Part shown: piece after piece, positions 1 to 64,000 of the stretch
Layout of the letters: every line of letters begins with the position of its first letter
How positions within the stretch are numbered: the first letter of the stretch is position 1
DNA from: Candidatus Binatia bacterium
GTDB taxonomy: Bacteria > Desulfobacterota > Binatia > Bin18
Direction: 5' to 3'
Length of the DNA stretch: 64,000 bases
Assembly (NCBI GenBank): GCA_963666315.2
Contig: CAXXHG010000043.1
Span: forward strand, 1 to 64,000
Program-made: the position numbers and the translations under genes
The notes under the pieces: model-generated
Told to the model about the DNA's origin: nothing
Database searches by the model: none
What the model saw: only the letters and a program-made list of their open reading frames with translations

Positions 1-1325
1 TGGCTCAGCTTCACCGGGATAGTGCTGACTGCCCCTCTGCTCTTGTCTGTTATGGGGACGTAACGAGTCCGCATTTAGCGGCATGTTCGCCCTCGATGCG
101 TATGCCCTCTTCTTCAACCTCATCTTCTGCATGGCTGCCGGCCTTACCGTCCTCATGTCCTTGACCTATCTGGAAACTGCCGAGATCCGGCATGGCGAGT
201 ACTACGCCCTTATTCTCTTTGCCACGCTTGGCATGGTCATCATGGCTGCAGCCACCAACCTCATCCTGATCTTTCTCGGCCTGGAAACCATGTCGATTGC
301 GGTCTACGTCCTGGCCGGTATCTGGCGCCAACACCTCACCTCGCACGAGGCTGCTCTCAAATATTTTCTGCTTGGTGCGTTTGCGAGCGGATTCCTGCTA
401 TACGGCATTGCCCTCGTGTACGGGGCGACCGGCAGTGTCCAGCTCGGGGCTATCACCGAACATGTCAGTGCCAATGGCTCGTCGCCGTTGCTCTTAATCG
501 GCATTGCGCTCTTGATCGTGGGTTTTGGTTTTAAAGTGGCCGCCGTTCCATTTCATGTCTGGGCTCCGGACGTGTACCAAGGTTCGCCAACGACGGTCAC
601 CGCCTTTATGGCCGTGGGGGTGAAAGCTGCCGCGTTCGCCGCGTTCGCGCGTGTGTTTCTGCATACTCTGGGTCCGGTCCATGCCGACTGGCAGGGTATT
701 CTGTGGGTGATTGCCGCACTCACAATGACTGTGGGCAACATCACTGCGCTGGTCCAGCACAATATCAAACGCATGCTCGCCTATTCGAGCATTGCCCACG
801 CCGGCTATCTTCTTGTTGCCATGGTTGCAGGGAAAGATTTCGGCGGCGCTGCCCTCATGTACTACCTGGTGGCCTACGGACTCATGAATATGGGCGCGTT
901 TTGGGGTCATGATAGCCGTTGGACGAAAAGGCGAACCAAACGAGGATTTTGATGATTATGCCGGTCTTGGTTTTCGCCATCCCGCACTCGGGATGGCGAT
1001 GACGGTGTTTATGCTGTCTCTAGCCGGAGTGCCTCCACTGGTTGGCTTTACCGGCAAATTCTACATCTTCAGTGCTGCGGTACAGGCCGGTTGTGTCTGG
1101 CTGGCTGTCATTGGGGTACTGAACAGCGTCGTCTCTGCCTATTATTACATCCGCGTGGTAGTGAATATGTATATGCGTGAAGGCGACACCATTATCGAAC
1201 TGCCCTCGCTGCGCCCGGCCTTAGTGGCCGTCATTCTAGTTACGGCTATCGGTACGGTCTTAATGGGCGTATTTCCGGGCGCGTCAATGTCGCTGGCCAG
1301 AGAGTCGTTTTTGTCGTTGGGGTAG
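1..1325 (+). CDS. nuoN: NADH-quinone oxidoreductase subunit N (5' truncated by window; two apparent +1 frameshifts)
   Basis: Motifs EAALKYFLLG, GFGFKVAAVPFHVWAPDVYQG, KRMLAYSSIAHAGY, LSLAGVPPLVGFTGKF. Removing one C at 32-35 and one T at 899-902 joins frames 1, 2 (ORF 83-952) and 3 (ORF 909-1325) into one continuous NuoN. Confidence 0.93.
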
Positions 1326-1452
1326 ATCCCAGGGGCAAACATCTTAGCGATACACATTTCGACGGTGAGCGATCGTTAGAATTTCCATAATCTTCCAACC
1401 CTCCGTCTATCATCAATCAGACAGCAGTGAGGTAAGTAGTATACGAGCCAGC

Positions 1453-2214
1453 ATGCTGACCGAATTTCTCATTGCCCTCCAGTTCCTGACCATCGTTCGC
1501 ATCAAAAAAGAACTCCCGTTTGACGAAACATCTTTTGGGCGATCCGGGACGTTTTTTCCGCTGATCGGTCTGCTCATCGGAGCGCTTGTCTGGAGCGCGG
1601 ATTGGTTACTCCAGCCACTGCTGCCAACAACCTTACTCAGCCTTTTCCTCGTAGGCTTGTTGGCAGTCTTGAGTCGAGGGTTTCATCTCGATGGCGTTGC
1701 CGACAGTGCCGACGGGCTCTTTGGCAGTACCGAGCCGCAACGAAGCTTGGCCATTATGAAAGACAGTAGACTCGGAACGTTCGGAGCCTTGGCTCTTTTT
1801 TTCATGCTTGCTCTGAAAATCTGCGCCTTGGACATCCTACAAGGCGGCTACCGGGACATTGCCCTTCTGTTTGGGCCTATGCTCGGTCGTTGGGCCTGCG
1901 TAGTCATGGCCTATAGCTCTCGTCCGGCGCGCAATGAGGGATTAGGGAGCGTCTTTGTGAATGGAGTCCAGTTTCGCGAGTTTGGCCTGGCTAGCCTCAT
2001 CACTCTCGGCATTCTCTTCACATTAATCGAGATTGTCGGAATCGTGCTCGTCATTCCCCTTGGCGGGCTGATTATCTGCTTCACCCTGTATTGCAATAAG
2101 CGTCTCGGAGGGACTACGGGAGATACATTAGGCGCCATTGGGGAATTGATAGAGATAGCAACATTCTGCCTCTTGGTTGTCTTGGCAGAAGTGGCCGTCA
2201 CCACAGCCCCATAA
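1453..2214 (+). CDS. cobS: Adenosylcobinamide-GDP ribazoletransferase (cobalamin synthase)
   Basis: ALQFLT start, GFHLDGVADSADG, IMKDSRLGTFG and GGTTGDTLGA motifs; multiple TM segments. Confidence 0.93.
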   Translation: MLTEFLIALQFLTIVRIKKELPFDETSFGRSGTFFPLIGLLIGALVWSADWLLQPLLPTTLLSLFLVGLLAVLSRGFHLDGVADSADGLFGSTEPQRSLAIMKDSRLGTFGALALFFMLALKICALDILQGGYRDIALLFGPMLGRWACVVMAYSSRPARNEGLGSVFVNGVQFREFGLASLITLGILFTLIEIVGIVLVIPLGGLIICFTLYCNKRLGGTTGDTLGAIGELIEIATFCLLVVLAEVAVTTAP

Positions 2215-2295
2215 TGCGGAGGGGAGCGAATTTCAGGGAAAACGCTACGAGAACGTTTCCCATCGGCTCGAAAATGACTGGAGAGAGAGGGGGGG

Positions 2296-2667
2296 TTAGA
2301 TATCTGCGCGGACGGGAATTTCTACGTTCAGGGCTACATCGACAAGCGTCTCGCCTCGTAGGGAATAGAGCAGCGTCTGCTCCTCTCTCCATTTTTTCAG
2401 CGCGTCGCGCATACGACTGGGATTGATCCCAAGCACATCGCAGATATTTTCGAAGGAGAAGAACCACAGTCCGTCGCTTGATTTAATCCACTCCTCTGAT
2501 TCCTGAAAAAGCCGTCTTTCATGGGGCTTCTTCGCAAGCAAATAGGTCTGGAAACAATGGACTGCATCCTCTAGCATAGCCAGCAAGAGCCGCTTCTCAC
2601 TCTGTAAGGGCCTCCGCCCGAGCAAGGTGAAATATTGCTCCGGCAAGAGGGTGTCTGGTTCAAACAT
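2296..2667 (-). CDS. Conserved hypothetical protein with helical, HTH-like C-terminus
   Basis: GAGGAG SD before ATG; 123 aa with EKRLLLAMLEDA...FSFENICDVLGINP pattern; divergent from LysR. Confidence 0.7.
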   Translation of the reverse strand: MFEPDTLLPEQYFTLLGRRPLQSEKRLLLAMLEDAVHCFQTYLLAKKPHERRLFQESEEWIKSSDGLWFFSFENICDVLGINPSRMRDALKKWREEQTLLYSLRGETLVDVALNVEIPVRADI

Positions 2668-2699
2668 AGAGCCTCTCCTCTAGAGATAATAGGGGTTTT

Positions 2700-2779
2700 T
2701 GTTCCGTGTGAAGGTGGTAAAGTAGCGGAATTTTATCTATAAGTAAAATAAAAAAAACTTCTTTCTACTATTAGCAACC
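2700..2779. promoter_or_regulatory. AT-rich divergent promoter region, likely LysR operator
   Basis: AT-rich tract with inverted repeat ATTTTA-N8-TAAAAT between the divergent hypothetical and LysR genes, the usual LTTR arrangement. Confidence 0.35.
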
Positions 2780-3712
2780 ATGCATATTGAAACACTCAAG
2801 GTTTTTTGCGATCTCGCCGAGACAGGCAGCTTTTCCCTGGCGGCCTCGAAGAACTTCATCACCCAATCCGCAGTCAGCCAGCAGATACGCGGATTGGAAG
2901 AACGCTATGGACGCGAGCTGGTCGAGCGTTCAAAAGGAAACGTCCGGCTCACCCAAGCTGGTACGGTCTTATATCAAGCCGGCAAAGAAATCGTACAGAA
3001 ATACCGCGAGATTGAAGATAGTCTACAGAGCCTTTCGCGCTCTGTCGCCGGCACTGTCCGGATCGCAACGGTCTACAGTGTAGGGCTGTATGAACTATCT
3101 TCTCCGCTGAAGAGCTATCTCCAGACGTTTCCGGATGTCAATATCCATCTGGAATATACCCGGGTTAACAAAATCTACGAAGACGCGAGTCGTGGGGACA
3201 TTGATTTGGGCATTGTTGCCTATCCCAGTAAACGTCCACAGATTCAGCTTACTCCGTTTCGAGAAGACCGCCTCGTCCTCATTTGCGCACCGCAACACCC
3301 GTTCGCCTCGCTCCAACGCATAAGCATTAAAAAGCTTGATAGAGAGAAATTCGTCGGATTTGAGCGGGATATTCCGACCCGGCGTGCCCTGGATCGTATT
3401 TTTCGTCAGCATGGCGTGAAAGTGCAGTATATGATGGAAATGGACAATGTTGAAACAATGAAACGTGCGGTTGAAATCGGGGCAGGGATCGCCATTGTCC
3501 CCGAACCTTCCGTTTTCCTTGAGGTAGAAAATGAAACGCTCAAGGTTGTCCAATTTTCCGGTGAGGCCCTTATGCGCCCGTTGGGCATTATTTCAAAACG
3601 AGGCCGACGTTTTACGCCAGCGACACAGAAATTTGTTGATTTCCTCAGGAAGAAGCCGTCCCAGAATACCTTTGAAACATCAGACCGTACACGCCAAGTA
3701 ACGGTGTCGTAG
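2780..3712 (+). CDS. LysR-family transcriptional regulator
   Basis: N-terminal HTH (GSFSLAA...ITQSAVSQQIRGLE...LTQAG) plus substrate-binding domain; 310 aa. Confidence 0.95.
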   Translation: MHIETLKVFCDLAETGSFSLAASKNFITQSAVSQQIRGLEERYGRELVERSKGNVRLTQAGTVLYQAGKEIVQKYREIEDSLQSLSRSVAGTVRIATVYSVGLYELSSPLKSYLQTFPDVNIHLEYTRVNKIYEDASRGDIDLGIVAYPSKRPQIQLTPFREDRLVLICAPQHPFASLQRISIKKLDREKFVGFERDIPTRRALDRIFRQHGVKVQYMMEMDNVETMKRAVEIGAGIAIVPEPSVFLEVENETLKVVQFSGEALMRPLGIISKRGRRFTPATQKFVDFLRKKPSQNTFETSDRTRQVTVS

Positions 3713-3782
3713 TCCAGACTGTTCACGAACTCCGAAGTACTTTTTATCCCTTTGACCCATGTCCCTCGCCTAGGAGCCTGCA

Positions 3783-4610
3783 ATGTCTGAAGGGCCGACT
3801 GACCTAGAGACAGCATTCAAACATATCCGAGAACAGCGTCAACTTTCTCGTATGGCCGCAAGCACAGCCGCCCAGATACCAGCACATTATATCGCCGCCC
3901 TTGAGGGAGAAGGGGAGAGGCATCGGCTCGCGGATCCCTTATATCTCGTCTCGTTTATTCGCACGTATGCGAGGTTTCTTGACATCGACGCTGAAGCCGC
4001 GGTTGCTCAATTCCTTAGCACCCTGCGTCAAAAAGAAGTCGAAGGAATAGAACCAACACTCATAATTCATGCCCGCCAGACGCGGTTTCCATTTGGCCCG
4101 GCCATGCTTGTTTCAGGTTTGGTAGCAGCTATTGCACTCCTCTTCTTCATTTGGCACCAACAAGCTCAAGACACGGCATCGCCACAGATTTCCGGCCTGC
4201 CGCCTGAATCTGCGCTGAAAGAGGTCTCTTCACAATCCGTTCACACGCCGCCATCCACCTCTGCCTCTTCTTCCGCTCTAGCGGCGTCTTCCCCTGTGGT
4301 CCCGTCACCTTCACCAGCCACCTCTCTTCCCGTATCGCAGCAGGAAGAGCCTGCCGTTCAAGGAAAGCATTCACTTCAGGTTCGAGCCACACAAAAAGTC
4401 TGGCTACGCGTCGTGGTCGATGATCAGCAGGCAACGCAAGCACTGCTGCAACCCGGAGAGGGAAGAACCTGGTACGCTCAGGAAGGCTTCACGGTTACCG
4501 TCGGTAATGCGGGCGGAGCTGAATTCACACTCGACAACCAGCCGCTTCCGCCCTTAGGCGTCTCAGGCCAGGTTGTTCGCGATGTGAGACTCCCAGCTTC
4601 AGCGGACTAG
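3783..4610 (+). CDS. RodZ-like protein (HTH, TM, DUF4115-like C-terminal domain)
   Basis: HTH with FIRTYARFLDID, single TM, Ser/Pro linker, C-terminal WLRVVVDD...VGNAGG...LGVSGQV. Confidence 0.8.
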   Translation: MSEGPTDLETAFKHIREQRQLSRMAASTAAQIPAHYIAALEGEGERHRLADPLYLVSFIRTYARFLDIDAEAAVAQFLSTLRQKEVEGIEPTLIIHARQTRFPFGPAMLVSGLVAAIALLFFIWHQQAQDTASPQISGLPPESALKEVSSQSVHTPPSTSASSSALAASSPVVPSPSPATSLPVSQQEEPAVQGKHSLQVRATQKVWLRVVVDDQQATQALLQPGEGRTWYAQEGFTVTVGNAGGAEFTLDNQPLPPLGVSGQVVRDVRLPASAD

Positions 4611-4626
4611 CCTGATCGTAAGCCGT

Positions 4627-6378
4627 TTAGTCTTTTGGATGTTGCCCTACCCCTCGTTCAGTGCGGGCAGAAACGTCTTTCAGATACTCAGAGAATTCAT
4701 AGATCCCGTACGCTTTGCGTCCCTGCCATATCGTTTGTGCCAGCCCAAACGTCACCGCCAGCGCGTTGCCCTGCTGTGCATGGCGCACGATAGGGATGGC
4801 GGTGAGCGTCTCGCCTTGGCACTCGAACGCCAGTGGTGAAGAGGAGGAAAAAGAGACACAAAAGCGGGTCGGGCGGCCATGTTCAAAGACGTATTCAAGC
4901 CGCCAATCCTCAGGCTGGAGAGGGTAGTGCGTACCGTTCAGATACACAATACCGGAAGAATGCGGACCATCCGGCGTCTCAGATCGAACGAGAAAAATCC
5001 CAAGGTCCGATCCAAACGGCACAGACAATAGTCGCCGCGGCAGGAGGCGATCGGTTTCTTCCGGTCTGAGGATATCAACAAATCCCCACGCGTTGACGAC
5101 ATACCGGCGATCGGGGAAAGCCACTGAGCCTTGCAGCTGGCAGAAGAAAACCGGAGAGAGATTATCTTCCACCGGCGACGGAAAGAGCAGTTGCAAGTCA
5201 ACTTCAGCAGGTTCAATCCACGAGGCCGCGAGACCGTCCTCCAGACGCATAAATGCCTGCGGGTGGGAAAAGCGCATAATCGTGCCCTGATAGCTAAGCG
5301 AGAGTCCGGTTAGCTGACGCTGCCACACAAACCTGCCTATGCGCACCTGTCCACGATCCGGTCCGCTGTCATCCTCGCCAGTGAACAGGACCATCTCCGT
5401 CCCACCCAGAGACAAGAGCAGACGTCCGGAGTGGACGGGAGAAGTTGGATCAAAATCAATCCCACCCATCACTCCTAAACCACTGTGAGGATCGTGAAAA
5501 TGTAAGGCCAACCTCGTGGGTCCGCATTCCGACTTCCAAGGAAGCAAAGACTCATACGCTGGTGATCTGTCAGCCGAAGACAGGCGCGGGAAAGAGAATG
5601 CGGAAAAATCTTGGCTACTCTGCTGAGCAAGACCGTTCCCCGTGTGCAAGGAGTTGCCCAAGGTCTGACAAAAGACCTCGACAAAACGATCGCGCTCCGG
5701 CCCAGGCCAGCGCAGACCTACCCCCAATTCTAATTGCGCGGCATTGACCTTGCCCTGGACAGTCAGATCGGCCAGCGTTCGTATCTGCGGAGACTCGTCC
5801 TGTAGGAAACGCGGACTAAAGACCTGCATAAAATTATTTTTTGCGGCCGCGGCGTAACGTCGTCCAATCGCGACATCAATGTCGTGTTCTTGCGCCACTT
5901 CGCAGAAAGGAAGTATAACGTCGGAAAAGAAAGAGACACCAAGCGTGGGCTCTCCTTTGCCCGCTTTGACCAGTTCCCTCCCCCGCCGTCGGAGTCCGAT
6001 CCCAACATCGCACACGGGCTGTACCACATTCCAGCCGTGAATAAAGAAGATGCGTACAGAGTCGTGCGGTGCAGTGAGTTCAGACAAGAGTTCGACTAGC
6101 GCACCGAGAAACCACGGAGCATCTTCTCTGACTTGGCTTACACGATTTAAGTCTAGCTCATTGCGATCATGCGAATGGTTGATCAGCGCATAGCTGCCTG
6201 TTCGCGCAGCCAGATCTTGGGTGAGATCAGCAGTATACAGATCATTGACCTTGATGCTGTCCTTAATCGGAGCATCAGCTGGACGACGGCCTCCGTGCGG
6301 CGCTACTAAGACAATGGGAACCTCACCGGCGGTAAACGTCATCCACGGCGGGAGGCTCGCCTCAAACGAAAACGGCAT
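4627..6378 (-). CDS. Hypothetical two-domain protein (N-terminal Zn-hydrolase-like domain, C-terminal beta-rich domain)
   Basis: 583-aa ORF; VLVAPHGG, DLNR, IHG and QLE motifs resemble the N-formylglutamate amidohydrolase/Zn-peptidase fold. Confidence 0.6.
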   Translation of the reverse strand: MPFSFEASLPPWMTFTAGEVPIVLVAPHGGRRPADAPIKDSIKVNDLYTADLTQDLAARTGSYALINHSHDRNELDLNRVSQVREDAPWFLGALVELLSELTAPHDSVRIFFIHGWNVVQPVCDVGIGLRRRGRELVKAGKGEPTLGVSFFSDVILPFCEVAQEHDIDVAIGRRYAAAAKNNFMQVFSPRFLQDESPQIRTLADLTVQGKVNAAQLELGVGLRWPGPERDRFVEVFCQTLGNSLHTGNGLAQQSSQDFSAFSFPRLSSADRSPAYESLLPWKSECGPTRLALHFHDPHSGLGVMGGIDFDPTSPVHSGRLLLSLGGTEMVLFTGEDDSGPDRGQVRIGRFVWQRQLTGLSLSYQGTIMRFSHPQAFMRLEDGLAASWIEPAEVDLQLLFPSPVEDNLSPVFFCQLQGSVAFPDRRYVVNAWGFVDILRPEETDRLLPRRLLSVPFGSDLGIFLVRSETPDGPHSSGIVYLNGTHYPLQPEDWRLEYVFEHGRPTRFCVSFSSSSPLAFECQGETLTAIPIVRHAQQGNALAVTFGLAQTIWQGRKAYGIYEFSEYLKDVSARTERGVGQHPKD

Positions 6379-6441
6379 GGCCGTACTATAGCCGATATCT
6401 CAGCCAGACAGAACGTCTCGTCAAAGAGAAACTCAAACAGT

Positions 6442-7419
6442 CTAGCCGTCCGCCTCACCAAGCTGGTGTTCGAGCTCCTCAATGGAGACGCTTCCTGGAT
6501 TCTGGCCGGTACGCGCCATATGATTGGCAACTTGTTGAAGCAGCTGATTGCAAGGGGTCGGAATATTGTGCAGCCGGCCCAGCAGTACAATTTCCCCATT
6601 GAGAAAATCAGTCTCAATCGTGGGCAGGCCGCGCACCAAACTTTGCCATGACGAGCCGCCCGTGCGCGGATGACCTTCGATATCCACCAGCTTGATCTGA
6701 GACCGCACCCGTTCTTGCCATTCTTCCTCAGGAATAAAATCAATGCCTGCAGCCTGGTAGCAGGCCAACGCCTCATCTCGCAAGGCATGCACAAGCTTTC
6801 GGGAGCGTACGTCAAATCCGCACACGGCCTGGAAAGCGTTGCGCACATTGCTCAGCAGCTTGGTATATTTCCAGCGCATGATGTTTGGATCGGGCTTAGC
6901 GCTGAAACGACATTGAGTCAGGTCATGCGTCACTTGCGTAATGAGCGGGTCTATCCCATGAGGATAACAGCCCGCATCCAGAATCCCACCGATAGGTTCC
7001 GCGTGATTGAGCACCAGCCCAGGTTCAAGATACGTCGCCGGCATCCACACCACCATGCCGTACACGCGCGAAAAGCGACGCGCAGCCATGCGCTCATTGT
7101 CCACACCATTCTGGCTACAAATCACTGCTAGATCACTGCCGCCGGCGCACTCAAGATCGCGCAAGGCCATTTCTGTATCCTGGGACTTCATTGTCAGCAG
7201 AACAACATCATCAGTTGAGAAAGCGATCTCACCGGGATGACCGACTGCCGGGATAGCGAGCTGAAAAGTCTCCTGCGGGATCTTGAGGGTCAGACCCTTG
7301 TCTTGGACAACTTTCAGGTGATCGCCACGACAAATGAGCACCACCTCGTGTCCCTGATGGAAAAGACGGGCGCCAATTGCTCCGCCAATTCCGCCTGCAC
7401 CATAGATAATGTATCGCAT
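6442..7419 (-). CDS. Ketopantoate reductase (ApbA/PanE) family oxidoreductase
   Basis: GAGGIG Rossmann motif, QNGV, WKYTKLLSN, SSWQS, ETDFLNGEIV. Confidence 0.88.
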   Translation of the reverse strand: MRYIIYGAGGIGGAIGARLFHQGHEVVLICRGDHLKVVQDKGLTLKIPQETFQLAIPAVGHPGEIAFSTDDVVLLTMKSQDTEMALRDLECAGGSDLAVICSQNGVDNERMAARRFSRVYGMVVWMPATYLEPGLVLNHAEPIGGILDAGCYPHGIDPLITQVTHDLTQCRFSAKPDPNIMRWKYTKLLSNVRNAFQAVCGFDVRSRKLVHALRDEALACYQAAGIDFIPEEEWQERVRSQIKLVDIEGHPRTGGSSWQSLVRGLPTIETDFLNGEIVLLGRLHNIPTPCNQLLQQVANHMARTGQNPGSVSIEELEHQLGEADG

Positions 7420-7553
7420 CCGGCCTTTTCAGTTTCTTGTTGTATAGATGTTCATCGCAAAAAAGGGACGGTTCACAAACCGCAGCTTACATAAAAACCT
7501 GCCCATATTTTCTCAAGTTGTGACTAACGCTCTAGGGCTGCCCTGTTCGCTCT

Positions 7554-8732
7554 TTAGGCGTCTGCTCGCTCTTGGGCTAGAGGTCTTCGCCCTTTAATGC
7601 CATACAGATCGGCCACATTTTGTCCCAATAGCTTGGCCTTGGTCTCGGGTTTCAGCAATGCCACCATTTCACGTAGGTCGTCCATCACCCCCGGCTTCGC
7701 TTCAGAGTGGGGATAATCACTGGCCCAAAAGAAGCGATCGTCGCCAACCAGATCAATAACTGCCGGGACTGTTTTTTCGTCTGGATCGCACGAAATCCAG
7801 CAGTTGGATTTAAATAACTCACTCGGATAACGCGTCATTTTTTTTGAGAAGCGCCCGATGGACTCAAACTTCCCATCCATGCGCTCCAGCCAAGCACTAA
7901 TCCAGCCAGCGCTGGATTCCAATACGATAAACTTCAGCTCTGGAAATTTCTCAAACGTGCCGTACTGGAACATCGTCGTAAACGCCGCCTGAACAGCAAC
8001 CGCTGACATCACCGTGAAATACCAGCCCTGGCCCCGCATGCCATCGAAATGGGCGGCAGCCATGGGCGGATTCGGCTCGATGGTGGGGTGTATGCCTATT
8101 GAGACACCGAGTTCCTCAGCCTTGGCCCAGAACGCATCGTGGTCCGCGTGACCGTGCGGTTTGCGCGTCATAGTATGGGGCGCAACAAAGGCTCCGCGCG
8201 CGCCGTCTTTGACTGTTCGTTCAAGCTCTTTCAGCGCCAGATCAACATCACCCAGCGAGATATGGGCTATGGGGATCAAGCGGTCGTTTGAGTCCGCGCA
8301 GAAGTCAACGATCCAGCGATTATAGGCCCGACAGTAGGCGTCACACAAAACGGCATCAGACACTTCCGGCTCCCACAGCAAGGCTAAGGACGGATACAAG
8401 ACTGATGCATCAACGCCCTCCTGATCCATAAATTGCACCCGCTCTTTGGGGTCCATGGCCCCGAGGGGCGCACAGCCGGCATAGGTGCGGTCCGGCCGAG
8501 GCATGAGCTCTTCCAGGCTCTTGCCATACCCGCCGACCATAAACAGCGTCCCGCCGGAATTGCGTTTGGACATTCTTCCGTTGACTTCGAGATATTCCAA
8601 GCCACGATCATCCGTTTTGATCCGGATGGCCCGATCACGAAATGTGGGGTCGAGATAGTGCTCCCACAAATCAAGGGGCTCAAGAATATGGGCATCCGCG
8701 TCAATAACCAAAGAACCTAGCGACATTGTCAT
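7554..8732 (-). CDS. Amidohydrolase_2 family metal-dependent hydrolase/decarboxylase
   Basis: IDADAHILEP, GIHP, LESSAGWI, FWASDYPH. Confidence 0.9.
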   Translation of the reverse strand: MTMSLGSLVIDADAHILEPLDLWEHYLDPTFRDRAIRIKTDDRGLEYLEVNGRMSKRNSGGTLFMVGGYGKSLEELMPRPDRTYAGCAPLGAMDPKERVQFMDQEGVDASVLYPSLALLWEPEVSDAVLCDAYCRAYNRWIVDFCADSNDRLIPIAHISLGDVDLALKELERTVKDGARGAFVAPHTMTRKPHGHADHDAFWAKAEELGVSIGIHPTIEPNPPMAAAHFDGMRGQGWYFTVMSAVAVQAAFTTMFQYGTFEKFPELKFIVLESSAGWISAWLERMDGKFESIGRFSKKMTRYPSELFKSNCWISCDPDEKTVPAVIDLVGDDRFFWASDYPHSEAKPGVMDDLREMVALLKPETKAKLLGQNVADLYGIKGRRPLAQERADA

Positions 8733-8777
8733 GGGATCGTCCTTTCCGATTCAAGTCAGCACAACCAGCACCACATA

Positions 8778-8799
8778 TAGAGTTACAGTAGAGTTACAG
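8778..8799. promoter_or_regulatory. Perfect 11-bp tandem repeat (TAGAGTTACAG x2), candidate regulator site
   Basis: Two exact copies at 8778-8788 and 8789-8799, in the divergent region between the two amidohydrolase genes. Confidence 0.45.
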
Positions 8800-8930
8800 G
8801 AACTGCACCCATTGTGCCAAGACCGGGAGGGAGGGCCAGGCCGCATCTTTTTCTGCATTTCTGCAAATTTTCGATTGACATTCCCAGGCCACTCGCAGGA
8901 TAATCACAGTCGCGAAAGGAGGAGCAGCGC

Positions 8931-10028
8931 ATGGCCAATGATCGAATTTTTTCCGCAGACTCTCATACCATGGAGCCGGCAGATCTGTGGGTACAGCGTG
9001 TTGACAGCGGCTTCCGTGACCGGGCCCCGCGGGTCATTAAAGATTACCAAGACAACAAGGGCAGCTTCTTTATTGCCGAAGGGCTGATGCCGTTCCCCAT
9101 CGGTGGTGGGTTTGCGGCAGGCAAAGACCCCAAAGAGCTCGCCACCAATCAAAACGTCGGATACGAAGCAGCCCGGCCCAGCGGTTGGGACCCAGCGGAA
9201 CGGCTCAAAGATCAGGATATCGACGGGGTCGAAGGCGAAGTCCTGTATACCACGCTCGGTATGTTTCTCTTTCATCTCAAAGACGCCGACCTGCAGTGGG
9301 GGTGCTTTCACGCCTATAACGATTGGATTGCCGAGTTTAGCAGCTACGCGCCGCAGCGGCTCATTGGTCTCGGCCTGATCGCCATGCAGAACGTCGAGGA
9401 AGCCGTTCGCGAGCTGCAGCGTATTGCGAAGAAGGGGCTGCGTGGGGCAATGATCAATGCCGCCTCACCAGGGGATTTGCCCTATAGCGATACCTATTAT
9501 GATTCGTTCTGAGCTGCAGCCCAAGATCTGAACCTGCCGATGAGTCTGCATATTCTGACGGGCAAGCAAAACATTCAGCTCAAAAAAGGCCGGGTAGCCT
9601 CCAATATGTCGATTATTCACGAAGTCCAAAACTCACTGACCGACCTTATTTATAATGGCGTGTGCGAACGCTTTCCACGGCTCAAGCTCGTCTCGGCTGA
9701 AAATGATATTGGCTGGATCGCGCATTACCTGAATCGCCTGGATATCTCGTATGAAACTCTGAAGTATGTCGATCCCACGCCCAATACGCTGCTCCCCAGC
9801 GAGTATTTCAAACGCCAGGTGTATGCCACGTTCCAAGACGACCGGCCTGGGGTCCTGACCTATGAGTTCGCCGGTGAGAATAATCTGATGTGGGCATCAG
9901 ACTTCCCGCACCGTGCCTCCACCTGGCCGCGTTCGCGCCAGGTTGTGGAGCAAAATTTTGCGGGCATTCCCGCACAGGTGAAACGGAAGATCACCTATGA
10001 CAATGCGCGGCGTTTATACGGATTCTAA
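8931..10028 (+). pseudogene. Amidohydrolase_2 family gene with in-frame TGA
   Basis: ORFs 8931-9512 and 9540-10028 are in the same frame. The sequence reads YYDSF*AAAQDLNLPMSLH, with TGA (9510-9512) at the usually conserved Trp. SADSH and WASDFPH motifs are intact. Confidence 0.8.
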
Positions 10029-10333
10029 TACGCGCAGGACGGGGTCAAAGATGGGGCCAAAGATAAGATGAGGGCGGGAATAATAAAATCCGAGCACTCT
10101 GCCTTCAGAATCTGGGAGAGCTGAGGGAGCTGTGAGTAGGGGGAGGAAAGGCGTTAGGAGAGGCTCAATTCTCGTCCGCCTTCTTCTCTCCCCACCACAT
10201 GGCATACTCCGTAGACGGAATATGAGACCCAGCAACCTAACGCACTCGGTATAAGGCTCACAATCCTCCAAACGGCATATATTTTTTGATGCTTAAGGAG
10301 GGGGCGTGTTTTCACAAGCAACGGAAAGCCGTT

Positions 10334-11548
10334 TTAAGCCAAAATATCTTTCTCTCGTAACGCTGCTACTTCCTCCTGACTCAAGCCCACAATCTCAGTC
10401 AGGATGGCGTCCGTATCCCGGCCAAGACACGGTGCTGGCCGCTGGATTTTGCATGGCGTACGGGACATTGTCCACGGCACACCCATGTGGCGGCGCTTAC
10501 CGACTTCCGGGTGTTCAAGTTCAACAAAATAATCCCGCGATGCAACATGCGGACTGTTGATCATGTCAATCGCATCCAGTGCGGGATAGGCAGGGATACT
10601 CGCCTGCTGCAGGCTTTCCGTCACCTCATCTGCCGTGCGTTCCTGTGTCCAAGCAGTCACAATCTCTTCAAGCACAACCTCGTTTTCTTTACGCACCGAT
10701 AGCGAGGCAAAGCGTGCATCCGAAGCCAGCTCAGGCTGGTCCATCACTGCGCACAAGCGCTGCCATTCGGCGTCGTCTCGTACAGACAGGCTGACCCAGC
10801 GATCTTCGCCTTTACACCGAAACACCCCGTGTGGAGCCATGTATGGATCACGGTTGCCCCGACGCTCAGGCTGGGTCTTATTCATGCTGTAGTCCATAAC
10901 CGCTTCGGGCAACAGCATAATGGCGGCCTCCCATTGCGAAAGGTCAATATACTGCCCCTGCCCGGTCTTCTCTCGGTGGAGTAAGGCAGCCATAACCGCA
11001 AAAGAGGCATGCACCCCGCCATTGGGGTCGCCGTAAGAGAAACCGGCCATCATCGGCTCTCCGCCGACATAGCCTGTCAGCGAAGACAGGCCGCTTTGAG
11101 CGACCTGGGGCGGGCCGTAGGACACAAAGTCCTTTTCCGGTCCGCTGGTCCCATAACCCGGCAAGGAGACCATGATGATATCGGATTTGACCTGTCGCAA
11201 CTCGTCATACCCGAGGCCGAGCTTTTCCATCACGCCCGAAGCAAAGTTATTCATCACAATATCGCTCTTCTCGATAAGCGTCTTGGCGATAGCAATTGCT
11301 TCCGGTGCTTTGAGATCAAGCGTGATCGAACGTTTGCCCTGATTGTATTGGTTAAAATAGCCAGCCCGGTTCACTCCCGGTTCATTATCTGGCCAGGGTG
11401 GAATGAGACGCGAGGGACACAACCGCTTTGCGCTCTCAATGCGAATCACATCTGCCCCCAGGTGGGCCAGCTGCAGGGCACCATACGGCCCAGCCCAAGC
11501 CCAGCAAAAATCAGCCACACGAATTCCCTCTAATGGTGGTCGGCTCAT
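10334..11548 (-). CDS. Family III (CaiB/BaiF) CoA-transferase, catalytic-Asp subunit
   Basis: PLEGIRVADF, AGPY, NQGKRSITLDL, SYGDP (Asp present), PAPCLG. Confidence 0.92.
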   Translation of the reverse strand: MSRPPLEGIRVADFCWAWAGPYGALQLAHLGADVIRIESAKRLCPSRLIPPWPDNEPGVNRAGYFNQYNQGKRSITLDLKAPEAIAIAKTLIEKSDIVMNNFASGVMEKLGLGYDELRQVKSDIIMVSLPGYGTSGPEKDFVSYGPPQVAQSGLSSLTGYVGGEPMMAGFSYGDPNGGVHASFAVMAALLHREKTGQGQYIDLSQWEAAIMLLPEAVMDYSMNKTQPERRGNRDPYMAPHGVFRCKGEDRWVSLSVRDDAEWQRLCAVMDQPELASDARFASLSVRKENEVVLEEIVTAWTQERTADEVTESLQQASIPAYPALDAIDMINSPHVASRDYFVELEHPEVGKRRHMGVPWTMSRTPCKIQRPAPCLGRDTDAILTEIVGLSQEEVAALREKDILA

Positions 11549-11563
11549 TATGATCTCCTCTTG

Positions 11564-12769
11564 CTATATGGCTCCGGCTTGCTGGAGTGTGGATAGCTCT
11601 TGCTTTGTCATGCCGAGTTCGGCGTACACCTCAGCATTATGTTGGCCAAGGCATGGAGCAGGACGACGGAGTTCCCACGGCGTTTCCGAGCAGATATACG
11701 GTGCGCCGGGATAGGTCAGAGCGCCGGCTTCAGGATGACCCAAGCGAGCGAAGAAGCCTCGGGAGTTCAAGTGTTCTGAGTTGAGCAGAGAGCCCATAGT
11801 TGAAACCGGGGCGAACGGAATGCGCCGTGCCTGAGCCTTGAGATATAGATCTTGCACGGTGTAGTCCTTGACCCAGTCTTGGATGAGCAGTTTGAGCGCG
11901 TCCCAGCTCTCAGCCCGCTTGAGGCGATCCTTGAATATCGGTTCTAGGCCCCACTCCGGATTTCCCATCAGATCAACAAACGACTCCCAGTGGTGTTCTT
12001 CTACGCAGCAGATAAAAATCCAGCCGTCTTTACACTCCATTAAATCAAGCGGTTGGATCGGTTTATTCCCGAGCCGTGAGGCCGCCACACCAGCATAAGA
12101 GGCCATTATGGTGCCAAACTCGGAAATGCCCATCAGGCATTCCTGGACCGAGAATTCAATATGTTGGCCCGCCCCATCTCGCAGTGTGGCAAACAGCGCC
12201 CCAAGCGAAGCCACCGCCGCATGCACCCCAGCGGTAAAACCGGCCTGCTGTCCAAAAGGTTTCAGCGGCGGCAGATGATCGGTCCCCGGCCCAGCGCCGT
12301 TTAGAAAGCATAGGCCACCGGCATTCCACAGGGTCAGGTCTGAGGCCTGATAGTTCGTATGCGGCCCGTTCAAGCCAAAGGGCGCGATTGAGGTCATAAC
12401 TAAACCCGGATTGATCTGCGCAAGCTGGTCATAGACCAAGCCGGCAGCGGATATCTGTGTCGGATGGACATTGTGGATGAGCAGGTCTACGTTTTTCACT
12501 AAGCGCTGGAAGACGTCCTGACCTTTGGTGTTTTCAAGGTCGAGCGTGATACCGCGTTTATTGGTGTTGAGGAAAAGAAACAGCCCACTCTTTTCGGGGT
12601 GCGGTCTTCCGCCAGGAAACGGGCCACGTTGGCGGGCCGGGTCCCCACCGTCCGGCGGTTCAATCTTAATGACCTCAGCTCCCATGTCGGCCATCAGCTT
12701 CGTGGCATACGAAGCCGCGACCATATCTCCACACTCAAGAATCCGAAAGCCTGATAAGGCGCTAGGCAT
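11564..12769 (-). CDS. Family III CoA-transferase, subunit apparently lacking the catalytic Asp
   Basis: ALSGFRILE, NTNKRGITLDL, PAPCLGQH; QQAGFTAG at the position of the catalytic Asp. Confidence 0.9.
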   Translation of the reverse strand: MPSALSGFRILECGDMVAASYATKLMADMGAEVIKIEPPDGGDPARQRGPFPGGRPHPEKSGLFLFLNTNKRGITLDLENTKGQDVFQRLVKNVDLLIHNVHPTQISAAGLVYDQLAQINPGLVMTSIAPFGLNGPHTNYQASDLTLWNAGGLCFLNGAGPGTDHLPPLKPFGQQAGFTAGVHAAVASLGALFATLRDGAGQHIEFSVQECLMGISEFGTIMASYAGVAASRLGNKPIQPLDLMECKDGWIFICCVEEHHWESFVDLMGNPEWGLEPIFKDRLKRAESWDALKLLIQDWVKDYTVQDLYLKAQARRIPFAPVSTMGSLLNSEHLNSRGFFARLGHPEAGALTYPGAPYICSETPWELRRPAPCLGQHNAEVYAELGMTKQELSTLQQAGAI

Positions 12770-12888
12770 AGCCCCTCCCTTTTCGTACTGCTGGACATAT
12801 CCGGCGTAGTGAAACCGAACTCTAGTGGGCCGTTTGTGTCACGTCAAGCTTGACTCCTGTCGCAGCACTCAGTACTCGTAGCTCGGCT

Positions 12889-13164
12889 ATGGACCTCATT
12901 GAGATTTACCTCCGTGTCGAGCGCGAAGATATTGCGCTCATCAAGTTCATTATTGAATCCTACGAAGAGTTCGGCATCGTGCGAACGATAGACCGCAAAA
13001 AGGCCATTATCGTGATTCTGGTCGTCCCGGATTATATTGATCACGCCTGGGCAGCGCTCGAATCTCTGCGCGAACACATAGACTGGCACGAAGTTCCCCG
13101 CCCAACCGAGCATGACGATTGGCTAATGGAAAAGATGCATCCTGAGGACAAAAACGAGTTCTAG
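12889..13164 (+). CDS. DUF4911-like small protein
   Basis: YLRVEREDIALIKFIIESYEEFGIVRTID pattern typical of this family. Confidence 0.75.
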   Translation: MDLIEIYLRVEREDIALIKFIIESYEEFGIVRTIDRKKAIIVILVVPDYIDHAWAALESLREHIDWHEVPRPTEHDDWLMEKMHPEDKNEF

Positions 13165-13176
13165 GACCAGTGTCAG

Positions 13177-13203
13177 ACTCCACCAACTCCACCAACTCAA
13201 TCA
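13177..13203 (+). repeat. 9-bp tandem repeat (ACTCCACCA x2 plus degenerate ACTCAATCA)
   Basis: Directly visible in the intergenic region before the Cas4-like pair. Confidence 0.6.
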
Positions 13204-13221
13204 TCCCATACCGTCTACATT

Positions 13222-13476
13222 ATGGCCAAACGCACCGACTGGGTGACCGCGACCGAGATTGCGACCTATGTCTATTGTCAGAAGTCGTGGCGGCTGACCC
13301 ATGGGCTGAAAATACCTCCAGGCAATATGCGCGCACTCAAGCACGGCACGGCCAAACATGCGGCGTGGCAAAAGGTTGAACTATTTACCTCGTGGCTTAC
13401 AAGAGCCGCGTGGGTGTTGGCTAGTGTCACGATAGCATTGCTCCTCCTGCGCTTCTTCTTATTGGGATGGTTGTGA
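13222..13476 (+). CDS. Cas4-like N-terminal segment (first Fe-S Cys) with C-terminal TM helix
   Basis: VTATEIATYVYCQKSW...HGTAKH matches the Cas4/PD-(D/E)XK N-terminal motif; followed by hydrophobic AAWVLASVTIALLLLRFFLLGWL. Confidence 0.7.
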   Translation: MAKRTDWVTATEIATYVYCQKSWRLTHGLKIPPGNMRALKHGTAKHAAWQKVELFTSWLTRAAWVLASVTIALLLLRFFLLGWL

Positions 13477-13931
13477 TGGATATCCTTAGTCTGTCCGTCT
13501 TGGTCTTGGTCTTTGCTCTCATATGGCGACGCAAGGCGGGCTTTGGGTACGGAAAGACCATCAGTCACGATAACGTCCGCCTGTCCTCAGAACGGTATAT
13601 GCTTCGCGGCAAACCGGATCGCATCGTGCAACGTGGCAGATATTTTATCCCGGAAGAGAAAAAGTCAGGCCTGAGACCGACTGAGAGTTATCAAGCCCAA
13701 CTCGGCCTATATCTCATTTTGATCGAAGAGGAGTATGGGGTGCGCCCGCCGTATGGATTCCTCGTCCTCGGGGACGGCAGACACGTAAAGGTGAAAAACA
13801 CGCGCAGGCTGCGGTCCCTGGTCATCGTTAGTGCGGAGCGCATACGAGAACATCGCTACTGGCTCGACGAACCCCTCCCTCCTCCCTCTACTCCAGCGAA
13901 ATGCCGAAACTGCGAGCAGCGCTCGGTATGA
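13476..13931 (+). CDS. Cas4-like PD-(D/E)XK nuclease core with N-terminal TM helix; TGA at expected last Cys
   Basis: LRGKPD, PEEKK, QAQLGLY (QhxxY), C-terminal CRNCEQRSV*; TGATG overlap with upstream gene. Confidence 0.8.
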   Translation: MDILSLSVLVLVFALIWRRKAGFGYGKTISHDNVRLSSERYMLRGKPDRIVQRGRYFIPEEKKSGLRPTESYQAQLGLYLILIEEEYGVRPPYGFLVLGDGRHVKVKNTRRLRSLVIVSAERIREHRYWLDEPLPPPSTPAKCRNCEQRSV

Positions 13932-14000
13932 CCTTGTCACGTATTGAGCGGGATAGGCCCAACAAGAGGACGACCACACAGGGCTATCCCTCCTCCACAC

Positions 14001-15212
14001 TTACACTGCCTCTTTCTCCCGAAACCGGGCAATATCCTCCCACGAGTAACCCGCTTCCAGCAAAACCTCTTCACTATGCTGGCCCAATTCAGGCGGCGGG
14101 TTTGAGGTATCGAGCGGAGTATCACTAAGAGTGATAGGAGTGCCGACTACCCGAACTTTTCCAATCTGAGGATGGTCCATTTCCGTGATATAGCCGTTCG
14201 CTAGGGCTTGCTCGCTGTTGAGAATATCTTGATAATCCTGAACCGGCGTAGCCAGAACGTCGACACCAGTCAAAATTTCCATCCACTCAGCCGTGGTCTT
14301 GGTCGGAAAGACTTCATCCAGGAGTTGCTCGATTTTGACGCCACGGAAGTTACGGATCACATTGTCACTATACTCGGGCTCAGACACAACATGTTCAATG
14401 CCCAGCACCCAACAGAAGTCCGGCCAACGTTTGTCATCAACACCGGCCAAACAGATCCAGCCATCTTGGGTTTGAAAAGACCCCCAGACGCCCTGCAGAA
14501 ATTGATGTCCACGTCCGGCCTTGCGCGTCTCGACCCCACTCACTGAGGTAAAGTTGATTTCCATCGGCTGCATTGCGATAACCGTACCGTAGATACACGC
14601 ATCAACCTTTTGGCCCTTGCCGGTCTTCTCGCGGGCATACAGCGCGGCCAGAATTCCGCTCATGAGCATAAAGGCTCCAGAATGATCGGCAACCAGACTG
14701 CCACACGGTAGCGGCCGATCATCCGGCATACCATTTTTGGCCATAATGCCGCCTGCCGCTTGGGCTAACGTGTCACGACTCGGCCGTGTCACCCACGGTC
14801 CCAGCGGCCCCCACGATGATCCTGCCGCATAAATAAGACGTGGGTTCTGTTTCGATAGTTTTTCATAGCTAAAGCCGCGCCGATCCAGCACGCCAGGTCG
14901 GTAATTACTCAGCAACACATCGGCTGAATCGAGCAGGCGAGATAAAATTTCTTTCGCCTCAGGTCTCTTCAAATCAAGCGTCAGGCTACGTTTGCCGCGG
15001 TTCATAGCCAGGAAGTAGTGGCTGAAATCCGCGTTTTTCGCGTCCTCCCCCGCGATGAGCTTGACTACCAGAAAGCGGCTCAAATCTCCAACATCACGCA
15101 TTTCAACTTTGATGACATCCGCGCCCATATCAGCCAGGAACAGTCCAGCGTATGGCCCTTGGATCTCCTGAGCAATTTCGATAACTTTTACTCCGTCGAG
15201 TGGTCCCGGCAT
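14001..15212 (-). CDS. Family III CoA-transferase
   Basis: GPLDGVKVIE, NRGKRSLTLDL, LVADH (Asp), PPELGQHS. Confidence 0.92.
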   Translation of the reverse strand: MPGPLDGVKVIEIAQEIQGPYAGLFLADMGADVIKVEMRDVGDLSRFLVVKLIAGEDAKNADFSHYFLAMNRGKRSLTLDLKRPEAKEILSRLLDSADVLLSNYRPGVLDRRGFSYEKLSKQNPRLIYAAGSSWGPLGPWVTRPSRDTLAQAAGGIMAKNGMPDDRPLPCGSLVADHSGAFMLMSGILAALYAREKTGKGQKVDACIYGTVIAMQPMEINFTSVSGVETRKAGRGHQFLQGVWGSFQTQDGWICLAGVDDKRWPDFCWVLGIEHVVSEPEYSDNVIRNFRGVKIEQLLDEVFPTKTTAEWMEILTGVDVLATPVQDYQDILNSEQALANGYITEMDHPQIGKVRVVGTPITLSDTPLDTSNPPPELGQHSEEVLLEAGYSWEDIARFREKEAV

Positions 15213-15341
15213 GCATACCCTCCTGATGATGACTTGAGCCCGCTTGTACGACAGACAGTAAGAGGGATCAAGCTGCCTCTACAAGCGCCTATCAGGCTCG
15301 GCTATAACGGCGACACGAAATACACAGCGGGAGGGTCGATC

Positions 15342-16236
15342 ATGCCCGGACGCGAAGCTATACCCAAAGTAACAAACTGGGGTCGCTGGGGTGATTGTCA
15401 CGGCTGCCAAGCTGGTTAGAAGAGGCGCAGTCTTTTGCTGTTGCATTCCTATTGATAAAGACGGACCGGTCTTTCCCACCCGGACACCGCCGCAACGTTT
15501 TATGTCGATCTTGAACGTTCCAGTCAAAGAAGTCGGGCTGGCGGGTTCGGCCATTGCCAATGACGACTACATCAGCATGTATTTACAAGGCTCGACCCAG
15601 TGGGACAGCCTGGCACACGTGGGGTACGACGGGAAGCATCACAACGACGTACCGACCAGCGCTATCACTGCCCACGGCGGAGCGTCAAAGAACGATATCG
15701 GCAAATTATACCAGTCGTTTGTGACCAGAGGGGTATTGCTCGATATGGTCCGTTATAAAGGCTGTGAAAGCGATGGGCATTTGCCGTCGGATTATCCCAT
15801 CACAGTGGAAGACCTCGAAGGCTGCTGTCAGGCCCAGAACGTTGAGGTCAGAAACGGTGATGCGCTCTGCATCCCCACCGGCTGGGTGCCACATTGGTAT
15901 ACACTCGAGACAGCGGACCAAAAGGACGAATATTTTCACGCGCAACCTGGGGTCTCGGTGCCCACGGCAGAACGGATTTGGAAGAAGGAAATTTCCTGTA
16001 TTGCTGTTGATAATATTGCGGTGGAACGCTTGCCCTCCGAGATTGATGACGAGTTTATTCCCTTTCATCAAGCCGCCATCCGCGACATCGGGCTTTCACT
16101 TGGTGAGATCTTCACCTTTGAGGCCTTGGCCAAGGATTGCGCTGACGATGGCGTGTATGAATTCTTGTGGGTCGCCCCACCGCTGAATATCCCGAATGCA
16201 GTCGGGAGTCCGCTGAATCCGCTGGCAGTGAAGTAA
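15342..16236 (+). pseudogene. Cyclase (kynurenine formamidase-like) family gene with 5' deletion/frameshift
   Basis: GGAGG SD plus MPGREAIPKVTNWGRWGD in one frame jumps to IVTAAKLVRRG in another. The usual DxxGTLNxITPE segment is missing. QGSTQWDSLAH and GSPLNPLAVK are retained. Confidence 0.72.
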
Positions 16237-16244
16237 CGCAGGCT

Positions 16245-16302
16245 GTAGGGGCGATCCTGTGATCGCCCAAAAAAAAGGGCAGCCACATGCGGCTGCCCCT
16301 AT
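16245..16302. repeat. GTAG-type REP-like palindrome doublet
   Basis: GTAGGGGCGATCCTGTGATCGCCC, then an A8 spacer, then GGGCAGCCACATGCGGCTGCCCCTAT: two hairpins in inverted arrangement between convergent genes. Confidence 0.65.
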
Positions 16303-17087
16303 AAAATATTCGGATTCGGCGCAGGCGATTGCGCCATGTACCCAGCCATGGACCGCAGTCGAGAGACGCGTTCTTCCAGCGGCGGATAGGTCGTAAACAG
16401 CCCAGCCATTGAGCGCCCGGATAGCGGATTGACGATAAAAAAGTGCGCCGTCTATGGTGACGCGCCCATGGGAATTTGTTCCGAAGCCAAGCCCAGCTTT
16501 TCCAAAGCTGACGCCAGGCCGGCAGGATCGCCGCTCATCTGAGCTCCGGCTTTGTCTGCTGCATATTCGCGAGTTCGAGAAATGGCCATCTGGATAATGG
16601 TTGCCGCCCACTGGGCCATATTCGCCACCATCATGATTACCCCAGCCAAGGTCGCAGCAATCGAGCTGATGAGGATGTCGCGATTTTTGGCATGGGCCAG
16701 TTCGTGGGCCAATACACCGGTTAGCTCGCGTTCGTTCATGAGTCGCAGAATACCTTCGGTCACTGCGACTGCCGCATTCTCGGGATTACGGCCTGTGGCA
16801 AATGCGTTTGCCCCTTGGGACGGAATAATATAGAGCTTCGGCTTAGGCAGCCCGGCCCGGACGGTGAGCGCATGGACAATACGATATAATTGCGAAGCGT
16901 CAGCCTCACTGACTTGCTGGCCACCGTACATCTTGAGGACTATCTTGTCCGAGAACCAGTAACTGCCAAAATTCATGACAACGGCAAAGATAAAGGCGAT
17001 GGTGAGCCCTTGAGAGCCGCCAAAATACTGCGCGATCCCCATGATCGGGCCAGTCATTGCACCGACCAAAAGCGTGGTTCGTAACAT
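16299..17087 (-). pseudogene. htpX: Zinc metalloprotease HtpX, degraded
   Basis: NAFATGRNP and HELAH motifs present. In-frame deletion at [11 protein letters not shown] at 16452-16454 is followed in frame by [10 protein letters not shown]...[12 protein letters not shown], where conserved THPP reads TYPP. Confidence 0.88.
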
Positions 17088-17235
17088 AGCCGTTGTACCT
17101 CCTACAAGCTCAGTTCAAGATGAGGCGAGTACTCGCATTCCGTCTCATCGGCTATGTAGTAACGGTACGTCCGGCCCTGAGTGATGTCGATCCAGAGGGG
17201 CGAGAAACGTCCCAGAGGCTGAAGAAGGTCAACGA

Positions 17236-18156
17236 TTACCCAAGAAATCGACTAATCAGCATCCCAATAATAAGCAAAACGCCATACTCAAGATGAAGCT
17301 TGGCGCTTTGTTCCACGATGTCTTGTAGCTCGTCTGTTTGGAATACAATCCACACTAGTGGAATGGCAAGCCGGATGGAGAGCAGGGTCAACAGGACCGG
17401 CCATGGCGCATAGCCTAGCAGGACGAGAAGACCGGTCAGGACAAACGCTCCGTAGATTAAGACGCCGAGTTCCCAATTGGCCGCGCGTCGGCTGATAACC
17501 GTCGCCAGCGTATTTTTGCCATGCTCCTTATCCGCCTCAATGTCCCGAATATTATTTGCCTGGAGAATAGCGGCAACCATGCAGCCAACAGGGAGTGAGA
17601 TCAGTAGCGGGGCAAGGCTAAAGACTTCGCGCTGGACATAATAGGCGCCAATGATGATCACCGGTCCCATGAATACAAAGACCGTCGCCTCGCCAAGGGA
17701 GATATAGGCCAGAGACAGCGGATTGGCCGTGTAGAAGTAGCCTGCCAACACGCTGGCGATGCCCAGGGCGAGAATAGGCCAGCCACACAGACCGACCAGG
17801 ACCAGACCGAACACACTGCCAATGCCAAAGGTGACAATCCCACCCCAGTATACTTCGTCAGCAGTCAGCAGCCCGCGTTGGATGACTTGACTCCCACTCT
17901 TAGACTCAATCGTATCCACCCCACTTTTGTGGTCGTAATAATCGTTGACCAGATTGGTCCCAATATGGATAAAGAGCGAACCAAAGAGTGCCAGAGAAAA
18001 ACGCCCCCAGGAAAAGAGACCATCCATTGCCCCTAGGACCGATCCGATCAACACCGGCGTGACCGAGGCGGTGAATGAATAAGGCCGGGTAGCTTCGATC
18101 CAAATTTTGAGACGGCTTGGCTCCGGGCCCGCGGTCAATGTATTTTCCACGGCCAT
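17236..18156 (-). CDS. menA: 1,4-dihydroxy-2-naphthoate prenyltransferase (UbiA family)
   Basis: ATRPYSFTAS, NLVNDYYDHKSGVD, NNIRDIEADKEHGKNTLA; AGAGGAG SD before ATG 18156. Confidence 0.88.
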   Translation of the reverse strand: MAVENTLTAGPEPSRLKIWIEATRPYSFTASVTPVLIGSVLGAMDGLFSWGRFSLALFGSLFIHIGTNLVNDYYDHKSGVDTIESKSGSQVIQRGLLTADEVYWGGIVTFGIGSVFGLVLVGLCGWPILALGIASVLAGYFYTANPLSLAYISLGEATVFVFMGPVIIIGAYYVQREVFSLAPLLISLPVGCMVAAILQANNIRDIEADKEHGKNTLATVISRRAANWELGVLIYGAFVLTGLLVLLGYAPWPVLLTLLSIRLAIPLVWIVFQTDELQDIVEQSAKLHLEYGVLLIIGMLISRFLG

Positions 18157-18317
18157 AATGGTGCTCCTCTCGTGCCAATTATGGACCGGCTGGGGGGAAA
18201 CCGTAAAGGGGGTAAAAAGCTCTGTTTTCATAGTCTCTCTTGGCCTCTCTTGCCTTGTGCCGGCCGAACACGCTAAACCCTCCCCGAGCGGGAAGGCGTG
18301 GGGAGGGAGGCAAATGA

Positions 18318-18773
18318 ATGCCACAGGCAACTAAACCAATCGGCCGTCTGGATCATGTCGGCATCGCTGTGCGCAGCATTGCTCTGGCCCGGACATTCTT
18401 CGAGGGCATACTGGGTGCGACGTTCCAGTTTGAGAGAGTCGAGCGCGGCGGCACCTTCCGCTTGGCGGTTTTTGACTTGCAGGGTTTTACCATCGAACTC
18501 TTAGAACCCATCGCTACGGATGGATTTTTGGCCAAGTTCTTGGACAAGCGGGGCGAAGGCGTGCATCATATCACCCTGCAAACTCCAGATCTCAAAGAAA
18601 AAGTGGCCTTCCTTGAAGACAAAGGCATCCGCGTTGTTGACAAACATCTCGACGATTCGGATTTCCGGGATGCATTCATCTCTCCCAAAAGCGCCTGTGG
18701 CGTCCTCTTTCAGCTGGGCGAAACAAGACCGCCGCTCGACACTGACCCGTATTGGGAACAGGGCGAAGAATAA
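18318..18773 (+). CDS. VOC-family protein, methylmalonyl-CoA epimerase-like
   Basis: LDHVGIAV, IELLEP, KFLDKRGEGVHHI, FISPKSACGVLFQL. Confidence 0.8.
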   Translation: MPQATKPIGRLDHVGIAVRSIALARTFFEGILGATFQFERVERGGTFRLAVFDLQGFTIELLEPIATDGFLAKFLDKRGEGVHHITLQTPDLKEKVAFLEDKGIRVVDKHLDDSDFRDAFISPKSACGVLFQLGETRPPLDTDPYWEQGEE

Positions 18774-18877
18774 CACATGAGAGATTTCTCATCTTGCTCT
18801 CACTGTCTTCTCATATTTGCACGATAGATTGATGAAGAACACGAGTGAAGCCCGAACAGATCTCCACGCACACAACA

Positions 18878-21010
18878 ATGAATCTCAAACGCGCCCTTAT
18901 TCTCACCCCGCTCGTACTGATTGCGTTTTTGCTGCAGTCGTACTTCTGGGTTCCTAGCTATGAGAAGCAATCTGTGGGCAATCCTGCCCGGCTCCAAACG
19001 TATATCGAGGGCTCTATTGCGGATGCCAAGATTCTCAATCCCATCCTGAACGCGGATGGAGCAAGCAGCCATATCGTCGATTTTGTTTTTGATGGGCTGC
19101 TCGACATGGACGAGAACCTCAATTTACGCGGGCGGCTGGCCACAGATTGGACCATCACAGAAAAAGCCTATCTGCTCGCCCGTCCGCAGTTCGCATTACC
19201 GGATAGCAGCCTTGCTACTGGGACACGGCTGATTGAGCTCGTCTCTCTTGCCCGGGCCGATGGCCGCTTGTCCGCACTTGACAGCATGCTCCTTTCGACT
19301 CGACTGCTCCCCGCCGGGGAAAAAACCGAGACCATCACGTTGCTTGAACCAGATGAGCAGGGACGACCAAAACCAACAGCGATTGAAGTCACGATTCGTA
19401 TTCCTCAGCGCATTGAGTTCACGTTAAACACGGTCGATCAAGATCTATTTAAGCGTCTTACCCCACTCCTTGGCAGAGCCTATTTCCAGGACTTCCCATA
19501 CACCGATCACTTCGTAGTGGCAGGCCCTGATTCGCTTGAAAAAGTCCAGCCACAATTCCCGGCGCTGTTACCTGTGGCAGAGCATAACCCGATTATTCTC
19601 TTTCATCTGCGGCCGGACGTGCGCTTCCATGACGGTCATCCGTTTGACGCAGGCGATGTCAAATTCACCTATGAGGCCATCATGAACCCGCGCAATATTT
19701 CGCCACGCACCTCCGACTATGAGCCCATTAAGAGCGTTGAGATCCTCGATCCTTACACCGTCCAGGTTACGTATAAGCGCCTGTATTCACCTGCCATTAA
19801 CGCCTGGACCATGGGCATCTTGCCCGAGCATTTGCTGAATGCCCAAGTCCTTGAAGAAGAAATGAATGCACGCGGGCTTTCAGACGCCACGCGCGCGAAC
19901 TTTGGCATGCGGGACAGCGATTTTAATCGTCATCCGATCGGTGCCGGCCCGTTCCGTTTTGTCGAATGGCAAGGGGACGAATTTATCCATCTCAACCGGA
20001 ATGAAGACTATTGGGAACGTATCCCTGAATATGAGAACTATTATTTTCGTGTCATCCCCGAGCTCCTAACCCAGGAGATTGAGTTTAAGAGTGGAGCCAT
20101 CGACTCGTATGGAGTCCAGCCGCACCAAGTCGCCCGCTACAAGCAGGATACCTCGTACCAGTCTTTTTCTAGCTCGGGCTTTGGCTATTCGTATATTGGT
20201 TACAACAATCGCAATCCCTTATTTTCAGATAAACGCGTCCGTCGCGCTCTTGGCATGGCCATTAATGTAGACGAAATCATCACCTATCTCTTATACGGAG
20301 AAGGCGAACAAATTACGGGCCCATATCCCCGCCAAACCGAGTGGTATGACTCCGCTATCAAGCCTCTTTCATATGACCCGGATGGGGCACAACGGCTGCT
20401 CAAAGAAGTTGGCTGGCAGCGCAATAACGACGGCTGGTTGGAGAAAGATGGACAGCTTTTTGAGTTCAACCTGACCACGAACAACGGCAATCTCATCCGT
20501 TCCAATATTATGACTATTGCCCAGGACGCGTGGAAAAAGATTGGGGTAAGATGTAATACCCAGGTCTTTGAGTGGGCCGTCTTTCTCAAGGATTTTATCA
20601 ATACGGGCTCGTTTGATGCCGTTGTTTTAGGCTGGAGTATGGGTATTGATCCGGACCTGTATCAAATCTTCCATTCCAGTCAGGCAGGACCACAGCAGCT
20701 GAATTTTGTAGGCTATACCAGCCCGGAAGCGGATGACCTGATCGTGCGTATTCGCGAAGAATATGATCACGACCGGCAGCGTGCCTTAGCCCACCGCCTG
20801 CATCGCGTCATTGCCGAAGACCAGCCCTACACTTTTCTGTATGTTGGGCTGGCAACACGGGTATTGGACAAGAAGATCGTACTTGTAGAAAAGGAGCCAG
20901 ATGGCGACGAACGATACGAAAAAATTTATCCGACCAAGAGCGGCAGTATTTCCTTCTACTTCAACAAATGGCGCAAACTCGACAGATTGGAACTGACACC
21001 AGACTTCTAA
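18878..21010 (+). CDS. Peptide/nickel ABC transporter substrate-binding protein (family 5) with large insertion
   Basis: LNPIL, FHLRPDVRFHDG..FDAGDVKFT, PIGAGPF, VRRAL..AIN; N-terminal TM anchor. Confidence 0.88.
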   Translation: MNLKRALILTPLVLIAFLLQSYFWVPSYEKQSVGNPARLQTYIEGSIADAKILNPILNADGASSHIVDFVFDGLLDMDENLNLRGRLATDWTITEKAYLLARPQFALPDSSLATGTRLIELVSLARADGRLSALDSMLLSTRLLPAGEKTETITLLEPDEQGRPKPTAIEVTIRIPQRIEFTLNTVDQDLFKRLTPLLGRAYFQDFPYTDHFVVAGPDSLEKVQPQFPALLPVAEHNPIILFHLRPDVRFHDGHPFDAGDVKFTYEAIMNPRNISPRTSDYEPIKSVEILDPYTVQVTYKRLYSPAINAWTMGILPEHLLNAQVLEEEMNARGLSDATRANFGMRDSDFNRHPIGAGPFRFVEWQGDEFIHLNRNEDYWERIPEYENYYFRVIPELLTQEIEFKSGAIDSYGVQPHQVARYKQDTSYQSFSSSGFGYSYIGYNNRNPLFSDKRVRRALGMAINVDEIITYLLYGEGEQITGPYPRQTEWYDSAIKPLSYDPDGAQRLLKEVGWQRNNDGWLEKDGQLFEFNLTTNNGNLIRSNIMTIAQDAWKKIGVRCNTQVFEWAVFLKDFINTGSFDAVVLGWSMGIDPDLYQIFHSSQAGPQQLNFVGYTSPEADDLIVRIREEYDHDRQRALAHRLHRVIAEDQPYTFLYVGLATRVLDKKIVLVEKEPDGDERYEKIYPTKSGSISFYFNKWRKLDRLELTPDF

Positions 21011-21041
21011 TACGCCTGACTGCAACCGGCCTATAAGACTC

Positions 21042-22004
21042 ATGTGGACTTTTCTTTTTCGTGCAATCCTTCAGCGCCTTGTCTTATTAGTGCTAATTTC
21101 AATGATCGCCTTCTCCATTGTCCACCTCGCCCCCGGAGAACCGAGTGAAGTTGACCCCAACAACCCGCGTATGAAGCCTGAGGATATCGCCCGTATCCGT
21201 GCGGCCTTTCACTTAGACGAACCGCTCTATTTGCAGTACACCTATTGGCTGCGCGACCTCGCGACGGGGGAGCTCAAATCCTTCAAGGATAGCCAACCCG
21301 TTCTCCCTAAGATCTGGCAACGTTTTCTCAATTCTCTGCCACTCTTTATCTGTGCCACATTAATCGTCTGGAGCTTATCCTTTCCGACGGGTATTCAAGC
21401 CGCGATCCAACGTGGATCTCCTTTTGACCGCACAACCACGTTTGTTGCCTACGCCCTGATCTCCATTCCTGGGTTTTTCCTTTCCTATCTTGCCATTCAA
21501 TGGGTCGTAGATGTATTCAACGTGCCCGTTATTGGTATGCGCACCTTTGGCATGGAAAACGCACAGCCAGTCTTTCGCTGGATGGACCGACTGTGGCATC
21601 TTGTCGTTCCCTCCTTGATGTCGGCGATTGCCGGTATTGCCATCCTGTCGCGCTATGTCCGCTCCCAAATGCTCGAAGTCGTGCGCCAAGACTATGTCCG
21701 CACTGCCCGCGCAAAGGGCTTACCGGAAGATGCCGTGATCTACCGGCATGCTCTCCGCAATGCATTATTGCCGTTCGTTACGATGTTCGGATTTTTACTG
21801 CCTGGATTGATTGGCGGGTCAGTGATCTTTGAACAGATCTTCGCCTGGCCAGGATTAGGACGGCTCGGCTACGAAGCGATTCTGGCCCGCGATTTCCCCG
21901 TCATTCTGACAATCAACTTTGTGGCCGCAACGCTGACACTGGTCGGCACTTTGTTTTCAGACATTCTGTATGCGGTTGTCGATCCTCGGATTCGGTTGCA
22001 ATAA
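21042..22004 (+). CDS. Peptide ABC transporter permease (OppB/DppB-like)
   Basis: LAPG, RSQMLEV..QDYVRTARAKGL, DPRI. Confidence 0.93.
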   Translation: MWTFLFRAILQRLVLLVLISMIAFSIVHLAPGEPSEVDPNNPRMKPEDIARIRAAFHLDEPLYLQYTYWLRDLATGELKSFKDSQPVLPKIWQRFLNSLPLFICATLIVWSLSFPTGIQAAIQRGSPFDRTTTFVAYALISIPGFFLSYLAIQWVVDVFNVPVIGMRTFGMENAQPVFRWMDRLWHLVVPSLMSAIAGIAILSRYVRSQMLEVVRQDYVRTARAKGLPEDAVIYRHALRNALLPFVTMFGFLLPGLIGGSVIFEQIFAWPGLGRLGYEAILARDFPVILTINFVAATLTLVGTLFSDILYAVVDPRIRLQ

Positions 22005-22006
22005 GC

Positions 22007-22984
22007 ATGGCTGAACTCATTCATACGGCTACTTTCACAGCAGAGACCGAACAGCCAAAACCGGAAACACCGCTCCGGGAGGCATGGCGGATCTTTCAGA
22101 AAGATCGGCTGGCCCTCAGCGGTTTGGTCGTCCTGGGACTCCTTGTGGCCATGGCCGTTGCAGGAAAAGTATTGACTGAATGGATTATTATTTTCGATCC
22201 GGCAACGGTACGCCTCCCGGATAAATTTCTGCCACCTTTTTCTGCGGTGTCTGCAGATCTCATTCCTGCCCTGAACCACCCCCTCTTCGGCATCTATCTG
22301 CTCGGCACGGACGAATTGGGCCGGGACGTGTTTGCGCGGATGCTGCAGGGATCGTTTGTGTCGTTATCGATTGGATTTATTGCCGTTGGTATTTCAGTCA
22401 CGATTGGGATTATCCTGGGTGGCTTGTCCGGCTTCTATGGCAGTGTCAAGCTCGGCTTTATCTCGGTCGATACGCTCATCATGCGGTTTACCGACATTAT
22501 GCTGTGCTTTCCGACGTTCTTTCTTATTCTGACTGTCGTCGCGTTGCTTCCCCCCAGCATCTACAACATCATGATTGTGATCGGTCTGACCAGCTGGATG
22601 GCGACTGCACGTTTTGTACGCGCCGAGTTCTTAGCACTGCGCGAGCAGGACTTTGTGGTTGCCGCGCTAGCCCTAGGCTTGCCCGAGAGCCGCATCATCT
22701 TTCGGCATATGGTCCCCAACGCCATTGCTCCGGTGTTAGTCTCGGCCACCATCGGGGTGGCCGGTGCCATCCTGACCGAGTCCGGCCTCAGCTTCTTAGG
22801 CTTTGGTGTTCAGCCGCCTGATGCCACCTGGGGTAATATCCTCGCCAACGGGAGGGGCTTCATATTCGATGCTCCCTGGTTATTTTTCATCCCAGGAGTT
22901 GCAATTTTTGTTGTCGTGCTGGCGTTTAACCTTGTCGGCGAGGGCCTGCGCGAGGCCCTGAATCCTCGACTTCGGAATCGGTAA
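22007..22984 (+). CDS. Peptide ABC transporter permease (OppC/DppC-like)
   Basis: LGTDELGRD, ESGLSFLGFG.QPP..TWG, GEGLREALNP. Confidence 0.93.
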   Translation: MAELIHTATFTAETEQPKPETPLREAWRIFQKDRLALSGLVVLGLLVAMAVAGKVLTEWIIIFDPATVRLPDKFLPPFSAVSADLIPALNHPLFGIYLLGTDELGRDVFARMLQGSFVSLSIGFIAVGISVTIGIILGGLSGFYGSVKLGFISVDTLIMRFTDIMLCFPTFFLILTVVALLPPSIYNIMIVIGLTSWMATARFVRAEFLALREQDFVVAALALGLPESRIIFRHMVPNAIAPVLVSATIGVAGAILTESGLSFLGFGVQPPDATWGNILANGRGFIFDAPWLFFIPGVAIFVVVLAFNLVGEGLREALNPRLRNR

Positions 22985-23968
22985 ATGGCGAATCCGCTCC
23001 TCAGCATCAACAACCTGCATGTCTCGTTTTTCACCGACAAAGGCGAAGTCAAAGCCGTCCGTGGCATCGATCTAGAGATTCAAGCGGGCCGGACGCTGGC
23101 TTTGGTTGGCGAGTCGGGCTGTGGCAAATCCGTTAGCGCACTTTCGATCATGCGCCTTATTGAGTCCCCAGGTCGCATTGTACAGGGGAGTATTGCGTAT
23201 CAAGGTCGAGACCTCGCCGCGTCGTCTGAAGCAGAGTTACAATCTGTTCGTGGAAAATCCATTAGTATGATTTTCCAAGAGCCCATGACTTCGCTAAATC
23301 CAGTCTTTACGATAGGCAATCAGATCGGTGAAGTGCTCCAGCTGCATCAGGGTCTTGCTGAGCGTGAGGCGCATCAGGAAGTGCTACGCCTGCTTGAAAC
23401 CGTAGGTATCGCGTCGCCTACTCAACGGCTCGAACAATATCCGCACGAACTTTCAGGCGGGATGAAACAGCGCGTGATGATCGCCATGGCGTTGGCCTGT
23501 CGTCCAGATTTATTAATCGCGGATGAGCCGACCACCGCCCTTGATGTGACCATACAAGCCCAGATCCTCGACCTCCTGAAACGACTTCAGGACGAGATGG
23601 GCATGGCCATTCTGCTCATTACTCATAACCTCGGCGTTGTGGCCCAGTTCGCCCAGGATGTCGCAGTCATGTATGCGGGAAAAATCGTTGAACACACCGA
23701 TGTGCAGACGCTCTTCCGGAATCCTCTGCACCCCTACACCAACGCCTTGCTCCGGGCCTTGCCGCGTCGGGGCCATCGGACTGAGCGGCTGGCCGCGATC
23801 AAGGGCAGCGTCCCCTCGCCGCTGCAGTATCCCCCCGGCTGTGCCTTTTCTGCACGCTGCCCGGATACGCTCGATTTCTGCGCTGAGAAACAACCGAGCT
23901 TGATTACAGTTGGGCCTCAACACGAAGCAGCATGCTGGTTGCACGAGAAAACAGGGGCTGGGGTTTAG
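22985..23968 (+). CDS. Peptide ABC transporter ATPase (OppD/DppD-like)
   Basis: [30 protein letters not shown]-terminal Cys cluster. Confidence 0.95.
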
Positions 23969-24010
23969 AGACTAGGAATTGGCCCGTAGAAATTCTGAGG
24001 AATATGAGAG

Positions 24011-25021
24011 ATGGCAGCGCATTCAGACACCCGACCTCCATTACTAGAGATCCGCAATCTCAAAAAATATTACCCCGTCCGCAACGGCGTCTTCTCCCGC
24101 ATCTCGGCCTGGGTCAAAGCGGTCGATGACGTGTCGTTTGTCATTCAGCCCCAAGAGACGTTTGGTCTGGTAGGAGAGTCAGGCTGCGGTAAGACAACGG
24201 TGGGCAGAACGCTGCTGCGTTTGATCGAACCAACTGCGGGAGAGGTATTTTTTAACGGTCAGGATTTTTGTCAGCTCAACGCAGCCCAAGTCCGCGCCCT
24301 CCGCCGGCGGATGCAGATGATTTTCCAAGATCCCTATAGCTCGCTGAATCCGCGTATGACAGTCGGTGCGATTATTGGGGAAGCGCTCAAAGTACACGAT
24401 CTCGCTCAGGGAGACGAGCTCGTTCAACAGGTCAACACCCTCTTAGAGCGCGTAGGGCTGTCGCCGACATACTACTCACGCTACCCACACGAATTCTCAG
24501 GCGGACAGCGCCAGCGTATTGGTATTGCGCGGGCGTTGGCCCTGAGTCCGCAGTTTATTGTATGTGACGAGCCGGTTTCTGCCCTTGATGTTTCTATCCA
24601 GGCTCAGATCCTCAACCTGCTCCAGGATCTGCAACAAGACCTGGGACTGTCCTATTTATTTATCTCGCACGATCTGAATGTGGTGGAGCATATCGCCGAC
24701 CGGGTGGCCGTCATGTATCTCGGCAAGTTGGTTGAAGTGGCTCCGGTTGACGAGCTGTTTCGCAACCCTCAGCATCCCTACACGCTGGCGCTGATGTCCG
24801 CCAATCCCATCCCCGATCCCACCATACGGACCGAGCGCACGGTGCTGACCGGCGATGTACCCTCAGCCCTGAATCCCCCAGCCGGCTGTCCGTTCCATAC
24901 GCGCTGTCCGCGTGCGATGGAGCATTGCAAAACCACGCCCCCACCCCGTGTCCGAAACGGGCAAGGCAAAGACGAACATCTGGTGTGGTGTCACTTATAC
25001 GGAGAGGCCGCAGCCGAGTAG
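24011..25021 (+). CDS. Peptide ABC transporter ATPase (OppF/DppF-like)
   Basis: [38 protein letters not shown]. Confidence 0.95.
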
Positions 25022-25103
25022 TGTATTGCCGGCTGACACTCCGTTCACCTGATCTCTGGTCTGCGCATGATGCGCGTCATGTGCATGATGCGCATCAGGG
25101 GAA

Positions 25104-25721
25104 TTACTTCCCTTTCTTTTCTTCTGTCGTCGACTCCGGATTGCGACGGGTGACGACTTCGTCGATGACACCGTAATCCAGCGCCTGCTTTGCAGACAGA
25201 AACATATCGCGATCCGTGTCTTTTTCGAGTCTTTTGATCGTCTGCCCAGTATGTTGGGCAAGGATGCCGTTCAATTCTTCCCGGATACGCAGTACTTCCC
25301 TGGCATGGATATCGATGTCGGTCGCTTGCCCCTGCACGCCGCCGAGCGGTTGATGCAGCAAGATACGGGAGTGCGGCAGCGCAAATCGCTTGTCTTTCGC
25401 TCCTGCGGCCAGAAGAATCGCGCCCATGCTCGCGGCTTGGCCCATGCATAATGTGGACACATCAGGCTTGACGTATTGCATCGTGTCATAAATCGCCAGC
25501 CCAGCGGTGACGGACCCACCTGGGGAGTTGATGTAGAGGTGGACATCTTTGTCCGGGTCTTCGGATTCAAGGAAAAGGAGTTGGGCTGCAATCACGTCCG
25601 CAACGATATCGTCGACCTCTGAGCCAAGAAAGACAATGCGGTCTTTGAGCAGCCGGGAGTAAATATCGTAGGATCGTTCACCTCGACCCGTTTGTTCAAT
25701 AACGTAAGGAACAAAATTCAT
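25104..25721 (-). CDS. clpP: ATP-dependent Clp protease proteolytic subunit
   Basis: [25 protein letters not shown] (catalytic Ser), HQP, DRD. Confidence 0.97.
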
Positions 25722-25750
25722 AATACACTCATCCTAATCGTTTGTTTTTA

Positions 25751-26698
25751 TCAGAGCGTCTTCACTGAGCCGGTCCATTCCTTGGTGCGTATATACCGAA
25801 TCGCTGCAAGGGCGGCAGTGGCGCCATCGCCCGCCGCAGACACCAGTTGCCGCGAGGAATCCCCACGAACATCCCCGGCTGCCAGAATGCCCAGCAGCGA
25901 CGTACGCATCCACAGATCAGTAACAATCTGCCCCATCTCATTGAGAGACACAAGGTCACCCAGGAACTGGGTCTTGGCAGTCAGACCGATATAGAGAAAT
26001 ACTCCAGCCACATCCATCGACAAGGATCGTCCGGTGTTCACGTCTTCAATCTGTATCCGCTTGACCCCGTCGTCTCCCTCAATTGCCCGGACAGCCGTAT
26101 TCCAACAAAAGACGATCTTTTCGTTTGCGTGGGCACGTTCTTGCAGCAGCCGACACGCACGCAGGGCATCGCGGCGATGGATAATCGTAACCTGCGACGC
26201 ATACTGGGTCAGGTGCATGCCTTCGTCTAGAGCCGCATCACCGCCCCCAACAACGGCAACCGGTTGATCCATAAAAAACGCGCCGTCGCATGCCGCGCAG
26301 TGAGATACGCCTTTTCCAACAAACTCTTCTTCGCCAGGAATGCCAAGAGTAGCGAAACTCGATCCAGTAGCAATGATGAGCGCTTTGGTTTGAAATTTAC
26401 CGCTGTCGGTGTGAATAGTGATACGCTCGCCGTCCGGTTGTACGGCACTGACCTCGGTGAGTTGCATCTCCAGCCCAAGGCTGGTTGCCTGCTGTTGCAA
26501 CAGCGGCCCAAGCGTGTATCCAGCTACTCCATCCGGAAAACCCGGATAATTCTCTATATGCTCACAATTGAGCACCTGACCCCCAGCAGCAAAGCGTTCG
26601 AGCAGCAGTGCGCGGCAGCGGTCGCGGGCCGCGTATAATCCGGCCGTGAATCCGGCAGCACCACCGCCAATGATGATGATGTCGTACGGTTCTGGCAT
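25751..26698 (-). CDS. trxB: Thioredoxin-disulfide reductase
   Basis: GGGAAG, CAACDG redox motif, GGGDAA NADPH motif, AAGDV. Confidence 0.9.
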   Translation of the reverse strand: MPEPYDIIIIGGGAAGFTAGLYAARDRCRALLLERFAAGGQVLNCEHIENYPGFPDGVAGYTLGPLLQQQATSLGLEMQLTEVSAVQPDGERITIHTDSGKFQTKALIIATGSSFATLGIPGEEEFVGKGVSHCAACDGAFFMDQPVAVVGGGDAALDEGMHLTQYASQVTIIHRRDALRACRLLQERAHANEKIVFCWNTAVRAIEGDDGVKRIQIEDVNTGRSLSMDVAGVFLYIGLTAKTQFLGDLVSLNEMGQIVTDLWMRTSLLGILAAGDVRGDSSRQLVSAAGDGATAALAAIRYIRTKEWTGSVKTL

Positions 26699-26788
26699 AA
26701 AATTCTCCTCTGCTCAGAAAAAACAGGAGGTATCATAGCTGAGCGTGCGGGATTGCTCGACCACGACAAATTTGCCATATGGAAAGGC

Positions 26789-27145
26789 ATGCCGCTATGG
26801 GACCGTTTTCGACGCGCAGTCGCGCATGCCTTTGCCCTTGGTCCCACGTCATCCGAACTCTCTGGGAAGGATAGACATCTTCTTGAAAAAATAGCGGGTA
26901 CGATTATTACGCGCAGACTTGATACGCCAGCAGTCTTGTTGCTTGAATCTAGCGAACCACTTCATTTTCTCAGTGGCCAAGTCATTCAGGGCTTACGGCC
27001 TTTTCTTGACCTGGTGTGTGCTCCACAAGAGATTGAGCGCTTCGTTCATCTTCTGGAGCGAAGAGACGGTATTCAGCAGCTCGTTTGGATCATTCAGGAG
27101 AAGCGAGCGTCACTCATTCTGCAGGCTGACTCCTCTACAGTATGA
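26789..27145 (+). CDS. Conserved hypothetical protein, first gene of GlmL-like operon
   Basis: GGAAAGG SD; LLEKIA..I..RRLDTPAVLLLES..PL pattern; ATGA overlap with next gene. Confidence 0.65.
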   Translation: MPLWDRFRRAVAHAFALGPTSSELSGKDRHLLEKIAGTIITRRLDTPAVLLLESSEPLHFLSGQVIQGLRPFLDLVCAPQEIERFVHLLERRDGIQQLVWIIQEKRASLILQADSSTV

Positions 27146-28965
27146 ATCCCCAAATGGATCCACAAGATCTGCGCGTCATTCTCGCCACGGATTGCGGCAG
27201 CACTACGACCAAAGCCATCCTCATCCAGTTCCGAAACGGCGAGTATCGGCAGACGCACCGGGGTGAGGCCCCGACCACGGTTGAAGCCCCGTTTGAAGAC
27301 GTGACGCGTGGCGTGCTGAATGCCATTCAAGAGGTAGAAGAGTTGTCCGGACGGACCATTTTAGATGGGGAGCACATTCTCACGCCGGCAAATGACTCGA
27401 CTGGAGTCGATATCTATATTTCGACCAGCAGCGCCGGAGGCGGATTACAGATAGTCGTGACAGGTGTCGTGCAGTCCATGTCAGCGGAAAGTGCCCAGCG
27501 CTGCGCGTTGGGGGCCGGAGCCATAGTCATGAACGTTCTGGCAAGCAATGATGGCCGTCCGAGTCATGAAAAAATCGAACGCATCCGCCACCTCCGTCCG
27601 GATATGATCCTATTCGCAGGCGGCACAGACGGCGGGACGGTCTCCCATGTGCTTGAGATCGCCGAGTATATCGCGGCCGCCGATCCCAGGCCTCGCCTCG
27701 GCGTTGGTTACAAACTCCCGGTCATTTATGCCGGCAATGTCGAGGCACGTTCCCAGGTCGAGGAGATTTTGGGAGAGCAAGTCGAACTTTCGATGACCGA
27801 GAATATCCGTCCTGTGCTTGAGCAGGAGAACCTCTTGCCGGCACGACATAAAAGCCATGACCTATTCCTGGAACACGTCATGGCCCAAGCGCCTGGCTAT
27901 AAAAAGCTCATGGCATGGACCGGCGCTCCCATTATTCCGACTCCGGCTGCGGTTGGCAGGCTGATCGAAACCATGGCTCGGCGTGAAGGTTTACATGTGA
28001 TCGGCGTTGATATTGGCGGAGCAACCACAGACGTATTTTCCGTTTTCGACGGCGTTTTTAATCGTACGGTGAGTGCGAACCTCGGCATGAGTTATAGTAT
28101 AGCCAATGTGGTTGTTGAAGCGGGCTTAGAGAGCATCCAACGCTGGCTGCCTTTCACCTGTGGGGAATCCCAGCTCCGCAATCAGATCAAAAACAAGATG
28201 ATTCGACCGACGACTATCCCTCAGACGGTTGAAGATCTTCATATTGAGCAGGCTATTGCCCGCGAAGCCTTGCGCCTCGCACTGGATCAGCACAAACAGT
28301 TGGCCGTGGGATTAAAAGGGGTGCAGCAAGAGCGCTCGGTGTCTGACGCGTTTGAGCAGGTTGCTTCAGGACAGAGTCTGATCGACATGTTTGCCCTCAA
28401 TCTCATTATCGGGAGTGGCGGCATCCTGTCCCACGCGCCACGCCGGGTCCAGGCTATGCAGATGCTTATCGACGCCTATGCGCCGCTCGGCCTGACCCAG
28501 ATCGCCGTAGACAGCATCTTTATGATGCCGCATCTGGGGGTGCTGTCGACTATTCATGAACAGGCGGCCAGCGAGGTCTTCAACAAAGACTGTTTGATTC
28601 CACTCGGTACTTGTATCGCTCCTCATGGTGTTGGGAATCACGGCGAGGCGTGTTTTTCGTATACCCTCCAACTCCCTGATGGAGCAACTCAAGAAGAAGA
28701 ACTCTCGTATGGAAGTCTGCGTCTTATTCCTCTGGCAGCGGACCGGCGGGCTTATATTGAGTTAATCCCAAGCCGAAAGTTTGACTTTGGTGCAGGCCGA
28801 GGGAAGACTCTTGCGGGAACGGTTAGCGGCGGCGAGGTCGGCCTTTTGCTCGATGCTCGTGGTCGTCCGCTTTCTCTCTCCACAGATAAAGCTGTGCGCA
28901 TGCAACAGATCCGGGAGTGGAACAACGCTGTGGATATGTATCCAAAAGAAATAGCTGAGGGCTAA
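27142..28965 (+). CDS. GlmL/MutL (glutamate mutase L)-family actin-fold ATPase with C-terminal extension
   Basis: ASKHA phosphate motifs TDCGSTTTK and VDIGGATTDVFS; SSAGGGL, AGGTDGG, YAGN, PTPAAV, RTVSANLGM, IIGSGGILSH. Confidence 0.88.
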   Translation: MNPQMDPQDLRVILATDCGSTTTKAILIQFRNGEYRQTHRGEAPTTVEAPFEDVTRGVLNAIQEVEELSGRTILDGEHILTPANDSTGVDIYISTSSAGGGLQIVVTGVVQSMSAESAQRCALGAGAIVMNVLASNDGRPSHEKIERIRHLRPDMILFAGGTDGGTVSHVLEIAEYIAAADPRPRLGVGYKLPVIYAGNVEARSQVEEILGEQVELSMTENIRPVLEQENLLPARHKSHDLFLEHVMAQAPGYKKLMAWTGAPIIPTPAAVGRLIETMARREGLHVIGVDIGGATTDVFSVFDGVFNRTVSANLGMSYSIANVVVEAGLESIQRWLPFTCGESQLRNQIKNKMIRPTTIPQTVEDLHIEQAIAREALRLALDQHKQLAVGLKGVQQERSVSDAFEQVASGQSLIDMFALNLIIGSGGILSHAPRRVQAMQMLIDAYAPLGLTQIAVDSIFMMPHLGVLSTIHEQAASEVFNKDCLIPLGTCIAPHGVGNHGEACFSYTLQLPDGATQEEELSYGSLRLIPLAADRRAYIELIPSRKFDFGAGRGKTLAGTVSGGEVGLLLDARGRPLSLSTDKAVRMQQIREWNNAVDMYPKEIAEG

Positions 28966-28995
28966 AAGCCCACAACTGAGATCATTACTGAGATT

Positions 28996-30138
28996 ATGGC
29001 CCACGCATACACTCCAGGCCTGTGTGTCACACCTGACACAACCATACGGAAACAGCGCCTCCTGCCGCTTCCAGGAGAGGTCATGGTGGCTGTAGGCGAC
29101 ATCGTCTCCGCACCCTCGGTTGTGGCGCGGGCCGAGCTACCCGGACGCGTATACCCCATCAACATCGCGAATCGGCTGAGCATCTCACCCAGCGACGTGT
29201 CTTCCTACCTCCTTGCTCACGAGGGAGACAGTGTCATACAGGGACAGCCGATTGCTGAGAATCAGCCTTGGCTCAAGTGGTTCCAAACCCAAGTCAACGC
29301 TCCAGTCACGGGTATTATCGAGACCGTCTCACACCGCACCGGCCAGGTATTCGTGCGTGAGCCGCCCCAGAATCTTGAGCTTGAGGCGTATGTTGAAGGC
29401 CGGGTCACTGCCGTCATGCCAGAACAAGGTGTGGTTATTGAGTCACGCGGTGCACTGATTCAAGGTATTTGTGGCGTTGGTGGGGAAACACACGGACCGA
29501 TTGCCCTTGCTGTCCAAGACCCTGAGGAGACACTCACGCCTGAACATTTAATCCCAGCTCAGCGCGGCGGCATTGTCATTGGGGGTGCCTTCGCCGAGCA
29601 AGCAACCTTTATACGCGCACGAGAGCTTGGCATACGTGCACTCGTCGTTGGCGGAGTCGATGATGCTGATCTCAAAGCACTGCTTGGTTACGACCTGGGA
29701 GTGGCAATAACCGGGACTGAGCAAATCGGCTTTACCCTGATTCTTACCGAAGGCTTTGGTCGTATTCCCATGGCGAAACGCACGTTTGAGCTTCTTGCTG
29801 CACGCGTCGGGCAGCAAGCTTCGTGCAGTGGTGCGACGCAGATTCGAGCTGGGGTGATTCGTCCCGAAATCGTGATTCCGAGACGCGGATCTGAAGAGAC
29901 ATCCGACACAGCACGCACGTCTAATGGAACCGTAGCAACAGCAGACGGTATTCAGATTGGCGATCTCGTCCGGATCATTCGTGAGCCCTACTTCGGCATC
30001 TTCGTGCGGGTGCAAGCGCTTCCTCCTGAGCTGCACCGTATTGCGACGGAGAGTGTTGTCCGCGTTCTGGTCGCGACCTTACCAAATGGCCGGGAAATCA
30101 CCATTCCTCGGGCGAATATAGAGATGATTGAGGGCTAG
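28996..30138 (+). CDS. Conserved hypothetical soluble protein (barrel-sandwich hybrid-like repeats, alpha/beta core, C-terminal KOW-like)
   Basis: GEVMVAVGDIV and EGDSVIQGQPIA...APVTGII resemble biotinyl/lipoyl-like hairpins; IVIGG/LVVGG core; IQIGDLVRIIREPYFG is KOW-like. Confidence 0.75.
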   Translation: MAHAYTPGLCVTPDTTIRKQRLLPLPGEVMVAVGDIVSAPSVVARAELPGRVYPINIANRLSISPSDVSSYLLAHEGDSVIQGQPIAENQPWLKWFQTQVNAPVTGIIETVSHRTGQVFVREPPQNLELEAYVEGRVTAVMPEQGVVIESRGALIQGICGVGGETHGPIALAVQDPEETLTPEHLIPAQRGGIVIGGAFAEQATFIRARELGIRALVVGGVDDADLKALLGYDLGVAITGTEQIGFTLILTEGFGRIPMAKRTFELLAARVGQQASCSGATQIRAGVIRPEIVIPRRGSEETSDTARTSNGTVATADGIQIGDLVRIIREPYFGIFVRVQALPPELHRIATESVVRVLVATLPNGREITIPRANIEMIEG

Positions 30139-30142
30139 CAAA

Positions 30143-31471
30143 ATGGGACTAGGGATGAAGGGGTGGGGATTAGCGTCTAGAGCAGAGAATACTCCAGAGA
30201 AAACACGCCGATTCCCCAGCTGGTGGGTTCAAATCATCATTACGCTTCATGTTATTTCCTTTCCCTGCCGCAGTTTCGCACTAGACGGTATGGTCGTTCT
30301 CACAGTTGAAGCTGTAGCCTTCGACATGCCAGGCGACGGCGGAGGCAGTATTGGACTACGTTGGGACGGACTCTTGGAAGAGACGGCGGAGGCGCGCTAC
30401 CAAATTTTTCTCAGCGACCGGGCAGAGGGCGAGTTTCACCTGGTCGTAACGTTTCCAGCTAAAACCCATTATGAAAAAGATCGCCCGGCTCCCTGGTGGC
30501 TCATGCGAGCACAACGGCCACACACCCATTTTTTTCAGGTCAGCGCGTATGCGGAGGCAGCATTGGTGGATGGAACTGAATATTTCCTTAAAGTCGTCGC
30601 CCTCGCTGGGAAAACACGCATTGAGAGTCCTGTCCTGTCCGCAACTCCACAAGCAAACTGGTTTCATTGGGCCAAGCTCAACAACTTTCTTTTCATGCTC
30701 GCGTTCAGCGCAGGCGTGCTGTTCTCTATACGTTATGCGCGAACCAACCCCAACATCTTTCTGCGCCGCATTCCCGGCATCGATGCAGTAGAAGAAGCGG
30801 TCGGGCGGGCAACCGAAATGGGCCGTCCCATTCTGTATCTCACTGGAAGTGGAGAGTTGACCGGAAGCGGTGATGCCTCCAATCTCTCGACCATTGCCGC
30901 CACGGTCATCCTGGGCGAAGTCGCCAAGCGCGCGGCTGTGTATGGCACGGAGATAAAGGTCCCGCATCGATCCGCCATTGTGATGGCTATTTCTCAGGAA
31001 ATAGTCCGGGAAGCCTATCTCACGGCAGGACGGCCGGACGCCTATTCCGAAGACATCAATTTCTTTATTGCCGCAGACCAATTCGCCTACACCGCGGCAG
31101 TTGACGGCATCATGCTGCGCGAGCGACCGGCAGCCAATTTTTTTATTGGCTATTACTTTGCCGAGTCGCTCCTCCTGGCTGAGACCGGTGTGTCCACCGG
31201 TGCGATTCAGATTGCGGGCACGGATGCCGAGCATCAGCTACCGTTTTTTATCACCAGCTGCGATTACACCCTCATAGGCGAAGAGCTCTACGCCGCCAGC
31301 GCGTATCTCTCGCGCGACCCGGCCCTGGTCGGCACGCTACGTGGGCAAGACTTGGGCAAAGGCTTCTTACTCGTCGGCCTGGTCTTGGGAGTACTGCTCA
31401 TCACGGTCGGCGTGCTCTTTGGGCTGCCGATTTTTGAGACGGCCTTTCAGGTGTTTCACGATTTTCGCTAG
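30143..31471 (+). CDS. Membrane protein with beta-rich N-terminal domain and DUF6754-like domain
   Basis: Signal-like hydrophobic N-terminus, FN3-like stretch, TM, then RRIPGIDAVEEAVGRATEMGRP...QFAY...ESLLLAETG...QLPFF..CDYTLIGEELYAASAY, then C-terminal TM. Confidence 0.78.
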   Translation: MGLGMKGWGLASRAENTPEKTRRFPSWWVQIIITLHVISFPCRSFALDGMVVLTVEAVAFDMPGDGGGSIGLRWDGLLEETAEARYQIFLSDRAEGEFHLVVTFPAKTHYEKDRPAPWWLMRAQRPHTHFFQVSAYAEAALVDGTEYFLKVVALAGKTRIESPVLSATPQANWFHWAKLNNFLFMLAFSAGVLFSIRYARTNPNIFLRRIPGIDAVEEAVGRATEMGRPILYLTGSGELTGSGDASNLSTIAATVILGEVAKRAAVYGTEIKVPHRSAIVMAISQEIVREAYLTAGRPDAYSEDINFFIAADQFAYTAAVDGIMLRERPAANFFIGYYFAESLLLAETGVSTGAIQIAGTDAEHQLPFFITSCDYTLIGEELYAASAYLSRDPALVGTLRGQDLGKGFLLVGLVLGVLLITVGVLFGLPIFETAFQVFHDFR

Positions 31472-31480
31472 GAGGAAGTT

Positions 31481-32128
31481 GTGCTGTTCTGGCAACGGAC
31501 CCTGCCTGTTCTCATTACCTTTGTCTTTGGGATCGCCCTGGTCCTCCAGTATTATGTGCCTCATCCGGCCTCCGAAAATTTTCTCCAAGAAATATCGGTC
31601 TGGAATCAGATTATCGCGGGATTTGCCATTGTACTTGGTGTGGGGAGTCTGCTTTCCACCCATTACCTCAAAATCAAACACCAAGAATCGGGCTGGGGCT
31701 ATAGTGGGGTGCTGTTCGTGTCTATGTTCGTCATGTTCGGCGCGGGATTGTGGGCAGAGGGCAAAGCCGAAGGCACTGTCTTTGGCTGGTTATACGACTA
31801 TGTTCTCGTGGCGCTTCAGGGCACGATGTTTTCACTCCTGGCTTTTTTTGTTGCGTCAGCGGCCTATCGTGCTTTTCGTGCCCGGACGCTTGAGGCCACT
31901 ATCCTGCTCAGTGCGGCAGTTATCGTTATGGCCGGCCGGGTGCCTCTAGGTGAGTACCTGCTGCCCGGCATAGGCCAGATTTCGGATTGGATCATGAACG
32001 TGCCGAACACGGCGGCGCAGCGCGGCCTGCTCATTGGCGTGAGCTTGGGTGGCATCGCGATATCTGTCAAAATTATTTTCGGCATTGAGCGCGCGTATCT
32101 CGGCGGGAGGCAAGATGACAGCGCGTGA
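31481..32128 (+). CDS. Conserved hypothetical polytopic membrane protein (about 6 TM)
   Basis: AGGAGG SD plus GTG; hydrophobic segments; TMFSLLAFFVASAAYRAFR and WIMNVPNTAAQRG motifs. Confidence 0.8.
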   Translation: MLFWQRTLPVLITFVFGIALVLQYYVPHPASENFLQEISVWNQIIAGFAIVLGVGSLLSTHYLKIKHQESGWGYSGVLFVSMFVMFGAGLWAEGKAEGTVFGWLYDYVLVALQGTMFSLLAFFVASAAYRAFRARTLEATILLSAAVIVMAGRVPLGEYLLPGIGQISDWIMNVPNTAAQRGLLIGVSLGGIAISVKIIFGIERAYLGGRQDDSA

Positions 32129-32966
32129 GTTTGCCTCCCGCATGCTGAAACTAGATCGACGCATCATCTTTATGCTGATGGGCGTGGTCACATTGATCCC
32201 TTTGCTCTACCCACTCGGCCTTCCGGTGCGCGTCTCGCCCGAGGCGTATCAGGTCTACGAGACGCTTGAAAAACTACCCGAGCGCTCTGTGCTGCTCCTG
32301 TCCCTGGATTTTGATCCTGCCTCAAAGCCGGAACTCTACCCCATGACCGTTTCCCTGCTACGACATGCTTTTCAACGGAATCTTCGCGTTGTCACGATGA
32401 CCCTGTGGCCGGCAGGCACCAGCATGGCGGAATCCGTAGTCAGCCGACTCGCCCAAGAAGCCGGGAAAGAAGACGGCACAGACTACGTCTTCCTCGGCTA
32501 TGGTCCGGGCGAGGCCAATGCCATTATCGGTATGGGGCAGAGCCTGTCGGCAGCGTTTCCCACGGATTATGCGGGAAGAGCGACCGCGGAGCTGCCGGTC
32601 CTCGAAGGCGTCAGGAGTTTACGCGATATCGATTATGCGATCAGTCTGAGCGCCGGCTTCCCCGGTCTCGAAACCTGGTATGTGTACGGCAAGGAAAAAT
32701 ACGGGTTTGAACTGGGCGGCGGATGTACCGCAGTCAGCGCTCCCAAATTCTACCCTTTACTTCAGACCGGGCAAATTAACGGCCTCCTGGCCGGCTTGCG
32801 AGGAGCTGCAGAATACGAGACCTTGCTCCATCAGGCGGGGAAAGCCACCGCCGGCATGGACGCTCAGTCGGCCATGCATTTTCTCATTATTGGCCTGATC
32901 GTGGTCTGCAATGTCTTTTATGTACTGAGCGGGCAGCACCGAGGGCGGCCACAAATAAATCCATGA
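32115..32966 (+). CDS. Conserved hypothetical membrane-anchored protein (TM, alpha/beta domain, TM)
   Basis: GGAGG SD plus ATG 32115; DFDP.SKPEL, DYVFLGY.PG, GQINGLLAGLRGAAEYE, MDAQS. Confidence 0.8.
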   Translation: MTAREFASRMLKLDRRIIFMLMGVVTLIPLLYPLGLPVRVSPEAYQVYETLEKLPERSVLLLSLDFDPASKPELYPMTVSLLRHAFQRNLRVVTMTLWPAGTSMAESVVSRLAQEAGKEDGTDYVFLGYGPGEANAIIGMGQSLSAAFPTDYAGRATAELPVLEGVRSLRDIDYAISLSAGFPGLETWYVYGKEKYGFELGGGCTAVSAPKFYPLLQTGQINGLLAGLRGAAEYETLLHQAGKATAGMDAQSAMHFLIIGLIVVCNVFYVLSGQHRGRPQINP

Positions 32967-33676
32967 ATCTGGAAACTGTACTCGGTGCGTGGGTTGCCAC
33001 AGGCCTGAGCCTGTTCATCTATTCGTTTCTGTATAAAGATAATCCGTTCTTCAAGCTGGGTGAGCATATTTTTGTCGGAGCCTCGGTCGGCTATCTGCTG
33101 GTCATCACCTACCACGAGGTCATGCTCAAAAAACTCTATCTGCCCCTGATCGAGCAGCACGAGTGGCGGCTGGCGATTCCGCTTGTTCTCGGTCTTCTCC
33201 TGCTGGCCCGGCTCCTGCCGCGGCTGGCCTGGACTAGTCGCATTACGTTTGCCTTTATTTTGGGTGTGAGTTCCGGCGTCGCAATTCCACGCCAGCTATC
33301 ATCGTTCATTCTGCAGCAGATCCAAGGCACCCTAAAGCCGCTGGTGACAATTAGTCCCGCAGGAACAATCAATTTCGGCCTAGCGGAACTCAACACCGTC
33401 CTCATTCTTATCGGTGTGGTGAGTGTCCTGGTCTATTTCTTCTTCTCGATTGAGCACACCGGCAACGTACGCCGCTGTGCACGGGTCGGCATTTATTTTC
33501 TCATGATTTCGTTTGGAGCAGCGTTTGGCTATACGGTCATGGCCCGCATGTCGCTCCTCATCGGTCGTTTTGATGAGCTGGTGTTGTATGCGACGCCGGA
33601 GTATGGCTATGCGACGGTCGTGTTGCTCGTCGCGATCGTTGTGGGATTAATATGGTGGGAGAGACAGACGGTTTAG
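32963..33676 (+). CDS. Conserved hypothetical polytopic membrane protein (about 7 TM)
   Basis: ATGA overlap; YSFLYKDNPFFKLGEHIFVG, YFFFS.EH, FLMISFGAAFGYTVMARMSLLIGR. Confidence 0.8.
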   Translation: MNLETVLGAWVATGLSLFIYSFLYKDNPFFKLGEHIFVGASVGYLLVITYHEVMLKKLYLPLIEQHEWRLAIPLVLGLLLLARLLPRLAWTSRITFAFILGVSSGVAIPRQLSSFILQQIQGTLKPLVTISPAGTINFGLAELNTVLILIGVVSVLVYFFFSIEHTGNVRRCARVGIYFLMISFGAAFGYTVMARMSLLIGRFDELVLYATPEYGYATVVLLVAIVVGLIWWERQTV

Positions 33677-33699
33677 AATGGACCGAAGAAGCCAAGTGA

Positions 33700-33722
33700 T
33701 GGGGCGCTTTTAAGACGCCCCA
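33700..33722. terminator. GC hairpin between convergent operons
   Basis: TGGGGCG...CGCCCCA inverted repeat; no strong U-tract. Confidence 0.35.
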
Positions 33723-33770
33723 CGGCAGAGTCAAATTCCAGCTAGTAAGGAGGGGTGCAGCTCTCTCAAG

Positions 33771-34208
33771 CTATTCTGTGGCTTCCTCAGGCTTTTCAGC
33801 CGCCTTAGCCTTCTCGGCTAGGGCGATGACCTGTCCAGTCGCACCAACCGCCGGAATTTGGAGCCGGGTGCCTTTGATTCTAGCCGCTTTCCCAGACAGC
33901 TCGCGTAAATAGTACAGCTTAGCGCGGCGGACTTTTCCGCGGGCGAGGATTTCGATCTTCTCGATACGAGGAGAGTGGACGGGGAAAATCCGCTCAACCC
34001 CGACCCCATACGAGATCTTCCGCACGGTGAAAGTCGCCCGGTTGCCTTTGCCGTTCGAACGGCTGATAACCGCTCCCTCAAAGACCTGCACCCGTTCCTT
34101 CTCACCCTCAATAATCTTGGCATAGACGCGGACAGTATCGCCGGCTCTAAAATCAGGGATATCTGTTTTCTGATGTTTTGCTTCAATTGCAGCAATCAGG
34201 TTGCTCAT
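33771..34208 (-). CDS. rplS: 50S ribosomal protein L19
   Basis: [44 protein letters not shown]. Confidence 0.98.
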
Positions 34209-34389
34209 GATGGCGCCCTCCTGTGCGATCTCTCTGTACTTTTTGCAATCAGCAGAACCAAGGTAAAACGTACAAGGCTCTCCCTCATTTCGGACAGATG
34301 AGGTGCAGTGTTGTTATTGCCGTGTATTTGCTGAGCGGACGGCCGAAAGCTGACTACTTCTCCTGTATTACCGTGCCCCTAGCAGGCGG

Positions 34390-34977
34390 TCAAGCAGGAG
34401 TCTCAAGAGACGGTCGAGCAGGAGCCCCAAGCAGACGGTCGAGCAGAATAGCGGCAGCAGCACGAACGGAAAGATGGTTATATGCTCCACACCCTTGGAT
34501 AGGCTCAAGTATTGCCTCTGCCTGCGCGAACACCTCCTCGGTCAGCCCCCAACCTGTCCCGAAAAGCAAGAGCACAGGGCGACCGTTTTGCCCAATGCGA
34601 GTGCGTACTGCCGAAAAAGTGACACGATTTTCTCCACCTCGAGCGGACGTCGCAATCACGCGCGGTTGTTGATGTGTCTCCTGCAGTATGGATTCAAGGA
34701 CTCCGTCCAGGGTCTCGGCCAGAACCACAATCGCCAGCGCGTCTTTGCGGGTCTCATTATACACACTACCATGTCCGTATTGCCAATGATGGAGAATCTT
34801 TTCGGCTAAGGCATGCAGGGTTCGCACAGGGTTCACAACGAAATAGCGTTTGACTCCATACGTGAGCGCAGATCGCGCAATATCATGGATGTCCATATTG
34901 GTAATCGAGGTGGTCACGACTTTGTGCTGTTTGTCGTACACCGGATGATGAATAAGCGCGATATAGACGTCGGCCAT
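34390..34977 (-). CDS. SPOUT-family RNA methyltransferase (TrmD-associated)
   Basis: LIHHPVYDK, TNMDIHDIARS, FGTGWGL, YNHLSVRAA.AIILDRL. Confidence 0.88.
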   Translation of the reverse strand: MADVYIALIHHPVYDKQHKVVTTSITNMDIHDIARSALTYGVKRYFVVNPVRTLHALAEKILHHWQYGHGSVYNETRKDALAIVVLAETLDGVLESILQETHQQPRVIATSARGGENRVTFSAVRTRIGQNGRPVLLLFGTGWGLTEEVFAQAEAILEPIQGCGAYNHLSVRAAAAILLDRLLGAPARPSLETPA

Positions 34978-35041
34978 AACGATTGGTGATAAAGAAACGG
35001 CAATGCAGACTGAGTTATGAATTCAGAGCAGGCATATGCGC

Positions 35042-35770
35042 TCAGTCGTCCCCTCTGAGTTGATCCAACCAGCGTTTGTCTTCCGGGCCAAGGGGGGCTT
35101 TGGCCAACAAGTCAGGCCGACGTTTTCGGGTGCGCAGTAACGCCTGTTTGCGTCGCCAATCTGCAATCTCACCGTGATGCCCCGATAAGAGCACGTGCGG
35201 AACCCGCATACCACGGAATTCTTCTGGTCGCGTATACTGCGGATACTCAAGCAGGCCGGCACTAAAAGATTCGTCTTGGGTTGACTTGCTGCTGCTCACG
35301 ACCCCAGGCACGAGCCGGGCAACTGCCTCGATCAGCACCAATGCGGCGACCTCTCCACCACTGACAATATAGTCACCAATTGAAATCTCCTCATCGACGA
35401 AGGTCCGAATACGCTCATCAACACCCTCGTAACGTCCACATACGAGTATAAGCGCCTCATATCGCAGCAAATCGGCTACCTTGGCCTGAGAGAGGAGTAT
35501 GCCCTGAGGAGACAACAAAATCCGTCTTGCATGCGGTACAGGACGGCCTACCGCTTCGAGAGCGTTCACAACGGGTTCGGGGCTCATCAGCATGCCCCAT
35601 CCTCCACCATACGGCGTATCATCCGTCGAGCGGTGCTTTCCCGGCGCATAATCGCGCAGATTGTGGACGTGAAACGAAAGAATGTTCTTGTCCTGAGCTT
35701 TTTTCAACAAGCTGGTAGAGAGCGGCGAGGAAAACCACTTCGGAAAAATCGTAATAATATGAAAATGCAT
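35042..35770 (-). CDS. trmD: tRNA (guanine37-N1)-methyltransferase
   Basis: [40 protein letters not shown]. Confidence 0.97.
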
Positions 35771-35780
35771 GGGCTCGTGG

Positions 35781-36359
35781 TTATTCGAGTAACCCTTCGG
35801 GTGGGTCAATAATCACCCGGCGGTTTTCGATGTCCATAGTCTGAACGATGTCCTCGACAACAGGAATCAGATATTCCTTTTTCCCGTTGTGTACGACCCA
35901 CACATCATGCGCCCCAGTGGAGAAGACTTGGGTAATGGTCCCGACCATCTCATCAGCGGTGGTCCGGACAGGCAGGCCGATGACTTGGTAGTAGTAGAAC
36001 TCTCCCTCCTGCAGCGGCAGTAATATCTCTTTTGCTACGAGAAGGACAGAATCACGCAGGGTTTCTGCATGATCACGCGAGTCTACGCCTTTAAATCGCA
36101 GAAGCAGAAAGGAGGCGTGTGGTCTGATTTGCGCAATCTCAAACGTCTGGCCTGCCTGGTCTTCCTTTTGAAGCGTGACCGTAAGGCCATACCGCAACGT
36201 CGCACATGGAGAAGCATACGGGAGGAAGCGAACCTCTCCGCGCACGCCATGCGTGTTGACCACACGACCAAGTTCAATTAACTCAGCCGCAGCTTGCGCG
36301 TTACTTATCTTCGATGATCTCGAGGACAACTTTTCGGTTTGTCCGAGAAGCCGCCGCAT
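35781..36359 (-). CDS. rimM: 16S rRNA processing protein RimM (start uncertain)
   Basis: [44 protein letters not shown]. Confidence 0.92.
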
Positions 36360-36537
36360 TGATCAAGGTACGGATTGACTTCGCAGTACGGCCTTGTTTG
36401 CCGATAATGCGGCCGAGATCCTCCTTCGCAACGCGAAGCTCAAGGATTGCCGCCGTCTCACCTTGAATTTCCGAGACCTCGACTTCGTCCGGGTTGTTCA
36501 CCAGGGCCTTGGCCAGGTATGCAACGAGTTCTTTCAT
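36301..36537 (-). CDS. khpA: KH-domain RNA-binding protein KhpA
   Basis: LRVAKEDLGRIIGKQGRTAKSIRT; canonical position between rpsP and rimM. Confidence 0.92.
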   Translation of the reverse strand: MKELVAYLAKALVNNPDEVEVSEIQGETAAILELRVAKEDLGRIIGKQGRTAKSIRTLINAAASRTNRKVVLEIIEDK

Positions 36538-36556
36538 GGCATTCTCCCCTACAGGA

Positions 36557-36805
36557 TCAGGATTCCGGTGCTTTCCCCACTTTCTTGATCAGCTGGGCAA
36601 CTATCTCGGTCGGCCGAGCTCCATTCTGCAGCCATTTGTTAAGCTTATCTTGCTTAATCTCAACCACCGCCGGGTTCTTGGTCGGATCATATGAGCCAAT
36701 ACGCTCAAGGAACCGTCCGTCCCGCGGCGCCCGTGAGTCTGCAACCACGATACGATAGAAAGGGCGTTTTTTGGCGCCATGTCGAGCTAGTCTAATTTTT
36801 ACCAT
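36557..36805 (-). CDS. rpsP: 30S ribosomal protein S16
   Basis: [30 protein letters not shown]. Confidence 0.98.
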
Positions 36806-36811
36806 AATCTT

Positions 36812-38170
36812 CTAGTTTCCCCAGGCCGGGAGAGAAAAAAGTTTTTTCACTTTCTTCCCCCCTCCAAACCCGGCAAGTCTCCTCATCACCTTTTTTGCTT
36901 CAAGATATTGCTTGAGAAAACGGTTCACCTCAACCACCGACGTCCCACTGCCTTTCGCAATACGCTTGCGGCGGCTGCTATTGAGCAGTTCGGGCTTGTG
37001 CCGCTCCTTTTTGGTCATCGAGCTAATGATCGCCTCAATATGCTTGAAGTCTTTCTCCGCCCCCTCCATATCTGCGCCCTTGAGCATTTTTTTAGCCCCA
37101 GGGAGTAGAGACACCAGGTCCGTAATGGAACCCATTTTCTTGAGCATACGCATCTGCTCTTGAAAGTCCTCGAGCGTAAACTGATTTTTCCTGAGTTTCT
37201 TCTCAAGGACATCCGCCTGTTGCTGACCGTAAACCTTTTCGGCCTTCTCAATCAATGACAGGACATCGCCCATGCCCAAAATACGTGAGACGATCCGGTC
37301 CGGGTGAAACGGTTCTAGCGCATCAAGCTTTTCACCCACCCCAGCAAAAAGAATGGGCCTCCCTGTTACGGAGCGAAGAGATAAAGCTCCGCCCCCCCGG
37401 GCATCACCCTCTATCTTGGTCAGAATGACGCCATCCACCTCAAGACGAGTATGGAATCCGGTCGCGACATTCACCGCTTCCTGTCCGGTCATGGCATCCG
37501 CCACAAGCAAGGTCTGGTGGGGCTGGACGGCAGCTTTCATCCGCTCCAACTCTGCCATTAAAGCGTCATCAATTTGCAGGCGGCCGGCCGTATCAATCAA
37601 TGCAACGTCGCACCCCTGCTGTCGAGCTGCAGCTATCCCTGCCTGGGCAATGGCAACAGGGTCGTCGGCAGAGCCGTCTTTTGGCGTCGGGTAGACGGGC
37701 ACTCCGATTTCTTGGGCAAGAATTTCGAGTTGATCAATCGCTGCAGGCCGAACGGTGTCCGCAGGAATGAGATAGGGAGAGCGCTGTCGTTCGATCTTGA
37801 GATACCGAGCGAGTTTACCAGCCGTCGTGGTTTTGCCTGACCCGTTCAGTCCTACTAAGAGGATCACCACGGGCGGCTGGGCAGACAAGTCCAGCTCGGT
37901 ATACTCCCCACCGAGCAGGGATATCATCTCCGCACTGACAATTTTGATGAGCTGCTGGCCCGGAGAGAGACTGGCCAGGACGTCCTGACCAAGCGCCTGC
38001 ATTCTAATCCGCTCGACAAAGTCCTTCACCACACGGAAGTTGACGTCTGCCTCCAGCAGTGCAAGGCGTACTTCTCGCAAGGCTTCATCGATATTTTTCT
38101 CAGTCAGCTTGGTGTTTCCACGCACGCGGCGCAGCACCCCATCCAGCTTTTCTCCTAGGGCTTCAAACAT
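36812..38170 (-). CDS. ffh: Signal recognition particle protein
   Basis: ALLEADV, GLNGSGKTT, DTAGR, TKIEGDARGG, RILGMGD, M-domain. Confidence 0.98.
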   Translation of the reverse strand: MFEALGEKLDGVLRRVRGNTKLTEKNIDEALREVRLALLEADVNFRVVKDFVERIRMQALGQDVLASLSPGQQLIKIVSAEMISLLGGEYTELDLSAQPPVVILLVGLNGSGKTTTAGKLARYLKIERQRSPYLIPADTVRPAAIDQLEILAQEIGVPVYPTPKDGSADDPVAIAQAGIAAARQQGCDVALIDTAGRLQIDDALMAELERMKAAVQPHQTLLVADAMTGQEAVNVATGFHTRLEVDGVILTKIEGDARGGGALSLRSVTGRPILFAGVGEKLDALEPFHPDRIVSRILGMGDVLSLIEKAEKVYGQQQADVLEKKLRKNQFTLEDFQEQMRMLKKMGSITDLVSLLPGAKKMLKGADMEGAEKDFKHIEAIISSMTKKERHKPELLNSSRRKRIAKGSGTSVVEVNRFLKQYLEAKKVMRRLAGFGGGKKVKKLFSLPAWGN

Positions 38171-38297
38171 GACGTTTCACGCAGTCCGATCAAGCCTCCC
38201 TCACATACAGAAACAGAGCTAGAAAGTCAATCAATTACCAGGTCCGCGCTTGCCGCGCTTGCTTGCGTGGCGTCTTGAAATCGGTTAGCTGTGGGGT

Positions 38298-38732
38298 ATG
38301 AGGGCAAAGCAGAACAAGTTTCTTGTCGGTGCATCTCTTATCGTCGTTGCGGTGGGGTATCTCATTTACACCGGCCTGCAAGAAACAAAAGTATATTATT
38401 TCACGATAGACGAATTTATTCTCAAGAGAGAAACGCTCGCACATACAGACGTACGTATTGCCGGCCGTGTTCAAGATGGCTCTATGCAGTGGGACCCCGC
38501 GGCACTGAAGCTCGATTTTGTGCTCATCCCAATCGACGAAACGACGGCACCTTTGGTGCCCGGCGTCCCGGTTCACTACCAGGGAATTGTACCCGACATG
38601 TTCGCTGAAGGTCGAGATGTCGTTGTGGAAGGGCTTTACACCCCGGAAGAAAATCTCGTTGCGTCGACTATCATGACCAGCTGTCCGTCAAAATACGAAC
38701 CCGAAATAAGCAAGCGGCTCCAAGAAAGCTAG
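38298..38732 (+). CDS. ccmE: Cytochrome c maturation heme chaperone, CxxxY variant
   Basis: N-terminal TM, YQGIVPDMF.EG..VVVEG, TSCPSKY. Confidence 0.9.
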   Translation: MRAKQNKFLVGASLIVVAVGYLIYTGLQETKVYYFTIDEFILKRETLAHTDVRIAGRVQDGSMQWDPAALKLDFVLIPIDETTAPLVPGVPVHYQGIVPDMFAEGRDVVVEGLYTPEENLVASTIMTSCPSKYEPEISKRLQES

Positions 38733-38833
38733 TCCAAAGAAAGTGCAGCCACTGGACTCCGCCGCCCTTCCCTGCCGTCGCTGCAGGATGCAGCGAGGAT
38801 ACAGCTCGGCGCTATACATGGCATAATACATCT

Positions 38834-40831
38834 ATGACACATCTCGGTACTCTCGCCCTCTATCTCGCCGGTCTTTTGTCCGCTTACGCTATTGTGACCA
38901 GTCTGTGGGGGGTTCGAACGCGTCGAACAGCATGGACAGCAAGCGCGACACAGGCCGCCTATGCCGTGTGCGGCTGTGTGGTCGTCGCGTCAGCAGCTCT
39001 TATGCATGCCTTGGTGACGCGGGACTTTAATGTCGAATACGTCGCGAGTTATTCCAGCTCAACCCTCCCCATCCAATATACTATCGCCGCTTTTTGGGGT
39101 GGACAAAAAGGATCCTTGCTTTTTTGGACTTTCGTTCTATGCCTGTTCTCCGCCATCGTTCACTTCCAGAACCGGACAAAAAACCAAGAGTTGATGCCGT
39201 ATGTGACGGCGACGCTCATGACCATTACCCTGTTTTTCATCGGCCTGTTGTGCTTCATCACCCCGCCGTTTGAACGATTAGCCTTTATCCCCAGCGAGGG
39301 GTCTGATCTCAACCCGCTCTTACAGAATTACTGGATGACCATTCATCCGCCCGCTCTGTATCTGGGCTTTATTAGCGCATCGGTTCCCTTTGCCTTTGCC
39401 ATGGCAGCCCTCGCTACAGGGAAACTTGGTGACGTGTGGATCCGCACGACCCGACGCTGGGCCTTGACCTCGTGGTTCTTTCTCTCTCTGGGTAATCTCC
39501 TAGGAGGACGTTGGGCGTACGAAGTCCTCGGTTGGGGCGGCTACTGGGCCTGGGACCCGGTTGAAAACGCCGCCATTATGCCGTGGTTTACGTCCACGGC
39601 CTATCTGCACTCAGTCATGATTCAAGAGAAGAAAGACATGCTGAAGGTGTGGAATATGGTCTTGGTCATCCTCACCTTTGCACTCACGATTTTCGGAACG
39701 TTTCTGACGCGTAGCGGCGTGGTCTCGTCCGTCCATTCTTTTACCCAGTCCGGCTTGGGTCCGTATTTTCTGACATTCTTAGTCCTCGTCTTGGTCGTCT
39801 CTATCGGTTTACTCCTGTACCGTCTCCCCGAACTCAAGAGCGCAAACGAACTGGACTCCATGCTGTCGCGTGAGGCGGCCTTTTTGTTCAATAATCTCAT
39901 GTTAGTCGGTCTTGCGTTCGCCACGTTTTGGGGGACGATCTTTCCTATTCTTTCAGAGTGGGTGCGGGGAGTGAAAATTACAGTTGGCCCGCCGTTCTTT
40001 AATAAGGTCAACGGGCCGCTCGGCGTCATGCTGCTATTCCTCACTGGGATCGGACCGATTATTGCCTGGCGACGGACAAGTTGGACTAGCCTGAAACGAC
40101 AGTTCACCATTCCGCTGCTGACGGGTCTGACGACGGGCCTGCTGCTCTTCCTCCTTGGCTACCGTCACTATTATGCGCTGGTCATTTTCTCCCTGGTCGG
40201 ATTTGTGTTGGCGAGCATTCTCATCGAGTTTTACCGCGGTACTCGGGCCAGACAGGAGATGCTGCACGAAAGCCCGCCCCAAGCCTTCGGTCGCCTCGTG
40301 GGGAAGAATCCACGCCGCTACGGCGGGTATATCGTTCACATCGGAATCGTCTTGATCTTTTTTGGAGTGGCGGGTGCATTTTTTACAATTGAAAAACAAA
40401 TAACCGTAAGCGCTGGTGAAGCCTTCGATGTCGGGCGCTATACGCTCCACTATATGGGCATGCGCGAGCACGATGATGCCCATACCTCTTCACAGATCGC
40501 CACCATACAAGTCCTCGTCGATGGTCGGCAGATTGACACCATGCATCCAGAGAAGCGTTTTTATAAAAAACAAAACCAACCCACGACGGAAGTTGATATT
40601 CGCTCGACCTTGGTGGAAGATCTCTACCTCGTCTTTGGCGCGTACGACGCAGCCTCAGGCCTGGCAACGTTTCAGGCTTTTATTAACCCCCTCGTCTCCT
40701 GGATCTGGATCGGTGGGCTTACCTTGATCCTCGGTACATGTGTCATCATGGTCCCGAATCTGGCTGAACGACAGGCATTTGCGCTGGCCCGAGCAGCGGC
40801 AGGCATACGAGGAGAGCCGGTTGCGGATTAA
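38834..40831 (+). CDS. ccmF: Heme lyase CcmF
   Basis: LNPLLQ..WM.IHPP, WAY.VLGWGGYWAWDPVEN, LTRSG..SSVHSF, GYIVHIG. Confidence 0.97.
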   Translation: MTHLGTLALYLAGLLSAYAIVTSLWGVRTRRTAWTASATQAAYAVCGCVVVASAALMHALVTRDFNVEYVASYSSSTLPIQYTIAAFWGGQKGSLLFWTFVLCLFSAIVHFQNRTKNQELMPYVTATLMTITLFFIGLLCFITPPFERLAFIPSEGSDLNPLLQNYWMTIHPPALYLGFISASVPFAFAMAALATGKLGDVWIRTTRRWALTSWFFLSLGNLLGGRWAYEVLGWGGYWAWDPVENAAIMPWFTSTAYLHSVMIQEKKDMLKVWNMVLVILTFALTIFGTFLTRSGVVSSVHSFTQSGLGPYFLTFLVLVLVVSIGLLLYRLPELKSANELDSMLSREAAFLFNNLMLVGLAFATFWGTIFPILSEWVRGVKITVGPPFFNKVNGPLGVMLLFLTGIGPIIAWRRTSWTSLKRQFTIPLLTGLTTGLLLFLLGYRHYYALVIFSLVGFVLASILIEFYRGTRARQEMLHESPPQAFGRLVGKNPRRYGGYIVHIGIVLIFFGVAGAFFTIEKQITVSAGEAFDVGRYTLHYMGMREHDDAHTSSQIATIQVLVDGRQIDTMHPEKRFYKKQNQPTTEVDIRSTLVEDLYLVFGAYDAASGLATFQAFINPLVSWIWIGGLTLILGTCVIMVPNLAERQAFALARAAAGIRGEPVAD

Positions 40832-41285
40832 ACGGTTACTCTGTTTCCCCTTGGTTGTGTGTGGCTTTTCTCTCGCACTGGCCGCAGCCCCGACCAATAA
40901 GGCGGTTGAGGAATCGTTGACGTGTCAGTGTAGCTGCGGCCTGACCGTCCACAGTTGCAATCACCTGCAGTGTGGTTTTGCTGTTCCGGCAAAAGAACAG
41001 ATTGCGGAACAAATCGACCAGGGGAAGTCTCAAGACGCCATCCTGACCTCTTTTGTGTCTCGTTATGGGGAAAAAGTCTTATCCGCGCCAACGACTTCCG
41101 GGTTCAACCTGGCGGCGTGGGTCACCCCGTTTCTCGTGGTCCTCATTGGCGGGGTGGGCATAGGCCTGATCAGTCTGCGCTGGACAAAACACCGCCCGCA
41201 AGACCAACCGTCCGCTCCACCTTCTGACGAGCCGAATCCATATCGGGAACGGCTGCAAAAAGAACTGGATGATTTTGAAGGCTGA
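40821..41285 (+). CDS. ccmH: CcmH-like protein, Cys-rich variant
   Basis: GAGGAG SD plus TTG 40821; signal-like N-terminus; LTCQCSCG...CNHLQC, then FVSRYGEKVLSAP...WVTP and a TM. Confidence 0.72.
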   Translation: MRIKRLLCFPLVVCGFSLALAAAPTNKAVEESLTCQCSCGLTVHSCNHLQCGFAVPAKEQIAEQIDQGKSQDAILTSFVSRYGEKVLSAPTTSGFNLAAWVTPFLVVLIGGVGIGLISLRWTKHRPQDQPSAPPSDEPNPYRERLQKELDDFEG

Positions 41286-41311
41286 ACAGACGGTGAGAAC
41301 GATTGAGGACT

Positions 41312-41635
41312 ATGACTTTCCTCCTATATGCTGTTGGTCTTCTTTTCGTTGGTATGGTTGCCGTATTCGTGGCCTTGCCTTTACTCACTGCGGGCACTTC
41401 TCTTAGGCAAGCTTCCTCACCCGAGGATCACGCGGATCAAGCGGCCCGTTGGGAGAAACAAAAAACCGATGCCTATGCGGCAATTAAAGAAGCCGAGTTT
41501 GACAAACAGATGGGCAAGCTGACCGAGGAAGATTATCAGCTGACTCAGCGGAAATATGAAACCCGCGCGGTAGAAGCACTCACGCAATTGGACCGTCTAG
41601 AACAGTCAGGGCAGGAGCAGAGTAAGAAAGGGTAG
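41312..41635 (+). CDS. CcmI-like short protein (TM plus coiled helices)
   Basis: TM, then AIKEAEFDKQMGKLTEEDY...KYE, resembling the CcmI N-terminal region; lies in the ccm cluster. Confidence 0.6.
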   Translation: MTFLLYAVGLLFVGMVAVFVALPLLTAGTSLRQASSPEDHADQAARWEKQKTDAYAAIKEAEFDKQMGKLTEEDYQLTQRKYETRAVEALTQLDRLEQSGQEQSKKG

Positions 41636-41646
41636 AGCGAGTCTGC

Positions 41647-41850
41647 CTAGCGGAGCTTGAGATCGAATGCCTGTGGGCCTTTTTCACCAGGCCTGACCTG
41701 AAACTGAACCTCCTCACCCTCGCGTAGATCTTCAAAAAAAACTTTTTCAGCTAAACGGGAGCGATGGAAAAAGATATCATCACCCCCGTCATCGGAAGTG
41801 ATAAAGCCAAATCCACGCTCCTTCACAATCTTCTTGATTACGCCTGTCAT
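41647..41850 (-). CDS. Cold-shock domain protein
   Basis: RNP motifs RGFGFI and DIFFH, GEKGPQA; GGAGG SD. Confidence 0.92.
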   Translation of the reverse strand: MTGVIKKIVKERGFGFITSDDGGDDIFFHRSRLAEKVFFEDLREGEEVQFQVRPGEKGPQAFDLKLR

Positions 41851-41978
41851 ACCAACCTCCCTTCATACATACAAGAGAATTTCCTGTGCGCTGTCAAGCA
41901 AACAGAAAAACGGGCGGCCGATACGGCCGATGTGGAACCAAGACCAGCCTCGTCAAACACGGACAAACATGGACAAGC

Positions 41979-42701
41979 ATGGAAATGAGCAACTGGGTCA
42001 TCGAAGCACATAATCTCCAAAAGACCTTCGCATGGACGCCGGTCCTGAACAACATAGCATGCTGCATTCGCCCCGGCGCTAGTGTAGGCATATTCGGACC
42101 CAATGGGGCAGGAAAAACGACTCTGCTGCGACTCTTTGCCACGCTGCTCAGACCAACGGCGGGAACCCTTACACTCTTTGGTATTGATCCGCTTGATCCG
42201 GCCATCCGCCGCAAGATCGGATTTCTGGGGCATGACAGCTTCCTGTATCCCGATCTGACCCCAGAGGAAAACCTCACGTTTTACGGAAAGGCCTATCGCC
42301 TCCCCAATCTCGCCGACCGGATCGATGAACGCCTTGAACAGGTGGGCTTGCAAGACTGGCGCACAACGCCGGTGCGTCATTTTTCACGCGGTATGGAACA
42401 GCGCCTCGGCCTGGCGCGGGCTCTGATACATGAGCCGGATCTGTTTCTACTCGACGAGCCTTATACCGGCCTCGATATGCAAGCTGTCGCAATCCTAGAC
42501 GACACATTGACCAACGCTAAAGCCCAGGGGAAAACGGTGGTCTTCACCTCACACGATTTCAATCAAAGCCGGGAGCTGTTGAGTCAGGTCATCATTCTGC
42601 ATCGCGGTCATATTGCCTGGCAATCTGCCGACACGCTCCCATCCGCTCAGGAGTTCATCCAGATCTATCATGCCTGCACCCAACGCACCGCCTCATGTTA
42701 G
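41979..42701 (+). CDS. ccmA: Heme ABC exporter ATPase
   Basis: GPNGAGKTT, LYPDLT..ENL.F, FSRGM.QRL, LDEPYTGLD; next to ccmB/C. Confidence 0.9.
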   Translation: MEMSNWVIEAHNLQKTFAWTPVLNNIACCIRPGASVGIFGPNGAGKTTLLRLFATLLRPTAGTLTLFGIDPLDPAIRRKIGFLGHDSFLYPDLTPEENLTFYGKAYRLPNLADRIDERLEQVGLQDWRTTPVRHFSRGMEQRLGLARALIHEPDLFLLDEPYTGLDMQAVAILDDTLTNAKAQGKTVVFTSHDFNQSRELLSQVIILHRGHIAWQSADTLPSAQEFIQIYHACTQRTASC

Positions 42702-43348
42702 CCATTCTCTGGAAAGATATTCTTATAGAGCTGCGGACCAAAGAGCGCGTGTCCTCTCTGCTTGTGTTGGCCATTCTCATTGTCTTGGTGTTTGTCTTTG
42801 CCCTCACCCCAGAACAACTCAAACGCCCAGCCTTGGGGGCTGCCTTGCTCTGGATTGCGCTCATATTTGCCGGTATGCTGAGCATCCAACGGGCATTCAT
42901 ACTGGAACACGAACGCAACTGCATCGATGGGCTCTTACTGTGCCCGATCGATCCGGGCCAGTTCTTTTTTGCGAAGTTCTTGAGCAACGTCTTTTTTCTG
43001 ACCCTCGTTGAAACAATCGTGACGCCCCTTACTATTGCGCTTCTCGGTATCCCTTTTTCCGCTTCTCTCCTTGGCCTGCCCTTGGTCCTCCTGCTCGGTA
43101 TCGTTGGTTTCTCCGCCCTCGGGACGTTGTTTGCTGCCATAACAGTTCGCACTCGGGCGAGAGAGATCTTGCTCCCTTTGATGCTCCTGCCCCTCCTCGT
43201 CCCCCTCTTAATCGCCGTCGTTCAGGTCACGGGGGCACTTTTAGCCGGAGATGTCTGGACGGGGGTGTGGTTACGCGTCTTAGTCGCTTTCGACGTTATT
43301 TTTGTTGTCACCAGCTGGCTGACGTTTGGTTTTGTTTTGCAAGAGTAG
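42695..43348 (+). CDS. ccmB: Heme exporter permease CcmB
   Basis: AILWKDILIELRTKE, RAREILLPLMLLP; about 6 TM. Confidence 0.9.
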   Translation: MLAILWKDILIELRTKERVSSLLVLAILIVLVFVFALTPEQLKRPALGAALLWIALIFAGMLSIQRAFILEHERNCIDGLLLCPIDPGQFFFAKFLSNVFFLTLVETIVTPLTIALLGIPFSASLLGLPLVLLLGIVGFSALGTLFAAITVRTRAREILLPLMLLPLLVPLLIAVVQVTGALLAGDVWTGVWLRVLVAFDVIFVVTSWLTFGFVLQE

Positions 43349-43376
43349 AGATTCAGGACGCTATACTGGAGTTCTC

Positions 43377-44063
43377 ATGAAAAAATACCCGCCGTTCAAT
43401 AATGTTATCCTGGATGTCATCTTGCCATGGCCCACCGCTGCCGCCATGCTGACTGCGCTGGCCATGGTGTTCCTCTATGTCCCAACCGAGCGGGTGCAAG
43501 GTGCCGCGCAGCGTATTTTTTATTTCCACTTGCCCTCCGCCTGGATGGCATTTCTGGGCTTCTTTATCGTTGCTGGGGCCAGCGCAGCCTTCTTGTGGCA
43601 GGGCAACCGTTCCGCTGACTTGCTGGCGCGGGCGGCCGCTGAAGTCGGCATGGTATTCTGTACTCTTGTCCTGCTGACCGGGCCGATCTGGGCACGGCCT
43701 ATCTGGGGCGTCTGGTGGACGTGGGACCCACGGCTAACCATGACCCTGGTACTCTGGCTTATTTATGCCGCCTATGTCCTGCTGCGCGTCTTTGCCGGGG
43801 ATACAGAAACGGTTGCCCGGTATGCCGCCGTACTCGGTATTATTGGCGTTATCGATATTCCCATTCTCTATATTGCGATTCGTCTGTGGCGCGGCATACA
43901 CCCCAAAGTCGAACAAATGGCACCCGAAATGGCCTGGACACTCCTAGTGTGTACGGGAGCGTTTATGTGTTTGTTTACATGGCTATTGTGGCTCAGGTTG
44001 CAGAGTTTACATTTGCGCGACGATATCATTGCGCTGCGCCAACACATACTGACCTCATCGTAG
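43377..44063 (+). CDS. ccmC: Heme transfer protein CcmC
   Basis: RIFYFHLP, TGPIWARPIWGVWWTWDPRLT (WWD domain), WRGIHP. Confidence 0.93.
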   Translation: MKKYPPFNNVILDVILPWPTAAAMLTALAMVFLYVPTERVQGAAQRIFYFHLPSAWMAFLGFFIVAGASAAFLWQGNRSADLLARAAAEVGMVFCTLVLLTGPIWARPIWGVWWTWDPRLTMTLVLWLIYAAYVLLRVFAGDTETVARYAAVLGIIGVIDIPILYIAIRLWRGIHPKVEQMAPEMAWTLLVCTGAFMCLFTWLLWLRLQSLHLRDDIIALRQHILTSS

Positions 44064-44076
44064 AAAAGGAAAGGCT

Positions 44077-44226
44077 ATGTCGTATCTCTTTGCCGCATTT
44101 AGCATCGTGTGGATCGTGATTTTTCTGTACGTACTCTCCATTTCACGTCGCCAGCGCGCGCTCGCGCGGGAAGTCGAGACGTTGCGTCAGATGACACAAA
44201 AAGAGCCGTCCTCGCCTTCTTCATGA
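44077..44226 (+). CDS. ccmD: CcmD-family small membrane protein (not in ORF track)
   Basis: AAGGAAAGG SD; MSYLFAAFSIVWIVIFLYVLSISRRQRALAREVETLR..., 49 aa, directly after ccmC. Confidence 0.8.
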   Translation: MSYLFAAFSIVWIVIFLYVLSISRRQRALAREVETLRQMTQKEPSSPSS

Positions 44227-44230
44227 GGTA

Positions 44231-44535
44231 TCATGAGGATTGTTGACTCTTCTTATTTCCTAGCGGATCGAGCTCTTCAAACAGTTCGATTAACACGCTT
44301 GCCGTCCGCGCAGGGTCGTGGCGCACGAGCGAGGTTGCGGATATGACGTCCCCAAACTTCACGACTTTCACCCCAAGGTTGTAGAGCGCCCCAAATTCGT
44401 CCCGTAAGCGTCCCGAGTCCCCGTCCGAATCCATCACCGTAACGATGGATTCTATCCACACATCTTCATACGTCCCGAGGCCGGACAAAATGCCAAACGA
44501 GCCGGTCCCGCCACCGATCACACTCACCGCCGCAT
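44231..44535 (-). pseudogene. YvcK/CofD-related gene remnant with large internal deletion
   Basis: N-terminal VIGGGTG...IVTVMDSDGDSGRLRDEFG joined directly to C-terminal LVRHDPARTA..L; about 100 aa versus about 320 aa for the family. Confidence 0.75.
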
Positions 44536-44567
44536 ATGCCTCAGTTCACCGCCTGTGTCTTGCGCGG

Positions 44568-46751
44568 CTACGCTTGTGCCCATTGCATCAGTTCCGCCAG
44601 CACAGGACTCATGGTCCCCTCTTTACTCCACTGCTTACACAGTGCCGTAAACGGTACTTTCAGCGCTGGCAAAGGATCTGCGCCCGGGATCATGGCCGCG
44701 CCTTCTTCTCGAAGCCAAGAAAGGGCTTTGTTCAGGCTAGTAAAGTTTCCTGAAAAAAGCGCTTGTCGAAACTGCGGAACCATATATTGATCAAAATACT
44801 GCTTGCGCTCAAGATCAATAATATCGGGCAGTAGTAAGCTTACCTCACTCAAGCGGCAGTCAAGATAAGCGAGCAAATCATTGTAGACGTGTCCGGCAAC
44901 CGTTTCTGCCTTGGTCCGCACCTCGTTCAAGAGCACCCTGCCTCGGAGGGAGGCAGCTTCCTCTTGTGGCAAAAGCTGACAGTAAAATTTGAGTTTCGGT
45001 TCTGTCCCCGACGGACGGATAATCACGACACATGCATCCGTAAAAACTTGCAGGACATTCCGAGGCAGTTTATCCGTCTCACTGACAAAGGGCCCAAAGC
45101 TGTCTTCATCCCAGTAATCGATCATCTTTGTGACCGCATATCCCCCAAGCTTGTGTGGCGGTATGTCGCGCAAGGATTGCATAATACGATCCCGGCGTAA
45201 GACCCCCTCCGCGCCGACCATCATGATGGAACGATTAACATCCGCATATCCGCCCAACTCTTCCAGAATATGGATGTAGTAGTCGAGCAGGGTTTTGCCT
45301 TCTTGGCGCAGTTGTTGGTATAACGTGGCCAAGTACAGACAGGCCGGCGCCGCATCTTTATCTTTAATCTCCGAGGTAAACATCCCGCCATGACTCTCCT
45401 CCACAGCCAACACTAATTGCTCGGGAGAACACCGCACATTTTTATAGCGCCCCGCTCGTTCGAGCTCTTTTAAGACAGAGGCGACGTATTTGAAGCCGAC
45501 GAGGAGATCGTCAACGATCCAGGAGTCACCGGCTTGCTCGACGATTTTGCCGATCAGCTTCGTAGTCACTAAGGTCTCAATAACCAATCCCTTGCGCTGT
45601 GGGCCTTTGGGGTCCAGCATCAGAAAATAACACAGCACTGAGGCGATCTGGTTGCCATCAAAATGATACCACAAGCCATCCGGCAATTTGACCTCAAGGC
45701 CGATCCGGTCTGCGTCGGGATCACTCGAGAGCACTATCCCTACTCCCTGCTCATCCGCAAATGCCTTTGCCGGATCAGTTGCCTGAGGAACTTCGGGGTT
45801 TGGGGCTCTCAATGGAATGACGCCAAAGGTCCCGTCCGGCCCCTGATCGGGCGGGGTCAATACAGGAAAATCCAGTCGTTTGAAGACATCGCCAACAGTC
45901 GTGAGCCCGCAGCCACTCAGCGGGGTGAATACCACAGGACTCTCCTGTTGCGGCGTATGAATTCCGCCGTATAACTGCACATACATCTCAACATATTCTT
46001 CGTGCAGTTGGCCTGGAATGCTACGAACCATTTCTTGGCCCAGCGCCTCATCGAATGCAAGCAGGCGAATGTCAGTTGCCTGATCCATAATATCGACGAG
46101 GCGTTGGTCGTCCGGAGCAACGGGCTGACTCCCGTATTGATCATAGACCTTGATGCCATTATCGTCGGGTGGATTATGCGACGCGGAAAGATTAATCCCG
46201 CCAACCGCCCCCAACTTACCAATCAGATAGGAGAGTTCCGGTGTTGTCAGAACCGCCGCATCGTTTTTTGGCTCGGCAAAGTAGACGACAATGCCATTCC
46301 CGGCGTAGATCTCACACGCCAATTTGCCTAGTGAGCGGGACGAGACACCGAGGAGCGGATGGTCATTGCCAAGAAATCCGTACACTCCGGCAACATCCTG
46401 GAAGACGCGCACATCGTTCGCCACGACAACGGCCATGTCAGTTCGGTCAGGAAAAATAGACTGCAGATACTGACAATGCCCTTGTACGGTCATGGCTACG
46501 GTTGTCGGGTTCATACGATTCGGTCCATAGCCGACTCGTCCACGTCGCCCGCCTGTCCCAAACGGCAGGATCTGCCAGAAAATATCAAACACCAGAGGCA
46601 TATATTGTTCGTCGAGATGTTGTGTCAGGATTTCCGGATAGGCGTATGGGACCTTCCCGGCCAGCCAGCTTTGGAGCTGCGCGGCCGCTCGTTGTCCAAG
46701 GGCTCCGTACTCGTGTCTTAAACGTTCACATAGCAACCGTAAGTTCGACAT
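44568..46751 (-). CDS. Phosphoglucomutase/phosphomannomutase family protein with terminal extensions
   Basis: FGTGGRRG, SASHNP, DPDADR, VGFKY, EESHG, RPSGTEPKLKFY. Confidence 0.9.
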   Translation of the reverse strand: MSNLRLLCERLRHEYGALGQRAAAQLQSWLAGKVPYAYPEILTQHLDEQYMPLVFDIFWQILPFGTGGRRGRVGYGPNRMNPTTVAMTVQGHCQYLQSIFPDRTDMAVVVANDVRVFQDVAGVYGFLGNDHPLLGVSSRSLGKLACEIYAGNGIVVYFAEPKNDAAVLTTPELSYLIGKLGAVGGINLSASHNPPDDNGIKVYDQYGSQPVAPDDQRLVDIMDQATDIRLLAFDEALGQEMVRSIPGQLHEEYVEMYVQLYGGIHTPQQESPVVFTPLSGCGLTTVGDVFKRLDFPVLTPPDQGPDGTFGVIPLRAPNPEVPQATDPAKAFADEQGVGIVLSSDPDADRIGLEVKLPDGLWYHFDGNQIASVLCYFLMLDPKGPQRKGLVIETLVTTKLIGKIVEQAGDSWIVDDLLVGFKYVASVLKELERAGRYKNVRCSPEQLVLAVEESHGGMFTSEIKDKDAAPACLYLATLYQQLRQEGKTLLDYYIHILEELGGYADVNRSIMMVGAEGVLRRDRIMQSLRDIPPHKLGGYAVTKMIDYWDEDSFGPFVSETDKLPRNVLQVFTDACVVIIRPSGTEPKLKFYCQLLPQEEAASLRGRVLLNEVRTKAETVAGHVYNDLLAYLDCRLSEVSLLLPDIIDLERKQYFDQYMVPQFRQALFSGNFTSLNKALSWLREEGAAMIPGADPLPALKVPFTALCKQWSKEGTMSPVLAELMQWAQA

Positions 46752-46881
46752 ATCCCATCCTATACAGAATACCTTTGCAGAAAGGCCGGCCCGGTCTTCT
46801 TTTCTTGATCGGGAGTATCCCTTTTTTCTGCAAGGAATACAGGCTCCACGGTCAGGTCGGCAGCTGTCCGATCTGTTTGGT

Positions 46882-47862
46882 CTACTGAGCCATCTCCGCC
46901 GCCAGGGTCAGAGCAGCCTGCATACTGCGAGGACTGGCTTTATTTTGACCAGCAATATCAAAGGCGGTGCCATGATCAGGTGAGGTCCGCACGATGGGCA
47001 AGCCTAGGGTTACATTTACCCCGTCTTCCCAAGCCAGCAATTTGAGTGGAATAAGCCCCTGATCATGATACTGACAGATCACTCCGTCAAATTCGCCTTT
47101 CACCGCACGCACAAAAACGCTATCTGCAGGAAACGGCCCTGCCACCCTCAGACCCTGAGTCCGCGCCCGCTCCACCGCGGGTTGAATCAGCCGCTGCTCT
47201 TCGTCTCCAAACGCACCCGCTTCTCCGGCATGCGGGTTGAGCCCGGCAACGGCCAGCCGAGGATGTGGGAGTCCGTGGAAGCGGGATAAATGGGCAGCCG
47301 CCAAAACTATGGTTTTCTCTATACGCTCGCAGGAGAGCGTCTGCGGTACCTGGGCCAAGGGTATATGCGTGGTCACAAGCATCACCCGAAGCTGCTTCCC
47401 AACCAGCATCATCCGCACGTCACGGCTCTCAGTCAACGCGGCCAGGAGTTCCGTATGTCCAGGGTAGTGATGACCAGCCGCATGCCACATGGCTTTGCTG
47501 ATCGGCGCCGTCACAAGCCCATCAAACGTGTTGTCCAGGGCGAGCCGGATGCCGGTCTCTACATATCGGTACGACGCCGCCCCACCGGAGGGACTCGGCC
47601 GGCCTGGAATACGCTCCTGTGCGGTAAGCTGAGAGAGCATGAGTACGGGCAAGTCTTGCGGTGACGTCGGGTAGGGCTCCCCCACCTGCCACGCGCACGG
47701 AACCAGTGCGGAGCCCAGGTGGGTCGCCGTCTCCTGCAGGACGGCAAGATCACCCAGAACAACAGCCCGATAGTGGACAGGCGCGACCTGTAGAGCTTTC
47801 AGCACCACCTCCGGGCCTATCCCCGCGGGGTCGCCCATGGTCACGCCAAGCACGATTGCCAT
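46882..47862 (-). CDS. pdxA: 4-hydroxythreonine-4-phosphate dehydrogenase
   Basis: MGDPAGIGPE, TAPISK, GHTE, GLNPHAGE, YHDQGLIP, RTSPDHGTAFDIAG. Confidence 0.95.
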   Translation of the reverse strand: MAIVLGVTMGDPAGIGPEVVLKALQVAPVHYRAVVLGDLAVLQETATHLGSALVPCAWQVGEPYPTSPQDLPVLMLSQLTAQERIPGRPSPSGGAASYRYVETGIRLALDNTFDGLVTAPISKAMWHAAGHHYPGHTELLAALTESRDVRMMLVGKQLRVMLVTTHIPLAQVPQTLSCERIEKTIVLAAAHLSRFHGLPHPRLAVAGLNPHAGEAGAFGDEEQRLIQPAVERARTQGLRVAGPFPADSVFVRAVKGEFDGVICQYHDQGLIPLKLLAWEDGVNVTLGLPIVRTSPDHGTAFDIAGQNKASPRSMQAALTLAAEMAQ

Positions 47863-47904
47863 GATGTTGAAGGAAAGAAAACGATGCCGTTCAAACGGGA
47901 GCAA

Positions 47905-49014
47905 CTAGAACGGCCAAATCCAGTCCAGCAGCCTCTTTCTCTTGGGCGTCTCAAGGCGTTCCGGCGACACGTCTTCGACTTGGCTGTCCAAAACCGAACT
48001 GGTCTCAGTAACCCCAAAGCCGAAATCGTCATCCGGGACTTCAAGGAAGTTTTCCACATGATGGCGAAAGCGCAGGTCTTCTTTAAACCAGCGGGCGTAT
48101 CGATCACGCAGCGCGTCATTATAGAGCTTGTTTTTAATCTCGTCCGAGACCGCCTCCAGCGGCTGTAGCCCTGCAGTGCGCTTATCCTCGATTTTGAGCA
48201 GATGCATCCCGGCATTGGTCCGAAAAGGTTGGCTAATATCCCCGTTCTCTAAAGAAAAGGCAACCAGCTCGATGCCTTCCGACATTTGACCACGTTCAAA
48301 ATAGCCGAGGTCCCCACCGCTGCCTGCGCCCGGCCCAAGCGAGTACTCGTCCGCCAACGTACCGAAATCTTCCCCTGCTAAGGCTCTCTGGCGGACATAG
48401 TGCACAATCTCAGCCGCTTCCTGCGCTTCTGCTTCTCCCGCACCAGGAGACAGGGGCCGGAAAATATGTCGTACTCGAATTTGCGCAGGCTGGGTGTATT
48501 CGTCAATATGTTCATCGTAATAGCGCTGAATATCCTCCGGCGTGACATTCACTCGCGACCCGATTTCTCTGCTCATCAAGAGTGCTTGTTCAACCTCGCC
48601 CCCGACGCGTTCGCGGTAGGCCTCCATGGTCATGCCTTGGTCGACTATCGCGGCTTCAAATTCTTCGTCACTCAGATTGTTCTGGGCCTGGATGCGTGCG
48701 ATATAGCCGTCGATATCAGCCTTCTTGGCTTTCAGGCTCTGCGCTTCAACTTCTTTCTTGATCAACTTCTGCATAATGAGGGCGTCCAGGACCTCTTTAT
48801 CGGACATCCCCGCCGCCCCACCGTCCGGGGCAAGCGGACTTGCCCCTGCCCCTGCCCCCGCCTCTGACTGGTAGCCCTGCATTTCGTGCAATGTAATGGG
48901 CGCTCCATCGACCGTGGCCACAATACGGTTGATCAACTCGGCGTGGCTGGGTGTTGATCCAACACACACGCACAGAGCAAAAGCACACAAGAATATGCCG
49001 TTTCTTTTCATCAT
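47905..49014 (-). CDS. surA: SurA-family periplasmic chaperone/PPIase
   Basis: Signal peptide, INRIVATVDG..IT, parvulin domain (HIF...F..LA..YS...GGDLGY); located between mfd and pdxA. Confidence 0.82.
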   Translation of the reverse strand: MMKRNGIFLCAFALCVCVGSTPSHAELINRIVATVDGAPITLHEMQGYQSEAGAGAGASPLAPDGGAAGMSDKEVLDALIMQKLIKKEVEAQSLKAKKADIDGYIARIQAQNNLSDEEFEAAIVDQGMTMEAYRERVGGEVEQALLMSREIGSRVNVTPEDIQRYYDEHIDEYTQPAQIRVRHIFRPLSPGAGEAEAQEAAEIVHYVRQRALAGEDFGTLADEYSLGPGAGSGGDLGYFERGQMSEGIELVAFSLENGDISQPFRTNAGMHLLKIEDKRTAGLQPLEAVSDEIKNKLYNDALRDRYARWFKEDLRFRHHVENFLEVPDDDFGFGVTETSSVLDSQVEDVSPERLETPKRKRLLDWIWPF

Positions 49015-49025
49015 ACTTCTCCGGG

Positions 49026-52000
49026 CTAACACGATTCGCTCAGGTCCCGCAAGAGAGTTTTCACGGCTTCCATGACCTCTTCTTCCGGCTCAAGAGAAAA
49101 GGTCAAACGAAAGTCCGGGCTGATCTGCGCCCCGCGGCTGTTTTTCCGCCCCCGGCTATTTTTCTGAATGAACGCCACCAGCCGCTCGCCCTTGATAGGT
49201 GAGTCGGTGTGAAAATGGAGAGTGACTTTATCGGCTTTTCGATACACTGCTGCGACCAGGTATTGACGCAGTACACGGCGCAGATCCATAACCTCAATAA
49301 AACGCACAACCAGCTCCGGCAACGTCCCAAAACGGTCTTCCATCTCATAGGCGAGATCTTCAAGATCGCTCTGCTCCTTAATGTTAGCTAATTTTTTATA
49401 AAAGACCAGGCGCTGGTTTACATCCGGAATATAGGCCTCGGGCAGATAGGCAGGCAGACCAATATGAATTTCCGGCTCAATAGAAATTTCAATCTCGCCG
49501 CCCCGCAGCTCACGCACGGTTTCTTCTAACATCTGGGCATAGAGTTCATATCCTACTGCGGCAACGCGTCCAGACTGCTCTTTGCCTAATAAATTGCCCG
49601 CCCCACGGATCTCCAAATCATGCGCTGCCAAACGAAACCCACCCCCAAGATCATCCAGTTCCTGCAAGACTTCTAAACGACGTTGGGCATCGCGTGTGAG
49701 GAGGTGCTCACCAGGTATGAGCAGATAGGCAACCGCACGGACGGCCGAGCGCCCAACCCGGCCACGAAGTTGATACAACTGGGCCAGCCCGAAATGATCC
49801 GCCCGGTTGATAATAATCGTATTCGCGGTTGGGATATCGAGTCCGGATTCAATGATCGCCGAGCAGAGCAAAACGTTGACGCGGTGGTGCATGAAATCGA
49901 GCATCACCTGTTCGAGTTGACGCTCAGCCATCTGACCATGTGCAATAGCCAAGAGAGCCTCAGGCACCAGCTCACGGAGTTGAACAGCCATCTTTTCAAT
50001 CGTCTCTACCCGATTGTGGACAAAGAAGATCTGCCCACCACGGGCGAGTTCTTGCAAAATCGCCGACCGAATAAGATCGTCGTCAAACCGCGCAACATAG
50101 GTGCGGATCGCCTGCCGATCCACCGGCGGTGTTTCGATGATACTGAGATCCCGCAGCCCCATCAGGCCCATATTAAGCGAGCGGGGAATGGGTGTGGCCG
50201 ACAGGGTGAGGACGTCCACAAGATGGCGTAGCTTTTTGATTTTCTCCTTGTGGGTCACGCCGAACCGATGTTCTTCGTCAACCACAACAAGGCCAAGCTC
50301 TTTGAACACAATATCGCGTTGCAAGAGACGATGGGTACCAATGACAATGTCCACCACGCCCGACGCCAGCCCCTGGACGACAGTTTTGACCTCTTGCGGC
50401 GAACGGAATCGATTGAGCAATTCAATCCGTATAGGATAGTCATCAAAACGCCGCGCAAAGGTCTCGGCGTGCTGCTGAGCCAAAATCGTGGTCGGCACCA
50501 GCACGGCAACTTGTTTTCCACCTTCAACGGCAAGATAGGCCGCCCGCAGAGCGACTTCAGTTTTGCCATAGCCCACATCACCACACACCAACCGGTCCAT
50601 CGGCTTAGAACTTTGCAGATCAGACAAGACATCTTCAATGGCCGCTCGCTGTCCGCTGGTCTCTTCAAACGGAAACTGGGCAACAAACTCCTCGTAGTCG
50701 CTCGTCACAGTGGCAAGAGCCGGCCGTTCAGCGCTTTCCCGGACTGCATGGATTTCGAGCAGCTCACGCGCCATGGCCTGAATCGCTTCGCGCGTCTTCC
50801 GTTTGACCCGTTCCCACACTTGTCCGCCCAAACGATCAAGCACTGGGGTTTTGTCGCCCGCACCAGCGTATTTCTGCACCAGATTAATGCGCTCAACCGG
50901 CAAATACAGCTTGTCAGCGCCGGCATATTCGAGCTGCAGATAATCCCCTTCCGTATCGGCTACACGCAAGTGCTGTAGTCCGTTGTAGCATCCAATGCCA
51001 TGATCGGTATGAACCACATAATCGCCTGGCGTGAGTTGACTCAGGCCGGTCAAATAGTCTGCGACCGGACGCGGACGGGAGCGACGCCGATGGCGACGCT
51101 CGCCAAAGATTTCCTCTTCGGCCAGGAAGATATAACCATCAGCCGGCAGGCCAAAACCCTGAGACAGGTGCCCGACCAGGATCGCCGCTCCAGCTCCGTG
51201 CCCATCGTGCTCACCCTGCCACCCGGGATGCTCTTCAATGGGGAGCTTCAGCTCATAGCCGAGCAATAAGTGCTGGAGGTGGGCGGCCTGGCGGTGGCTG
51301 GAAACAGTCAGGTAAACACGCAGCTGCTCGTCTTGCCAGCGCCGAATCTGTCCAACCAACGGGGCGAGACTTTTTTCTGCTCCAGCAGTGTGTATGACCG
51401 CTTTCAAGCCGGTGAGCAAAGTCGATGTGATCGTATAATCGGCGTCACCGGTTTCTAAACTCTGCAGCTCTACGGACACGAACGCAGTCCGCCAACCCAA
51501 CGCGTCTTCCACAGACAGATAGCACTGCTCGGGAGCAGGAATAAAGCGGCCCGCCTCAAGTGCAGTATGCGCACTCGCGACGACCTGATCCCAAAAGGTC
51601 ACACACACCGTTGCCTGCTGTGCTGGGTCGATAACCCACACCACAGCTCCACGCGGCATATATTCGCTCACCTGCTCAAGGTCGGGATACAGGTAAGGGA
51701 GGAAGAATTCGACACCCGGAAAGGAGAGACCACTCTTGAGATTTTCAATAATGCGCTGCTGCTCGCGGTGCGCGATTTCTCTCTCATCCAACGCTTCTTC
51801 AATGGTTCGCCGTGCGGCTTGCAGGCGGGCTACTGAAAAGAAGCGCATGGGCAAGATCATCATTTCGTCAACGGAATCGATAGAACGCTGCGAGACGGGA
51901 TCAAAAGACCGCATTGTTTCAATGGTGTCGCCGACAAATTCGATACGAAGCGGATGCTGGGCGAGTGGGGGGAAGAGATCCACAATCCCGCCGCGTACGC

Positions 52001-52565
52001 TGATCTCACCTTTCTCTTCAACCAGCGGGACACGTCGGTACCCCCATTGGATACAATATTCCACGAGTTCAGACAGCGGAAAATCGTCCGCCATACGCAG
52101 GCGTAATGTCGCCGTCATGAACTCTTCTTGCGGCAAGATCCGTTGTAGCAATGCTTCAGCCGAGGTCACGAGAATAGGCGTTTCGACTGCAAGCAAATCG
52201 TACAGCCCCTCTATCTGTGCCGCTAAGACTTCATGACTCGGGGAGAGGCCTTCCGCAACTGACACATCCCAAGCGGGGTAATAGCGGACGCGTGGGGAGC
52301 GGATCCGCTCCCCACGTTCCAGAAAGAAGCGGAGATCCTCCGCAAAGGTTTCGGCATCGTTGTCTGTCGGGAGTAGACACAGCGTAGGTCGAGGCGCGTG
52401 GTCGAGGCTACGTGCAATAAAAAAGGCACGCGCAGCCCCCTTAAGTCCGGCTAGTCGGATGACATTCTGAGCAGGCTGAGCAGGTTCGGAACGAAGGAAA
52501 CGGGCCGTAGACTCAAGCGTGTCTGCCAGCGACAGGAGATTGGTCGAAGCCTGCACCTCATTCAT
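49026..52565 (-). CDS. mfd: Transcription-repair coupling factor
   Basis: RGGIVD.FP, CarD-like VVH.DHGIG, CGDVGYGKTEVA, DEEHRFGV, QLYQLRGRVGRS, DLEIRGAGNLLG. Confidence 0.98.
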   Translation of the reverse strand: MNEVQASTNLLSLADTLESTARFLRSEPAQPAQNVIRLAGLKGAARAFFIARSLDHAPRPTLCLLPTDNDAETFAEDLRFFLERGERIRSPRVRYYPAWDVSVAEGLSPSHEVLAAQIEGLYDLLAVETPILVTSAEALLQRILPQEEFMTATLRLRMADDFPLSELVEYCIQWGYRRVPLVEEKGEISVRGGIVDLFPPLAQHPLRIEFVGDTIETMRSFDPVSQRSIDSVDEMMILPMRFFSVARLQAARRTIEEALDEREIAHREQQRIIENLKSGLSFPGVEFFLPYLYPDLEQVSEYMPRGAVVWVIDPAQQATVCVTFWDQVVASAHTALEAGRFIPAPEQCYLSVEDALGWRTAFVSVELQSLETGDADYTITSTLLTGLKAVIHTAGAEKSLAPLVGQIRRWQDEQLRVYLTVSSHRQAAHLQHLLLGYELKLPIEEHPGWQGEHDGHGAGAAILVGHLSQGFGLPADGYIFLAEEEIFGERRHRRRSRPRPVADYLTGLSQLTPGDYVVHTDHGIGCYNGLQHLRVADTEGDYLQLEYAGADKLYLPVERINLVQKYAGAGDKTPVLDRLGGQVWERVKRKTREAIQAMARELLEIHAVRESAERPALATVTSDYEEFVAQFPFEETSGQRAAIEDVLSDLQSSKPMDRLVCGDVGYGKTEVALRAAYLAVEGGKQVAVLVPTTILAQQHAETFARRFDDYPIRIELLNRFRSPQEVKTVVQGLASGVVDIVIGTHRLLQRDIVFKELGLVVVDEEHRFGVTHKEKIKKLRHLVDVLTLSATPIPRSLNMGLMGLRDLSIIETPPVDRQAIRTYVARFDDDLIRSAILQELARGGQIFFVHNRVETIEKMAVQLRELVPEALLAIAHGQMAERQLEQVMLDFMHHRVNVLLCSAIIESGLDIPTANTIIINRADHFGLAQLYQLRGRVGRSAVRAVAYLLIPGEHLLTRDAQRRLEVLQELDDLGGGFRLAAHDLEIRGAGNLLGKEQSGRVAAVGYELYAQMLEETVRELRGGEIEISIEPEIHIGLPAYLPEAYIPDVNQRLVFYKKLANIKEQSDLEDLAYEMEDRFGTLPELVVRFIEVMDLRRVLRQYLVAAVYRKADKVTLHFHTDSPIKGERLVAFIQKNSRGRKNSRGAQISPDFRLTFSLEPEEEVMEAVKTLLRDLSESC

Positions 52566-52588
52566 ACGCAAGCGTTGACTGGGGAGAC

Positions 52589-53680
52589 TTAGCGGCCGGC
52601 CTGCTGGGAAGCGGAGATCATGCCATACAGAGGGATGCTGAGGTGTTTTTCTTCAGGGTGGTCGGTCAGCACTTCGATCGACCCGCGAATCTTGCCCGGT
52701 GTGCTGTCGGCTTTCACGTGTAGGCTCAGTCGATATTCTTTACCCGGCGTGATCTCGGTAATCTCCGCAACGACGTTATCCAGCGAACTCGTAACCTGCA
52801 AGACGGTGACCGGTTGGGTTGATCGATTCTGAATACGAATATGCTGCGCTTTTCCAACCCCCTGCCGCACCACCCCGAACGAGACCTGCGGCGGCAGGAC
52901 CATCACATCGCCTTCGATACTGCCAAAAACCGGGATCGTAATGGTCGGCTTCTTTTTACTGGTTGTGGTGACCACAATCTGGTCGTTCAAGCGGCCCAGC
53001 TCGGCCGCTTTGGTGACCCTCACACGGAGTCTTTTTCCTTTCTTTCCACCGATCTGCACGTCTTCGATCTGCACCTTAATGGCAGGATGAGTATGGGTGA
53101 TCCCTGTTATTTTGATCGCTTTCTTCTCGTCGTATAGGACGTGCACGGTGTACGTCTCTTCCGTGCCGCTACGTAACCGGCCTACATACAATTGGGCTGG
53201 TTCAACCTCGACCTCAACCGTAACCTCGCCTCGTAAGGTCAGCGTCGTCACCGGGCTCAGCGGATCATTACTATGGACGGTAATGCTTTTGGCCTTCTCG
53301 CCGGAAAACTGGGTGGTATCAAAGGTTGCACGGATGGTCCCTTCCTTGCCGGGCGAAATCACGTCAGCCGAAATCACTGCGGCCGTACATCCACACGACG
53401 TCTTAATGGATACAACCCGCAGATCTCGATTGCCCTGATTGGCAAATCGGAACAGATGGGTCACCTGCTCTCCTTGCTCGGCCTGGCCGAAGTCGAACAC
53501 TGGCTCAGTAAAAACCATTCGTGGTCCAGCATATGCGATGGTATCGGCCCCTGCATCAGCCTGCGCGGCATGCTCCGCGGTGGACTCGGCACGAGCACCC
53601 AGTCCAAACGGACTCGCCGTCCAGACCGTTCCCGTCAGTAGCAGCAGGCTAGCAAGAATTCCAAAACGCCCCACACGCAT
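52589..53680 (-). CDS. DUF1573-like exported Ig-fold repeat protein
   Basis: Signal peptide; FDFG...F.F.N.G...TSCGCTA...V.SNDP, followed by two further beta-sandwich repeats. Confidence 0.8.
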   Translation of the reverse strand: MRVGRFGILASLLLLTGTVWTASPFGLGARAESTAEHAAQADAGADTIAYAGPRMVFTEPVFDFGQAEQGEQVTHLFRFANQGNRDLRVVSIKTSCGCTAAVISADVISPGKEGTIRATFDTTQFSGEKAKSITVHSNDPLSPVTTLTLRGEVTVEVEVEPAQLYVGRLRSGTEETYTVHVLYDEKKAIKITGITHTHPAIKVQIEDVQIGGKKGKRLRVRVTKAAELGRLNDQIVVTTTSKKKPTITIPVFGSIEGDVMVLPPQVSFGVVRQGVGKAQHIRIQNRSTQPVTVLQVTSSLDNVVAEITEITPGKEYRLSLHVKADSTPGKIRGSIEVLTDHPEEKHLSIPLYGMISASQQAGR

Positions 53681-53691
53681 AGTTTGCCTCC

Positions 53692-55080
53692 TCAGGTCTG
53701 TCCGCTCGTACGCTTGGACTGGGGAGTGGCAAGAGCACTTGGTCGGGATAAAAATTTGTCGAGGTAGCTCGTGTGTACCTTGCCTGCCAGAAAGTCCGGA
53801 TCACGCAGTATCCGCTGGTGCAAGGGGATGTTGGTTTTGATCCCGTCAATGCGGTATTCCGACAGAGCCGCTCGCATTCGCTGTACCGCCTCATCACGGG
53901 TCTGACCACTCACAATGACCTTTGCCACTAAGGAATCATAATAAATGGGAACCGTGCTGTTTTCCATCACCCCAGATTCGACCCGTACGCCCATTCCACC
54001 CGGCTGATGATAGGCACGAATCGTCCCCGGCGAGGGCAACATGGTCAGCGGATCTTCGGCAACAACGCGGCATTCTATGGCACACCCGGAAAACACCACA
54101 TCTTTCTGTCGCCAGGGGAGCCGTTCACCAGCTGCCGAACGAATGCCGGCCTGCACCACGTCAATCCCAGTTATCATTTCTGTCACCGGATGTTCGACCT
54201 GGACCCGAGTATTCATTTCAATAAAGTAAAAATGCCGGCGAGGATCAACCAGGAACTCAATCGTGCCGACATTGGTATACCCGACCGCTTGGGCCGCTTT
54301 GACAGCCACCGCGCCCATGCGTTCGCGCAGTCGTTTCGTCAGTGCTTGAGACGGGGCCTCTTCAAGGAGTTTTTGGTAGCGACGCTGGATCGAACACTCC
54401 CGTTCACCAAGATGGATGACGTTGCGGTGTTGGTCGGCAATAATTTGGAACTCGATGTGCCGGGCCCGTTCCAAATATTTCTCGACGTAGAGCGTGCCGT
54501 TACCAAATGCGTTCTCAGCCTCCTCTTGGGCAACCGCAAACAACGCAGCCAGATCGTCACCCTTGTGTACGATGCGTAGCCCTCGACCGCCGCCTCCACC
54601 TGCAGCTTTGATCAGTACCGGGAATCCAATCTGGGCGGCCACGGCCTGGGCCTCTTTGACATCGGTAATTCCGGCAGAGGTACCGGATAAGACTGGTACG
54701 CCTGCGCGCTCCATAATCCGGCGAGCCCGGGGTTTATCCCCCATGAGACGAATATTCCGTACCCGCGGACCGACAAAAACGAGGCCCGAACGCTGACAGG
54801 CTTCGGCAAAGTCCCCGTTTTCAGACAGAAAACCGTAGCCGGGATGAACGGCGTCAGCGCCAAAAGCGAGAGCGGCGCTGACAATCGCCGAAATATTCAA
54901 ATAGCTCTCACTTGGACTCGGTGGTCCGATACAGACGCTCTCATCAGCCAGCTGCACATGCAGGGCCCCGCGATCAGCCGTAGAGTAGACGGCAACTGTG
55001 GCAATCTCCAGGGTACGACAGGCACGGATGATGCGGACCGCAATCTCGCCGCGGTTGGCAATCAAGATTTTCTTAAACAC
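53692..55080 (-). CDS. accC: Acetyl-CoA carboxylase biotin carboxylase
   Basis: KILIANRGEIA, HPGYGFLSEN, GGGGRG, ERECSIQRR, EMNTRVQVEHPVTE. Confidence 0.95.
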   Translation of the reverse strand: MFKKILIANRGEIAVRIIRACRTLEIATVAVYSTADRGALHVQLADESVCIGPPSPSESYLNISAIVSAALAFGADAVHPGYGFLSENGDFAEACQRSGLVFVGPRVRNIRLMGDKPRARRIMERAGVPVLSGTSAGITDVKEAQAVAAQIGFPVLIKAAGGGGGRGLRIVHKGDDLAALFAVAQEEAENAFGNGTLYVEKYLERARHIEFQIIADQHRNVIHLGERECSIQRRYQKLLEEAPSQALTKRLRERMGAVAVKAAQAVGYTNVGTIEFLVDPRRHFYFIEMNTRVQVEHPVTEMITGIDVVQAGIRSAAGERLPWRQKDVVFSGCAIECRVVAEDPLTMLPSPGTIRAYHQPGGMGVRVESGVMENSTVPIYYDSLVAKVIVSGQTRDEAVQRMRAALSEYRIDGIKTNIPLHQRILRDPDFLAGKVHTSYLDKFLSRPSALATPQSKRTSGQT

Positions 55081-55119
55081 GACGGTCTCGTTTCGGGAGA
55101 TCGAGCAGATTGAGCAGGG

Positions 55120-55578
55120 TTAGACTGGCTCGAGCAGAAAGAGCGCTTGACCATACTCGACGGGCTGACCGTTCTCGACCAGAACCCTGCGGACCCGCCC
55201 CTGCAGCTCAGCCTCGATCTCGTTCATCATTTTCATTGCTTCAATGATGCACACCACATCCCCTTTCTCCACCCTACCCCCCACAGCAACGAAGGGGGCA
55301 GCCTCAGGGTTAGACGCAGTGTAGAACGTTCCAACCATGGGCGAGGTAATGGTCAAGTTCGGATCCGTTTCGGTCTGCTCCGGCGCACCCGAATCGGTCG
55401 CTTGTGCGGCAGGCGTTTGGGTACTGCCTGGGTGCGACACAGCAACAGCAGCCGCCTGGGTTATGGCGTGAACGCCACGCACCAGGCGGACTTCACCGGA
55501 GCGATCTTTGAGTTCGAGCTCGATCACCCCTTTTTCTTCCATCAGCTCAATGAGCTTTTTAATCTCGTCAATCTCCAT
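55120..55578 (-). CDS. accB: Biotin carboxyl carrier protein
   Basis: [17 protein letters not shown] biotinylation motif. Confidence 0.95.
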
Positions 55579-55670
55579 AGTCCCTATCTCGTAGCCCCTG
55601 CACGCATATGCAGCGTGGTGGGTTCTTCCGCCCCGCACGCTTTCTTATACACAACGACAGGGATACTCGT

Positions 55671-56129
55671 TTATGTCGCTTTTTTGAGCGTCGCCACGAC
55701 TGCCCGTAAGCCAAGCAGATAGCTGTCGACTCCAAAACCACAAATCTGTCCGACCGCCGCCCGAGCAATATACGAATGATGGCGGAACTCTTCCCGTTTA
55801 TACAGATTCGAGAGATGCACTTCGACAACGGGCAGTCCGACAGACAAAAGCGCGTCGAGCAGTGCCACACTGGTATGCGTATACGCTCCAGCGTTGATCA
55901 CCAGCGCGTCACACTGTTCCCGCGCGGCCTGTATCTTATCAACCAGTTGCCCCTCATGGTTAGACTGAAAGGTCTCGACCTCAACGCCGAGCTCGGCTGC
56001 CACCGTAGCGATCTGGGCATTCACATCCGCCAAGGTAATCGTCCCGTAAATCTCCGGCTCGCGCAGACCTAACATATTGAGGTTAGGACCGTGCAGGACA
56101 AGGATGCGGGTGGGTGCTTTTGCTTCCAT
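55671..56129 (-). CDS. aroQ: Type II 3-dehydroquinate dehydratase
   Basis: [43 protein letters not shown]. Confidence 0.96.
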
Positions 56130-56224
56130 AGCGACGTTTCTCAAAGAGGGCCGAGTGTAGGGGCAAACACCAATAGCGTCAAGGTGTTAGCACAGGTTGC
56201 GTACGTAGCCCACCGACGGACCCG

Positions 56225-57100
56225 CTAGACTGAGGTGCGCCGCAAAAAATCTCCTAGACGTCCCTCAGCTAAACGAATGTCTTCTTCATGCTTCAGCAAG
56301 AGATTGAGGCTCCGCTTGACGGCCTGCGCATCCAGCTCTTTTACCCCAAGGGCGAGCAGGGCGCGTGCCCAATCCAGGGTTTCTGCAATACTCGGAGCTT
56401 TCTTCACCTCGAGTTTCCGCAAATTGTTCACGAAGCGGGCAACCTGTCTGCGCAAGTTCTCATCCAGATCAGGGACCTTGAGAGCGATAATCTTGGCCTC
56501 CAGCTCAACCCCGGGGAAGTCGATATACAAATGCAGGCAGCGCCGCTTGAGCGCGTCTGAGAGCTCTCTCACCCGGTTGGAGGTAAGAATCACGACCGGG
56601 CGATGCACGGCGCGCACGGTTCCAAGCTCCGGAATACTCACCTGAAAATCGCTCAACAGTTCAAGCAAAAAGGCTTCAAATTCCTCGTCTGCTTTATCTA
56701 CCTCATCTATCAACAACACCACTTTTTGTGGGGCGCTGATCGCTTGCAGTAAAGGCCGCTCAAGCAGATAGTCCCGAGAAAAAATATGTTCCGAGGCGGC
56801 TTCCCAACCAAGAGCCTGGGCAGTATCGGTCTGAATCCGAAGTAGCTGTTTCTGATAATTCCACTCATATAACGCCCGTGCCTCATCAAGCCCTTCATAG
56901 CACTGCAGACGGATCAAATCGGTCTGCAGCAGTTCGGCCAAGACCTTGGCAATCTCGGTCTTGCCGACCCCGGCCGGCCCTTCAACCAGTAGGGGCTTTT
57001 CTAATACCAGCGCAAGATAGACGGCGGTCTCTACTTTCGGAACGGTGAGATACTGACACTGCCTGAGTCCGTCGTGGATAAAGTCGAGAGCAATCTCCAT
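56225..57100 (-). CDS. MoxR-family AAA+ ATPase (CoxD-like)
   Basis: EGPAGVGKT, RLQCYEGLD...ALYEWNY, LLIDEVDKADEEFEAFLLE, LSDALKRRC. Confidence 0.9.
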   Translation of the reverse strand: MEIALDFIHDGLRQCQYLTVPKVETAVYLALVLEKPLLVEGPAGVGKTEIAKVLAELLQTDLIRLQCYEGLDEARALYEWNYQKQLLRIQTDTAQALGWEAASEHIFSRDYLLERPLLQAISAPQKVVLLIDEVDKADEEFEAFLLELLSDFQVSIPELGTVRAVHRPVVILTSNRVRELSDALKRRCLHLYIDFPGVELEAKIIALKVPDLDENLRRQVARFVNNLRKLEVKKAPSIAETLDWARALLALGVKELDAQAVKRSLNLLLKHEEDIRLAEGRLGDFLRRTSV

Positions 57101-57220
57101 ACACGTGATTTTCCGAGCAGGCATGCAAAAGGCAAAAGGAAAGTCTAAGGTGTTGAAGTGTACGGAAAGTTTTCGAAAACGATCAGAGAAGATTTCTCTC
57201 AAGGGTCACAGGATATGTCG

Positions 57221-57958
57221 CTATGATATCTCAATCACCATTCCGTCATGCGCACATTCGATCGACACTTCGTTCAGGCGCTCAAGCACTTCACGGCCGA
57301 TATGACTCAACACCAGCCGCTTGCAGCCCAGGCGGTGCTGCTCCTGGACGATCTTAGGATAGCTCATGTGGAAAGAGGTCTGGGTGTTAAAGTAACAGCA
57401 CTCACACACAAAGAGATCGGTTCCTTGAGAATAGCGGACTAAATCTTCATTCCAGCCACAGTCGCCTGAGTACAAAATCGCGTGGCCTTCAGCTTCTACG
57501 CGATACCCAAGGGAGATATCTTGCTCTTGATGAGGCACCCGGAAAGGAAAGAGCTGGACGCCGTGGACAGTAGCAGCCTGCCCCGGAGTAAGTTCTTGAA
57601 ACTGGATATCAAAACAACACGGCCGTTTCGCCAATTCGCGATACATGGCCTGATGAAGCGCTTGCACCCGCTCTTCGGTGCCTGCCGGCCCGACTATTGT
57701 CAGAGGCCGCGAGCGAGGGTTTTCGTATAGATATTCGAGAAAGAGAAACGGCAGACCGCCAAAGTGGTCCCCGTGCAGATGACTGATCGCGACAAAGTCA
57801 ATCCGTTCAGCGGAGATACCCAGGGATTTCACAGCAAGCAGCGTTGTCGCACCACAATCGAGCAGGAAACAGACCCGAGACGTCTCGACGAAGTAGCCAC
57901 TGTGACGTCGTCCCCCGCTGCAGAACGCATCGCCTGCGCCTAGCACTGTTACCCGCAT
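57221..57958 (-). CDS. Metallo-beta-lactamase-fold hydrolase (RNase Z-like)
   Basis: LGAGDAF.SGGR, LDCG, SHLHGDHFGG, YSGD. Confidence 0.88.
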   Translation of the reverse strand: MRVTVLGAGDAFCSGGRRHSGYFVETSRVCFLLDCGATTLLAVKSLGISAERIDFVAISHLHGDHFGGLPFLFLEYLYENPRSRPLTIVGPAGTEERVQALHQAMYRELAKRPCCFDIQFQELTPGQAATVHGVQLFPFRVPHQEQDISLGYRVEAEGHAILYSGDCGWNEDLVRYSQGTDLFVCECCYFNTQTSFHMSYPKIVQEQHRLGCKRLVLSHIGREVLERLNEVSIECAHDGMVIEIS

Positions 57959-58081
57959 GGGTTGCCTCGTGATACCAAGAACGACTTTACTCCACAGGAA
58001 AAGCGGAGACATTCTCCGCCTGTGCATATTTAGGCCCCGCTCCCCAGTCGTTCCCTTGGTATGAATCTTATCGTGCTTGTT

Positions 58082-58315
58082 TTACTCAAACAAGGGTTCA
58101 TGGGTCCTCCCAGGCTCTAATGACACAAACCAGCCGGCCTGCTGGATTTTGGTTGTATGGATCCGACGCAGCCACGCTACCCGTACCGGTTCCGGCTGAA
58201 CCAGCCAGGACAAGGCGCGCATATCGTTGGATAGACACCGCGGGCACTCAGCATGCGCTCCCCGTTCAAAAATCTCCTGGCACGCGTAGCACAGATACGC
58301 ATTTTCAATTTTCAC
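58082..58315 (-). CDS. Small zinc-ribbon protein
   Basis: GGAGG SD plus GTG 58315; CYAC...CPRC pairs; 77 aa. Confidence 0.55.
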   Translation of the reverse strand: MKIENAYLCYACQEIFERGAHAECPRCLSNDMRALSWLVQPEPVRVAWLRRIHTTKIQQAGWFVSLEPGRTHEPLFE

Positions 58316-58585
58316 CCGGACACCCTCCCTGGACTGTATTCTATCGCCGTAAGGACCAAAAGCGAGCAAACATGAGCAAAACAAGCGCGGTCTCCTCTTC
58401 CCTTTCTTTATCGACCGGGAGGGCAAGATTTATAATTCCGACAGCCAACACGGCACGGGCTGGTCCACCTCCTTTCCTCATGCAGGATGCAGCTGGAACA
58501 ACGAGAGAGACACTTCCTGCTTGGACTTCGAACCCTACTGGAAATACCCCGCAGGTAGTAATATAGTGATCGTCCTTAGTTCATC

Positions 58586-58665
58586 TGTCTGAGGAGCGTT
58601 GCGACGGCCTAAGCATAACCCACCGGCCTGCCAGGCTCAGACACTACGCATCAGAACGGCGCTCG
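58586..58665 (+). ncRNA. SAH riboswitch aptamer
   Basis: P1 TGTCTGAG/CTCAGACA; conserved GAGGAGCGTTGCGAC and GCCAGGCTC; pseudoknot strand AACGGCGCTC (58655-58664); directly upstream of metH. Confidence 0.88.
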
Positions 58666-58689
58666 CTTTCCTGTTTAATAATGTAAACC

Positions 58690-58740
58690 GAAAAGCGAAA
58701 GCGACCACCAAATCGCCACTCATTTCGCTTTTCAGTTTTT
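58690..58740 (+). terminator. Putative attenuator hairpin in metH leader
   Basis: GAAAAGCGAAA (58690-58700) pairs with TTTCGCTTTTC (58723-58733), followed by AGTTTTT. Confidence 0.55.
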
Positions 58741-58777
58741 CCTTGTTAAATGTTTGGAACAGGACAGGTGTTTCCAT

Positions 58778-61700
58778 ATGGGCGAGAAACAGAGAAATAA
58801 TGGCCAGGCACAACTCGAAGCCCTGCTTCAGGAACGCATTCTATTGCTCGACGGGGCCATGGGCACCATGATCCAGTCCTACCAGCTGGAAGAAGCCGAT
58901 TACCGTGGTGAACGCTTTGCCGATCACCCGTGTGATGTGAAAGGCAATAACGACCTGCTTACCTTAACTCAGCCGGACATCATCAAAGCTATTCACACCG
59001 CCTACTTTGATGCGGGCGCTGATCTTGTCGGGACCAATACCTTCAACTCGACTTCCATCGCCATGGCCGACTACCGGATGGAAGACTTGGTGTATGAACT
59101 CAATACAGCCGGTGCCGCCCTGGCGCGTGCGGTAGCGGATGATTTCGAGGAGAAAAACGCGGCCCGGCCACGCTTCGTGGTCGGTACGCTGGGCCCAACC
59201 AATCGCACTGCCTCGATCTCACCGGATGTGAATAGCCCCGGTTTTCGGAATGTCACCTATGAAGAACTGGTCGAGGCTTATAGTGAGGCGATCCGAGGCT
59301 TGGTGGACGGCGGGGCCGACATATTACTCGTCGAGACCATCTTCGATACCCTCAATGCCAAGGCGGCCCTATACGCTATCGATCAGTACTTCGATGAGCA
59401 TCAAGTGCAGCTACCGATCATGATATCCGGCACCATTACAGACCAATCCGGCCGGACCTTGACCGGTCAAACCACAGAGGCCTTCTGGAATTCGGTCAGA
59501 CATGCGAATCCACTGACGATAGGCTTGAACTGTGCCTTAGGTCCTCAGGATTTACGACAATATATTGAAGATCTTTCGGTCGTTTCGTCGATTTATATTT
59601 CGGCCCATCCGAATGCCGGACTGCCGAATGAATTCGGTGGTTATGATCTCGGTGCCGGCCCGATGGCCGAGCATATTAAAGAGTGGGCCGAATCCGGCCT
59701 TTTGAACATTGTCGGTGGCTGTTGCGGTACCACACCTGAGCATATCGCTGCCATAGGCAAGGTCATTCAAAACATATCCCCACGCAAGCGACCGGAGATC
59801 CCGCCCTACCAGCGCCTGAGTGGACTCGAAGCCTTCAATATCACACCGGATACCAACTTTGTGAATGTCGGTGAACGCACCAATGTGGCCGGATCGCCCA
59901 GATTTTTAAAACTCGTGAAAGAAGACCAGGATCTGGAAGCGGCCGTAGCGGTTGCCCGCCAACAGGTGGAGAACGGCGCGCAGGTGATCGACATCTGCAT
60001 GGACGAAGGCATGCTCGATTCCGAACAACTCATGGCCGACTTTTTAAAACTCATTGCGAGTGAACCGGACATCTCGCGCGTCCCGGTGATGATCGATTCC
60101 TCTAAGTGGACGGTGATCGAGGCGGGGCTGCGGTGCGTGCAAGGAAAATGCATCGTGAATTCGATCTCCTTGAAGGAGGGTGAAGAAAAATTCATTGCAT
60201 ACGCCAAACTCATTAAACGCTATGGGGCTGCCATGGTCGTTATGGCCTTTGATGAGCAGGGCCAAGCGGATACGACCGATCGTCGGTTAGAGGTGTGCCA
60301 GCGATCGTATGACATCCTGGTGAATCAAGTCGGTTTTTTACCGGAAGACATTATCTTTGATCCGAATATCCTTACCGTCGCGACCGGCATGGAAGAGCAT
60401 AATAACTATGCGGTCTCCTTCGTCGAGGCGACGCGACTCATTAAAGAACACCTGCCGCATGCACTCGTCAGTGGCGGATTGAGTAATGTGTCGTTCTCCT
60501 TTCGCGGCAATAACCCGGTGCGTGAAGCCATGCATGCCGCGTTTCTGTATCACGCTATCCAGGCCGGTATGGACATGGGCATCGTCAATGCGGGCCAACT
60601 CGGCATCTATGATGAGATCCCCAAAGATCTGCTCGGATATATTGAAGATGTATTACTCAATCGACGCGATGATGCCACTGATCGATTAGTGGAATTTGCC
60701 GAGACGGTCACAGGTGGGGGCAAGAAAGAAAAGAAAGTCGATCTTGAATGGCGAAAAGGTCCTGTCCGGGAACGTCTCTCGCATGCATTGGTGAAAGGCA
60801 TAGCCAATTACATTGAAGAAGATACAGAAGAGGCACGCCAACAATCTGATCGCGCGTTGCATGTCATCGAAGGACCCCTCATGGACGGCATGAACGTCGT
60901 CGGTGATCTCTTTGGTGCCGGCAAGATGTTTTTACCCCAGGTGGTAAAAAGTGCGCGTGTCATGAAAAAAGCGGTGGCCTATCTCCTGCCTTATATCGAG
61001 GCGGAAAAAGGCGACGGTGAAATAAAAAGCAACGGCAAGATCGTCATGGCGACAGTGAAAGGTGACGTGCATGACATCGGCAAGAATATTGTCGGGGTCG
61101 TATTGCAATGTAATAACTTCGAAGTCATAGACCTCGGCGTCATGGTACCGGCACAAACCATACTCGACACCGCCCGCGAACAAAAGGCCGACATCATCGG
61201 CTTAAGTGGACTCATTACGCCATCACTCGATGAGATGGTACATGTGGCAAAAGAAATGCAGCGCCAGGACTTTGCCCTACCGCTTATGATCGGTGGTGCA
61301 ACGACGTCGCGCGCGCATACCGCAGTAAAGATCGACTCTAGTTATGAACATCCGGTGATTCATGTAAAAGATGCCTCGCGTGCAGTCGGGATATCAACGC
61401 GTCTGTTAAACGTTGATATGAAAAAAGAACTCGCCGCAGAGATCCAGCAAGACTACGACATAGTACGTGAACGGCATGCGGCAAAACAAGCAAAAACGAC
61501 CTGGCTCACACTAGCCCAAGCCCGAGCGAATCGTGTGGCCATCGATTGGGATAACTATACACCACCCGTACCGCATACACTGGGCATAGAAATTTTCGAT
61601 GATTACCCGTTAGGTGAGTTGGCCGAGTATTTTGACTGGACACCGTTCTTTATTGCATGGGAACTTGCAGGTAAATTTCCACGCATCTTATGTGACGACG

Positions 61701-62524
61701 TGGTCGGTCAGGAAGCAACCAAACTCTACGACGATGCGCGCCAGATGCTCGCAAAAATCATTGCTGAGAAATGGTTTAGCGCAAAAGGCATATTCGGTTT
61801 ATTCCCGGCAAATTCGATCGGCCATGACGATATTATTGTCCATGGATTTACAGCGGCCGCGGGGACAGGGATGTACAAAAGCGGCGGAGGTATACTCACT
61901 ACATTGCATACCGTCCGACAACAAACACCAAAAGCAGCCGGTCAACCCAACTATGCACTGGCGGATTTCATTGCGCCGGAAGAAACGCATATACATGATT
62001 ACATCGGTGCGTTTGCGGTTGCAGCCGGTTTCGGCATGCAAGACAAATTGGATCAGTTTGAAAACGATCATGATGACTATAGTGCCATTATGCTTAAAGC
62101 CTTAGCAGATCGTTTTGCCGAGGCGTTTGCCGAACGCTTACACCAGCGTATCCGAAAAGAGTACTGGGGTTATGCCCCGGATGAAGGGTTCGATAATGAG
62201 GCTTTGATCACAGAAAAATACCAGGGCATCCGCCCTGCCCCCGGATATCCGGCTTGCCCGGACCATACCGAGAAGCCATTGATCTGGGATCTGCTTAAAG
62301 TCGAAGAAAATACGGGCATAACTTTGACGGAATCCTACGCCATGTTCCCCACAGCAGCAGTCAGCGGCTTCTACTTCTCACATCCGGAATCGCGATATTT
62401 TGGGGTGGGAAAGATAAATAAAGACCAAGTCAGAGATTACGCCCACAGAAAGAGCATGACTATGGCTCAAATTGAGAGATGGCTTTCTCCCAATTTGGGG
62501 TATGATCCCGACGGTGTTGGTTAA
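58778..62524 (+). CDS. metH: Cobalamin-dependent methionine synthase
   Basis: [34 protein letters not shown] (DxH), [20 protein letters not shown]. Confidence 0.98.
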
Positions 62525-62757
62525 ATCGTCGCCTGACCTGGGTTCTTTTAGTGACGAGTTCCGCGATGTATAAGGCGTTGCAGAAGCGGGATTCAGAGAC
62601 ATTCCAGTAGTTCAAGAACGTCCCTTGCTTCCCCGCCAGCTACACCCTGCAGCACAGCGCATCTGGTGGAGCAAGCGCCGCTTTGCGCAACAGCCCAGCA
62701 CTCCAACACTCCAGGCTCTTGACTGTCACCCCCTTCTTTTGCTTCCCTGATCTTTGT

Positions 62758-64000
62758 ATGAAGCTGCTCAGCACGCAACTCACCTACTTTCTGAATGAGC
62801 GGGAAACGCGCCGCAATATCGGGACGCTTCTCAAATTTTTCGCCTTTTTGGTTGGTATTATCATTATCTTCTCAATCCTCTTCCACGTGATCATGTTGTA
62901 CGTGGAAAGGCAGGACCATTCGTGGCTGACTGGGCTGTACTGGACACTCACCGTGATGAGCACGCTCGGATTTGGCGACGTTACCTTCAGCAGCGATATT
63001 GGGCGGCTTTTCAGTATTGTGGTCCTGCTGTCCGGGATCGTCCTGTTGTTAATTGTCCTGCCTTTTACCTTTATCCGGTTCTTCTACGCCCCCTGGCTCG
63101 AAGCCCAGGTGCGGCTCCAGGCCCCGCGTGAAGCCCCGCTCGACACGCGGGGACACGTCGTGATCTGTGCCTACGATGCTATTGCGCCTGGTCTGATTGA
63201 GCGGCTGCGGCTGCACGATATCCCCTACTCTGTCCTTGAACCTGACCCGACAGTCGCCGCGCGCATGTATGAAGACGGAATTTCCGTCATTGCTGGTGCG
63301 ATCGATAGCCGCGAGACGTACGAAAAAGTCCGCGCTGCCCAGGCACGTTTGATCTTTGCGAACAGTACCGACACCGTAAACACAAATATTACCCTCACCG
63401 TTCGAGAGGTTGCACCGGACATCCCCATTATGGCAACAGTCGAGAACGAGGACTCGATTGATATTCTCGAACTGAGCGGGTGTCCGCACGTGCTCCCCCT
63501 TAAGCAGCGTTTGGGAGAGCGTCTCACGAACCGGATTAATACCGGTCACGCCGAGGCCCATGTGATCGGCCACTTCCAGGATCTCCGGGTTGCCGAGTTT
63601 CCCGTCCGCAATACGCCCTTGGCTGGTCGGACGATCCGTGAGACCCGGCTGCGTGAGGTCATCGGTATCAATATTGTTGGGATTTGGGAGCGCGGTCGGT
63701 TGTTGCCGGCGTCTCCAGATACATCCCTGTCCAATACCAGTGTGATAATCGTTGTGGGCTCGGCAGAACAAATGCTTGAACTCAATACGCTGCTCGTCAT
63801 TTACGATACCAACTACAATCCGGTCATAGTCATCGGGGGGGGGGCAGTCGGGTGCGCCGCAACCCGGGCGCTGAAGCGCAAGGAGCTACCGGTTCATTTG
63901 GTTGAGCATGACGAGCGCTTGCGGGAGCGGATCGAACACCTCCCGGACAGACTTTTCATCGGCGATGCTGCCGATCGAGAGGTATTGATGCGAGCCGGAT
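62758..64000 (+). CDS. Potassium channel with RCK (TrkA-N/C) domains, 3' truncated by window (not in ORF track)
   Basis: MKLLSTQL..., TM, pore motif YWTLTVMSTLGFGD, TM, RGHVVIC RCK domain, second VIVIGGGAVG Rossmann motif. Confidence 0.9.
   Translation, partial: MKLLSTQLTYFLNERETRRNIGTLLKFFAFLVGIIIIFSILFHVIMLYVERQDHSWLTGLYWTLTVMSTLGFGDVTFSSDIGRLFSIVVLLSGIVLLLIVLPFTFIRFFYAPWLEAQVRLQAPREAPLDTRGHVVICAYDAIAPGLIERLRLHDIPYSVLEPDPTVAARMYEDGISVIAGAIDSRETYEKVRAAQARLIFANSTDTVNTNITLTVREVAPDIPIMATVENEDSIDILELSGCPHVLPLKQRLGERLTNRINTGHAEAHVIGHFQDLRVAEFPVRNTPLAGRTIRETRLREVIGINIVGIWERGRLLPASPDTSLSNTSVIIVVGSAEQMLELNTLLVIYDTNYNPVIVIGGGAVGCAATRALKRKELPVHLVEHDERLRERIEHLPDRLFIGDAADREVLMRAG

Follow-up and report, generated by a model that had tools for sequence, protein, structure and literature searches.

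Two short open reading frames on the forward strand of this Candidatus Binatia contig together carry the signature motifs of a Cas4-type nuclease, yet a stop codon stands between them. The locus therefore raises the question of whether ORF1 and ORF2 encode two subunits of a single enzyme, a nuclease with an unrelated neighbor, or one gene that has been broken by decay or by error. We addressed this question using the window, that is, the whole 64,000-nucleotide stretch of DNA analyzed here, together with related loci and genomes, alignments, and predicted structures.

Cas4 motifs divided between two reading frames

The features of the locus, in window coordinates, are as follows.

13222..13476, + strand: ORF1, 84 aa, a candidate Cas4-type N-terminal module (Cys19; Gly42...His46) followed by TM1; stop codon TGA at 13474-13476
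13276..13278, + strand: codon of Cys19, candidate for the sole N-terminal Fe-S ligand; invariant in 20/20 ORF1 homologs
13345..13359, + strand: codons of Gly42-Thr-Ala-Lys-His46, the G...H motif; Gly42 invariant, His46 nearly invariant
13405..13473, + strand: TM1, C-terminal hydrophobic helix of ORF1 (approximately residues 62-84); Kyte-Doolittle 19-residue mean 2.29
13467..13476, + strand: junction, with a start at ATG 13467 (10-nt overlap) or ATG 13476 (TGATG, 1-nt overlap)
13467..13931, + strand: ORF2, 154 aa (151 aa from ATG 13476), TM2 first and then the Cas4 PD-(D/E)xK core
13470..13526, + strand: TM2, N-terminal hydrophobic helix of ORF2, then basic RRK; 19-residue mean 2.75
13617..13619, + strand: codon of Asp51 (GKPD), catalytic motif II; invariant in alignments A1 and A4
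13653..13664, + strand: Glu63-Glu64-Lys65-Lys66, ExK motif III; Glu64 and Lys66 invariant and Glu63 nearly so in A4, Glu63 and Lys66 invariant in A1
13698..13712, + strand: Gln78...Tyr82 (QLGLY), QhxxY motif; Gln78 and Tyr82 invariant
13902..13913, + strand: Cys146-Arg-Asn-Cys149, the two remaining C-terminal Fe-S cysteines; both invariant
13911..13931, + strand: location of an in-frame deletion of 18 nt; the six missing codons, which read GQRQNC in the nearest relatives, include that of the last Fe-S cysteine

ORF2 is a member of the Cas4 family. The protein begins with MVVMDILSLSVLVLVFALIW and continues through GKPD(51)RIV, E(63)E(64)KK(66), Q(78)LGLY(82), and C(146)RNC(149), with all of the Cas4 catalytic residues (Asp; Glu-x-Lys) and the QhxxY motif present, and D51, E64, K66, Q78, Y82, C146, and C149 are invariant across the 22 sequences of alignment A4. 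The Pfam model PF01930 (Cas_Cas4) matches ORF2 at 31.4 bits, above the cut-off of 22.7, and at 30.5 bits, again above the cut-off, in a whole-genome family search. The TIGR00372 cas4 model scores 56.3 bits, under its equivalog cut-off of 65, the PADLOC Cas4 models match with E-values down to 6e-18, and a profile search of the PDB with ORF2 recovers the solved Cas4 structures 8d3l, 4r5q, and 7mi4. In a search of 401 genomes of the phylum, ORF2 found only distant, ordinary Cas4 proteins (best E-value 1.4e-16). The alignments to the Pfam, TIGR00372, and PADLOC models start only at profile position ≈50, indicating that the N-terminal Cys/His module is absent from ORF2. The usual Cas4 organization, a single chain of ≈160-220 aa comprising module and core, is not seen here, as a stop codon separates the two frames.

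ORF1 contains the sequence TEIATYVYC(19)QKSWRL...KHG(42)TAKH(46) and ends in AAWVLASVTIALLLLRFFLLGWL. Across 20 homologs (alignment A3), M1, A10, C19, W23, and G42 are invariant, and E12, I13, R24, L39, and H46 are nearly so. A profile built from the fused form of the family (see below) aligns Cys19 with the N-terminal cysteine of Cas4 structures 8d3l and 4r5q, and the G...H motif with EGQHLH in 8d3l and RGRILH in 4r5q, in both cases as weak stretches below the HMM reporting threshold. The G...H motif probably corresponds to the metal-binding histidine in the active site of Cas4; a passage in PMC13621843 reports a role for His62 in SSO0001. General models register little of ORF1: Pfam returns a single weak match to the N-terminal part of PDDEXK_1 (E = 0.017), the PADLOC and NCBIfam models return none, and a PDB search with the ORF1 profile finds designed coiled-coil proteins, by way of the hydrophobic helix, and no Cas4.

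This want of a significant family match for ORF1 would fit an arrangement in which ORF2 is a self-sufficient membrane-anchored nuclease and ORF1 an unrelated small membrane protein, for instance a regulator or immunity partner. We consider this very unlikely, in that ORF2 is without the Cys/His module, ORF1 carries exactly the invariant Cys and G...H in question, and fused relatives place an ORF1-like module at the Cas4 N terminus. The initial annotation of the locus had listed the Cas4-type cysteine motif and terminal helix of ORF1 and the starting helix, PD, ExK, QhxxY, and CxxC of ORF2, and all of these are present as it described them.

The same annotation placed the nuclease outside CRISPR, and the surrounding DNA agrees with this placement. 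Neither a CRISPR Rfam match nor an array-like tandem repeat occurs within the 64-kb window, and the absence of cas1 and cas2, first noted for the window, extends to the whole 4.99-Mb assembly (92% complete), in which no match to the Cas1 (PF01867) or Cas2 (PF09827) families was found. The scanned neighbors of related loci likewise showed neither cas1 or cas2 nor an array.

A conserved gene break between two hydrophobic helices

We assigned membrane helices from Kyte-Doolittle hydropathy and from the AlphaFold model of a fused relative. The earlier proposal of a hydrophobic helix on each side of the break is borne out well beyond the window: TM1 and TM2 are hydrophobic and conserved in position in every intact related pair (25/25), with 19-residue means of 1.85-3.08 for TM1 and 2.20-3.24 for TM2. 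For TM1 in the Binatia group, the hydrophobic stretch enclosed by two arginines spans only ≈15 residues. Because TM2 is followed by the basic RRK, the extracytoplasmic tails amount to a few residues, and the Fe-S cluster would need the assembly machinery, which is cytoplasmic, we infer that the helices are inserted in the membrane with both soluble parts on the cytoplasmic side.

Relative to ORF1, ORF2 lies in the -1 frame. Coupling through TGATG had been proposed, and the TGA at 13474-13476 does overlap the ATG at 13476; however, the ATG at 13467 is probably the true start, since the relative P0005 begins MVVTDIL, and the overlap would then be 10 nt.

When the two-gene arrangement was sought in other genomes, as the initial annotation had suggested, 29 of the 32 related loci, which belong to Ca. 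Binatia, Planctomycetota, and Anaerolineae, were found to have an ORF1-like gene directly upstream of one resembling ORF2. Among these 29 two-gene loci, 25 hold intact pairs, several of them from closed chromosomes or cultured strains. The junctions vary: across 26 pairs including that of the window, 18 have a 1-nt overlap, four a 4-nt overlap, one abuts in the same frame, and three have gaps of 3-6 nt, and the stop codon may be TGA, TAA, or TAG. Both genes are under purifying selection, with median dN/dS values of 0.19 for ORF1 and 0.095 for ORF2 (36 pairs of the core Binatia group). Judged from these comparisons, the split is old and conserved and, as first suggested, evolved rather than a frameshift artifact.

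Two further explanations of the break bear directly on the junction. The contig comes from a metagenome-type assembly (47 contigs), in which a sequencing or assembly frameshift might have divided a single gene; the chance of this is negligible given that the two-ORF layout recurs in the 25 intact loci, in three phyla and in several closed chromosomes or cultured strains, and that the junction is matched in contigs of other studies, with X4 record 4 showing no difference over 13320-13739 and X6 record 10 reaching across it. Alternatively, programmed -1 frameshifting or stop-codon readthrough could yield one polypeptide from the two frames, an idea that draws on the overlapping or abutting ORFs (with the three gapped pairs as exceptions) and on the existence of single-chain relatives. 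We regard such recoding as highly improbable: the recoding would have to differ among members, with a change of frame where the overlap is 1 or 4 nt and readthrough of a TAG or TAA stop in L040, L046, and L053, whose two ORFs share a frame. Moreover, the stop codons in use are of all three kinds, a shared slippery motif is not evident in the junction sequences, and a start codon belonging to ORF2 is present at every junction.

Single-chain relatives and a proposed membrane-held enzyme

The relationship between the halves is illuminated by relatives in which they are joined. In nine of the best 150 representatives (from 1249 related representatives with E ≤ 1e-10), an ORF1-like module, two hydrophobic helices, and the nuclease core lie in one chain; this count comes from hmmsearch with the ORF1 profile, an earlier sorting by regular expression and hydropathy having under-counted them at three. 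In the tree, split and fused forms interleave, and the clade of the window is sister to the fused P0078/P0069 with support of 99/91. The single chains keep the two-helix hairpin and are interleaved with the split forms, which argues that the halves belong to one enzyme. Homologs in the form of single fused ORFs had been named in the initial annotation as evidence against an evolved split; they do exist, in these nine of the best 150, and yet they favor the view that the two halves form one enzyme. Two unusual entries, each a single record that lies on a short contig or has unknown context, depart from this layout: P0045 (196 aa) has the N-terminal module joined straight to TM2, and P0074 has an ORF1-like module after a truncated core.

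The AlphaFold model of the fused relative P0151 (pLDDT 86.9, pTM 0.82) contains a long helical hairpin (residues 39-84 and 88-119) inserted in the fold, and its top Foldseek match is the type I-C Cas4 8d3l (272 columns, E-value 1e-8, TMt 0.71). The Cas4 fold is thus predicted for P0151, the protein to which this comparison applies, and in the fused relatives the ORF1-like module sits where Cas4 has its N terminus. For the window pair itself, a complex prediction of ORF1 with ORF2 gave an ipSAE of 0.50 (0.50, 0.49, and 0.51 in individual runs), compared with 0.00 for the best of three controls, with at least 91% contact agreement between runs and a partner pLDDT of at least 67. The ipSAE mark applied was passed by 116 of the 157 solved complexes and by two of the 215 mismatched pairs used to gauge it, and values of 0.60 or below among those reaching it come from only 18 of the 157 solved complexes and from both passing mismatches. 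The prediction lends weak support to an association of ORF1 with ORF2, and resemblance to solved single-chain Cas4 proteins may account for the pass.

Taken with the motifs, these relatives make it likely, in our judgment, that ORF1 and ORF2 are two subunits of one Cas4-family PD-(D/E)xK nuclease in which an ancestral hairpin was later cut and the enzyme is rebuilt at the membrane. In an ancestor, a membrane hairpin of two helices would have been inserted after the N-terminal Cys/His module, ahead of the catalytic core, and the gene would later have been cut within the very short outer loop joining these helices. ORF1 would contribute the N-terminal cysteine of the Fe-S site and, probably, the metal-binding histidine, and ORF2 the Asp, ExK, QxxxY, and C-terminal cysteines. 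We infer that the halves assemble physically: the helices would pair in the inner membrane and the soluble parts meet at its cytoplasmic face, and tight translational coupling would keep the subunits in matched amounts.

Like the CRISPR Cas4 proteins (PF01930/TIGR00372; 8D3L, Pcal_0546 4R5Q, SSO0001 4IC1, and the Cas4-Cas1 fusion 7MI4), the pair has the PD-(D/E)xK core with D, ExK, and QhxxY; the intact relatives also share one N-terminal Cys and a C-terminal CxxCx5C with them, and, in fold, the fused relative can be matched to 8d3l along its whole length. The pair differs in having no detected cas1, cas2, or array and a TIGR00372 score under the cut-off, and its family differs in the two-helix hydrophobic hairpin that follows the N-terminal module, inside which the gene is cut. 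The Fe-S nuclease domains of AddB, AdnAB, Dna2, and EXO5 have the same nuclease fold according to Foldseek matches. Their cluster is stapled by one distal and three proximal cysteines; unlike the pair, these nucleases are soluble, either as parts of large helicase-nucleases or as single chains.

The solo-Cas4/MGE-Cas4 genes (Hudaiberdiev et al. 2017, PMC5704561) likewise lie outside CRISPR loci, some of them on mobile elements, and both they and the family of the pair are patchily distributed in bacteria; in the main text of that paper, the words "transmembrane" and "split" do not occur, and a membrane hairpin and a two-gene form are not described there. Nor did a search of the full-text literature outside subscription journals and supplements find a description of a membrane-anchored or split Cas4. 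Two other Cas4-family proteins are tied to non-CRISPR defense against incoming DNA, namely the Argonaute-associated ACE1, as judged from the titles of PDB entries 9IAB and 9IAC, and a Cas4-like nuclease of Synechococcus elongatus that, according to a passage in PMC10653904, limits RSF1010. To judge from the entry titles and that passage, both are single-gene proteins, and neither source mentions a membrane anchor; by Foldseek, the ACE1 structure shows a weaker likeness to the P0151 model (TM ≈0.42). Solo-Cas4 genes are widespread, and one branch of them would appear to be anchored in the membrane through a helical hairpin placed within the enzyme, encoded either as one chain or as two coupled genes whose products would share the active site and the Fe-S site. 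The tether would set the place of action at the inner face of the membrane, and the pair would offer a natural split-enzyme system for studying the assembly of Fe-S nucleases. For annotation, the ORF1 partners of ≈80 aa have no family model, and the ORF2 genes of ≈165 aa, where named, are labeled CRISPR-associated Cas4, which is misleading in CRISPR-free genomes.

The allele of the window, its distribution and a possible role

The window copy is, from alignment with its relatives, a derived allele with two in-frame deletions. The 18-nt deletion, read from DNA alignment A2 together with protein alignment A1, leaves the C terminus as CRNCEQRSV* where relatives have CxxCx5C, the final EQRSV* matching EQRLV* of the relatives. 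The second makes TM2 four residues shorter than in near relatives, with 12 nt missing behind 13485; this difference is also seen in the X4 and X6 contigs and in P0003. Completion of an Fe-S cluster in trans by one cysteine of ORF1 and three of ORF2 had been proposed, which fits the intact relatives, but the window copy keeps one and two, and the four cysteines of the Cas4 [4Fe-4S] site are incomplete here for want of the third C-terminal one. The 3-Cys form also occurs in contigs of two other studies, X4 (identical over 13753-13982) and X6 (indel-free there).

These deletions might mean that the family is real and the window copy a decaying, nonfunctional remnant whose frames are still open because the decay is recent. 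Besides the lost cysteine and the shortened TM2, the two nearest relatives are pseudogenes (one stop in L024; two stops and a frameshift in L037), the dN/dS values against L024 are raised (0.43 for ORF1 and 0.21 for ORF2, compared with 0.19 and 0.095 in the core group), and a neighboring amidohydrolase gene (8931-10028) is also split. Across the genus, the pair is present in 18 of 27 other genomes, three of which have stops in it, and missing from nine, with deletion remnants in two of the five of these inspected. The pair is thus dispensable in the genus, an accessory gene set with repeated loss in several lineages that was probably acquired horizontally. Against decay of the window copy, both deletions are in-frame, ORF1 and ORF2 are free of stops and frameshifts, and dN/dS lies well below 1. 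Moreover, the 3-Cys allele is common to the X6 strain, which differs from the window at 11 positions across 13150-13974, and to the third-study run X4, indicating that the allele has persisted. A Methanosarcina mazei solo-Cas4 mutant without the cluster also stayed active, according to a statement in PMC13621843 citing Rentz et al. 2025. We therefore hold decay to be a real possibility, albeit one short of an even chance, and the chances that the 3-Cys window copy is still active to be roughly even.

Returning to the two-subunit nuclease, its neighbors differ between groups. In Binatia these are ordinary metabolic genes (CoA-transferases, DUF4911) and so give no hint of function. The upstream DUF4911 gene (12850-13164), tried as a part of the system, was rejected: it is present in all five inspected genus genomes that have no pair and absent from the non-Binatia loci. 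Mobile or defense genes lie within ≈4 kb in 6 of 11 Planctomycete loci scanned (L043 and L050 being on one plasmid):

L038, L040, L043/L050: TrwC relaxase near the pair
L040, L042: ArdC near the pair
L039, L043: integrase near the pair
L043/L050: TIR/SEFIR and Piwi genes near the pair

The last of these, in which the Tundrisphaera plasmid pair adjoins a TIR/SEFIR gene and a Piwi-domain gene, recalls the Argonaute-associated ACE1. This pAgo neighborhood comprises the one plasmid (two copies) and a site near fragment L049, whose Piwi gene clusters with that of L043 by blastp. The relaxase, ArdC, integrase, and pAgo neighbors hint at a connection with the entry or exclusion of DNA, and lend contextual support to the defense or incoming-DNA role considered in the initial annotation. 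A possible role, which we hold to be less likely than not, is that of a membrane-held nuclease acting there on DNA ends, such as those of DNA arriving by phage injection, conjugation, or uptake. A more specific version, which we think unlikely, is a gatekeeper: a Cas4-type exonuclease at the cytoplasmic face that would destroy or trim entering DNA ends, be carried on Planctomycete conjugative plasmids and integrative elements as defense or exclusion cargo, and be active only when its helices pair. Were it true, the Fe-S cluster and metal site laid across two polypeptides would act as a built-in assembly switch, one that fused and split lineages would have toggled repeatedly.

A promoter and terminator scan of 12700-14100 gave nothing above shuffled expectation. 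In RNA run X20, only a minor fraction (0.18) of the words sampled was present.

Coupled genes and their junction

The candidate nuclease is encoded by two short overlapping genes, the second in the −1 frame, within a cluster of CoA-transferase genes.

Features at the locus
10334-11548, minus strand: family III CoA-transferase gene, first of three paralogs flanking the pair
11564-12769, minus strand: family III CoA-transferase gene, second paralog
12850-13164, plus strand: DUF4911 gene (PF16256, E 1.4e-15), directly upstream of ORF1
13222-13476, plus strand: ORF1, 84 aa
13467-13931, plus strand: ORF2, 154 aa
14001-15212, minus strand: family III CoA-transferase gene, third paralog

ORF1 carries the motif string MAKRTDWVTATEIATYVYC(19)QKSWRL...KHG(42)TAKH(46) and ends in the hydrophobic stretch AAWVLASVTIALLLLRFFLLGWL (TM1). 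ORF2 opens with a second such stretch, MVVMDILSLSVLVLVFALIW-RRK (TM2), followed by GKPD(51), E(63)EKK(66), Q(78)LGLY(82) and C(146)RNC(149). At the junction, the ORF1 stop codon TGA (13474-13476) overlaps an ATG at 13476 to give TGATG; because the related protein P0005 begins MVVTDIL, the true start of ORF2 is probably the upstream ATG at 13467. Both ORFs, their TGATG coupling and their Cas4-type motifs are thus as the initial annotation described them. The Pfam Cas_Cas4 model matches ORF2 at 31.4 bits, above its cut-off of 22.7, and the TIGR00372 equivalog scores 56.3 bits, below its cut-off of 65; ORF2 aligns with just the part of the Cas4 models that follows roughly profile position 50. The family match of ORF1 is a weak N-terminal one to PDDEXK_1 (E 0.017). 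The proposed independence from CRISPR agrees with the lack of any Cas1 or Cas2 family match in the 4.99-Mb, 92%-complete assembly and of any array-like repeat or CRISPR RNA family within the window.

Fifty-two proteins, mostly of 150-170 aa, matched ORF2 in a word-indexed search, and a hydrophobic helix opens all 20 of the homologs aligned. Among contigs from one genome per species, 32 loci encode an ORF2 relative, in Ca. Binatia MAGs, Planctomycetota (Tautonia, Gemmata, a Tundrisphaera plasmid, Gemmataceae and others) and Anaerolineae (including L053 and L054). The two-gene arrangement does recur elsewhere: tblastn with ORF1 places an ORF1-like gene immediately upstream at 29 of these 32 loci. 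The exceptions are L049 and L051, which are ORF2 fragments, and L055, which encodes a long and distant RecB-like protein. Twenty-five of the 29 pairs are intact and four are damaged, by one in-frame stop (L024), two stops and a frameshift (L037) or frameshifts (L035, L052).

Junctions in 26 pairs (the 25 intact related pairs and the window's)
1-nt overlap (TGATG or TAATG): 18 of 26
4-nt overlap (ATGA or GTGA): 4 of 26
Abutting in the same frame (TAGATG): 1 of 26
Gap of 3-6 nt: 3 of 26

TGA, TAA and TAG all serve as ORF1 stops, and no single event of recoding or codon reassignment that would fuse the two frames fits such varied junctions and stops. TM1 and TM2 keep their positions in all of the intact related pairs, as expected by the initial annotation, with 19-residue hydropathy means of 1.85-3.08 and 2.20-3.24, respectively, and only a few residues extend past the helices. 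Across 36 pairs from the core Binatia group, dN/dS has medians of 0.19 (ORF1) and 0.095 (ORF2), and the junction agrees between the window and contigs from other studies. The split is accordingly an old arrangement of genes kept by selection, rather than an error or a recent frameshift, in line with the evolved break first proposed.

Single-chain relatives and a proposed composite nuclease

A profile search with the ORF2 alignment against 1.84 billion representatives gave 3218 matches at E <= 1e-3, 124 of them at E <= 1e-30. By a rough sorting, 100 of the best 150 are split-like, with one helix before the core and a median length of 175 aa. Nine of the best 150 are single chains with an ORF1-like module (by ORF1-profile hmmsearch), two hydrophobic helices and the core: P0150, P0151, P0134, P0186, P0182, P0172, P0078, P0069 and P0080. 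The initial annotation had set its split against homologs that are single fused ORFs; both forms exist, these nine fused chains alongside the 25 loci with intact pairs. In a maximum-likelihood tree of 48 sequences hand-picked from the matches, midpoint-rooted and read without a direction of change, the two forms interleave: the window's clade is sister to the fused P0078/P0069 (99/91) within a clade of split Planctomycete forms, and in the other main clade six fused forms stand among split ones from Chloroflexota. This interleaving indicates that fission or fusion has occurred more than once. Two odd single records were also seen. In P0074 (220 aa), which possibly derives from tandem copies, the core is truncated and precedes an ORF1-like module; P0045 (196 aa) joins the N-terminal Cys module straight to TM2, without the G..H helix or TM1.

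Cys19, Trp23 and Gly42 of ORF1 are invariant and His46 nearly so, and these elements are missing from ORF2 when it is compared with a full Cas4. An AlphaFold2 model of the fused P0151 (pLDDT 86.9, pTM 0.82) places two long helices (39-84 and 88-119) as a hairpin ahead of a β-sheet core. Its top Foldseek match is the type I-C Cas4 8d3l (E 1e-8, TMt 0.71, 272 columns), followed by Dna2, Cas4–Cas1, ACE1 and SSO0001. When the fused profile is aligned by HMM, its N-terminal Cys and G..H motif fall opposite their counterparts in 8d3l and 4r5q, in stretches that are sub-threshold alone. Predicted as a complex, ORF1 and ORF2 reach an ipSAE of 0.50 (runs 0.50, 0.49 and 0.51), compared with 0.00 for the best of three controls, with at least 91% contact agreement between runs and a partner pLDDT of at least 67. 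The pair thereby passes a benchmark mark that 116 of 157 solved complexes and 2 of 215 mismatches also pass; only 18 of the 157 do so with scores of 0.60 or less, as do both of those mismatches. This prediction lends weak support to the pairing, and the pass may reflect likeness to solved Cas4 structures, since the ORFs are halves of a known fold.

The best reading of the pair is a heterodimeric, membrane-tethered Cas4-type nuclease. TM1 and TM2 would pair as a hairpin, leaving the soluble parts of both chains in the cytoplasm, a topology favored by the basic residues that follow TM2, by outer tails of negligible length and by the cytoplasmic location of Fe-S assembly. His of ORF1 and Asp, Glu and Lys of ORF2 would form a composite metal site, and cysteines from both chains a composite Fe-S cluster. 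Membrane tethering of such an exonuclease points to a possible role on DNA ends at sites of entry. Full-text literature searches turned up no account of a Cas4 that is split or anchored in the membrane, and the words "transmembrane" and "split" each have 0 mentions in the main text of a Cas4 phylogenomics paper (PMC5704561).

A C-terminal deletion in the window's copy

The relatives' ORF2 ends in ...CxxCxQRxxCxQR.., and the window's in CRNCEQRSV*. The cysteine set postulated for a shared cluster is therefore found in the relatives, with their CxxCx5C-type tail, and lacks its last member in the window's copy. A MAFFT DNA alignment against L024, L037 and L025 (related loci) opens a 10-column gap in the window; taken together with the protein alignment, this is best fit by an 18-nt in-frame deletion between two imperfect direct repeats, seen in L024 as AACTGCGGCCAGCGG and AACTGTGAGCAGCGG. 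Six codons, including that of the last Fe-S cysteine, would thereby be gone and the terminal EQR(S/L)V* kept. An assembly error is excluded by contigs from two other studies: one (X4) is identical to the window over 13753-13982, and the other (X6) covers 13150-13974, differing by 11 substitutions but by no indel at the 18-nt site. A further difference lies at the start of TM2, where the window is 12 nt (4 residues) shorter than the X6 contig, another X4 contig and the related protein P0003. Loss of one ligand need not abolish catalysis, by analogy with a cluster-less solo-Cas4 mutant of Methanosarcina mazei that stayed active, as relayed in a passage of PMC13621843 citing Rentz et al. 2025.

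Distribution and gene neighborhoods

In a sample of 401 genomes of the class, ORF2 has close relatives (E <= 1e-10) only within the window's genus: 18 of 27 other members of that genus have a match, compared with 0 of 27 from other genera of the family and 0 of 346 from other families. Stops interrupt 3 of the 18. Five of the pair-less genomes of the genus were inspected; each has the upstream DUF4911 gene, and two retain remnants right after it, the last ~35 codons of ORF2 in L063 (~1780-1880) and the first ~16 codons of ORF1 in L065 (~1836-1890), which shows that the deletions were independent. The genus-only pattern within the class, together with presence in Planctomycetota and Chloroflexota, suggests that an ancestor of the genus gained the pair horizontally and that it was then lost repeatedly. 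The pair is evidently dispensable in this genus.

The Binatia locus is syntenic, with the CoA-transferase arrangement (10334-15212) shared across Binatia-type loci and the DUF4911 position conserved in 15 Binatia-type sources, the window included. Its presence in all five pair-less genomes inspected marks the DUF4911 gene as a native neighbor, and we rejected it as part of the system. Within ~4 kb, mobile-element or defense genes lie beside 6 of 11 Planctomycete loci scanned, and nothing recognizable lies beside the other five.

Genes near the Planctomycete loci
TrwC relaxase: L038, L040, L043/L050
ArdC: L040, L042
Tyrosine integrase: L039, L043
TIR/SEFIR and Piwi: L043/L050

This mobile-element context is compatible with a cargo gene for defense or exclusion. 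In Synechococcus, a Cas4-like nuclease limits RSF1010 (PMC10653904), which shows such a role to be possible for a non-CRISPR Cas4. L043 (6422-10077) and L050 (4603-8258) are two block copies on the 52-kb Tundrisphaera plasmid pTA3_3; in each, the split pair adjoins TIR/SEFIR-domain and Piwi-domain genes, a short-pAgo-like defense pair, and genes for a TrwC relaxase and a tyrosine integrase are close by.

Elsewhere in the window, an Amidohydro_2-family gene (8931-10028, plus strand) apparently forms two ORFs of 193 and 162 aa, of which the second alone has a match, to the C-terminal half of PF04909. Syntenic single genes encode 365-400 aa (L024 1351-2553, L025 1586-2722, L037 1235-2332), and the interrupted copy is probably a pseudogene or an assembly frameshift. 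About 80 nt downstream of a SAH riboswitch (RF01057; 58585-58671, plus strand; 59 bits, gathering score 37) begins a gene for a B12-dependent methionine synthase (58754-62524, 1256 aa) with Met_synt_B12, S-methyl_trans, Pterin_bind and B12-binding domains.
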